The position numbers and the translations under genes are program-made. Source: Octopus vulgaris (lineage: Eukaryota). From it: a stretch of 64,000 nucleotides of DNA. Under the pieces are notes generated by a model. That model was not told the DNA's origin and made no database searches. It saw nothing but the letters and a program-made list of their open reading frames with translations. The DNA is taken from positions 125,426,001-125,490,000 of the forward strand of contig OX597816.1 of NCBI GenBank assembly GCA_951406725.2, read 5' to 3'. Positions 1-64,000 of this stretch are shown here, piece after piece (position 1 is the stretch's first letter; every line of letters begins with the position of its first letter).

Positions 1-922
1 ACTGAAGCAAGTGCGATTTCAGGTCATCATCATTATTGATAATTTTACCATTCAAAGAATTCTGTAAATTTCGAAATAAATAGGAATCTGATGTTGCAAG
101 GCCAGGGCTGTATGGTGGATGTGACATCACTACCCAACTAGGCTCCAATAATTTTTCACGAATTAACAAAAATATGTGTCGTCTAGCTTTGTCATAGCGG
201 AACACGATTCTTTTACGATTTGCTAATCCTGGCCGTTTTCCTTTGATTGTTTTCTCCAGTTTCATTAGTTGTTGACAGTAAACATCTGAATTGAACGTCT
301 AGCTCCTTGGAAGCAGTTCAAAATACCCAACACCTTTGTAATCCCACCAAATTGACATTATGACCTTTTTCGATGCAATTCAGCTTTTGATGTGATTTGT
401 GCTGGTTCATTATGCTTGGACCATGATCGTTTTCGATTGATGTTATTGTAGACAATCCATTCTTCCTCACCAGTTATGATTCGTTTCAAAATAACTGCAA
501 TCTCTCGTACAGTTATATGACAATCAGATTTAATTATGGCTTTCATTCGCTCATCCTCAACTTCAGTTGGTCGACGAGAATGTTGGTCATCTTTGAGTGA
601 CAAATCTGAACGGAATTTTTAAAACCATTTCTGTCATGAGCATTTTATTAAGCAATCATCACCACAAACTTCACACATTTCTTTGTGAGCCTCAGGAGCT
701 TTCTAGCCTTTACGAAAATAAAAAAGCAAAATATGGCGAAAATGTTCGTTGTTGAGATCCATGTTAAAATTGACACTTAACTAACAGCTGTAAACAAAAT
801 TAATGGCAATTTGCTTCTAAAATAAGCTAAAACGTAAAATACGTATAAGATTGATAATGAAAATCGTTCAACAAAATCGTAACCCTGTTTGTGAAAAACG
901 AAATTACTTTCTTATCGACCGA

Positions 923-925
<3 letters not shown>
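1..925 (-). mobile_element. Decayed mariner DNA transposon; 3' part runs off the window
   Basis: Minus-strand translation gives N-terminal NEHFRHILLFYFRKG, then RRPTEV, RIITGEEEWIVYNN (ITGDEKW motif) and HPPYSPGLATSD near 85-120. TIR-like end at ~890-925 finishing in TA, matching the TIR at 7737. Confidence 0.88.
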
Positions 926-977
<52 letters not shown>

Positions 978-1337
978 GACAGATAGATAGATATTACATA
1001 TATGTATATATATTATATATATATATTTATATATATACAGAGAGAGAGAGAGAGAGAGTGAGAGAGATTATTTAGTTAACTAGTGATATTATTTATGCAA
1101 ATATATCACGGTAATGGTGAAGCAAGGAGGAAGGAAAATTAGAACTCAGTATAGAGGTGTATATATATATATATATATATTATTATTATTATTATTTAAA
1201 GAAGCGACAGAGGAACTCAAAATCGGTGATTCCGTGTGTTGGTAGTTATACTATATATATATATATACAATTGGCTTTATGTTTGAGTGTAAAAGATGAA
1301 AAATGGTTATAGATTCGCTTTTTCATGTTTATCGAAC

Positions 1338-1414
<77 letters not shown>

Positions 1415-1514
1415 GAGAGAACTATTAATTTAATATAATATAATATATTTTACTATAAAATTGGATTTAATCCTAAATCTGATTTTTCCCTGTAAGTTTG
1501 GATTTATTCCTTAA

Positions 1515-1551
<37 letters not shown>
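926..1551. repeat. Compound microsatellite (TG/TAGA/TA/GA) with short unique inserts
   Basis: Seen directly. Inserts recur elsewhere: 1266-1339 matches 2797-2870, 1441-1520 is the reverse complement of ~19500-19580, and 1195-1230 resembles 7350-7395. Confidence 0.9.
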
Positions 1552-1552
<1 letters not shown>

Positions 1553-1639
1553 TAGATCGTCATGTATGAAATTTGCAGAAAAAAATAATAGTTTGTGTCC
1601 GGGGAGAGTCATTCTCTTTTAGTGCCTTATAAAGAAAAG

Positions 1640-2545
1640 TTTGCAAATGTTTTATAAATACATGGAACAGTTTTATTCATCAAAGTATTCACCCATATTG
1701 TCAATGCATTTTTGCCATTTCAGCAGTAGCTTGTCCAGTCCGGATCTGTAAAAGCCTGGCAATCTAGAGTCAATAAAATCTTGGAAGGCCTGCTTTACAG
1801 CATCTTAGGAATTAATTTTTTTCCAGTCAATAAGTTATCCAAATTTTGAAAGAAGTGGTAGTCATTGGGAGCAAGATCAGATGAGTATGGTGGATGATGA
1901 TGAACTTCCAACTCCAACTCCTGTAGTTTCGCAAATGTCATTTTTGCGATATGTGTTCTGGCGTTGTCTTGCAATAAAATAGGAGTGGATCTGTTGACTA
2001 ATCAAGTCTGCTTTTGTAAATTTCTACATTGTTTGGTCCAGTTGGCTCCAGTATACTGTGATTGATGAGGCGGGTCTAATGAAATTATAATGGATCACAC
2101 CTGCGCCAGACGACCAAACACACACCATCAGCTTCCTTTGATGAATTTTGCCTTTTGGACTGTGTTTTGGTGGCTCGTCTTTGCCCAATCATTGGGCTGA
2201 ACGTTTACGGTTGTTGTATTGAATCCATTTCACATCGCATGTTACAATTCGATTCAAAAATGATTCATTTTTGTGACGAGAAAGTAGCATAATGCAGGCT
2301 TCCAAACCTTGCTGTTTCTGATTTTCATTGAGTTCATTTGGAACTCACTTATCCCAAATTTTCATTTCACCGATTTGAACTAGGTGAGTCAATATTGTTT
2401 GCTTGCTAACACCAAACATCAACAAAAATTCACGGGCACTTTGAGATGGATCTGACTCGACAGTGGCTTCCAGTTTGTCGTTATCCACCTTTGTTTCTGG
2501 TCGACTACGCTGCTCATTTCCACCATCAAAGTTCAAGTGTGGCAC
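1640..2545 (-). mobile_element. Decayed mariner transposase, 5'-truncated
   Basis: Motifs RSRPETKVDNDKL, IVTCDVKWI, LMVCVWS, LQDNARTH and PPYSSDLAPNDYHFF on the minus strand, with stops and frameshifts. Confidence 0.88.
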
Positions 2546-2868
2546 CTATAATAGCTAGTTTCGAAAATACTTAAATGTGCGGCTGACGCTATGCATGCAT
2601 GATACCCTTAGGTCTAATCTATTATTGATCAGGTTGTTCTTGTCCCTATACTCAAAAATTTCATAAGTTTCCATAGAACACAGTGCACACCTGTATCGAC
2701 TATCTCTATAAGGCTGCGCTTTCTTTATTATATCCCATTTAAGGCAAAATTTGATCCCGCATTCCTTCGGTTCCCAAATCTTGCTATATAAGGACGTACA
2801 ATTGGCTTTATGTTTGAGTGTAAAAGATGAAAAATGGTTATAGATTCGCTTTTTCATGTTTATCGAAC

Positions 2869-2921
<53 letters not shown>

Positions 2922-3138
2922 AATGTTAAATTTCTAAATATCTCATAGAAATATGTACGGTGGTGGAGCGATAGAGTGGTTGTATACTGTCAACTTAACG
3001 TGACAGTCCTGTAAAGGAATTATCTCACCGTTGTTTAGCCCTAGGAAGCATCGACGCTTCCTGTCGGCCTTGACACATTTCCTGTGTCCTTATATATTTA
3101 CGAAGGGGAGACAAACACCCCCAACAGTTAGGCCTGCA

Positions 3139-3184
3139 TCTAGAGACATGCATGTTCCTGGGTCTTGCCCATCATCAGTCTAGA
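3139..3184 (-). ncRNA. Minimal type I hammerhead ribozyme motif with mutated core (GGAA for GAAA)
   Basis: TCTAGA-CTGATGA-TGGG caaga CCCA-GGAA-C atgcat G-TC-TCTAGA on the minus strand. Confidence 0.65.
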
Positions 3185-3361
3185 GTAGCAGAGGCCTGCT
3201 AGCTGAATATATTTGTCTAGACTTCGTAAATATATATATATATTTTCAGAAATTTAATATTTCTGATTTTGGTAATCAGTGAATAAACTTCACTGAAAAT
3301 ATATATATATATATATTTACGAAGTCTAGATAAATATCTTCAGCTAGCAGGCCTCTGCTAC

Positions 3362-3407
3362 TCTAGACTGATGATAGGCAAGACCCAGAAACATGCATGT
3401 CTCTAGA
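3362..3407 (+). ncRNA. Minimal type I hammerhead ribozyme motif
   Basis: Stem I TCTAGA/TCTAGA, core CTGATGA (3368-3374), stem II TAGG/CCCA with one mismatch, GAAA (3388-3391), palindromic ACATGCATGT stem III, GTC cleavage triplet ending at 3401. Confidence 0.78.
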
Positions 3408-3728
3408 TGCAGGCTTAGCTGTTGGGGGTGTTTGTCTCCCCTTCGTAAATATATAAGGACACAGGAAATGTGTCAAGGCCGACAGGAAGTGTCGATGCTT
3501 CCTAGGACTAAACAGCGGTGGTGTAATTCCCTTACAGGACTGTCACGTTAAGTTGACAGTATACAACCACTCTCTCTCTATATATATATATAAAGTTACC
3601 AGCCTCAGTTATGATTGTAGATTTAGAAATTACGTTTTGGATTAGACATACGCCTAATAACGGACAGTGGAATTTAACTCTAAAATTGCAACCAGGAGCA
3701 TTACTACTATTAATATTATTGATATCCC

Positions 3729-3761
<33 letters not shown>

Positions 3762-3885
3762 TTTTTTTTTGTTTTTCTTCTTTCAAATTTTCTTCCATTT
3801 CTTGCCGAGTGTCTTCCCGACTCCTAGGGCAAAGAAACTCATAGTGTATATTGGTAGGCCATTAAACCAAACTCAGTAGTTCGTT

Positions 3886-4601
3886 AATTTTTTTTTTTTT
3901 TTTTTTAAAGTTAAATTAAAATACATGAGCAGCAACAGTTCTCACATCGACAATGCTCTTCTCAATACGTGTGATGTACCAGTTAAGACAATCTTTTGCA
4001 CTTCTTGCAGGGATGGTAAGCCAGGGATCATTCTCATATAATTTTCGGTTCCCTTCTTGATCATTCCTAGTGCTCCTACGATCACTGGTATTGTAACCGC
4101 CTTGAGATGCCACATTTTCTCAATTTCAATGAGTAGGTCTTTATATTTTCTGAGCTTGTCAAACTCTTTCGCTGAGATATTATGATCACAGGGGATGCTC
4201 ATGTCGATCAATAAGCAAACTTTATTGTTTTGGTCTTTCACAACAATATCTGGTTTATTGGCCTTGATGGTTCGGTCTGTATGTACTGGAAAGTCCCACA
4301 GAATGGTTACATTTTCTCCTTCAGTTACAGCCTCAGGGTGGTGATTATACCACTTGTCGGCAGTTTTGATATTGTAATGCCGACTTATTAGCCAGTGGAG
4401 ATATTGGCCAGCTCTGTCATGTCTTAATTTATACTCCACTGGTGCTAAGACTTTACATCCAGAGATTAGGTGGTCCACTGTTTCAATCATGTCGTTGCAG
4501 AATCGGCATTTTGGGTCTGCTCCATTTTTCATCACATTGGCCTGGTAGTTCCGGGTTAATAGGCTTTGGTCTTGAGCAGCCAGGATGAAACCTTCGCTCT
4601 C

Positions 4602-4602
<1 letters not shown>
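3886..4602 (-). mobile_element. 5'-truncated RLE non-LTR retrotransposon (R4/Dong-like), zinc knuckle plus endonuclease
   Basis: Open frame with AAQDQ, CRFC..ETVDHLISGC..RHD, ILWDF, KPDIV..LIDMSIP..KEFDKLRKYKDL, PVIVGALG. 5' junction is (AAT)n; 3' end is an A-tract. Confidence 0.9.
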
Positions 4603-4647
<45 letters not shown>

Positions 4648-4713
4648 GTGCAATTAAATGGAGTCGCTTGAAACAATCGTACTGCATCACATCTTGATAT
4701 CCTTTGCTTATTT

Positions 4714-4767
<54 letters not shown>

Positions 4768-4794
4768 ATGTATATCTATCTATCTATCTATCTT

Positions 4795-4836
<42 letters not shown>

Positions 4837-4987
4837 TATATATATATATATATTTAAATAGGACAAAATCTTCATAAGAAATTATCAAGTAGTTAGCGTG
4901 AAAAACCTCGTAAGAGAAACAATCTGTAAATTTTCTCAACTTGAAAATATTTATTTATATTATATAGAGGGCACTATTACACATAAA

Positions 4988-5034
4988 TGCCGCACGCTAG
5001 GAGGGACTTTAAAAGTCCCTCCTAGCGTGCGGCA
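4988..5034. repeat. Perfect palindrome, 23-bp arms with 1-nt centre, abutting (TA)n
   Basis: TGCCGCACGCTAGGAGGGACTTT-A-AAAGTCCCTCCTAGCGTGCGGCA. Confidence 0.92.
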
Positions 5035-5057
5035 ATATATATATATATATATATTGA

Positions 5058-7310
5058 TAGATTTCGGCTAGTAATGGCGCAGGCCATGTCTAAACTAATA
5101 GCACCACTTGGCAAAGTCATTCAAATCAGGAATCGGAAAACATGGCTCACTCATGTAGAGAGTTATTGTTTACAGAGACATATCTGGGTGTATGTAGTTT
5201 ATCCGGGATTTTTTTGAAGGAATTTGTTTAAAGACTTCTTGAACTTTATGGGCTCTGTCTCTGCTTTAATGTGTTCTAATGAAATGTTAAAGAGAGTGGG
5301 ACGAGTTGATGTGAAATAATTGTGCCGTATTGTTATGTGATGCAAGTATGATTTTGGTTGTGGGCGGAGAGCACGGAGCCCAAGTGTTGGGTGTATCTTA
5401 AAAGCAATGCCAATATCATTTCGGCCATGCTGATGGAATATTTTCCACGTCATGCAGATGATGTATCGCTAACGGTGGTGTTGCAGAGAATAAAGCTTGA
5501 GCTTTTCTAGTCGATCCCAATAGTCAAAGCCTCTCGTGCCATCTATCTTTTTTATAATTGACCTTTGGGGTGCTTCAGTTTTTATGATACTTTGTTTCGT
5601 GTGGGGAGACCATAGTGGACAACAGTATTCAAGGTGGGGTCGGGCAAAAGTGGAGAAGAGAGAAATGGTGTGGGTATATCACGACTGAAAATTTCTGAGA
5701 ATCTAGGCGCACATTCTGCTGGCCATGTCAACTTTACTGTTTATATGAGCGGCCCAGGTTATGTTGTTGTCCACAATTACTCCTAAGTCTCTGATGTTGT
5801 TGGATGCCATGAGAGTATCACCTGAAGGAAGGGAGTATTGGAGTGTCAGGGTATCCATTTTCCGAAGTGGATTAATTCAAATTTGTCCCTCGTTCAGCAG
5901 CATATTATTCTTTCCTGCCCATTCGTTTGATGATAGCCAGTAGATCTGACTGAAGGCATGCCTGGTCACCCTCTTCATTGATGACCTTCTGGATCTAGGA
6001 ATCATCTGCAAAGATTCGTATGTTACTGGGCTTGATGATGTCAGCAATGTCATTGATGTAGATCATAGAAAGAAGCCCGCTTCTTTCCACAGTGCCTTGT
6101 GGAACACCACTACTGACTTTGGCTGGGCTTGATTTTACTACTTCGACTGCTAGGTGTTGGATTCTGCCTGTCAGGAAACACTTGATCCATTGTAGTAACT
6201 TTCCAGTGACACCAAAGTTGGATAGTTATTTCAAGAGGCCTTGCTGAAATCAAGGTCGATGACATCAGTATACGATCCGTCTCCCAAAGCTCTCAAAATG
6301 TCATGAAACTGATGCAAGAGCTGCGTTAGGCATTTCCTTCCATTACAGAATACATGTTGGTTGGAGTCTGTTGACCTTTGGGGTGCTTCAGTTTTTATGA
6401 TACTTTGTTTCGTGTGGGGAGACCATAGTGGACAACAGTATTCAAGGTGGGGTCGGGCAAAAGTGGAGAAGAGAGAAATGGTGTGGGTATACCACGACTG
6501 AAAATTTCTGAGAATCTAGGCGCACATTCTGCAGTCTGTTGCTTTCAAGGAAGTGGGCTGTCTATGATCTCACCACCCTCTCAAACACTTTGATAATACG
6601 AGAGATGAGCGAGATCGGTCGGTAGTTCACTGTAAGGGACTTGTTTCCCTTTTTTGAAAACTAGAAACAGACAGTTTTCAGGAATACAACCAGCATTCAG
6701 GGAGTTCCTCCACAGATTAGCAAGAGGAAATGCAAGTTGATGTTGAGACACCTTCAGGACACAAGCAGGGAATCTATCAGCTCTACTGCTGAATTGTGTT
6801 TAATTTCGTTTTTTGCCGCTTAGACATCAGGGGCGTTAAACGTTATATCCGATAAAGTGTGTTGAGCGTTAACATTACTGATACAGTCCAGATTGACCAT
6901 ATCAGGATTGCTAAAAACAGAGCAGTACTCTTTCTGCAGTATCTCACTCATGGTTTTAGCATTGTCATGGAGAGTGCTAGTTTCATTAATTAGAGGCCCA
7001 ACAGTGGTGAAAGTTGCCGGGCTTTTTTTTGCTTCTGTTTGTTTTTTCTGTTTTTTGTTTTTTTTTGTTTTTTTTGCTAAAGTGAAGAACACTTTAGGGT
7101 TGAGTTTAATTTTCTCAATGGTCCATTTCTTCTCAGATGTTCTTTGGTTATTGATGATTGTCTTCATGTATTTTTGGAGGTTATACTTTTTTGATTCGAG
7201 CAGGGTGATAGCCGTCGAATTTACGTGTGGCTGCTGGCAGTGTTTTAGTTTAAAATCTTTGTTCTTTTTATTTTTCTAATAATCGTTTTCTGTTTTGGGG
7301 AATTCTGCGC
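5058..7310 (-). mobile_element. Decayed CR1/L2-group LINE ORF2 (RT) and 3' UTR
   Basis: NPKVFF, NYRPISLIS, SGVPQGTV, IYINDI, IFADDS, RDLGVIVD and RPHLEYCCPLWSP motifs. 3' UTR (GGTGCTATTAG..GGCC..GCCGAAA) is shared with 23450-23510. Confidence 0.88.
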
Positions 7311-7426
7311 ATAGTTTCAGTTTCCTTCAAATGTTAAGTGCCAACACGTACGAAATTAATGGTTTTGAGTTTCTCTGTTGCTTCTACTAAATATATTAAT
7401 GAATATATATATATGTATATATATAA

Positions 7427-7464
<38 letters not shown>

Positions 7465-7485
7465 TTGTATGTATATAGATAGATG

Positions 7486-7567
<82 letters not shown>

Positions 7568-7632
7568 AGTATACATATACCGCTATATTTAGTTCAAATG
7601 TTCCTCCTTGCATTACTATATTTGCATAGATA

Positions 7633-7709
<77 letters not shown>

Positions 7710-7736
7710 CTATCTATTTATCTATCTATCTAAATA

Positions 7737-8000
7737 TATTGGGTTGGCAACGAAGTAATTTCGTTTTTCGCAAATAAAATTACGATTTTTTTAATGACTT
7801 TTGTCAATTTCCTATTTTTTTCCTTTTGATATTTGATAGCAGTTGCTTTTAGTTTATTTCAGATTCAAGTTGCGCGTAATTTTATTTACAGCTGTTAGTT
7901 CAGTGTCATTTTTAACATGAAGTGCAACAACGAACATTTTCGCCATATTTTGCTTTTTTATTTCCGAAAGGCAAGAAAGCTTAACAGAACGCACATGTAG
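7737..8000 (+). mobile_element. Mariner 5' end (TIR plus transposase start), same family as 1-925
   Basis: TA-TTGGGTTGGCAACGAAGTAATTTCG TIR, then ATG..NEHFRHILLFYF at ~7917. Confidence 0.82.
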
Positions 8001-8022
8001 GAAATGGTTTTTAAAATTATAG

Positions 8023-8103
<81 letters not shown>

Positions 8104-8135
8104 TGCATACATACATACATACATACATACATACA

Positions 8136-8168
<33 letters not shown>

Positions 8169-8340
8169 GCATACATACATATATGCATGTAGCAACTCTT
8201 TAGATATTGTTCTGTTGCTACAATTCATATGTAGGTTTAACACTTACATGCAAGAAATTCCATTACACTTCATAGAACTGATGCTTCCAATAAAATATAT
8301 AGTGTCAATCTTTATCGTTCTTTCTAAAAGTATTTACCGA

Positions 8341-8383
<43 letters not shown>

Positions 8384-8459
8384 TTCTTTCTTTCTTACTT
8401 TCACTTGTATATATATGCATACATATACACACTCTTATATACATCTATGTCATTTGCAC

Positions 8460-8509
<50 letters not shown>

Positions 8510-9386
8510 ACATGTGTTCCAAATCGCATAGGCAGGAGAGTAGAGTGAGACATATTCTAAACTAATGCAGGCGATCTTATTAATTGTAACATCACCCGGT
8601 CGTCTCTAAAGCCTTTGTATGGTTAGATACCGGGACGTCTTTCATCAGTCTACAACTATATGTCTGATTGGTTCTTTATATAACATGTGTCTCCTTACAT
8701 CAATAATTCCAGATGTTGTGTGAGATGAGTCTCGAGAACTTATGATATTCTATTGCTGTTAGTTGCAATTTTATACAATATATATGTATTAGTGAATTCT
8801 TGCAGACACTTTCATCTGAATTTGTTGAGGAACATCCAACTACAACGAACATTGGAAATTTATTTCCGAGACAAACAATAAATTTGGAATATCCTGAAAT
8901 AAGTTCCCATATTTCAAAAAGTATTCTTCATTCATCGGTTTGACGTCTCATCGCAATAAGTTACGTTCTCAGCTTTCTTGTAGTATTATACAAGATAGTG
9001 AAGAATAAAAATACCAGGTGTTTTCAAATAGAAACATCGTAGGTTTCTTCACATGATAAACAATCGAAAAACTCTCTCGTTTACCAGAGGAATTTCAGTG
9101 ATATACTCATCTGTAAAAGCCTCTGCAGTGCTATACTAATTCATCTGTGAGAACCTCTACACCAAGGATCGAGACAGTTTCCTGCATACCTTAGTGCAAA
9201 TATCTAGCACTGAAAAAATTTTTTAAATGATCCAATTCTTCTTTGAGGATTAAAGCTCTGATACCACTTATTCCCAGTACACATAGTTGTTTCATATTTA
9301 CGACTGATGATTGTTTTCTGGTCTGCTGCAATATTTTGGAACCTGATTCGTTTGTTTGATATCAGATGGGTTCGATGTAATCAACT

Positions 9387-9687
9387 GTGGCCTAGTGGTT
9401 AGAGCAGCGGACTCGCGGTCGAGCGATCGCGGGTTCGAATCTCAGACCGGGCGATTTGTGTGTTTATGAGCGAAACACCTAAGCTCCACGCGGCTCCGCC
9501 AGAAGGTAATGGCGAACTTCTGCTGACTCTTTCGCCACAACTTTCTCTCACTCATTCCTCCTGAATCTTGCAGCTCACCTGCGACAGACTGGCGTCCCGT
9601 CCAGGTGGGGAACCTATACGCCAGGGAAACCAGGAAACCGGCCCTTATGAGCCAGAGATGGCTCGAGAAGGAACAAACAAGCAACAG
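9387..9687 (+). mobile_element. tRNA-derived SINE with V-domain-like body and 13-bp TSD
   Basis: A box TGGCCTAGTGG, B box GGTTCGAATC, body CCTGCGACAGACTGGCGTCCCGTCCAGG, (AAC)-type tail. TSD GATGTAATCRACT at 9374-9386 and 9688-9700. Confidence 0.88.
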
Positions 9688-9756
9688 GATGTAATCGACT
9701 AGCCTCTTCCCCTGAATTTGCTGACCTTGTGTCAAAATTTGAAATCAATATAACGG

Positions 9757-9948
9757 AAGGTAGTACGTCGGACAAGATTCATAACAGTATTTTGTCAGTG
9801 TTTACCTTCTGAGTTCGAAATCCGCTGACGTTGACTTTGACGTTCATCCTTTCAGGGTCGATGAAATATGTGCTAGTTGAACATTGGGGTCGATTCAATT
9901 AACTTACCCTCCCTCGAAATGCTGGTATTGTGCTAAAATTGGAAGCCA
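9757..9948 (+). mobile_element. Degenerate SINE of an abundant family (also at 45765 and 62790)
   Basis: TTCTGAGTTCGAAATCC..TTCATCCTTT..GGTCGAT pattern is shared with 62790-62970 and reverse-complemented at 45765-45900. Confidence 0.6.
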
Positions 9949-10126
9949 CCTTCAGGATTACTCTCATTAACTTACTAACATAACTAACTGTTTCATAGTT
10001 TCATACGCGGCAATTCCTAACAAACACTTCCCATATTACATTGACTTTGCACTTTTTTCAATATGTGAAACGTTTTGCTATCTTGTTATGGCAGAAAAAT
10101 AATAAGTAGGTTCATCAACTTTACAG

Positions 10127-10160
10127 AGATATCACTACTTTGCCGATAAAATTGTTACAG
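10127..10160 (+). other. Possible 34-nt micro-exon
   Basis: ctttacag acceptor and a consensus CAG|GTAAGT donor in non-repetitive sequence. No partner exons identified. Confidence 0.25.
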
Positions 10161-10559
10161 GTAAGTATTTTTTATTAGTTTCGTATTTTGATAAGCATAT
10201 CCTGATTGTACTTCTTATTTAAATGACTGTTTACTACATGGACACTCCGTCTTCTTAATGAGAAAATTAAACGGTATATTTAGTCGAATGATTGTTTTGA
10301 ATTTATCGTCTGTTGGCGTTTTATGGCGGCTCTATATGCGTGCACTTGACTTTAGTCTAAGTAAATTTAAATCGTTCTGTTTCGAAATCCCTTTCTTAAG
10401 TGTTACATAACAGTCAATATATTAAAAGTACCAGTGTAAGTCTTAAACATTTCCATTAAATAATATGAAACTGTTGCTCTTTTTTCGGATGATACATAGG
10501 TTGCCTTTAGAGAACATTCTGGTAATAGGTCCGCAAGTGACGTCATGTTCGACCTACAT

Positions 10560-11973
10560 ATGGGGGTGCATAATCTGTTTAAGTCGGTTTTAATTGAGGT
10601 ATTAAGGACAACTCGAGTTTAACGCTCAAGTTTAACATCGTATTTGTTAGTCCGCTTTTTTTAGGAAATCTGTATGTCATTAAATGAATCTTTAATGTGA
10701 AGATTTTGAATATTACTATCATGATGTGTTCATATTGAAATCCTACTGCATTATAACTACTTTTCGCAATGAAAGAATACCACTCAGGGTTTCTTCAGCA
10801 AAGTTGCTGGTAACTTACTGCTGAAAGTAAATCTAACTCTATGGAGTTCAGTATAATGAACATTAAGCAGAAACTGTTTTAGTAAAAAGGGGAAATATTA
10901 AGGCGGCGATATTGTACTAGAAGCTCGTTTCCATGCTTATACAGTTTGACTGTCTTAGAGATAAAACACTTTCTGCCCGCACTGTCAACCGCATGCGCAT
11001 ATTTGAACATACACTCTTCCAGGAAATGAGCTGTGCCTTGAAATCGGTATAATCTGATGAAGCAACGGATAGCGGGCATTCAAAGCATCATATAATCATT
11101 GCAGTTGCTGGGCATGACCGACTGGAACAAGTTGAAAGTGTATCACCCTCTCTAAATTTTGCTAAATATACACGACCTTCTGTTCATCTGACCCTATTTT
11201 ACAACAGGTTCTGAAGCCTGGTCGGAAAAAAGCACCTGATTTCTCTTATTATGATTGCGAAAATAGATCCATTTTCCATCCACCAGTTACATTTCAGCGT
11301 CAAGAACAGGCATTTACATAGATTGACAACATTTGCTTACAACTGTTTACACATAGTTGAGCCTACACATTGGTCAGTTCCTAGTGAACTTCTCTACGGC
11401 GTCTGTTCACAAGGCCGAGTTTATGTAATTGCCAAGTTTTGCTGACAATATACGAGTGCTTGTGCTTGTCGGTTTTTCAAACGTTTCAAGCAAGGTCTTA
11501 TCATCTACAACAGAAGGGCACTCTGGCCTTGTTGTGTTTTCGATCCTAGTATCACCTTCCCTGAAATGTTTGAACTAGTTTCATGTCATGCGTTCGTTGA
11601 CATTTCGTAGGCCCTCTACAACTACGTCATTAATTTTTTTTGTCGCTGCCTTTGCACTTGGTCCGTTTTTCCGCAAATAGAGTAAATGGTTTTAATTGGA
11701 ATTTTTCATCACTCATTATCAAGGCTGCAGAACAAATAATAAACAATTAATGTTCATGTGCTACATATGAAATAAGAAAAAAATAAACAATTTATCAACG
11801 ATCATATCAAAGAAACACTCTTACCTTTATCTTCAATCTTAGGCAATATGCAATTATAACCTTCCAAAGCGCTACATGTACTGTTCTTTACAATTACAAG
11901 TAATTTGTTTTTCCATTTCACATACATACCAAAGTAAAATAAATGTCCTAATGTTTAATCAACACCCCCTCAT
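10560..11973 (-). mobile_element. Highly decayed mariner
   Basis: FKHFREGD..RPECPSVVDDKTL (~11490-11580) and VTGDGKWIYFRN (~11255-11295). TIR-like ATGTCCTAATGTTTAATCAACAC..TA at ~11943-11974. Left boundary uncertain. Confidence 0.65.
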
Positions 11974-12513
11974 AGGATGCCGGTTACATTACCACAGGTG
12001 GGACGAATATCATTCCAAGAGCAGCGGATGTGGTATGCAACTCTCCTTCTGAGGAGAGTTGGCCAGTTTAGTAGTGATAGATATTGAATGAAAAAATAGT
12101 TTGGAATGTAGGAAATGAGCCGTGGCTTGAAGAAAGTGTAATCTCATAGAGCAAGGTCTGGACTGTATGCTAAATAAAGCAACACTTCCAGCCCCTCAAG
12201 TTTCTCAAATTTATGTCCTAATGTTTAATCAAACACACCTGAAATAAAAATTTATTAATCTCTAAATAGGTGTTAATTTTCTAGAATATTAATACAAAGG
12301 GATAATGATACACACAAAATCTTTGATTACATGCTCCACAACTCAAATAAAAATATTTATCTGACCGATTGAAAGGTTTCTGTCACTACTCTTTTTTCTC
12401 TCAGCATCTATTAAAACTGGCCAACACTCCTCAGAAGGAGAATTGCGTACCACATCCACTGGCCAGTAGAATATTTGTTCCTCCTGTGGTAATCTAACCT
12501 GTACCCCCATGAG
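11967..12513. mobile_element. MITE-like segment with ~100-bp imperfect inverted repeats enclosing a mariner fragment
   Basis: 11968-12069 is a diverged reverse complement of 12413-12513. Interior has LEVL..AYSPDLAL*DY on the minus strand and a second copy of the 11943 TIR-like sequence at 12214-12240. Confidence 0.6.
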
Positions 12514-15439
12514 GTTATACTCTTTAGGAGATCAACTATTGAAATTTCTTTCCCAACCATGTGGATTATTTTAGCTCAAGTTTAGCTCCGATTCATCTGA
12601 TATATGATCAGATACATCCTGGCCAGGGTTGCTCCAATTTTACTCATGTTTCTTTCTGGGTTTACATTAAGTAGTGTGTCCTTTCTGCTTTTAAACCAGC
12701 CACACGAATTGAGATAACACTGGCCTGTACGTGTAACTACCTAATTTAAACATATAATATATAATTTTAACTAATTTCGGAGAGGTTACAAATTTCATGG
12801 CCACAGCCTTTTCCTTCTTGCAGGGGGTAATATAAAGAGCTAAGAATGATACCAAGAGAAAATTTATATACCATGAGAAAAAAAAATAATAAGTTACACA
12901 AAGTTACAGAAGAGGAGTTGAAATATTGATCAGGTAATTGTAATTTGCGAAGCTTGTGTTCTTGCACATTCTCCATTGGGCAATTTTACGCTATCTACTT
13001 TCTAAGCAATATAAAGGATTGATCAATACATTCTGTTACAAAATGCTCTTCATTACCAAGAATGATATCTTCGAAAGAAAAAATAATTAAATGATCTAAT
13101 GTTATTGGTATTAAATGGAAAATGTTTAAACCAAAGAGTTCTTCATACTATATTTCATACCGATAGATTGTTTCATAAAACGAAGAAATAGAAACAAAAG
13201 AGAAATATCAAGCAAATAACTTTAGTCGAATATTTCCTTAAGTGGATGCAATATAGAAAAACAAGAAAAAACAATGATTACACAAGGGAACTATAAAATA
13301 TGCTTAATAAAGCATTGCAGACGCTTTTTTGCCATTTGGAGAAAATAGCACGACAGGGAATTAAAACAAAAGAGGTTTTGTATTTAGTGATATTCAGGTA
13401 TTGCAGTGAAGTATAAATATAAAACTAAAAAAATATGACACAGATTGCGAGATACAGACACACACACTCATAAAACCAACGAGAGAAAGATGATAGAAAC
13501 AACAAAGAAATAAAACAATTCATATCCATCTCTTAAATGAGAGAGCTAGCAATCTAACGACTTGAATCATTATTTTAGTTTGTAAAAGAGAAACGTCCAG
13601 AGCTGATATTTAGACTTATTACATGTTGAGTAATTATCTAAAATTAGACACTAATTCAAACATGATATAGTAACTGGGAAGTTGTGACATTCATACATTA
13701 CTTATTGACATTAATGAAGCGAAATAGCTATTCAAATAGCGAATGGAAATTCGATTTCGGAGATCAATTGAAAATAAAATCAAATTTCACGATATTATGC
13801 GGAAATATTGATTTATTGACCCTGATTCAGATTAGTTGATTGTATCAACCCTCGTGTATGACTGACATTTATTTTATCGATTGAATAATCGTCTGCCAAG
13901 AAATTATAAAACATGCTATGCTACTAACAGCGGTACAAATAAATCACAGGAGGTTAAAATCATACTCCGTACAGGCAGAAATTTACAAAATTCGGTTTCA
14001 ACCGTTTCCACCAAAGCTTACATTAAAGCGTAACCTGTAATTCATTTGTCATTTCGAAATGGTTTACTTTTTTGATTTTGATATACTTTTTATTTACAAT
14101 TTGTGTTCAGATATCGAAACTTAGATTTATTCTATATTTATATATCTCTACAATGTTTTCTTATTCTGAATTTGATTTAAGTTTGCTGGAATTTATACAA
14201 AATTTGCTTATATATTACATATAATTTTAAAAGTTTTTCCTCTTCTAATAACATTCGCAGTAAACTAAAATATTTTTCGACAAATTAAAAAAAAAACATT
14301 AATTCCGTTTTGATAGATGCATTTAATTATTCAGCATCTATGGAAGTTGTTTCATTATTGAAACTTTTATTGGATTAAAGCCATCGGCATTTTATTAGTT
14401 TAAAGTAGCGCATTTTATATAATAAAAATTCCTTCAACATTGTTCCAATACATGTAAATACATAAAAAATTAACTTCGTGCTTTTACTCTGTTTCTGTAT
14501 CAATAATGAGTTTGCATTTGACATATTTAACAATATAAAAATATTTATTATGTTGTCGATTTCTTTTACTATTTTAGTCGTAAGCCATCAAAATATGCTG
14601 CTTTGTTGAAATATCTTCTGTGAAGAAGTAATATTTTTATGATGGATAGTAGCGCATATTTTAAGTAACTTCACTCTTTTTTCTTTATGATTAAAACTGT
14701 AAAAAAAATGCGTTCTTCCATAGAATCTACAAGTCGAGAAATCTTCATTCCATGCTAGTGTATTTCAGGAAGTTGATTTGTATGCTCACTTACAAGTGTT
14801 CATTTCTTAGTTGGATGTTGTAAAGTTAAGGTTTAATAGTTCATCTTGAGATATTCTATAACAATGCACAAGCTGTGTGCATAACTACTTGTGCATACAC
14901 TTAATACATAAGGTTCCAGTTTTAATATCTAATATAACAAAATAAAACTTACCGTCAACGTTGAAGAAATGTATGCCAGTTATTTTTAATTTACATTAGC
15001 ATTAAACGACCTTACAATTGGTGAATATAAAAACAAATAATCATAATAGATTTTGAAAATTTTTTGTCAATCAGGAACATTTCACTCTAATTAAATCTAA
15101 AGTATTGATTCTAAAATTATATATTTTCTCTCCATCATCATCTTTCAAATTGCTTCTTTCTTGTGATTTGCTTGCAGTATATTAGATAATAATTCCCTCG
15201 CCTATGTATCTAAAACCTATTTGTTTCAAATTCTCTTTAAGACTTATGAATTTTCACAGATGCATTCTGTTATGTTTCCAAATATCATGTGTGAAACAAG
15301 AGGACATCGTATAAAATTGTAAAAGGAAGAAAATTCTGGATAGCATAGCTTCTTTTTAAGTAAGATGGGCCTTGGGTTCCAAAGGTAATATGTGGAATTT
15401 ATCGATCTTCTCAGAAAAGATTGTTATTGTGTGCGTGAA

Positions 15440-16210
15440 AATTTATGCTCATAAATATTCCTACTGTATCGAGAGTGCAAAGGAATCATCTTAGTGACTG
15501 TTGCTATACTATTTTTAATGCTTCAAATTATAGGAAGGAGAAAAAACCAAGTTCTTCTGTATCCAAGATAAAAGTGCGTAATTTGACATGAAACTTTTAC
15601 AAGACTACTATTTACAGAAAAATATGCGCAATTTGCATTATACGTTGGTACTAGTAGAGATCTGATTTCTATGAAATATGTAAATGACTTGATTATTGCT
15701 GTAGGATCGAAGAATGACCTCAGGAATGGCGATTGGCCACACTTCATTTAAAATCTTAAAGAAGCAATTTTAATATACAGTGTTATCTAGTATCCACAAC
15801 TACCCCATACGCATCGGATAGAAGTGAAGGATGACTACCAAACAGCTATTTACAAAATTCAACAATACGGGATACTTCTGAGATGCTTACTTAAAGATTT
15901 CAAGATGATTGCATGTACGCTTCGCTTGCAACATGAACCTATTATGTATTGATATTTGTTTTGTTTTAAAGAGAAGATATGTTTACGCTCTTTACGCTTA
16001 GTGGCACCCTGCAGCAGAAATTATGTCAGGAACGTTAAATACTGCATTGCGTGGATGCAAGGAAAATGTGTTTACTCCTACTTCACAGAAAAATCAATTT
16101 GTAAAAGTTTTAGGCTTTAGAAGAAAAGCCTTTCAAGAAATTCCTTATCTTGCCAAAAAAGCTCTAATAACAAAATCAGGGATAATATATTTACAGGAAT
16201 TCAAAGCGTA
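15440..16210 (+). pseudogene. Possible decayed type II membrane protein gene (glycosyltransferase-like?)
   Basis: One frame reads KGIILVTVAILFLMLQII (TM-like) followed by ~110 codons with scattered stops, then IQQYG..DDCMY..YYVLI after a frameshift. Weak. Confidence 0.2.
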
Positions 16211-18123
16211 AATCATTATTACAGATATATTGTTCAATCAAGCATTCAAGTACTTGAATGGATAAGGAGAAAATGAAAAGAATTGATGTATATTTTCAGA
16301 TGTGCCTCATGGATATCTAAGGATATCTAAGACCCTAACTACTGGAAGCTAGTAGCAAGGCTTACTGAATGTTAAAAACATGTAACAACATAAGCTGTTG
16401 CATGCTTTTAACATCTGTTTCTAGCATTCGTATCTCGATTTATTCCTTAAAGTTTTTCACACATCATTGATGTGTGAAATACTGTACTGTAAATAAAAGA
16501 TTGTATAAATAACGTACGGAATTTTACATTAAAGTTTACAGAAAGAATAAAACATACGCAGACCACACATCTTTATGTATAAACATCATATAAAGCATAA
16601 GCTTTGTGTGATTAAAATCATTTCAGCTTTCTCATTTTCAACACCTAACTCTGTGTCTGTGAAAGCTCAAAAGTAACATTACGGTTTTTACAAAGAGGTC
16701 ACTTTACTTATTCGATCTATATTTATTGCCTAAAAGTGACATGAACTCCTATACGTATCACAAATTCTACATATCCTGGTCGCATCTATGAAACTATCTA
16801 AATTTAATGTTCCTTTACTCTGACCTACATTTAAACCTTTTTGTTCCATTTTTATCTACATTATAGCTTGTTTCTTGTCCTATAAATATACTACTAGTCA
16901 ACGCCACAACTCCCTATCATTTAGCACGTCCCACCACAAATAATCTTCATGAATGGATATTTTATTATCTTCTCAGATCGTGTTAACGTTAAAACTAATA
17001 ATGCAATCAAATATACATTTAAGGATATACAAACAAAATCACTTTCTAATAAAACTTATCAATAATAAAATACACATCAATTTCATTCCCGAGTCACTAT
17101 TTTGGTTCTAACTTTGAAGTAACAGTGAGGAATATAGATTCGGATTGTAAACAACTCTTATTTAAATTACATTTAGTTTGTTCCGTGCTGTTGAGATCAT
17201 CAATGGCTCTAAGGGTAAAACATTTTTCGCTTTTATTTTTAAGAGAACATATCATTATTTTCGTCTCCGAAGGAGTAAACTTCAGCGACGAAATATTTTA
17301 AGGCAATTGCATTAAAAATAAACACTAAATTTGTTGTTTAGACCCAAACTTATATAAGTATCTATTATTCTGTACATAAAAGAAGGTTTGAGCAGAGAAA
17401 ACGGAGATACTAAAAACGCTTAACGTATAATTTTCAAAAAATATTTCTCAATGTATAATTATTTTATAGGAACAGAGTGTTTTCTGCAAGTGGCAACGAT
17501 AATAGTAATTTAAGCAAATATACCTTGAAATATGTATATGTTTAGAATTGCAATGCAACAGAAATAATCTTTCACTTGTTTTGAAATTTTGCATGTTTCA
17601 TAAAACTCCAACATATACATAGACGCCAACATACATACATACATACATACATACATACATACATACATACATACATGCATGCAGCATGCATACATAATAC
17701 ATATATACACACATACGACGCAAACACACATCTCCGTAGTAGATGTGATTTCTTCTAAAATTTCCTATTAAGAAGATTGTAGAAACACCAATCGTTGATA
17801 TGTACACTGGATGGAATTACTGATAAGAAACACAATTTATTTAGAGTAATTATGCAAATCAAATTAGTAGCGAATTTTCATGAGAAAATATTTTCTATGA
17901 GAAATTTAGAAAATGCATAAGAAGAATTTTTTGGTATGTCATTAATTTTTTCAGTCTGTACAATGAATTTGTATGCAACAGTTCTGAAAAATCAAAATGG
18001 CTCTCACTTACAGAAACATATCTGCATAATTTTAAAGCGATTTGTGACGAAATATATTTATTTTTAATACATATGTACAGGCATATACATACATATATAC
18101 ACACACACACACATATATATATG

Positions 18124-18167
<44 letters not shown>

Positions 18168-18168
<1 letters not shown>

Positions 18169-18420
18169 CTCAAATTTATAGAAAACAAAAGACGAAGACA
18201 GGTGTAGGAACAACAAGCAAGCACGTGTATTAATTTAACGCTCGGGAAGAATGGAAAAGTCTTTGACAGAAATGATTAAGAGGGGACAAAACGAAGAGAG
18301 AAAAACGGCCCAGCATGACGAGATGATCGGAAAAAAAGAGGCTGAATGAAAGGTAGATAATTATAATAACAATAACGGTGACCACATCGAACAAAAGTGA
18401 ACAAGGGCATGTTCATGAGA
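18168..18420 (-). mobile_element. PLE pseudo-LTR-like insert between (TA)n tracts
   Basis: AAAACAAAAGACGAAGACAGGTG..TAACGCTC..AAAAGTC is shared with 22290-22470; the hammerhead-like segment is deleted here. Confidence 0.5.
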
Positions 18421-18422
18421 AT

Positions 18423-18458
<36 letters not shown>

Positions 18459-19499
18459 CATGTGTTTGTGAGGTACTTTCCGATTGTCCTGCCGAAATAA
18501 ATGCAAAATTGGGAGTAACTCCTTTCCTGTACAAAGGGACTACTCATCATGGTTTCCATCAGAAATTATGCGTTGGCCTCATTTTATTTAAACATAACTC
18601 TATCTATTGTTTATATCCAGGTTATTTTTCACAACCACTTCTACATTAAATTTGTTATCCAATTGTAGTATACGAAAACTGATTTTCATTGAGCCGAACA
18701 GGTAGAAATCGTGAATCGCAGGGGTCCGCTTGTTTTTACAGTGAATGGAGAACAGCTTGCTAACTAAACTACTGATTGCTTGATTTGGCTCTTGAACTTC
18801 TTAGAACCTGGAGAATGATTTACTTTATCAATAATTTAGTTATTCTTATGAGGCTTATAGTTATATATGCTAGGTACATTACTCATTCCACTGGATTTGG
18901 TTTTAATAAGATTAAATATCTTAAGGGTTGTGTAGAAAATATTTTATTGGTGGTCTTTAAAAGTTATATGTGGTCTATTACATAGTGGTTGTTCAACTCT
19001 GTCATATGACTAATTCAGTTGTTAGTTTTTAGACTTTTAGTTTTATTATGTGCTGATTACGTTGTTTCAAATTCTCCTATTGTTTGGATAATAATCAAAT
19101 GTATATGTCTCGATATTCGACAATTTATTGTCTCATGTAACAGCATAAGACTATTTCTGGTACCTTCAAATCGCTTATATTCCTAGAAGTCTGCAAAAGG
19201 TATTTCTAACAAGATTGAAACTGGTCCTCCTAAAAACGGTTGACTACTCGAATTCAATTCAAATTATACTAAAAGCTTGATACAAAGAGATAATGTCCGA
19301 TTTTCCATGTCTTATCGCCTTTTTACTGTATGTCTGATATTTTATCTTCAAAGAACAGTACATACACATGTGTGTGTGAGGGTGTGTATAATTATGTATA
19401 TATATATATATACGTATATATGTATATGTATATAAAAGTGTGTATGTATTATGTATGTCTGTATATATATTCATATATATATTTATATATATATATATA

Positions 19500-19720
19500 A
19501 TAAATATTAGGGAATAAATCCAAATTTACAGGGAAAAAATCAGATTTAGGATTAAATCCAATTTTATAGTAAAATATTATATAATATTATTAGAGACAAA
19601 ACCACTATTTTGCAATACAAACAAGGAAAGACTTAATCAATACATAAAATTTTATTAAAATTTTATGTATTGATTAAGTCTTTCCTTGTTTGTATTGCAA
19701 AATAGTGGTTTTGTCTCTAA

Positions 19721-19732
<12 letters not shown>
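19500..19732. repeat. (TA)n-embedded repeat fragment ending in a perfect 77-bp-arm palindrome
   Basis: 19578-19654 is the reverse complement of 19656-19732 (centre T at 19655). 19500-19580 matches 1441-1520 inverted. Confidence 0.9.
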
Positions 19733-19754
<22 letters not shown>

Positions 19755-20455
19755 CTAGCAGCTAAGCCCGGTTTCACCCGGTCGGTTTGGATGATGTAGC
19801 TGTAAAATCTGCTCTGTGTAAGCTTTTGATTTGTTTGAGCACGCTTACGTTAAAAAACAATTTTAGAATAAATTTTTTAAGTCAAAACGCTAAAAATAAC
19901 TGACTAACAGAAAAAAAACCAAGATTCAACCAAATCAAAAAACAAACCCAAATAGTAAGCGAACAAAGATGCCAAACATGAAGATGCAAAACAGCAGAAA
20001 CATAAAAAATAAAACAAAAATTAAAAGAAATAAAAAATAGGTCAAAAGTCCTAATTTAAAATTTTTAAAGGTAAAAAAAAACAACAGAAATTATAACTGA
20101 AAAACATTAAACACCTCAACCTCAATGCGAAATAGTACAAAAAATATAAAAACCAAAAGGAAAAAATCACCCATCTGAAACTGAAAAGCAAATAACTGAA
20201 ACACTACAAAGAAAGACTTTTCAAAAGGTCCCACTTCTATTGTACGCGCACACGCACAGACACGCGCGCACATTCACATACCCCTCTTTTACATACACAC
20301 ACATATATTGACACAGTTGAAACGCTGTTTCATTTATTTTTCAGCGTACTATTTTCATCCTTCCACTACCAAGTATGATATTATCCCTTCATACCTTATT
20401 TATCTATCACCCCTTCCTTTCTCATTCACAAACACAAGAGTATTATTATAGTAGA
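19755..20455 (-). mobile_element. Non-autonomous Helitron
   Basis: Minus strand starts A|TCTACTATAATAATA and ends with a CCGG-gtgaaa-CCGG hairpin followed by CTAG|T. Inserted between A and T with no TSD. Confidence 0.75.
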
Positions 20456-20459
20456 TCAT

Positions 20460-21300
20460 CTCGGTAACCATGGGTGCTATGAAAAACTACAAAGCCCAGC
20501 AACACCACCGGATCATTCTACACGTTTGTGTATATTTTTACGCAATCCCAACCATAGTAAAAAAGGTTGTGTGTATTTACCTACAGTGTTTTGTAATAGA
20601 ATCTGCTCTAATTCTCAAAATACTTGTAAGTTTTAGTTGTTTATGAGTGAAACTCTTTATGAGATATAGAGTTGCTACAATGTTAAAAATATCACCAGAT
20701 TCCTCCAGGGTTTCAACTATATTTTCGGTTAAAACTGCTGTTCGTTAATGCATTGTTACATTGACGTGGTAAAAAATATATTGAAAACCCACGTAGGATA
20801 TAACGAGGAAATTGCATGGTTTAATCCACGTCATTATTGTTAACACTACTATTGAGAAAATACTTCTAAAACTTGTACATTTCCATTTTCCCATTGCACC
20901 TAAATATAGAAGGAATTTCAGGCTCAAGACACCAACAATGCTACCTTTAGATTTGCCATCTATCAATATTAGGAAAATATCGAATAATAAAAATTATTGT
21001 AGCTGCAATAATAGCAGCAACCAACCAAATGTAAATAGTTTGAAATGGTATTAATTTTTGCAATTAAATCTAAAGTAAATCAGAATGGTTTTCATCATAG
21101 CTCTTTAAATACAAACCCATCGAAATCTCATAAAGTTTCATAAACCAACAATTACAGAAATTTTAGAATCACTTAGCAAAGATATGATCCCACACTAACC
21201 ACTAATATTTGGTATCGGCAGCTTGAAAACTTCCGTGAATTGAGATGCTATTTCTTATATTACGTTCATAGCTATCAACTACAGGACACCGACTTTAGTT
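20460..21300 (-). pseudogene. Decayed class A (rhodopsin-like) GPCR, TM3-TM6 region
   Basis: In order, with frameshifts and stops: VGSYLC*VI (ECL1/TM3), IYIWLVAAIIAAT (TM4), FRSIFSIVVLTIMTWIKPCNFLVISYV (TM5), TCRMI/VVLLGFVVF/IAP (TM6), cut by the Helitron. Confidence 0.45.
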
Positions 21301-21960
21301 TGAATACACTTGCAAAAACTTGTCATACACTAGAAAAAGCGCTAAAACACCATACATCAGTGTCGTTTTTACACACATGAGAGAATAGCTATTGTAATTT
21401 TTATAACCAACATATATAAAACCAGTCGCCAGTTATCAACTAGGATATAATTATGGTGACGTTAAAATAAGTCCACATCCCCAATAAGTCCCGTATTCTT
21501 ATCTACCTATCTATCAGTATTTATGTATATATATTTATATGTATATATGTATGTATATGTATTCATATGTATGTGTATGTGTGTGTGTTGTGGAGGGATT
21601 CCGACCACCACCCGAGTAACTAAAAGTGGACTGACTCATTGTTATAAATTAAAGAACTGTGAGAGATTGGCAGTTAGGGTTGGTAAGCAGTTCACTGTGA
21701 GCCGTGATTAAGAGCGTTGAGTGTCATGTATTATGTCCCTTAACATCTATAAGTAATAGGAGTGGTTGTCCTTTTTTAATTAGATGATTTACTCTTCCGC
21801 CAAACCACGTGACGGTATAATCGTCTTCAGACTCGAATTTTCTACACCAGAAATATTCCGGCTTTGGCTTGAATCCCGACAGTGTTGATAGCCCAGTATT
21901 CGAGTTGAGTGCTTCTCTGGAAATACTCCAACTTCACACCCAGCTGATTTTAGCCATTTG

Positions 21961-22000
<40 letters not shown>

Positions 22001-22024
22001 AACCCTCTGTTTATACTTTCTACC

Positions 22025-22214
22025 ATATTCGTTTGTTTCAGTCATCTGACTGCGGCCGTGCTGGACCACCGCCTTTAGTCGAACAAAGCCTAGTACTTAT
22101 TCTATCGCTCTCTTTTGTCGAACTGCTAAGTAACGGGGACATAAAAACACCAAAATCGGTTGTCGAGCGATGGTAAGGGATAAACACAGACACACAAACA
22201 CAAACAAACACACA

Positions 22215-22288
<74 letters not shown>

Positions 22289-22636
22289 CAGAGAGTTTAC
22301 GAAAAAAAACAAAAGACGAAGACAGGTGGTGTACAAAACAAACAGATGTATTAGTATAACGCTCAGGAATAGAAAAAGTCTTTTACGTTTCGAGCCTACG
22401 CTCTTCTACAGAAAGGGACACAGAAAAAACAAGAAGAGAAACAAGGAGAGAAAAAAATGTATGTAGTGGCTAACGATGGGTTTCTTTCAGTTTCCGTCTA
22501 CCAAATCCATTCAGAAGGCTTTGGTCGGCCCGAAGCTATAATAGAAAACAATTGGCCAAGGTATCACGCAGTGGGACCGAACCAGGAACCATGTCGTTGG
22601 TAAGCAAGCTACTTACCACGCAGCCACTCCTGCGCT
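22025..22636 (-). mobile_element. tRNA-headed SINE with internal (TG)n, carrying a PLE-type insert at ~22290-22473
   Basis: Head GCGCAGGAGTGGCTGCGTGGTAAG..GGTTCGGTCCC. Body and tail are homologous to 37412-37866 and 35000-36145. Confidence 0.82.
22380..22415 (-). ncRNA. Non-canonical minimal hammerhead-like motif
   Basis: CTTT-CTGTAGA-A-GAGC gtag GCTC-GAAA-CG-TA-AAAG. Topology fits PLE minimal hammerheads, but the core is CUGUAGA rather than CUGANGA. Confidence 0.4.
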
Positions 22637-22766
22637 TAGGGTTAAAAATATTATGACTAGGACATTTTTATCTATTATTTTCTAAAATCTCATAAACCAA
22701 CATCAATAACTATTAAAACTTTTAATCTATCTGCATATGCATATGCACCTAAAAAAACTCCATGTA

Positions 22767-22809
<43 letters not shown>

Positions 22810-23129
22810 TATCCAAAATCTTATAAATATACTTCACTAGTAAAACAAATGATAATTTTTCCTCATGATAAAACACTATGAATAGAAATTTAACTACACG
22901 AACAAAGGGAGATTACTCGTTATTACAATTACAGAAACAAGAAAAACGTAACGGATTATAAAACCTACCCCATGTTTTTAAGATGTTTTTCGCATACACA
23001 TGTAAATTCCTCTTAAGTAAGTGCACTAGGTGCTGTTATCCAATGGGCGCAGAAACATAACATGCCACTGAATGAGAACATGTTTGAGTTAATCCACCTT
23101 GGTAAAGAGGCTGCATTTAAACACCATAT

Positions 23130-23520
23130 ATTCTTCCTTCAGGCGAACACCTCATGGCATCAAACACCACTAGGGACCTCGGTGTGACTGTCGACGATAA
23201 CTACGCACATCACAATACTAAGACAGAACTACTTCTCAACTGGACCTGCTCTTTTTAACATCATTCCCAAACATATAAAGGAGAAAAAAGATTTCATAAC
23301 CTTCAAGAAGTTCCTGGATGAATATCTCCAACAAATCTCAGATAAACCACCTACATTCGGATATACTGCTGCAAACAACGTCTCTTAAATCGAATGGGCA
23401 AAGGTGCCTAAAAATAACTATACAAAAATACATAACTAAATGTCTTTTCCAGGTGGTGCTATTAAGTTAGGTATGCCCTGGGCCAATGTGGCTGAAACCT
23501 GTCTAAGCATCTAAGTAAGT
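23130..23520 (+). mobile_element. CR1/L2-group LINE 3' fragment
   Basis: RDLGVTVDD, GPALFNIIP and FKKFLDEYLQQISDKP, followed by a 3' UTR ending in CTAAG/TAAG repeats. Confidence 0.75.
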
Positions 23521-23559
23521 TTGTAGTTTTTGTATGTATATTATTTATATTATCACATT

Positions 23560-24289
23560 CGATCGACTGAGAAAGGAAACCATCAGGAATATAGCCAGCG
23601 TCTAGTGATTTCCTCCAAGGAATGGCTAGGGGAAATGTGAGGTGGTGACGGCATACTTTCAGAACTTTAGAACTTCAGCTGAGTTGTTTGCAATTTTACT
23701 TATAGCTGCTATGATATCTAGGACACCAATTGATATATCACGCAGGGTGTGCTCAGGGTTTGATTCATCAATGCTGTTTAGATTTATCGTATCCGGTTTG
23801 CTAAAAGCGGAGCAGTATTGCTTCTGCAGAATCTCAACCAGGCCCTCTGTACCACTTTTTACTGTGTTGTTTTCATCAGTGAGAGGTCCAATAGATGAGA
23901 CTGCAACCTTATGCTTTTTAGCGAATGAGAAGAACACTTTCGGGGTTGGCTTTTATTTTATCAATGGCCCAATTCTCTTCTGCTTTTCTTTGATCGTCAA
24001 TAACATTTTTCAAACAGTTTTGTAGATGGTGTTTCCTTGATTCTAGCGAGTTTATATCCGCCACATGGGAGTGTTGCAGCTGGCAATATTTTAGCCGGTT
24101 GATATTTTTTTTATTCGTTCTCTTTATCTTTCGTATGAATGATTTTCTGGGACGTGTTAGTCTGTATTTTGCTTTGTTCGTGGACCATAGTGGAGTGTTG
24201 TGTAGATATATGTTTGTGACAATGTTCATAAATAGCTGCCATGATGAATCAATGCGTCTTGGAATTAAGGAGTCTGTGAAAGACCAATC

Positions 24290-24323
<34 letters not shown>

Positions 24324-26520
24324 CATGGTTGATTGCAGACCAGTTAGCATTGTGAAGATTCATGAGATCGAAGGGTGTGAGGGACAGAGATCACTCAGAT
24401 GATCAATTGGCTGCCTGAATCTTAGGCGACAGAGAACCATATCGTGGTCGGAAAGAGACTTTTCCATCGTAATACCGTGGATATTGTTTGTGTGGTTGCT
24501 TAGCACTAAGCCCAGAATGTTCTTATTGAATCTGTTGGCACGAGCACTAGATGGGACAGGAAATTCATCCATAAATTGAAATAGCGATTCCACTGCGGGT
24601 TTGTCTGAAGTGGAAATGCACGCGCCAGTTTTCAGGGTATGAGTAGCCCAGTTAACACAGGGGAAATTGAAGTCACCCATCATTAAAATATTATCAAGAT
24701 GACATTGTTGAACGAAAGACTTGATATTCGTGAGACAGTCTTTGAAGCACAACAGTGGTGCATGAGGTGGCGTGTAGAGCCCAATTATTGCTAAATCATT
24801 CGTTTTCTTGTAGACAGATACTGATTCACAATAGCCATTGAAAAGTGAGACATTTGTTCTGCAGTAAATAAGTCATGTAGGAAAATGATAACTCCTCCTT
24901 TTCTTCTACCGATGCGGTCGGCTCGGAATGTGGTGAAATTCCTTACTTTCACTTCAGCTTTCAAGTGGGAGTTGTCAAGTTGGGTTTCAGTAAGGATGAA
25001 GAAGGAAATGTGATGAGTGTGATCAATGAATTGGGTCTTTCATCATTTTGCATGGAAGCGGGTACAGATGACTAGAACATTCAGTAAGAATGTTGAGACT
25101 GGAGTAGTGGCCTAGTTAGACATTTTAGAGGCCTCGGTAGAGATTTATGGGTTAATGGTAGTGAGGAGGGTAGGTTTTGCATTGAGGTAGCGGCAGAGGT
25201 TGGTTCTGTGTGATAGCTAAGATACTCTTCTGCATCTCTTTAGCTAGGTTCCGCATGGATAAAAAAGAAAGATTAACCTGGTTAAAAACTTCGTACCTGG
25301 AGTTGTGTTTACATTCACAGTTATGTTGGATGCTTCTACTGCTTCGAATGGATGTTCTCCAGTTTCCTGAGCTGTTGCGGAAATTCGTGCCATTAGATTT
25401 GTTTTTGTTTTTACTTGTTTGTGTTCACGTTGGGAGTGTGCTTATTACCAAGATTGTGGGAAAGGTGCGCACCGATGCTGCTGCAACAGGGTGGATATTT
25501 GTGGAGTGGATTTTGGTGATGGCTAGGAGTATTGTTTTTCATGGTACGTCGAGGCCCAGGGAGATGGGTAACATTACAATCTTTCTATAAACACTCTCTC
25601 ACGCTGGGTGTAACGGCAGATTTTAGGGTTACGATTTCTTGATTTTGGTGGTGTTGCAATAATAGAAAGGAAATTGTGGGGATAGTTTCTATTGCTTGAG
25701 CGTCTTGTTCCTGGAAGATGAGTGAAATTACAATCGCGGTTTGTACATAGCCTTTCGCGTAGGGAGTGGTGGCATATTTTTGGATTGTGATTTGAACTTG
25801 TGATTGTTGTAGAGGGGAGTGGATTGTAAATAGTTTGAGATTTAAAATTGTTTGACTTTAATGGTGATAGGGTAGTGGGGACTGGAGAAGGGGAATAGAG
25901 CAGTGGTTGGTTTTGTACACTGGCCGAGATAGTAGTAGTAGCAATGGTACTTGAGTTTATTAGTGAAGCTGTGATAGAAGGATACGGAGGAAGTAAGAGT
26001 GGTTGGGATTAGTCACTGGCAGAAGTAGAATGGAATGTTTGACTTTGGCCACTAAGAGTAGTAGCAGTAGTAGGAGGAGAAGATGAAGAAGGGAAAGAAG
26101 TGGAGGGGTAAGTAGCAGTAGATGATGGAAATGGTGATGACGACGATGATGGTAGTGAGTCTATTGCGGTAAGGTGGTCATGGTCCCATTGTTGTTCTTT
26201 TAGCTGCTGATGTGATTGTTGTAGTTGTTGTTGTTCATCATGGGCTGTGATGGATAAAAAATTTCGAGCTAGTTTATCCACGTGGTTACTCACGGTGCGA
26301 TACGAAGTAGAGTTATGCTTCAGTTTATTCTGTATTTGTCTCTCGTTTCGGTTATTAAAGAGATGAACAACCCTTTTAGCAACGAGATTGAAGTTTGAGG
26401 CATGTATGTTATCAGTTTGAAAGAAAATGAACCATGAGTTAATGAGAGTATCCACTTCAATATCCGACCGGTTGCGACTTTTAAAGACGTGTTGTGTTGG
26501 CATTTTTTTTTTTGTTACTG
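23560..26520 (-). mobile_element. CR1/L2-group LINE 5' half: ORF1 with CCCH fingers, APE endonuclease, linker
   Basis: APE motifs ILTETQL, MGDFNFP and SDHDMV. Linker is homologous to 6820-7250. ORF1 region has a Ser/Thr-rich tract and PKICHHSLRERLCTNRDCNFTHLPG. Confidence 0.82.
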
Positions 26521-26899
26521 TTGATATTCCTGTTGCTGTAAACTATTTATGATTGTTTTTCAGTGTCTCCGATTTGTTGTTGGTTGCTTAACCAAGTTGT
26601 TTGTACAACAAAAAATATAGATAATAACAGTAAATATAGGTAATAAATATAGATGATAACACCAAATAAGGACAGAAATAAACAAAATATTTAAAATATT
26701 AACTTCTGTGGTGTATTGAACGGTAGTAGACATTGATACTCGTATATGTTATAATGTTGAGATAATGTGAAATATGTGTTTGTTAATAGGAATATGGGGC
26801 GGAAGTAAAGTAAATGGACCGCACCCACATTCAGATTTTTTTTACAGGAACCCACTATATCGAGTGCGAAGGTTCTGAATCTCAATTTTTAAAAATTGG

Positions 26900-27790
26900 G
26901 TGGGGGGGCGAAATACGCAGAAAAATACGGAGGTTTTGAATCTTAAAGAAAATATGTAAAATTTCAATTTTTTGAAAAATAAATAAATACCCCCTCGCCC
27001 TATGACAAGAAGTGAAATGAAAGTATCTAAACAGAAAACCTGCTAGAAACACGTTATTCAAAATTTTAATACGAATTTAAACCCCATCACCCACTAATTT
27101 CTTAATTTTTCACTTATTTTAGAAATATTTTTTGGCGAAATACGAAGAAAAATACGGAGGTTATGAGTCTAAAAACAAAATTGTTTATAAAATTTCAATT
27201 TTTCGAAAAGCTAGAGCGGCCAAAGGTGAGCTGTTCTCTACTACGTCCGAATATATGTATACACAATCTGCGCTAGTGTATCATTTTTAAAATTGAAAAC
27301 ATTGGCTTTGGAGGAACGTTTTTCTAACTTCAACCTGCAACCAAATTATTCTCCTTATTATTCAAAATTTTTTTTACTTTTCGTTACGACTTTTTAGTTT
27401 TGAACTTTTTGTTTGAAATTTTTGAACTTTTAATACGTTTTCATCATTCTCGGAAGATAGGTTGCCCCCCGACAACAAGAGGCCAAAAATTTATATGAGA
27501 AAAAATTCATTAATTATTTAAAGAAAATCGGCTCGTTGTTAATCAGTTGTAGTGTAAATATGGGTATGAAATGGACATAAGGCCTTCGCAGCGTGCAACA
27601 GACGGAGTGGAATGGGGGTGTAGTAACTGTCGGAAAAGAGTTTCAATCCGAAGGGATACATTTTTGGAGAGAAGTAAACTTTCTATTTACCAAATATTTC
27701 ATATCATATTCGACTTCATTTTCGAAATGCCGGTAACCAATTCTATGTGTGCAAACAATGTAAGTAAAGTGACTGCAATACAAGGTGTGA
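26900..27790 (+). mobile_element. Merlin/IS1595-like DNA transposon remnant with internal direct repeats
   Basis: DGVEWGCSNCRKRVSIRRDTFLERSKL matches the N-terminal zinc-ribbon motif of ISXO2/Merlin transposases. ~70-bp direct repeats at ~26907 and ~27134. Confidence 0.6.
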
Positions 27791-30479
27791 ATATTGCTAT
27801 GAAATCTTTTTGTAGCGTGATATGTACTCTCATAATGCATAATTTGGGTACTACTTTTAGAACGGTTTCAGCATCAAATATCCATGTAAAGAGAGAATTT
27901 ATACCTCGAATATTTCTCTATTACTTTGTACCATGAAATACGACGGCGTTACCTACAAGGATTTTTCTTAATATATTTACATAGTTTCAATGCATTTTCG
28001 TTATCGTAATTAAATTGGTAGTTCCTTCTAATTTCCTCTTGGACTGAACCGCTAAATTTACATTTTACTATTGGCATGCGTCTCAATTCAAAATCAATAA
28101 TTTTAATCTATTTTCTTATTGTGGAGAATGAGATCATTTCTTTTCAGTTCATTAAAACACCTTAATATCACGTTCTTCATGTGTCGAAAGGTTATTTACA
28201 AACAACAATTGGATTATATGTATACACATTGTCACATTATGTATTATATTATCAAATTATCTGGTGACAAAATTTGTAACTATTTAATGTTGTTTGCAAG
28301 TTCAGTTTGTAAGTGTGATATGCTTGAATGTAATTTATTCCTACCAAGTTTACTCTTATAATAAATCTTTCAACTGAATTTTGGCAGGTTGATATCAATG
28401 CAAATTAATGTGCGTTAAGAAATAATTAAAGTTCTGATGAAGCAAATTAATGACTGAGTTCCCATTTCTAGTTGAGGAATAAAGCTATACAGAGTATGTT
28501 AACCAATATCACTCTTATAGACAGAGCGACTGAAAATGCATTGCGATGTATTGCATGTTTCACTCCCACACCAGTGCTCAACAGAATTCACGTTACATAC
28601 TCTTTGTTTACTTCTCAACGAATACTACAACAAATTACAAACATTTTACTTATTCAGCGCTCCTGCAATGAAACAATCTCTACTCGCTAGCTCAATCCGC
28701 TAAAAAAATACATCAAAATCTTTAAAAAATTTAATAATACGTAAATGTATTGGATAGCCATGTACGGAATATGCATCAGAAAAGACGGCAAGTTGCTCAA
28801 CATTGAAATGTCGGTGAGCAATGGAAATTCCGGTCTGCTGGCACAAATCAGGACAACTTGCATATTCGAAATTACATGGTACCAGCGCTTGTACACCATC
28901 AAAGCAACAAAAGAAAAATACTAAGCTTGATGCTTCATATGCTTTCCAGACATTTGTACATTACTGCATATACTCTGACAAGTTGTGGTGCACCAGAGCA
29001 CTATATACAATAATTTCATTATTTATTTCATATGGACATGCAAAATGTGAAGTCTCTTGTTGCCGATATAATAATTGTTGTTATTCCCGAGAAGACAATC
29101 AATAACCAACATCAATCTAAAAGATTGTTGGTATTTACAGCAGAAAATTAAGAAAATATAAATAAACTATCAACGCAATGTTTAAAAGAATTAAGATTAC
29201 ATCTATTTGGAAAGCAAAAATGAAGAGAATTCCGTAAAACAGATCTTATACGAAAGAACAACACAAGAAGAAAAAGAGAAATTCTTCTCTCCATAGGTAA
29301 CAACTAAAGTGAAAGATGGGAATTTGTAGAAATTCACGTCACTCGATTGGTAACCGTAGGAGGAGAACAAGAGAATAAAGTTCGGCAGAACAACGACCAT
29401 GGAAGTATTTATAAATCAGAGATAAGCAAGTAATACTTTGGTGAAAAGAGAGTGTTTGAGGTCTAACAGCTAAAACAGTGCCAAAAGTGATATAAACTCG
29501 CTTTTGAACTCGATCAAGGAGAGAAAGATCTACCTCAGTGACCCTAACGCTACGTGCTCAATCACCCTCTAACACCTAGACATATTGAACATATCAATCA
29601 TATCCAAGAACACTTCTACTACCACCAAATAATACTATTGATCAACTCAGTCTAAGAAACCGAAAACAGAATATACACACGTATATTACTGCAGTATAAA
29701 TAGATTCACTCCAAACACAGTCCCGGGTTGTATATTACTAAAGATAAATCCTGTGAAATGGCAATTGTACCGTTTTCATATTGTCCACATTATTGGCTTC
29801 TACTCTGGCTGACGCAACAATACCGATTTCAATTTTACACGGCAGTTAGGTTTGCTGGAAACAATAGCCAAATATACTTTAATTCATCACTTGCCGTATA
29901 TTCAAATGTTAGAATTAACGTTAATTAAAGTAATCCTGGCATACAATATTCGGAAAAAATATTATGGTCATGGCTAGAACGGATTTGGTCACCTCTTCCT
30001 GAACAGAGCAAACTGCAGGCTAAATAACTTCAAGAACAAATATATATATATGTATATATATATATATGAACTAAACATACTTGATAGTGCATGATCACAG
30101 TCAAATTTCATAGTGTTGTGTTCAGTATGGCCTCGAGTAAGGTCGGGGGACATAATCGTTCAAGAAACTACTTCACTACTTCTTACATTTAGTTGATCAG
30201 AACTAAACATTATTAGAACGAAAACATTATTCCAATCACATCAATTTATCAAAGGGATCAGTTTTGGATACGCTTCGTCCAGAAGGCTCAAACTATACAG
30301 CCTAAACATAAATAATATAACCGCTAAAATATTCTCTCTTTCTCTCTCCCTCCCTCTCTCTAATTCTAGACTTCTGCATGTATGTATTTTTTTCTCCTTA
30401 TCTGTCTTTTGCAAATTGAATTTGAAACACTGTACTTTATGTCCCATCACGTAAGGACAAAATGTTATGCCTTGCCATA

Positions 30480-30960
30480 TATCGCTCAAACACTCATATT
30501 TTCAATATTTAAAATATGAAGGTACAGTTCATAAATCCATTTTTCATCAACTTCATGCTCTTTTTCTCCTCGGTGTATCATTCTACAGAGTTAGATATGC
30601 TAAGATTTTCTCTCTTCTTATTCACAAGCGGCCGCCATAAATACTCCCCATGCTTCACTTATTTCTTGTGTCAGAAGATTACACTATAGACTTCATGTAG
30701 TGTGTGCCAAAGAGGCTGAATGTTAGCACAACTTATTAGCACTAGTATACCAAAATTTCTGTAATATCTTCCATCCTATCCTCTGTTCTTTGTTGTCGAA
30801 TTTACTGCTATTTATAATACCAAGTTTTACTTCTCTTTAACCTTCTGCATGCATCGATAACATGCAACCTAAACACTTTACACCGGGCATACTTTGATTA
30901 AAATAAACAGAGCATCTCAATCTCGGTATAAAACCTAGCTTCCTTTAATATCCCCTAGGA
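30480..30960 (-). mobile_element. Ancient RTE-like RT C-terminal relic
   Basis: KCLGCMLS..EG*REV, then LL..SEAWGVF and LHILNI, in the order expected for YLGS..EV, LLYGSEAW and CLRRIL. Confidence 0.35.
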
Positions 30961-31753
30961 ATGCAGTAACTTGCTCTCTTGGCATATGAAATACATAATT
31001 AAACATTGGAAGTCGTTATAAATACTTCAACTTCTAATCTCAACTGGTCTACGTAAGTGAGTCTAAAAGAAAAATCAAAACTTGATAATAAAAATGTGAT
31101 TTATTTTAACGCAAACCGTAGTTTAACTCTAATCAATATCTGATTTATTACAACTCAAGTAAAAAATAATTACATTAGAAGATTACTCCGAAAGCTACGA
31201 GACGATACCATTGCTAGCTATACTGATGTCGAAGACCATTCCACAGATTGCCTAAGAAACTACCTTACGAGACAAGAAAAGTTATGAAAGTTACTGGACA
31301 TTACACCACCTTTTCTGACTAGCTTAGAAAGAATAAGCTATTTCAATTTACTTATGAAACTAAATTCTCGCCTGAAGAAAGGAACAACTTTTATATAATT
31401 GCATTTCCTATCTCCTATAAATCTACAGCTTTCTACTTGCATACGTAAGTAAGATATATTAAGTCATGTGAAAATACCTGAGAGAATAACAGACACATTC
31501 GAAGATTCAGATATTGAAGAATTTACGAGATTTCCTGTCTAACAACGTATTTATAATAAACAAACGTTAGAAAATAAATATAAAAATTACACGAGGAGAT
31601 ATGTCGCAACATTGATATATGAAAAAGTAAGAAAAGGAAGACTAGTTCATTTAATAGCCGATTTATATGAGGCATTGTACAATGCATAATAATACAGTGG
31701 TATATAGGTGTAAACTGAGTGGCCTCAGTAAAAGTTAAGAAGAGCAGATATTT

Positions 31754-32424
31754 ATACAAACAATTTCTAGACTGTCGCTGTGGAGGATACTATGTTCTGC
31801 ATACTGGGAAAATTTAGGGTTAAAGTATGCAACGAAAAGCGTAAGAATATAATAAAAACAGCATAAAATATTCAAGAGAGAGTAAACTTGAAGAAGGCTA
31901 GAAGAAATATACTGATGCAGTATAGGTCCATATAAATGGAAACAAAAACTACAGAAATAAACACTTTCCAAGCATGTGCTGCGTTTTATAGATTAGTGTA
32001 TAAATCAATGCTGTCATGTGTGTATCCGTTGCACGAAAATAATATATAAATGAATTAGACGTGATCAGAGGAGCGAAATATTTCAGTATACCACAAGCAA
32101 AGGAAACAGACTTTACTTCTGAAAAGGTGTTGCAGATATCAAAACTAGTATGTGTTATTGAAGTAGGAGGATATATAGTTTATGTAACTAGGAAAATACT
32201 ATATCACGTAAGCACAATAAGCGCGTGTTTCGATAAAAAGAGAACATCGCTTTAAAACAGAATTAACTGCAAATGAGGTCAGCTTATGAAAACGAAAGGA
32301 AAATACATATAATATATAATTTATAAAAGATCGTTATTCTTATATCCAGAAATTAACAAATAATTTTAAAGAGATACTTTTTAGAAACAGTAGAAGTTTC
32401 TTTTTTTATCTCTTTGTCAGGAGG
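31754..32424 (+). repeat. 671-bp direct duplication, copy 1
   Basis: Identical by eye to 39895-40565; the ORF track shows identical peptides. Confidence 0.93.
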
Positions 32425-34999
32425 GAAGCCTGTGCCAGTGACCATAATAGAGCCCCCAAGATTGATAGGTTGGAGGAAGGAATTTTTTCCTCAAGCTAAA
32501 ATGCTGGCATAAATGATTACAAAGAGAGTGGAGCTCACACGGTGCTAGAAGGTGATGTAAACCCAGAAAACAGGTTACGTTTATTACTCAAGTGAGCCAT
32601 GGATGGATTTGATCTTAGAACTCAAAGAGCTGAAACAAATACCACTTGTTACGACGTTCTTACAGTCATACCAAACCACCGCCTTAAAAATGCTACTATT
32701 TTGTTGACCAGGGATGGATAAAGTGTAAGGTCTATCTAGGTGATATTTTGATTCAGAGTTCAGAGATTCGAAACAAATATCATAATACTTCCAGTCCGAC
32801 GGTCAATAATTTAATATACGTATTTAGATTGAAATATGCTGTAATAAATTTAGCATTTTCCCCACTACGTTCTGTCTTTAAAGGCTGTCCTAATGGAAAT
32901 ATAATTTTCTTCACTCTAGAGACACTTCCTGATCTCTTTTGTGCACTTTGAGGCCCTAGACACAACAAGACGTTCAAGACTTAACTTATGTTTGCTGTAC
33001 AGTGTTACCTGTAGAAATCCGTTAGTATATAAAATGGTTGTTGTTAAGTTAGATGAGAATAGCATTGTAGAACGAAACTTTTATTCACGAAAAGATTAAC
33101 TTAAAAAACACTTTGATAATGTCGAATATTCCTTACAACTTTCAAAATGTTGCAGTTCATACATACATACGCGCATACACACACGTGCATATAAACGCAC
33201 GCACACACACACACACACACATATAAAACAACTAAACCAGTTGTTAAGATGATATTTAATTGGATAGAGTAGAGGAAATCCAGGACAGTTTTATAATTAT
33301 ATGAAAAGGCAATTTGAAGAGCTGTTTCCTTATCTGCAACCCAATCATCAAGAGTAAGAAAGAAAGAACGCCATAGCTTTCTCTAAATATTTAAGAAGTA
33401 CGGTATATTGGAATGTGGATAAATTTGGCAACCTATGTCAACAGTTTAACACACTGCACCATACAAAAACGGAACAAACCAATTTCTACTCTGCAGCACT
33501 CATGAATATCACATTGTATTTCAACAACGTACCATGATAAAGAAAAACGAGAGTATATTCAAATGATGTCTCAAAAATAACTTCCATCTAGTGAACAATA
33601 AAAGTGAAATGAAATCCGACAGATCTACCGAACGGAAATGACATAGAGCTCGGTCACTAGACAAATTGGAATTTCAGAACGCAGGCTATGTCACTACGGT
33701 AAAAGTAAAAAATACACTGGTTACTATTTTTAATAGGCCTCCATGCTAGCTAAAGACGGCTAACTGACTCGAAACTTAGTAATAATGATAATTGAAAAGT
33801 AACCTGTTTTAGCTGAATAAAAATGTATCATTTTGCATCTGATATTGCAAATATACAGATACATGCACGCATATATGCGTGAGAGTGTGTATTTCTATAT
33901 GTGCGGGTGCGTTCGTGTGTGTGCGTGTGGTTCTGTGTGTGTATGGTTGTGTGAGTGAGAGAGAGAGAGAGGGAGGTAATACAGGGTACATTTCAAAGCG
34001 TCCAGAAGCAAAATTATTTGATGAAAGAGTTCTATGAATTTTCATTTATAAACAATTGTTGCTACAACATGAGTTCAAAAACAAAAAAATAAGTCAATAA
34101 GAATGAATTTTTGATAAAATCTTACAAAAAAATTAGACAATGGTACTCATTAGCAGTTAACTGGTCACCAAATCAAATTCCGCATATTATGAACACATTG
34201 CTATCTTCCATGTTCCTGGTAAACGTGATGAAGACAGGACAGCAACAAGTATGAGAAAATATACAAATAATTAGGTACTGCAAATATTTAAGTCTGTCGA
34301 CTTTCAGAAGTCAACAAACGAAACACTCGATGGTTGACCAGCAATATTAAACAGTGAATGTCTTTCAACTAGGATGAATAAAACAACTAAGCAGAAACGA
34401 GTGTGAATAATGTAATATTAAGAGGAAATAAGGTAATAGCTCATTGGACTTAAGTCCTTGAACAAAGATAAATATGTAAGAGAAACGTAGTTTCCAGATC
34501 CGTGATCAAAACAAAATATATTTGCACACAGTAGAATCGGGGAAAGACAGAAATTTATCGTCGGAAAAGTTAGAATGAAGCAGGGAAGGGGAAGGCTGGA
34601 AGAAAGTCAAGGTAAAGAGAAAGAGAAGGGAAGCGAAACAGAAATAGAGAGAAGAGAAACACTAAAGGCGATAGGAATGGTGCAGGCAATTGCTGAGAAA
34701 TAAACTTGTTAATGTGAGCAAAATGGCAGCGAGACATTAAGAGCAAAGTGAAGAAAGATTAAGCACAGAGAACTGGTAAAAATGCGAACAATATAAGTAG
34801 TAATGTTAAACACCTCGTCCTTTTCTGACTATTTTCATTATATGGCATATTTTAAATTTATGTAACGTTAGATGTATCTCATGGCCCCAGGTAATTTATA
34901 TCTATTTACAATTAATTCCTGAGTACTTAGCGTGATTTATATTTCGTTTTGATAAGCTGATTTCTGCAATTTCTAGTCCATATAAGCATATCCTTTATT

Positions 35000-35953
35000 T
35001 TTCATCTTTTACTTGTTTTAGTCATTCAAGTGCAGCCATTCTGGGGCACCACATTGAAAAATTTTAATCGAACTTATCGATCCCAGTACTTATTATTTTT
35101 TTCGTAAAGCTTGGTACTTATTCTATCGGTATCTTTCACCGAACCACAAAGTTACGGAGACGCAAACACACCAATACCGGTTGTCAAGCAGTCGTGGGGG
35201 ACAAACACACATGCAAAGATACATACACATAATCCATGGTAGATTAGAATACTTAGCTAAGAGAGAAGCGTTATTACTTTAAATGACCACAAGCCCAATT
35301 TTCATGATAATCCTACCTGTAAATTGTTAAACCCAGTGAAATCTGAAATTGGGCTAGTAGCTAAAAATCAATACTTAGAAATATTAATATTAGAATTAGG
35401 GAAATTACTGTGCTTCAACAATGGAATAACAGTTTTACTGTAATAGATTGGTTTAAGAATATTAAGAATAAGAATAAAGCTAAATTTACCCAGTCTAATA
35501 TTATAGACTTTTATCCCCCTTTATCTAGATCGCTGCTTGATAAAGCTATTGAATTTACTAATTCATATGTTGATATTGACCGTATAGATTTAGATTTTAT
35601 CAGGCATGTAAGGAAAACACTACTGTTCATTATAGGATTAGCATGGGTAAAAGACTCGCATAGTGACGAACTATTTGCTGTATCTATGGGGTCATATGAT
35701 AATATTGATGTCCGTGATTTTGTGGGTTTATTTATATTAAACACAATGAGATATAGATACCTAGCTCATGATATTGGCCTATACCGTGATGATGGTTTGG
35801 GTATTTTCCATGCGTGTGATGGTCACACCCTTGATAGATTTAGGAAGTTACTAATTTTCTACCTTTAATCAATAAGGACTTAAAATTACTAATCTCTATT
35901 GTTGATTAGACACTCCTAGACACTTTCCAACTACCCACAGATATAGGAAATTA

Positions 35954-35997
<44 letters not shown>

Positions 35998-36145
35998 CGG
36001 GCTTCTTTCAGTTTCCGTCTACAAAATTCAGTCACCAAGCTTTGGTCAACTCGAGGCTACAGCAGAAGAGACTCACCCAAGGTGTCACGCTGTGGGACTA
36101 AACACAGAACACTGTAGTTGAGAGTCAAACTTCTTACAACACAGC
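35000..36145 (-). mobile_element. tRNA-headed SINE interrupted in its microsatellite by a PLE fragment
   Basis: Tail half 35000-35230 and head half 35996-36145 match the 22025 and 37412 family. Confidence 0.75.
35235..35955 (+). mobile_element. Penelope-like reverse transcriptase fragment
   Basis: TLNDHKPNF..LLNPVKSEIG, QWNNS..VIDWF, IIDFYP, VSMGSYD..VGLFIL and GLYRDDGL. Ends in (TA)n. Confidence 0.85.
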
Positions 36146-37411
36146 GAAGTCATATATGATGCCTTTAGTAATTTAATTTGATAACCAAACAATTTATCTC
36201 TTTATATATTTATGTATTCCGGAAATTTTGAATGAGAATTCCATGTAACCCACCGCTATATGTATACCGATCACAAAAGATACCTTTTCAAACAGGCGGA
36301 ACTATCTTGTCACAAGAAAAAAAAACCCAGAAAAAACAGTTTGTATGTGATAACTTCATTGTATGTGGTAGCTTCATTTAAAATAAAACACTAGAATTAT
36401 ATGGAAGCTCCGAGTAATTTATGATTACTCATAATTAAATACATGGTGAGCAATTTTAGTAAACAAAAACACATTTCGATTGGTCAAGTTCAGTTGTAAA
36501 TTATGGAGCTCATGTGAAATATATTATTAGACAAACAACTCCCATATTGTTATTCCTACAAGCACATACACACATACACAGTTTCATATATATATATATA
36601 TATATACATGAACGGATGGATACATGGTTGTATTATGGGTGTGTTTATTTGTGGATAAATAATTTGCTATATTATCTGTCATGATAGCTTTTGCGGTATG
36701 ATTAAAAATACTATCAATACTTCAATTAAATTACATTACGAACGCTGTTGTCTGATTTAGACTTACACAAGCACCATGTTAACATATATTTATTTATGTA
36801 CGCCATTTCAAATGACAATCTTAAAATGTGAAAGGTATTGAAGTCACGATATTCAATACACCTTCATCGCTAACTATTGTACTCCGTGTCTAGTCAAAGG
36901 AAAATATATATTTTCTGTAATAATTAAATTCTTTTGCGATGCTATTTGTAGTTTTTAGTTGATTACAGCTTTTCCAACAAAGCGTCTTGTTCTGTCTAGT
37001 AAAACGCTGTCATTATTTTAATATTTGCTTTAACATTCAATTTATCTCAGTCTAATTTTTGTTTCAATTTTATTGCAATACAATATTATTGCTTCTCATA
37101 TTTTCCACACCCGCTCATGACAGAAGTTAAATTGGTTCGATAACAGTGGTAATCTAGTGAGTCTAATTTTCCGATTTTCCTCTACTACAGAGTTATATGC
37201 CATGAAAAATACTGAAAATAGGAGAATCGCACATATATTCTATATATTGTATGAATACGTTGTTTGCAATCATTTTCATTCTCTTAAAGATTTTGATTGC
37301 TATAATGTTGAAATGCAATTTTGTTTCCTTAACTCTAAAATTCTTCTCTACTTATTCAGATGACAATTTAAAATTTTCTCTTTCATAGCGCAGGCGTAGC
37401 TATGCATCTAA

Positions 37412-37866
37412 GCGCAGGCGTACCTGTGTGGTAAGAAGCTTGTTTCCCAACCATGTGGTTTCAGGTTCAATACCACTACGTGGAACCTTGAGCAAGTATC
37501 TTCTACTATAGCCGTGGGTCGACAAAAGCTTTGTGAAAGGATTAGGTAGACAGAAAGTGAACAAAGCCCGTTGAATATGTGTGTGTGCTTGTGTGTGTGT
37601 ATGTGTGTGTGTGTGTGTGTGTATGTGTGTGTGTGTATTTATGTGTGTAGGTCTGTGTTAGTTCCCCTGGCTATCGCTTGGCAGCCGATGCTGGTGCGTT
37701 TATGTCCCTGTAAATTAGCGGTTCGGCGCAAGAGACCGCTAGAATAAGCACTACGCTTATAAAAAAACAAGTCCTGAGGTAGATTTCTTCGACTAAAACT
37801 CTTGAAGACGATGCTCCAGTATAGTCGCAGTCAAATGACTGCCGCAAATAAAAGAATAAAAGAATA
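37412..37866 (+). mobile_element. Full-length tRNA-headed SINE with internal (TG)n and (AAAAGAAT)n tail
   Basis: GCGCAGGCGTACCTGTGTGGTAAG..GGTTCAATACC head; a partial head duplication lies at 37387-37400. Confidence 0.82.
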
Positions 37867-38080
37867 TGAGCTACGCTGCAACATATCAGCAAATAGACTC
37901 CAATCTAGTTGAATATAATTCCCAGACAAGCGATTTATTTCGTTAAGAGGTGATCCGAGTACATGGTATTGATCAAGCGCAATAATAGCAGCATATTGGT
38001 ATCTACCATTTCCGATCACTTCATATCGGGCTGTCGCGCCCGGTTTGAGACACTTGGCATTATTTAACACTTGCTGTTAT

Positions 38081-38505
38081 GTAGGGAGCTTTCACTGGAC
38101 GCTATACTGCAGTAAATGGGGATTTAAATAAAACACATGCACAAGGTATGTACGACCGACAATGTTTACATTACTTAAGCTGCTTTTAAATCGTAATTTA
38201 ATTTTTTTTCGCATGTGTTACGCTTCGACATATCAATAGATTCCACTCTATTTGGCATATAAGTTTCAGACTAGTGATTCATTTCGTTCTGAGGTCGTCC
38301 GAGTGCATAGTACCGATAAGCCGCAATAATGGCGATATATTGGTAACTACGACTCCCGATCACTTCGAGGCAAGTTGTCTCGCCTGGTTGGAGTACTCGA
38401 TGTTCTTTAACACGCGGCGTCACGTAGGGAGTTTTCCCAGAACGCTATCCCGCAGCAAACGAACGTTTAAATAAAACACATAAATTTTGTATATGCGACC
38501 GATAA
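38081..38505 (+). repeat. Diverged ~80-bp direct repeat pair in a CpG-richer segment
   Basis: GTAGGGAG..ACGCTAT..GCAG..TTTAAATAAAACACAT..CGACCGA at 38081-38160 and 38424-38502. Confidence 0.65.
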
Positions 38506-39894
38506 TTTCTGTATTTTAATCTTTTTAGCACAATAATATTTGGGTGAATGTTGCAGACAGTATTGAATCGACAGTAAATATCTCATTTCTCAGTAACGTA
38601 GTAGGCCTGTAAAATGACAGATTCAGAAAAAAATCACATTTGCGCTTGTCAGATGATTGTGTTTGGATTATAAAAATACCATCTTACATAAATATATGTT
38701 TATAGACATGTATGTGGAACTAAATAAATCGTGTGTTTTAGTAGAACAAAATATCGATCTTGAACATGTATTCGAGCCTTGCCTAACGCTTAATTCCTTG
38801 CATTCTATTACGCTATATTCCCCCACACAAAGTTTAAATATACAATAACCGATATCATGAATTTATGTATGCGTTTATATTGTTCGTACAATAATTTAGA
38901 TGTTGCTTACCTTCCTCAAAGCGAAAGAACGTAATAATTCACAAAACATTTATGTAATAGTAGAATACCAAAACAAACAAAATTTGGCTTAAAGGAAGAT
39001 CGTGTATGTGTTTGTGTGTGTGTTTGTGTGTGTGAGTGTGTTTGTGTGTGTGTGTGTTTGTGTGTGTGTTTATGTGTGTGTGTTTGTGTATGTGTGTGTG
39101 TTTGTGTGGTGCATTTTCTTCATATATATATATATATATATATACAGACACATACATATATATTGATCGATTTATAGACAGATGGATAAATACATAGAGA
39201 TGGGAAGAGAGAGAAAGAGAGAGACAGGCAGACAAACATGCAGATTGATGGATAGATTCTTAAAAACAAAGCATTAGGGTGTCCGATTTTGAAGAGTTGT
39301 TAACAAAATGAGACATGTTGAATGAATTAACGTTGAGATAACGTTGACAAAATGGGAGCGTTTTATTATGTTTAAGCGTAAAAGTAGAAATTATTTTATT
39401 GCCTGTTTATACAAAGATGAAATCTAAACAAATAACAACTTAGTAAGAAATTAATAAAAATAAATAATATATATATAATTGTATGATTGAATTTTATTAA
39501 CTACAGGTTTTTTAAGCTAAACACATTTACGAAGGGCTGTTCTTGTTCAGATACAGCCACGTTTCTTCTTTGCATATGCATCCAATCACATATTTTTTAT
39601 TTAATTTCAATTCTCACATGCATTTCATTTATATATTCACCAAATTATAGATTTCCTTATCTAAATATTCTTATTAACGGTTTATTGTCTCAGTTCTCAA
39701 ATTTTGTTAGAACATTGGAGACATAAAACTCAGTGTCACAAAATTACATGTGTATGTGTGTGTTATGAATGTCATCATATGTCTGTGTACGTGCGCGTAT
39801 TATGTGTACGAGCGAATATTAGTGAATTTGTAGATATACCTATGTCTATGCATGTGTGTATGCATATATGTTAGTGAGCGATAACGAAGGCAGA

Positions 39895-40565
39895 ATACAA
39901 ACAATTTCTAGACTGTCGCTGTGGAGGATACTATGTTCTGCATACTGGGAAAATTTAGGGTTAAAGTATGCAACGAAAAGCGTAAGAATATAATAAAAAC
40001 AGCATAAAATATTCAAGAGAGAGTAAACTTGAAGAAGGCTAGAAGAAATATACTGATGCAGTATAGGTCCATATAAATGGAAACAAAAACTACAGAAATA
40101 AACACTTTCCAAGCATGTGCTGCGTTTTATAGATTAGTGTATAAATCAATGCTGTCATGTGTGTATCCGTTGCACGAAAATAATATATAAATGAATTAGA
40201 CGTGATCAGAGGAGCGAAATATTTCAGTATACCACAAGCAAAGGAAACAGACTTTACTTCTGAAAAGGTGTTGCAGATATCAAAACTAGTATGTGTTATT
40301 GAAGTAGGAGGATATATAGTTTATGTAACTAGGAAAATACTATATCACGTAAGCACAATAAGCGCGTGTTTCGATAAAAAGAGAACATCGCTTTAAAACA
40401 GAATTAACTGCAAATGAGGTCAGCTTATGAAAACGAAAGGAAAATACATATAATATATAATTTATAAAAGATCGTTATTCTTATATCCAGAAATTAACAA
40501 ATAATTTTAAAGAGATACTTTTTAGAAACAGTAGAAGTTTCTTTTTTTATCTCTTTGTCAGGAGG
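39895..40565 (+). repeat. 671-bp direct duplication, copy 2
   Basis: Matches 31754-32424. Confidence 0.93.
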
Positions 40566-40717
40566 TAATATAAAATATATACCATGGTAATATAAAATTT
40601 ATTTAATAAACAATCCGCTTAGTTCAATATGATAGGCTTCAAACGTAAACTACATCTCTCACGTTTCTATTCAAAACTGTCTAAGATCTAGTGACATGTA
40701 ACTTTTTCATTTGTCAG

Positions 40718-41200
40718 AAATTTCCGATGAGTATGACTTTCAGCATTGGTGATATTATGAATACGTCATTCATACAAAAGCCAGTGATGGAGAGTAACTT
40801 TGGAAGATTCATTCAGTGATGAATTACACACGACGGGGCACTCTCAATAAATTTAATTGTCAAAATGGATTTAGAAATACCCGGAAAAATCACTTGGATG
40901 TTGCTTTCAGTTGCCGAAGGTTGAGCTAGGAAGCACAAATGATACATACATGGAATTATTTTTAAATTCTGGGTATCAGACATGAAAAGGAAAAGAATAT
41001 TCGCGACCTCTGGCTTATAGGTTTCTCTTGGAAGCATTTGTTTTCACATTTTTGGAACCGTTAATATTACTGAAAAGATTTCATATCATTTCCATGCGTG
41101 TGACGTTGATAGAGGTGATACTATTAAGTATAGTATAGTCTATTACTTTATCGGTTAAATCATTTTCAAAAAGCAGGAAGAGCGTGGATGGCAGCACAAA
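40718..41200 (+). pseudogene. Possible cadherin-repeat relic
   Basis: YDF..Y..KASDG after an acceptor-like tttgtcag, and TVNITE..FHACDVDRGDTIKYSI..F..EERG resembling AxDxDxG..YSI. Stops and frameshifts present. Confidence 0.3.
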
Positions 41201-44200
41201 TATCTGCGGCATTCTGGCAATGATTTTGTATGTGTGAGAGGCAGGGTTTTTATTTCAATTCTCATAATTCTTCGCGTTGCGATTAATTTTATAACATAGA
41301 CGTCTCTATTAGATATGTTATAGATGGTCAGTTTATGAAGTAGTTTTCATGGTTTTACCGAGTTAAATGCATGGGATATTCTAAGGCAATAACATGAGCA
41401 TCAAACCAGTGTGCAAGTTATGCTATGAATGAATCTCTGAGTATGACATCAGTGAGCCTACAGATCGTAAATGATAAGATATGCAATTAAGGAAGCTTTA
41501 TTCAAGTAGTTACTGAAAAGTTTATCAACGATAAATTCAGGAACCTTGCTTTATGCAGCCCATAGCCACCTTCTATTAATTAGAGAAGCACTTTTACAAA
41601 ATGGGCAATCTGCAGGCTTCTACCACGAACACGGAAGTATTTTACTTTATTTAATTGCTGTCCTTTTCCTAGCAGTGTAGTATATTTACGTATTTCAACA
41701 CAGCATTATTTTTACTTGTAATTAACGTTTATTGAGTAAAAATTAAAATGTTGACCTAAATATAATAAATATGATAAAACTGTCCAGTAAAAGATGTTCA
41801 GAATGGAACCGCCATACATTGTTTAACATTAAAGACTAATTTCATACACACAAGTATATAGCTAACTTTGACTGATCATATGTCTTCTTACCATAATATA
41901 CTAGAAAGTCGTTTGTATACTCCTATTCACTTGCAGATTTATTCTCTAAGAAATAATTATAAATCACTCCTAATTCCCTCGAGATGCTATGATAGCAACG
42001 AATCGATTATTCAGAGAAGAGATAAATAAGTAAATCTTTTACATTAAGTAGATTACTGCTGGAGATTTGTTAATAGATCCGTCATATATTATATATAAAA
42101 TAAGAAAATACCCAGCAAAATTAGTTCGCATAAGAGAAACAAAATTGTTTCCAAAATTTTAATCTTGTCTTAATTTATTGATTATTCAAGATATTAAAAC
42201 TTTTCATGTATTTCTTCGCAAATACTGTTTCTAAAATTTACTTAAACTTTCGTAAGCTTCTACCTGTAGTGATAATTTGACCTAAACTATCTTCGTCTGA
42301 AATGCCAGATAGAACTTACTTAAGATTTAGTTTTTTTTTTTTTTCATTTTTTCATCCATTAGATGTTTGATTGAAAATGTGCTTTTTATGCATTTATTTT
42401 ATTCGAATGTTTAGCAGAAAAATTGGATTTTGTATTCAAATGAAATTTGCTACAAATATTTGTTTTCTAATACATAAACTTAGGAGTACCGTGAAGAAAT
42501 TGGTTTTATGTTTGTTTGAATTTTAGACGAGAAAATAAGTTTTATTTCTGTTAAATATTTTAACTGGTTTTACTTTATAATTTTTACTGTTGAGGAGGAC
42601 TATATCTAAATTCAAAGTTGTATGACTTCTAGGGATAATTTAAAAGTGAATTCCATTTAACAATTTTGAAAGAAAAGACAAAATAAATGTAATATTTTAG
42701 ATATGTAGAAGATGTGTTTGCACTTTACCTTTAGGTCTCTGCATTTCGCCTCTTTACCTTTAAACTCATGACGTGATGGTCAAATCCATTTAGCTTTACG
42801 TGGGTTCTTCGCCCCTTATTGTGATAGGGTAGCCGAGCGTCCCAACATCAGCTATTTAGGGGAAGATTTTCCCGCAAATTCCTTTGAGAGATGAGTTGCA
42901 ACAAACGAGTTTGGATCTTCGGCATGAGAGCAGTTTTATTCCACTTTTCAGCTTCAGTGAGGAGAGAATTGTAGCAGGATTCCTTGACATCATGCTTTGT
43001 GTCTTTCCAACGTTCATTTTCATCTTTAAAAAGCACTATGAAACTATTTATTTTATTTGGCAGATTTATTCATGTTATACCAGTTGCTGTATTTTCTTTT
43101 ATCGTTGGAATAAATGTTTCAGTGAATTTTAACTTGGCCTCGTATTTCTTGATGATCGTTATCCTGACTCTTATTAACTCAGAAGATATTATATTTCCAG
43201 GGCTTTATCCACATTGCACCATTTACCACCTCGCTAAAGATATAACAAAACGTATCCGTGAAAGAAAATGTGCGAAATGGAATGTAATGTTCGCAGAAGA
43301 CAATGCTGAGTGTACTGCATAACATATTCAAAAGTAGTAAATAAATAAGTGACATTTGCAACCCTTAAGAGCGTTGGAAAAAATATTTTTCCAATGAAAG
43401 GCGATTTAAAGGTTTGACCCTATTAAAAACATGCAGAATAGAACCACGCAATGTTCTAGTGGTCGGAACAAATTATATATAATCCGACCTTCCAACTCTC
43501 ATTCAACATTTTCACAAATCCAACGCGATATATTGGAAACAACAAGGAGCGTAATTGATATCCTCACAACTCGACACTAACTTCATTCATGGAACTTGTA
43601 CTGCAGTACATAGGCAGCAAAGTAATTCTTTATTCTTTCAAAAATATAATTAAATGCAATGACTGTTACGCTATTTTAACAGTTACTTTCTTAAGAACTA
43701 GAAACAAATTCCAACGAAAACACAAAACCGAATAAAACAGAATTAAACTTAGGCATGAAGAAAGCTATGTACCATAAGAAAATAATCATTATATCCATGA
43801 TAAACTACATATCAAGTAGTTGAACACTGTATAAAGTAATTGATTGTAGCAACGTTGTAACAAGCAATTCTAATAATGGTCACACCACATTGAACGTCAG
43901 AATAACAATTTCAAATATTACAACCACTCTACAGTAACAAAACAAAGTAGACTTATCCAAGAATACCGAAACTCAGGACAAAGATATATGCTTTAGATCG
44001 CCATCATCCACCGGACAACAAATAAAGTAGTGGGAAATCTTAAACGGAAATAAGCCAGAGGAGGCAAAGATTTCAAACATACGAATAAAAACATGTTGGG
44101 CCAAAAAAGATTCTAGTATTCGGCAACATTTGCAAATATACATGCCGACACTTCAAATTTACTTGTATATTTATACTGAAAAGCATCACTGTCGTATGAT

Positions 44201-45764
44201 GCCCAGAAAAAAACCTTGGTCTACGAGTATTGACTTATCTATACAAGCGCTCAAATATTTTTAGAATAGTTGACTGATTGGACTACACAATGGTCTGTCT
44301 AAATAATTATATGTCATTGATATCTCCGATCAAGTCTGACACAACACCACTACTACAATTGACAATAATAACGAGAACGTTTAAAGCATCAAAGAGAAAA
44401 ACAGCTAAAACAGCTGAAATATCTAAGTTACTACTAATACTAGAAATATCTAAGTTACTAGTAATACTAATGTCTGACAAATTAATTAAAATTGATATCA
44501 TTATTTACTATTAGACATTAAAATTGAAGAATTAGAATAGAATCTCCCATACAATTACTTTCTAAATGAAATGTATAGTTATAAGACGAAAATTAGAAAG
44601 CGTGCTGAAGAGGAGTCCTGGATTATATTATGTTCTATCACAGATATCAGAAATAAGACAATAAGAATAAATACATGAGCAACCACAGTCATAAACGTCA
44701 GTTTCATTATAATATATTAGAAGTTAGATGAACTGAAGCCAAGATAATAAACGTAGAAATCTATATTTTACTCTCCGAAAGCATTATTCTACATACTTTG
44801 TAGATTGATTACAGGGAGCTATTACAAAATAATGACTCATTCGTTTAATAGGATAACTTGAAGAATAATGCGTAGTTATCCATATTAAAACAAATCAATA
44901 TAGTACACCCTAAAAACAACTTACACCAATGTGAAGATTTCGTTAAGAGAAGAAATAAAGTATAACGAAAATAAAAATTGAACTTCAAAAAGTATCAAAC
45001 CATTTGTCGAGAAAAGCATCTATATTCCCAGTATTCTGCTTCACTCAGAAAAGGAGTAATTCAACTTCTAAAACATTAAAGCTGAATAATCACTGAATGA
45101 AATTCAAAACTTGCTGAAAAGATAAAATTCTATCAAAGCACAAAGATCTTTATTGTTTCAATAACTGGTAAACTGGCTATTTTTAAAACTATATTATTAG
45201 TTTTATGAATTTACAGAGAATAGAAGTAGATCTAGCGAGGGAATGTCACATGATACGAAACAGATCTAATTCAATCATTGAATTGCTCCTGTATGCTTCC
45301 TCTGTGACTATTTCCTAATCTTGTAGCACAATTTAGACAACTGATATGCTGAATAATCAGCACCAATTAATATTACAGGACTTCAATGAACAAAAGTGAC
45401 ACCCAAGATGAAGCAACATTTCGCAGTATGACCATCTTTCACCGAAAGACGCGCCGAATCAAAACTGAACTGAGACGGATCAAGAAGCAACATAACTTGC
45501 ATAATAAACATTCATAACAAGTGAAATAATAAAGACCTAAGAATAGGAAAACAAACTGCACAACACAGAACAAATTACGGGTAACACAAAGACCTTTCAT
45601 GTACCTTAAAAATCATAGTACTGTACACAATACTGGACAACTTGTGCACGCTTGATGATGGCACAAAATTTTGAACAAAGCTCTTGATGAAGGAAAATTA
45701 TAATGATCATAATTTTTTCTACACAAGGAACAAGGCCAGTAACTTTTACATTCACTCCATGGTT

Positions 45765-45900
45765 CAGTGGGTGTTTATTTTATTAGCACCGAAAGGATAA
45801 AAAGCAGGGTCGATATCGGAGGCATTTGAATGTAAGGACGAACGAAATGCTGCTAGGCATTTTGTCCGGTGTGCTAACGATTCTCCCAGCTTGCCGCCCA
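45765..45900 (-). mobile_element. Degenerate SINE
   Basis: GGCGGCAAGCTGGGAGAATCGTTAGCACACCGGAC head and TTATCCTTTCGG body; same family as 9757 and 62790. Confidence 0.7.
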
Positions 45901-45903
45901 ATC

Positions 45904-45904
<1 letters not shown>

Positions 45905-45984
<80 letters not shown>

Positions 45985-46760
45985 GGAGAACACCGGGGAC
46001 GTTTAACATGTAAGAGCGGTAAAACGCTGCACCGAAATCTATCCCAAAACATCGGGAATAAAGGCAACAAATGGAGCCTGAAATAACTGACAAAGTGTTG
46101 GACCGAGTAAATAATACTCATTAAATTTTCAACAGCAGAAAGAACAACGATAACGGAAACACACAACACCCAGGTATACTCCAAACAAAGCTCTTCTGCT
46201 CCCTCCCTCTCTCCTCTACTCCGAATTGAAATGCATCCATAAATTCGCACCCAGATTCCACAAACACGGATTTATCTGCAACACACAGGGAAGAGGTAGC
46301 GGAACCTCAAAAACCAAAACAATCAAAACGCGAACACTGTAAATCATCATGCCCTATATCAACACATACCAAAACACATAGAAAACACAACCACAGCAGG
46401 TGCAGACACTGACAGCATCACTACCACCACCACCACCACCACCACCACCACCACTACCACCACCACCACCACCACTACCACCACCACCACCACCACCGCC
46501 AGCACCACTATCACCTCCCAGCACTGGAATCATCAACACTTCTACCATTATCACAACCAGCTCCACCAACACTACTACAACTGCAACAACCCACGAAAAG
46601 GAAACAGTCCCAATAGCAACAACCAACCACACAAACACAAAACTACGTGCTTTGTTGGAGAACCAACAAAGAATTGATGGTTCTCTTCGCAGGAAGGAAA
46701 GACATCGAAAGAATGGGTGAGATATTCGGTACCAGCACATTTCAAGTGCTAGACACATTA
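45905..46760 (+). repeat. (AAT)n tract followed by A/C-rich sequence with (CCA)n; possible decayed retroelement 5' region
   Basis: The microsatellites are direct. Retroelement origin rests only on composition and polarity relative to (AAT)n. Confidence 0.35.
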
Positions 46761-47149
46761 ATGATGATGAGAATGCCTCCAGAAATATACAAAAACATTA
46801 GGGAGAACTTCTCTCTCGATGTGGAAACCCCTAATGTAAAAGTCACGAGTTGGGTTTTAAGGGGGCTCCCAGAGGATCCTCAACAGGTTAGGGATGTTGA
46901 ACCACATGATATCCCGCGTCACCCGGACGTTACTAATGTTGTAGCCATATCTCCTTTTTCATTTTGCATCCACTGTCAATGCTAATCATACCTTTGAGAA
47001 TGGATCAGCTGTTGACAGCATGGATCAGCTGTTGAAATAAAGGACGGGGCAATTCATTCTTCAAATTCCAAAAATTCTACCGGTGATGTTCCTGGAATGA
47101 CAGTCTTCGAGACCCTGTTATTTCTATCGTCATATTTTCAAAATATTAA

Positions 47150-47470
47150 ATGTAGAAAGTCTTAAAGTACTTACTTCTTCATAACACTAGTATAGCAGCT
47201 TGTCAAACAATCTCACTAGTTGTATTTCTACTCCTATGACCGACCTTAGTTCTGCAATGCTACTCTTTGTGCGTTTCGTAAAGCACTGCTAGTCTAAACA
47301 ACACAGAATTGAATTTGCTAGTTCAGTCTTCTTACAGACTGTACAGTATATGCAACTTTTCATACCATGGCCAAGGAACATTTACCCTAATGTCAATAAA
47401 GCTGCTTAGATCTATGGGGAATAGGTGTACACTGCAGTAATAATTCAAACGGCATAATGTATGTCACGTG
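47150..47470 (-). mobile_element. Ancient CR1-like RT C-terminal relic
   Basis: LNYYCSV..SP and YEKLHILYSL resemble LEYC..WSP and YEERL..LYSL. Confidence 0.35.
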
Positions 47471-49299
47471 AAATCTCATGAATACTCCAAAGCAAATACA
47501 TATAATAATACAAATAATAATTATCAAATTTAATTTGTATGTGTCTAAAACATTTAAACTCTCCCAGGAATTCAGAAACGTTTATCATTGTATCAGGATA
47601 TTACTTATTAAAGGAGACATTCTTTCATTGCAACATGACCGTCATATTTCAACTAAATACTAGTGCACTGTAAAAGCCAACTCGAACATTAAAGAAAATT
47701 AATGCCAGCAAGCAAAATTGTTTTGTGATATCTGTTTGCATTACTAACGATTCACCTTCAGTATACATATTTTTAGTATGTATACATATGTTGAGTTTAT
47801 ATACATTCAAATATGTATGAGTGTATGTATACATGCATATAATCTCTTTGTTACTGACGTTTTCGATTTTATTTTGGAAAGCCGTAGGCTCTGTTATGAG
47901 GTAACATGGAAATGATATACAATCGAGTGCATCTCTACTTGTTTATATTCCTTCTTCAATATCATTTCCTTTTTAAATATTAAGATCTTGTCGATTTTGC
48001 CGATTTTGATTGTCCCTAATATCAGAAAATTGTGTAGTGCATGAATTCAAGAATTTAAATTCGATAATACTTTGATCTAAGAGGGCTAAATATATGCTTT
48101 CCTTCCAATAATAATGGATTTAAAGTTGCAGCTGTAATGTTGGTCCTTTATTAGCAAATTCACTAATGGGCCATAGATGTTTTCTTTCTCCTCTAATTTT
48201 ATTACCACGTTGTTTTAAAATGGGCGTGTGTTTTTATTTGGTTGCTTGTTTTATTTTCAGGTTCTAATATTATTTCGATCCATTATATTCAATGCGCTTC
48301 TTTTCATTGGTTGTTGTTGTTGTTGTTATTTCTTACTCCATTAATGTATTCCTGATCGATCTGATGGCCAAGCACGCATTATCGAAAGATGATATCTTGT
48401 AGACATGTGGTTAATGTTTACAGTTTGGTTTTTGAATATTCAGCTGGTTCTTGTTGTCTTTTGAGTATAAGGTAGAGTATTTTATTTCTTCAAGATGCCC
48501 TTAAGGATAAAATACTTTAAACCGTAATTACACACTTTATCCCTTCTATGCTCGGTGTTTTTTAAGTACCTATGCCCATCCTTCTCAGCAAACTGGCCTA
48601 GATGTTTTTATTTATTTATTTTTTTGTGTTATGTTATTCATTGGGATGTGACCAGAGGTAGCTTGCAAATCATTTTTCTTCATATGTTCACTCTTACTAA
48701 TAATGATTCGTGCTCGCAAGCTTGAGCGAGATATTTGCTGAAAAGTTTTCACTACTGGAAATGTGGCTTCAGTGTTACAACTGTTTATTGTATTTTTGTA
48801 ATATTATTGCAATATTATTGCTGATTTAATGCCGCAGTTCTCCACTTCCTTGTGGGAGAAACATAATTTGTCTAGCTTCCCAATAATCTCAACATGTCCG
48901 AAATTGAGCTATTTGTGTGTCTTTGCCCCTCAATCTCGCTACGTTCTTGTATAGACCAGTACAGAGAAATAAGTGCAGGCACTAAAATGCGTTGTGAGGT
49001 GTATGTTTGTTGAATTTTTGTTGAACGTATTTTTTCATATATTTTTCATTTTTTCAGATAGCTTGTTCTTTTAGCGGAGTATCTTTTACAAATAATGTGC
49101 TATATTGAAGACACGACAGATGAATTGGAGTAAATTTATATTTAAATTTTCAGATCATGTTTTTGATTACGTATTTAAGACTTTAACGTTACAACTCTTG
49201 TCTTCAAATTGCCTTTCTCATTTTTCTGCCAGATAAAATGATTCGTTTTTACGATTTATCTTAATATTTTTTTTATCAACAATTCCTTTGTAACAAGTC

Positions 49300-50406
49300 A
49301 ATGAATAATATAACCACCTTCATTTTTCCCGATCTCTTGCCAGTGCCTTGAGAGAATCATCGAATCTTGACACGAGGAATTTATGAAGCCACGTTTTCAG
49401 CTTAAATGCTGATAATCTAAAGGCTCTGTATCAGAAGAATGCGGTGTCTGCGGTAGAACTTCCTACCCGAGCTCTTGAATAGCATTTTGTTTTTGTCAAA
49501 TTAGCGACGTGGAGGCGAACCATGCAGAAGAAATATGCCAAATCATCAGTTGGGTCGTTTCATATGGATTGATTCGTTGAACCGGTAGAGTTTCTAAACG
49601 TAAAAGCTCTGCATTGATCGGCTGGTTGATTTCAAACACTTTGTTGCAAATTAGCTCTTCCTAATCCCACCAAACGCAGACCATTGTCTTACGTGGAGGT
49701 TGCTCTAGCCTGGTTGCTTGCTTGTGGGAACCCAAGCATTCTTACGTCTGCCTCATAATGATGCAAATTCAGAATATTTTTACACCGATGACGATCGTTG
49801 TGGTAAAGGAATGTCTTTTTGTGTTCACTAGTAGCCTGGGGTCGAGCAAATAATGCAGCAGCGATAGTGGAGCGTTCAGAGCGTATAGCATATACGCACC
49901 AATCTTTTGGACCTTATCCGTCGAAAGAATATTAAATTCGACGCCATCCTGAGGGATTCTGCTGAGCTAATTCTCTAGGGAATTGGCGCGGATACTCGTC
50001 GATGGTTTGGTTCAAACTATCCTCATTAAACTGAACAGGTCGATAGGAACGCGAAGAGTCTGTGAGATACAATTTCCTCCTTGACATGACAAGCATTTCT
50101 GTGCAGTTCATTTAGTAATAGTGTGGTTTTAGTTTTTGTAAGCGGCACAAATATCTCGATCGATTTGATAGCTTTAGTGTTAGTTTGTTAGCAAATGAAG
50201 CAAGCGTCGAAAATGCTTAGTCTGTTTTTTTTTTCTACTCAGCAATTTATCATTATATGTCTGAAAAAAAGTAAAATCTATGTAATGTTCAAAAGCGATA
50301 AACAAAGGACGTGGAGGAAGGAGAGAACTGCAAAAAATAAACACGATAAAAATATTCTTCGTGTTAATTCTAACAATATTTAAGAATTTAAATGACAACC
50401 CAATAT
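49300..50406 (-). mobile_element. Decayed mariner
   Basis: RKTMVCVWWD near 49670-49695 and a TA-TTGGGGTTGTC TIR at ~50394-50406. Confidence 0.7.
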
Positions 50407-50785
50407 ACATTTTTGATGTTTTGTGAGCGTATGATCTCTGCTACTTTGCACAACTTCAAGAATTTGTAAAATGTCTTTTCGTACAAATAAAATATTAATT
50501 TATGAGTAACACACCACCTCGTTTAAGGATGTGCGCTCGATTGTATAACTTCAGTATTGTTTCACTTCCTTGCACCTGAGTTAAAAACGTGATTACTGAT
50601 ACATACGATTAAACAAATCACTGACTCTTGTATTACTTTCATACCCCTGCTTACTTTTGAGCTAATGTCTTGCATCTAGACGAGAATGTAATTTTTATCT
50701 TGTTTTAATGAGCTATATTGCAAGGTAATGCATTTTATCTGCCATAATATTTCATCATGATTATAATCATTATCATTATCATCAT

Positions 50786-50890
50786 CAGCATCATCAGCGT
50801 CACCAACATCAGCATCACCAACATCAGCATCACCAACATCAGCATCACCAACATCAGCATCACCAACATCAGCATCACCAACATCATCAT
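50786..50890. repeat. 15-bp minisatellite (CATCACCAACATCAG)n grading into (ATT)n
   Basis: Seen directly; source of the ITNIS ORF repeat. Confidence 0.9.
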
Positions 50891-50899
50891 CACCACCAC

Positions 50900-50933
<34 letters not shown>

Positions 50934-51233
50934 GAGTAGTCATATTTTTATCACGTTTACACCTCACTACCAAGCGGAGTTCTGTGTGCTTTGGGTATGT
51001 TCGTTGTGGTCCTCTATATTTTCACTGTATTGAAATAGTATTACGTAGGATGTGTGCAGTGCCTAGTAGTGATATTTTCTCTATGTTATATATAATTGTA
51101 AGTCCTTGTGTTTTTGTTATGCATTTCTCTGAATGTTTTTATTATACCTATTGAGGTTACTATGATAGGAATTGTTTCTGTTTTTAGACTCCACATTCGA
51201 GTTACTTCTACTTCCAGATCTTTGTATTTTGCT
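50934..51233 (-). mobile_element. R4/Dong-like 3' fragment related to 55445-59372, flanked by (ATT)n
   Basis: KYKDLEVEVTRMWSLKTETIPII and LLGTAHILR; the 3' UTR aligns to 55445-55545. Confidence 0.85.
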
Positions 51234-51247
51234 GTTGTTATTGTTAC

Positions 51248-51948
<701 letters not shown>

Positions 51949-52502
51949 GAGTGAGAGAGCAGTGCATGCCATCAAAGTGACACTGGGGTAAAATATACGA
52001 AGCCCAATATACCCATCATGACTACCCGTCTGATAAAGGTTCACCAGGCACATGCATCACAACCATATGTGCGCGACATGGTGATCTCATATCAAGATAA
52101 ACAGCACATGACCTTGCAGGTGGGGCCCAGTTAGAATTTTCTTCAGGTTGAGTAGCCCATCCCGCTCAAAAGGTCCCTGAATAAGGGTTGTTTAAGGATG
52201 TTGAAAGAACCACCCATGTTTCCAGAGGTGAACTATTCAAACCCCAAAGAATACCTCTCAACACATGGCTATGATGCTCCCCCACTACTTCTGCTCGTGA
52301 TCAGAGATGCACATATTGTCAGCCACTAAGGGACATGCTCAACTGGTTAAGGTCAAACAACTGACAAGCAAATCTGTGGTATTGAGCAGAATATTTGCTG
52401 TAGCCCATCTTTTATACCAAGACAAAACAATGTACATGATAACACTTCCAATCAGTTAAGATCAGAAGCCATGAGAGCCACTGCCTGGTACTGCATCAGG
52501 GC

Positions 52503-52504
<2 letters not shown>
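51949..52504 (-). mobile_element. ~556-nt non-coding (AAT)n-inserted unit, full-length copy
   Basis: Near-identical to 59950-60505, flanked by (ATT)n on both sides, no long ORF, no clear A/B boxes. Confidence 0.85.
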
Positions 52505-52560
<56 letters not shown>

Positions 52561-52563
<3 letters not shown>

Positions 52564-54490
52564 TTTAATCTGCATCTTTGTTACAGTCACTTACCGAGAC
52601 ACACCCAGTGTCCTGGGACGAGTGAAGGATAAGATATGTTACAGTATGATTGAAAGCTTGGAGAGGAGAAGCAGTGAAATATAACACAGACATTTAAATG
52701 GATAGGAGTTTTCAAAAGATGTGGGCAGTACTTGTTAGTACAATCTTTTGGATTTCTCTAAGATATGGCTTTCCTGGAATATTATCTAGATGTTTCTGAC
52801 ATCCCTTTTTATCATACATAGGGCACCTACAATTACAGGGACAGTCCTCGCTTTAAGATGCCACATCGTTTGTATTTCAGTTTCCAGGTCCTTATATTTA
52901 GTTAATTTATCAAATTCCTTTACAGGTATGTTTTTATCAGTGGGAACACTTACATCTATTAGTTTACAAATATTTTCTTCCCTGTCTTTAATAATAATGT
53001 CTGGTCGATTAGCCTGGATCGTTCTGTCAGTCTTGACTGAAAATTCCAGAGGGTAGTGACATTTTTACCTTCAACGACTGGCTCAGGATGATGTTCTTAC
53101 CAGTAAGCAGAAGTGCTGATTTTCTAGTGTTTACATATTTTCCAATGTATATACCCTATCATGGCGATTCTTGCATTCGTTTGGTGTCAGCACAGAACAT
53201 CCCGAGACGCGATGGTCTATTGTTTCGTCAAATGTGTCGCAGAATCTGCATTTAGGGTCACAAACGTTTCGAAGAACGTTAGCCTTGCATTTTTTTGTTT
53301 GTGAGCAAACTTTGATCTTGTTCCGCCAATATGAAACTTTCAGTCTCTGCTTTCAGTCCTGAACTTCTCAGCCATTGATGGGTTGTTGCTTGATCCATCA
53401 GCATTTCGACTTCGAAGTACATACTGTCCATTCAGAAGCTTCTGGCTCCATCGTTCCTCAATTTCCTCTTGGCCATTCTACCTTCTAAGAATTTGAGATG
53501 ACAGGCGAGGTCTTATATATCTCAAGGCCCTTGAGAATCCAATTATGTGGGACACTATTAAACGCTTTTCTGTTGTCTATCCATGACATACTCTAGATAT
53601 TTTGGTTCTAGCAATTCCCAACAATCATTTTACTTATGAGTAATTCATCTTTGCACTCATAGGAATTCCTTTTAACGACTTTTTGAACTTGTGGAAGGAT
53701 AGATCTCTGTTTAAGGAAAGCATATATTCTGTCAGTTAATACAGATGTGAAGATTTTTTAGGTGGTGATGACATATTATTATCGGTAGTTCTTTGGATTT
53801 TCTTAGTCATCAGCTTTTGGTAGAAGGCATGTTGTTCCCTCGGTCAGCCAGGCAGGTATAGGTATTTACTCTGGGTTCTGGATGACATCAGTCAGAGATG
53901 CAGCGAAATTTTGGTGCACTTCTGTCAGACAATTTAGCGAGAAGTTAGGAATTTGGTTCCAGTCCTGAGGTTTTCCATTTGTGAAACTTCCTAAGAACAC
54001 AGCTCTTCTATTCCTATTGCTCCCATTTCTGCTCTTCAACTTCATCCAGTCTCACTTTCTCACGCACTATGCAGTCATCTTTAGCATTTTATTCTTTTAT
54101 TTTATTTTTTATTTTTGCTCCATATCCTCTTCCAGAACTCTCCCATTTTTTCCGTTTTAGTTGGCTCCTTTACGTCTCTATGACTTTTGCCAATTTCCCT
54201 AAAAAAATTCTTTGCATCCATCTTGAATATCTTGTTTCGTCGATAAAATTTGATTATTTTGTCATACCTTCTAAGCCGTTGGGCTTTCAGTTGTATCTGT
54301 TGTTTCAATTGTTCCTTGGTTGCAGAGAGGTTTATAAAATCTTTCATTTTATATTTTTGTTTGATTTTTCTGGCTCGTTTCGTCATAACATTATTTACTC
54401 CTCTAGCAAGTTCATCGAGAACTGATACTTCCGCCCGCAGAGATTCGATGTCTTTTTGTATTGCTACTTTCTACTTAGGAGGTCTACCAT
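52561..54490 (-). mobile_element. Decayed, internally deleted RLE retrotransposon, second family
   Basis: KQQIQLKAQRLRRY..FKMDAKNFFREI, WLTEGTT..PKNYR, MDNRKAFNSVPHNWI, CRFCDTFDETIDH and RPDIII..IDVSVP motifs. The central RT is missing. Confidence 0.85.
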
Positions 54491-54687
54491 CATCATCATC
54501 GTCGTCATCGTCGTCGTCGTCGTCATCATCATCGTCATCATCGTCATCATCATCATCATCATCATCATCGTCGTCGACGTCGTCATGGTCATCACCACCA
54601 CCACCATCACCAACATCATCACCACCAGCACCTCACCACCACTACCACTATCATCACCATCATCATCATTATTATTATTATTATTAT

Positions 54688-55220
54688 ACTGTCATTGCAC
54701 AACATCTAACGCTGGAGATGTACTTTGGTGTTAGCTGTTCACTACCAGTGATCTAGGGTAACACCACTAATTTTTCGAGCACCATCTGGAGTTTTCGAGC
54801 GGTTCCAAGCTGTGTTGTTTTCTGAAAGTGCTCCATGTTTATTGCAGTCGCTATTTGTTTCATGTACTTCTCAAGATCTTTACTTACTGTTCCCAGGGCT
54901 CCGGCAATTATTGGTACTACTACCAACTTTTTCATTGACCACAACTGCCAAACCTCCCAAGCAAACCTGTCACATCTATCGACTTTTCTTTTTTCTTTAT
55001 CGCATATCTTGTTGTCAGCTGGTGCATGCTATATCTATGATCGAGCATCGTTTGCTTTCTTTCTCAATTAACACTATACCTGGTTTCCTATTCTCCATCT
55101 CATGGTCCCATTGGATCATAAAATACCATAGGATCTTTGCATTATTATTTTCGATGTTACCTTCGAGTTTATGTTCGTACCACTTTTTTGCTGAGTCAAG
55201 TCCATGCATGTTGCAAGTAT
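54688..55220 (-). mobile_element. RLE endonuclease 3' fragment, third family, flanked by (ATT)n
   Basis: KWYEHK..KILWYF..RKPGIV..IIDIAC and VVPIIAGALGTVSK..LGTARKL. Confidence 0.85.
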
Positions 55221-55229
55221 TATCATTAC

Positions 55230-55296
<67 letters not shown>

Positions 55297-55342
55297 GTTA
55301 TTATTATTATTGTTATTATTATTATTATTCTTATTATTATTA

Positions 55343-59440
<4,098 letters not shown>

Positions 59441-59506
59441 GTTGTTGTTATTATTATTATCATCATCATTATTATAATTCTGGTTGTTGTTGTTGTTATT
59501 ATTGTT

Positions 59507-59911
59507 GAATGAGAGAGCGGTGCATACCATAAACGTGACACTGGAGTACAAATATATTAAGCACAGTATACCCATCATAACTACCCGTCTCATAAGGGTA
59601 CTCCAGACATATGCATTTCAACCATATATGCGTGACATGTTGATATCATATCAACGTAAACAGCGTATAAACTTGCATACCGGTCCCAGTTAGAATTGTT
59701 TTCAGGTTGAGTAGCTTCATCGCACTTAAAAGTTCCCTGAATATGATTTATTTAACACTGATGTTTCCAAGTGTAAATTATTCCAAAGAATACTTCTCAA
59801 AATATAGCTATGATCTGCATTTGCTCGTGGTCACAAGTTCACATATCGTCCACCGCAAAGAGACATGCTCAACTATTTAAGCTCAAGCGAGAAGTAAATC
59901 TTTGGTATTGA
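59507..59911 (-). mobile_element. Diverged, 5'-truncated copy of the 556-nt unit
   Basis: Aligns to 51949 onward with substitutions and deletions; same junction to the microsatellite. Confidence 0.8.
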
Positions 59912-59949
59912 CCAAGGTATCTATTTTTAATATTATTATTATTATTATT

Positions 59950-60505
59950 GAGTGAGAGAGTAGTTCATGCCATCAAAGTGACACTGGGGTAAAATATACG
60001 AAGCCCAATATACCCATCATGACTACCCGTCTGATAAAGGTTCACCAGGCACATGCATCACAACCATATGTGCGCGACATGGTGATCTCATATCAAGATA
60101 AACAGCACATGACCTTGCAGGTGGGGCCCAGTTAGAATTTTCTTCAGGTTGAGTAGCCCATCCCGCTCAAAAGGTCCCTGAATAAGGGTTGTTTAAGGAT
60201 GTTGAAAGAACCACCCATGTTTCCAGAGGTGAACTATTCAAACCCCAAAGAATACCTCTCAACACATGGCTATGATGCTCCCCCACTACTTCTGCTCGTG
60301 ATCAGAGATGCACATATTGTCAGCCACTAAGGGACATGCTCAACTGGTTAAGGTCAAACAACTGACAAGCAAATCTGTGGTATTGAGCAGAATATTTGCT
60401 GTAGCCCATCTTTTATACCAAGACAAAACAATGTACATGATAACACTTCCAATCAGTTAAGATCAGAAGCCATGAGAGCCACTGCCTGGTACTGCATCAG
60501 GGCAT
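59950..60505 (-). mobile_element. 556-nt unit, full-length copy
   Basis: Only two differences from 51949-52504 seen by eye, both near 59961-59965. Confidence 0.88.
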
Positions 60506-60591
<86 letters not shown>

Positions 60592-61094
60592 GAGTGAGAG
60601 AGTAGTGCATGCCATCAAGTGATTCTGGCGTAAAATATACGATGCCCAGTATACCCATCATGACTACTTGTCTGATAAGGGTACACTAGGCACATGCATC
60701 ACAACCATATGTACGCGACATGGTGATCTCATATCAAGATAAACAGCATATGACTTGCAGGTAGGGCCCAGTTAGAATTTCCTTCTGGTCGAGTAACCCA
60801 TCCCGCTAAAAGGTCCCTGAATAAGGGTTGTTTAAGGATGTTGAACGAAACATTCATATTTCCAGATGTGAATTATTCAAACCCCAAAAGTACTCGCAAC
60901 ATATAGCTATAATGCTCCTCCACTACTTCTGCTCTTGATCAGAGATGCACATATCGTCAGCCACTAAGGGACATGTTCATCTGGTTAAGGTCAAGCAACG
61001 GACAAGCAAGTCTGTGGTATTGAGCAGATTATTTGCTGTAGCCCATCTTTTATACCAAGACAAAACAATGTACATGATAAACTTCCAATCAGTT
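60592..61094 (-). mobile_element. 556-nt unit, variant copy truncated ~45 nt at the 5' end
   Basis: Homologous to the unit and near-identical to 61486-61990. Confidence 0.8.
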
Positions 61095-61424
61095 TAAATC
61101 AATATATCCACTTTCTGTCGTCTTCTAATATTTTTTATAGCATACATACATAATACATAAATACAGACAACATACATATAATGTATATGATAAATATACA
61201 GCCACTGTATTGTATATAAAAGCCGAAAGTTAGTAAAATTTAACTTCATAGTACGTACAAGACTATCTAAATATAAATTACAAAATTATTATTGAATATG
61301 AATAGCATATTAGTTAATAGAATTATGTTTGAAAACGGACAAGAATTATTATTACATTAAACTTTAGACTAATCTTTATACCAAGACAAACAATGTACAT
61401 GATAACACTTTATGCATCAGGGCA

Positions 61425-61485
<61 letters not shown>

Positions 61486-61990
61486 GAGTGAGAGAGTAGT
61501 GCATGCCATCAAGTGATTCTGGCGTAAAATATACGATGCCCAGTATACCCATCATGACTACTTGTCTGATAAGGGTACACTAGGCACATGCATCACAACC
61601 ATATGTACGCGACATGGTGATCTCATATCAAGATAAACAGCATATGACTTGCAGGTAGGGCCCAGTTAGAATTTCCTTCTGGTCGAGTAACCCATCCCGC
61701 TAAAAGGTCCCTGAATAAGGGTTGTTTAAGGATGTTGAACGAAACATTCATATTTCCAGATGTGAATTATTCAAACCCCCAAAAGTACTCGCAACATATA
61801 GCTATAATGCTCCTCCACTACTTCTGCTCTTGATCAGAGATGCACATATCGTCAGCCACTAAGGGACATGTTCATCTGGTTAAGGTCAAGCAACGGACAA
61901 GCAAGTCTGTGGTATTGAGCAGATTATTTGCTGTAGCCCATCTTTTATACCAAGACAAAACAATGTACATGATAATACTTCCAATCAGTT
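61486..61990 (-). mobile_element. 556-nt unit, variant copy truncated ~45 nt at the 5' end
   Basis: Starts at the (ATT)n|GAGTGAGAGAG junction and ends at CCAATCAGTT into unique sequence. Confidence 0.85.
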
Positions 61991-62470
61991 GTACAATAGA
62001 TTTGCCCATATCATATCACACTTTTCTCGTCTGTCTTCCTCAATATTTGTTTGCACACACACACACATATATACATGCATACATACATACATACATAAAT
62101 ACATACATACATACATATAATGTATATGTATATATGTATATACATATATATTATATCATACTGTATTGTATATAAAAGCCGAAAGTTAGTAAAATTTAAC
62201 TTCATAGTATCCAATAACGTACAAGACTATCTAAATAACTAAATTATCGTCAAAGATTATTATTGAAATATGAATAGAATAAATATTAGTAGAAACCTAA
62301 TAGAATTAGGTGTTTGAAAACGGACAAGTTAATTATAGCCGAATTACATTAAACTTTAGACTAATTCTCTAAAATCGTAAAATGTACAGAACTCTAAGAT
62401 AATACGTGTCCGCTCAATTTCATGGTACACACGCACGTGTGTGTGTGTTGTTACACTAATATTGAATAGT

Positions 62471-62512
<42 letters not shown>

Positions 62513-62789
62513 CATATGTACGTGTATATGTATGTATGCATCATGTTTGCCTACGTGTAAAATAATTGCGTAAATGATTATATTTCACTTTGCACTGAAT
62601 CTATCAGACACTATTGCGATTCACAGTTGGAACTAAATGCCTCATGTGATGTCGCCTTATGTCCTACAAATATGCTTAATACCAACCAATTACATTTCTG
62701 TTTCGTATACATTCGTCATTTTGTACATCTAAGAATTCGATATGCAGAAAATGAAGTAAACTTTAGCTTTTCAATAAGTATTCTCTCGT

Positions 62790-62970
62790 TAAGGTGGAGA
62801 GCAAGCAGAATCATTGCCACGTTTTCCGTTCTGAGTTCAAATTCCACGGAGGTCGATTTTACCTTTCATCATTTCGCGGTTAATATAATAAGTACCAGTT
62901 GTTCACTGAGGCTATATAATCGATTTACACTTGCTCTGAATTTGCTGATCTAGAACAAAAATTTGAAATC
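62790..62970 (+). mobile_element. Degenerate SINE
   Basis: AAGGTGGAGAGC..GCAGAATC..GTTCTGAGTTCAAATTCC..TTTGAAATC; same family as 9757. Confidence 0.7.
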
Positions 62971-64000
62971 AGTATATATTCTCTCATTGTATTCCCGTGC
63001 TTTTATCTCCTGCAAAACACCTTGAGGAGCTCTCTGCAGCATGTCACCTTTTCCCTTTTTTCTTTTCTTTCTCTTTCATTCTCTTGTTTTACTTTCTTCA
63101 ATATATTCTCTCCTATGATCCTGAATTCATTACGATCGCCTTTTTTTTTTAGCAAATAATCGTCTTCACATCTTTACATTAGTCTCAAGAATCCCTTTTT
63201 TAAATTTCCAATATAATTCGTTCTCAAAGAGAACGTTACTTTTCCACTGTCCGTTCTGTTTATGAATCTCTGTTTGCAGACATTAAGAGAAAGCTGGATT
63301 AACAGTGCCTGTTAACCACAAACAACTTAATGCAATATTCAATAGCAAGCTGTTTTATGATAGTGCTGTATTGTATCGACTTCTTCTTACAAACTACGGA
63401 TCATTAAAAGGAAACCGAAATCCTTCTCTAAATAGATTGTTACAAAAATGCAGTGCTTTATTAATATTTTCAAATGCGGTTGCAAAGGTTTTATAAAGAG
63501 ATGCATAAATTGGCACTATAATAAATAAGCGAAGACTTTCATTCCATTTTATTGTTTCTGTTCATGATAATGTATAATACTTTCTCTTCAAAACTCTTGC
63601 GTCCTTCTCACAATAGATAATTTTCAAAATAATTTGCTGTTTATTTCTATTGGTAGATTTTTTAATGCATCACATTTTTGTTCTGTAATACCATTTCAAT
63701 GCATAAATGTACTGCTCGAGTGTGATTTTCACCAATAACATATCACCACAAACTATTGATTAATTTGCTGTAAAAGTTTTCAGGGAGGGGATAGTCAGTT
63801 GAAACAATAGCAGTATATGCCATTATATGCCATATACTTATTTTATTGATTACAGAAGGATGAAACGTAAAGTTAATTCCGATGGGACTATGGCTCAAAG
63901 CATAGAGGGACGAAACTAAATAATGTAAGGCAGTCTGTCTGGTGTTCTAACCATTCTATCATTTGCCTTGTTTCGAGAAGAGAAAATATTCAATACGGTA

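Follow-up and report, generated by a model that had tools for sequence, protein, structure and literature searches.

A high-copy non-coding retroposon in AAT arrays of Octopus vulgaris, probably copied by a Dong-type LINE protein

The locus

The window, the whole stretch of 64,000 nucleotides of Octopus vulgaris DNA that was analysed, contains a 556-nt non-coding element on the minus strand, embedded in (AAT)n arrays between broken Dong-type LINEs. Element positions are counted from its 5' end on the minus strand. The features are:

51446..51898, minus strand: family C Dong-type copy, internally deleted (N-terminal coding piece fused to the 3' UTR), adjoining c1 downstream
51899..51948, minus strand: (AAT)n array adjoining the 3' end of c1, which is its target, its tail or both, (TTA)16.7
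51949..52504, minus strand: c1, non-coding retroposon of full length (556 nt); compared to the majority of 216 copies it has five differences
52234..52402, minus strand: positions 103-271, by sequence match also present inside a TA-flanked MITE family
52403..52502, minus strand: predicted 5' domain, positions 3-102, with a GCCC/GGGC closing stem, a GCTTCTGATC/GATTGGAAGT hairpin and TATAAAA at position 89
52505..52561, minus strand: (AAT)n array bordering the 5' end of c1, boundary AATAA/ATGCCC, (TTA)19
52562..54490, minus strand: family D Dong-type LINE, broken 3' part, adjoining c1 upstream across the AAT array; upstream boundary approximate
55445..59372, minus strand: family A Dong-type LINE, broken and slightly 5'-truncated, with RT (RVT_1, E 6.8e-32), CCHC and PD-(D/E)xK region; candidate helper lineage
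~59507-59914, minus strand: c5, old decayed copy, positions 117-556, 74% identity
59950..60505, minus strand: c2, full-length copy, 99.6% identity to c1
60592..61101, minus strand: c3, 5'-truncated copy beginning at about position 41, 91% identity
~61375-61425, minus strand: remnant of a sixth copy, positions 1-13 fused to 58-94, at the duplication border
61486..61990, minus strand: c4, local duplicate of c3 beginning at about position 48, 91% identity

TTA arrays abut c1 on both sides, and the boundaries 51949-52504 given in an earlier note on this DNA are exact. The note had also described five copies, maybe four of them independent, with a fixed end at AAT and three truncations at the opposite end. 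This was borne out. The minus-strand end of all five copies is CTCTCTCA(C/T)TC followed by AA(T/C), and three of the five lack the other end. The two 91% copies, c3 and c4, lie within one local duplication (60531-61373 versus 61425-62365), so the window holds four independent insertions at most. The reported absence of a long ORF and a tRNA head was likewise confirmed: the longest stop-free frame has 59 codons, and ARAGORN detected 0 tRNAs. The element has no AATAAA/ATTAAA.

The near-identity of c1 and c2 had been taken as a sign of recent activity. Both carry 188A+464A, a combination found in just one other of 216 copies. Being nearly private, the pair may stem from local duplication or conversion, and recency is instead carried by the genome-wide data. 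A separate subfamily was considered for c5, which has no close relatives and is simply old.

A dispersed family in AAT arrays

The genome search covered 2.8 Gb in 227 contigs. The 21-nt 3' terminus of the element has 13,462 exact matches, and the reversed-pattern control has 0. AATAAT directly follows 11,485 (85%) of these termini; the (AAT)n bias claimed from the window thus holds genome-wide. Among the first 100 listed termini, 17 lack AATAAT, and 14 of these 17 run into AAT-like variants. The 24-nt 5' start has 5,478 matches. Copies are dispersed across many contigs. The median divergence from the majority sequence is 3.8% in 119 copies picked by position, with 5/119 at 1% or less and 34/119 at 2% or less; picking by exact match favours young copies. 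The tree of copies is star-like. The element may already sit unclassified in repeat libraries.

Contigs from sequencing runs of four organisms also cover the element. In one run (X18, organism D), and in that organism only, the summed contig depth over window 52351-52466, the 5' part of the element, is several-fold above the rest, possibly due to a derivative family with the element head. Three metagenome matches of 20-21 nt lie in unrelated GC-rich DNA and were dismissed as chance.

Polarity and junctions

The copies have a fixed 3' end and a variable 5' truncation, the pattern of non-LTR elements mobilised by target-primed reverse transcription (TPRT). At the first 30 places anchored at the 5' start, 29 copies reach the 3' end; 27 are full length, two are internally deleted duplicates of each other, and the remaining one is a chimera. 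At the first 70 places anchored at the 3' terminus (contig C1), only 41 copies start at positions 1-15, versus 14 at 16-150, nine at 151-400 and six later. AAT-like DNA lies immediately upstream of 54 of these 70 copies, which identifies the array as target and not only as tail; at three, the upstream DNA has, by eye, the opposite orientation. The AAT phase is continued at only 597 5' junctions, so the 5' end of the element is a defined position. The flanks on both sides are the same microsatellite, masking any target-site duplication.

Tandem duplications of the 5' end occur at seven loci (L004, L011, L019, L031, L177, L179 and L207) and a 5' inversion at one (L038). Dong-A copies have similar 5' duplications. 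The duplications, the inversion and the one-sided truncation fit TPRT of a minus-strand RNA. The sequence AATAA directly precedes 40/65 full-length element copies and 28/45 full-length Dong copies, compared to a background of 168/494. The AA preference is absent in 5'-truncated element copies (11/51). Insertion in TAA/AAT repeats with the polarity of Dong is the property expected of a Dong-dependent element. The proposal of a site-specific non-autonomous retroelement is upheld by (AAT)n insertion and the polarity of RLE LINEs.

An abundant SINE-like family (clusters of 24 and 16; window 45835-45904) is flanked by the same arrays. By eye it seems to read the other way (ATT), a hint that AAT arrays serve a second machinery as well.

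Neighbouring Dong-type LINEs

The best solved relatives of the family A protein are R2 proteins (E 2e-26). The R2 endonuclease (RLE) region aligns weakly to the family A LINE (E 0.12), with the CCHC and PD motifs in register. The N-terminal region is presumably Myb-like. The neighbour LINEs have a single ORF with RT, CCHC and a C-terminal RLE, and a TAA target, the features that define Dong/R4. No named Dong/R4 reference is among the 120 homologues listed for the RT of the neighbour LINE. The assignment to the Dong/R4 type is made by target and domain layout, not by a tree with reference sequences. TAA repeats are described as the Dong target in PMC1635306 and PMC3812793. The former places Dong under RLE and the latter under APE; RLE fits the octopus sequence. 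A different LINE class is represented at 24360-24872 on the minus strand by a piece of an APE-type endonuclease (PF14529, E 4.5e-10).

At least nine types of LINE 3' ends terminate at (AAT)n in the direction of the element. Wherever a protein-coding element was seen to terminate at AAT with this polarity, it was of the RT/RLE type. Chimeras also connect the LINEs and the element. Between AAT arrays, locus L032 has Dong-A pieces followed by element positions 241-556, and locus L096 has positions 1-285 followed by two Dong pieces, with the remaining element absent within 7 kb. At L066, L208 and L209, a full-length Dong-A stands head-to-head with positions 332-556, each closing in its own AAT array. 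Template jumps would explain the chimeras, and equally would deletions between neighbours in one array. The shared target, the polarity and the chimeras point to the RLE protein of Dong-type LINEs as the likely helper.

Further Dong-type sequences were observed. A Dong-A-like 5' end lies at window 45985-46420 (plus strand) and a family B 3' fragment with an open C-terminal frame at 3761-4601 (minus strand). An in-frame (GAA)24 run at 56377-56448 in the Dong-A ORF encodes poly-glutamate. Dong-type copies with internal deletions or made of several pieces are common (51446-51898, minus strand; L247, L032, L096, L208), and some mix families between two AAT arrays, which suggests frequent template jumping or deletion in arrays. 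Many Dong-C copies (L285-L313) share extra sequence upstream of the 5' end, beyond GAT/AAT runs; the 5' UTR may be longer and contain internal triplets, or a single large locus may have been amplified.

Search for a source sequence

The Dong sampling comprised about nine 3' ends, two 5' ends (families A and C) and ten family H upstream regions without a defined 5' end. Smith-Waterman alignment with shuffles yielded no significant local similarity of the element to seven LINE 3' ends; the lowest p value, 0.015, is one of 21 tests and falls in the 5' part of the element. BLAST gave no match of the element in the 3' ends of family H or the 5' ends of families A and C. For the last 182 nt, four runs at 80% likeness were made, and the best-supported loose ends were all the element itself or AAT, with 1,056 weaker ones beyond. 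A coding remnant was not found in the element.

Rfam gave 0 matches at E<=10 for the element; window positions 45000-64000 yielded only microsatellite noise. It also gave no backing to resemblances to 5S, U1, SRP, 7SK and RNase P, and these were abandoned. Hand-written consensus patterns detected no exact A or B box. TTTT runs are located at positions 78, 334 and 512. The TATAAAA at position 89 cannot produce the 5' end of the element. The searches identified no source RNA and no promoter or ribozyme that accounts for this 5' end.

Several identities were considered and rejected. A hammerhead-like 5' junction (CUGAUGC ... AAAA) is missing the conserved core, and its cleavage site would fall near position 98 instead of the 5' end. 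An HDV ribozyme has no Rfam match; loose descriptor matches are internal only, on both strands, and none lies at the 5' end. A retrozyme or Penelope-dependent element disagrees with the lack of a complete hammerhead core and with copies that are monomers separated by AAT. An LTR, solo LTR or MITE disagrees with the ends ATGCCC...CACTC, with neither TG...CA nor terminal inverted repeats, and with the polar truncation.

Predicted minus-strand fold

The minus strand of c1 folds better than its shuffles (z -2.85), whereas the plus strand does not (z +0.16). For the majority sequence, z is -3.1 and for its antisense +0.8. The predicted helices are mainly long-range; only the first and the last of eleven 120-nt windows reach a z of -1.8 or lower. 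The earlier note had described serial helices specific to the minus strand. The strand difference stood, but three of its six helices break at common variants: among 216 copies, two pairs of CTGGTGAA/TTTATCAG are kept in only 7% and 30%, one pair of TGTTGAGAGG/TCTTTCAACA in 46% and one pair of CAGTG/CACTG in 61%.

Variants were tested on 199 of the 216 copies after removal of near-duplicates. In the predicted minus-strand fold, pair-keeping transitions outnumber pair-breaking ones (171 versus 127 sites, p 0.004; antisense fold p 0.95), with variants that are not independent of each other. Variants at 10% or more comprise nine pair-keeping and one pair-breaking. Two-sided changes number 47, compared to 34.8 +/- 5.9 in the control (p 0.03). 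The proposed covariation check was thus answered in part: the pair-keeping bias is present, but no pair covaries strongly and linked variants are not located at paired sites. RNAalifold on 119 full-length copies collapsed to 27 pairs, none shared. Rare variants are neutral and have no pair-keeping bias, as would be the case with selection confined to source copies. A signature of A-to-I editing was considered and rejected, given no A-to-G excess among rare variants. An older subfamily as a source of covariation was discarded as well, given the star-like tree and the lack of close relatives of the 74% copy. The minus-strand fold is plausible rather than established.

A MITE carrying part of the element

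A TA-flanked MITE family with at least 256 copies carries element positions 103-271 (169 nt) at 77-91% identity. The MITE has about 500 bp with terminal inverted repeats (CACTGTGTAAC...GTTACACAGTG) and sub-terminal inverted repeats (L211-L240, e.g., L217 ~1130-1610). The stretch is present in 30/30 MITE loci examined, two with deletions. The MITE-borne copies are on average older than the element (median 9%). One strict pattern for an empty form of the MITE had 0 matches. Since predicted helices extend across the border of the fragment, our reading is that the MITE captured the stretch from an element copy of greater age.

Proposed mechanism and alternative origins

The element is probably a high-copy, non-coding 556-nt retroposon of (AAT)n arrays that is copied by TPRT with the RLE protein of a co-resident Dong-type LINE. 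Mobilisation may start with a minus-strand RNA that has a defined 5' end near A1, as the end visible in genomic copies suggests. Long helices are the likely fold of this RNA, with some selection on them in source copies, in line with a modest statistical signal. For binding, the LINE protein would depend on the shape or the AAU tail of the RNA and not on a borrowed 3' UTR, as judged from the missing homology to LINE 3' ends. The next steps would be a nick in the ATT strand, made by the RLE, and priming by the RT at CTC/AAT, the junction observed in the copies. Incomplete synthesis and template jumps could give rise to the observed 5' truncations, duplications, inversions and LINE chimeras.

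For the origin, a tentative possibility, with the odds somewhat against it, is a structured RNA that arose independently, has no known small-RNA head or helper piece, is loaded by the Dong protein via shape or AAU tail and has reached more than 13,000 copies.

The element could instead be a SIDE or bipartite element, i.e., the joined 5' and 3' ends of an unsampled or extinct Dong-type family, with the same mechanism and an ordinary origin. We consider this unlikely, with some room left for it by the diversity of Dong in this species: the supplement of PMC13282606 lists 51 Dong-R4 families, besides 1,279 unclassified SINE families, in the O. vulgaris repeat library, compared to the 3' ends (about nine) and 5' ends (two) sampled here. 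Internally deleted Dong copies exist (e.g., 51446-51898), and the R2 SIDEs described in PMC3414825 are a precedent. The genomic loci speak against such a composition. With the exception of the L096 chimera, no LINE continues from the element head in 30 5'-anchored loci, and no LINE runs into the element tail in 87 3'-anchored loci. The loose ends best supported over the last 182 nt, element or AAT, and the missing coding remnant argue in the same direction.

Another enzyme, from an APE-type LINE or a Penelope-like element, might prime by annealing of the AAU tail, with Dong as a mere co-tenant of the arrays. The element has no sequence in common with the Dong-type elements tested, further repeats cluster at AAT arrays, and microsatellite-targeting APE elements are described in PMC3812793. 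This alternative is improbable: every coding element observed to end at AAT in this orientation is of the RT/RLE type, and the abundant SINE-like family in the arrays seems, by eye, to read the opposite way. A Penelope-type repeat of the 3' part and a hammerhead core are missing in the element.

The view of the element as a local tandem repeat, or as part of something longer (a 5' UTR, LTR or pseudo-LTR), is very hard to maintain: c1 and c5 each lie directly upstream of a Dong N-terminal piece in the window and TATAAAA is present at position 89, but the element is found upstream across AAT in only 3/30 Dong-A and 3/30 Dong-C 5' loci (the window counted in each set), both families have their own 5' ends, as a check demanded earlier now establishes for these two, the downstream flanks of 100 sampled copies are mutually unrelated, the copies are spread over many contigs, and 5' truncation is no feature of LTRs.

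Comparison with known systems

The closest known systems to the Dong-dependent retroposon proposed here are EhSINE1 of Entamoeba histolytica and the R2 SIDEs. As described in PMC2996970 and PMC1635306, EhSINE1 has about 550 nt and ~400 copies, no small-RNA precursor and no clear pol III boxes, and its helper EhLINE1 has a restriction-like endonuclease. The octopus element is similar in its length of ~550 nt, its non-coding nature, the lack of a detected RNA precursor and of pol III boxes, and the likely RLE helper. It differs in three respects. EhSINE1 has a 3' end of ~70 bp in common with EhLINE1, and no common tail was found in the LINEs sampled here. According to the same sources, EhSINE1 has visible target-site duplications and is not site-specific, whereas the octopus element resides in (AAT)n. 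Its copies number >13,000 versus about 400.

R2 SIDEs, as portrayed in PMC3414825, consist of a 5' HDV-like ribozyme and the helper 3' UTR and are rare residents of rDNA. The octopus element resembles these and the R2/R1 hybrid SIDEs of Drosophila in being non-autonomous and site-specific, with variable TPRT-type 5' junctions and putative template jumps; in contrast, no HDV-like ribozyme was detected in it, and no end derived from the LINE families sampled. Target and polarity are those of Dong (Bombyx), DongAg, DongBg, Rex6 and octopus Dong-R4, as far as described in PMC1635306, PMC3812793, PMC9115989 and PMC13282606. These LINEs are autonomous with about 4 kb, whereas the octopus element is non-autonomous with 556 nt.

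SINEs are a further point of reference. Octopus tRNA-derived SINEs were reportedly the subject of a 1994 octopus paper. Like the canonical SINEs characterised in PMC3531059, the element is <700 bp, non-coding, dispersed and present in high copy number, with a simple-repeat 3' flank and subfamily variants. Unlike them, it has no tRNA, 5S, 7SL or snRNA head and no A or B box, and it contains three internal T4 runs. Under the definition of SINEBase, size, non-coding nature and dispersal agree, and an RNA-derived head and a pol III promoter are missing.

The earlier note's claim of an undescribed system was overstated, since RLE-dependent non-autonomous elements are known as R2 SIDEs and EhSINEs. 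The list of bipartite non-autonomous LINEs in Kojima 2018 (PMC5786205) names RTE, Ingi and R2 only. The literature searched, with repeat databases and subscription papers outside its scope, returned no account of the octopus element or of a Dong-dependent non-autonomous family.

Significance

Recognition of the own 3' UTR is attributed to RLE elements such as R2, and pieces of the helper are found in their known dependants; PMC3414825 calls R1 and R2 stringent for their own 3' UTR. A successful dependant with no helper piece, if real, would be a natural test of the RNA needs of an RLE protein. These needs bear on the use of RLE proteins for writing RNA into repeated sites. Should the independent origin be true, an RLE-type enzyme, usually called stringent, would be taking foreign RNA on a large scale, and the 5' end of the element would be expected to contain a promoter or self-processing motif that has gone unrecognised. 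If the element instead turns out to derive from an unsampled Dong family as a SIDE, it would still be Dong-dependent and of a kind not found in print, yet less surprising. In either case, one abundant repeat of the octopus genome has been named and the filling of AAT arrays by nested elements is illustrated.

Two further repeats were observed. A unit of tRNA-like head, internal (AAT)n and hammerhead-like tail recurs at four loci (L046, L048, L065 and L095), and its AAT hosts other insertions. Elsewhere in the window, two 674-bp copies (31754-32427 and 39895-40568) lie 8 kb apart with 99.85% identity.
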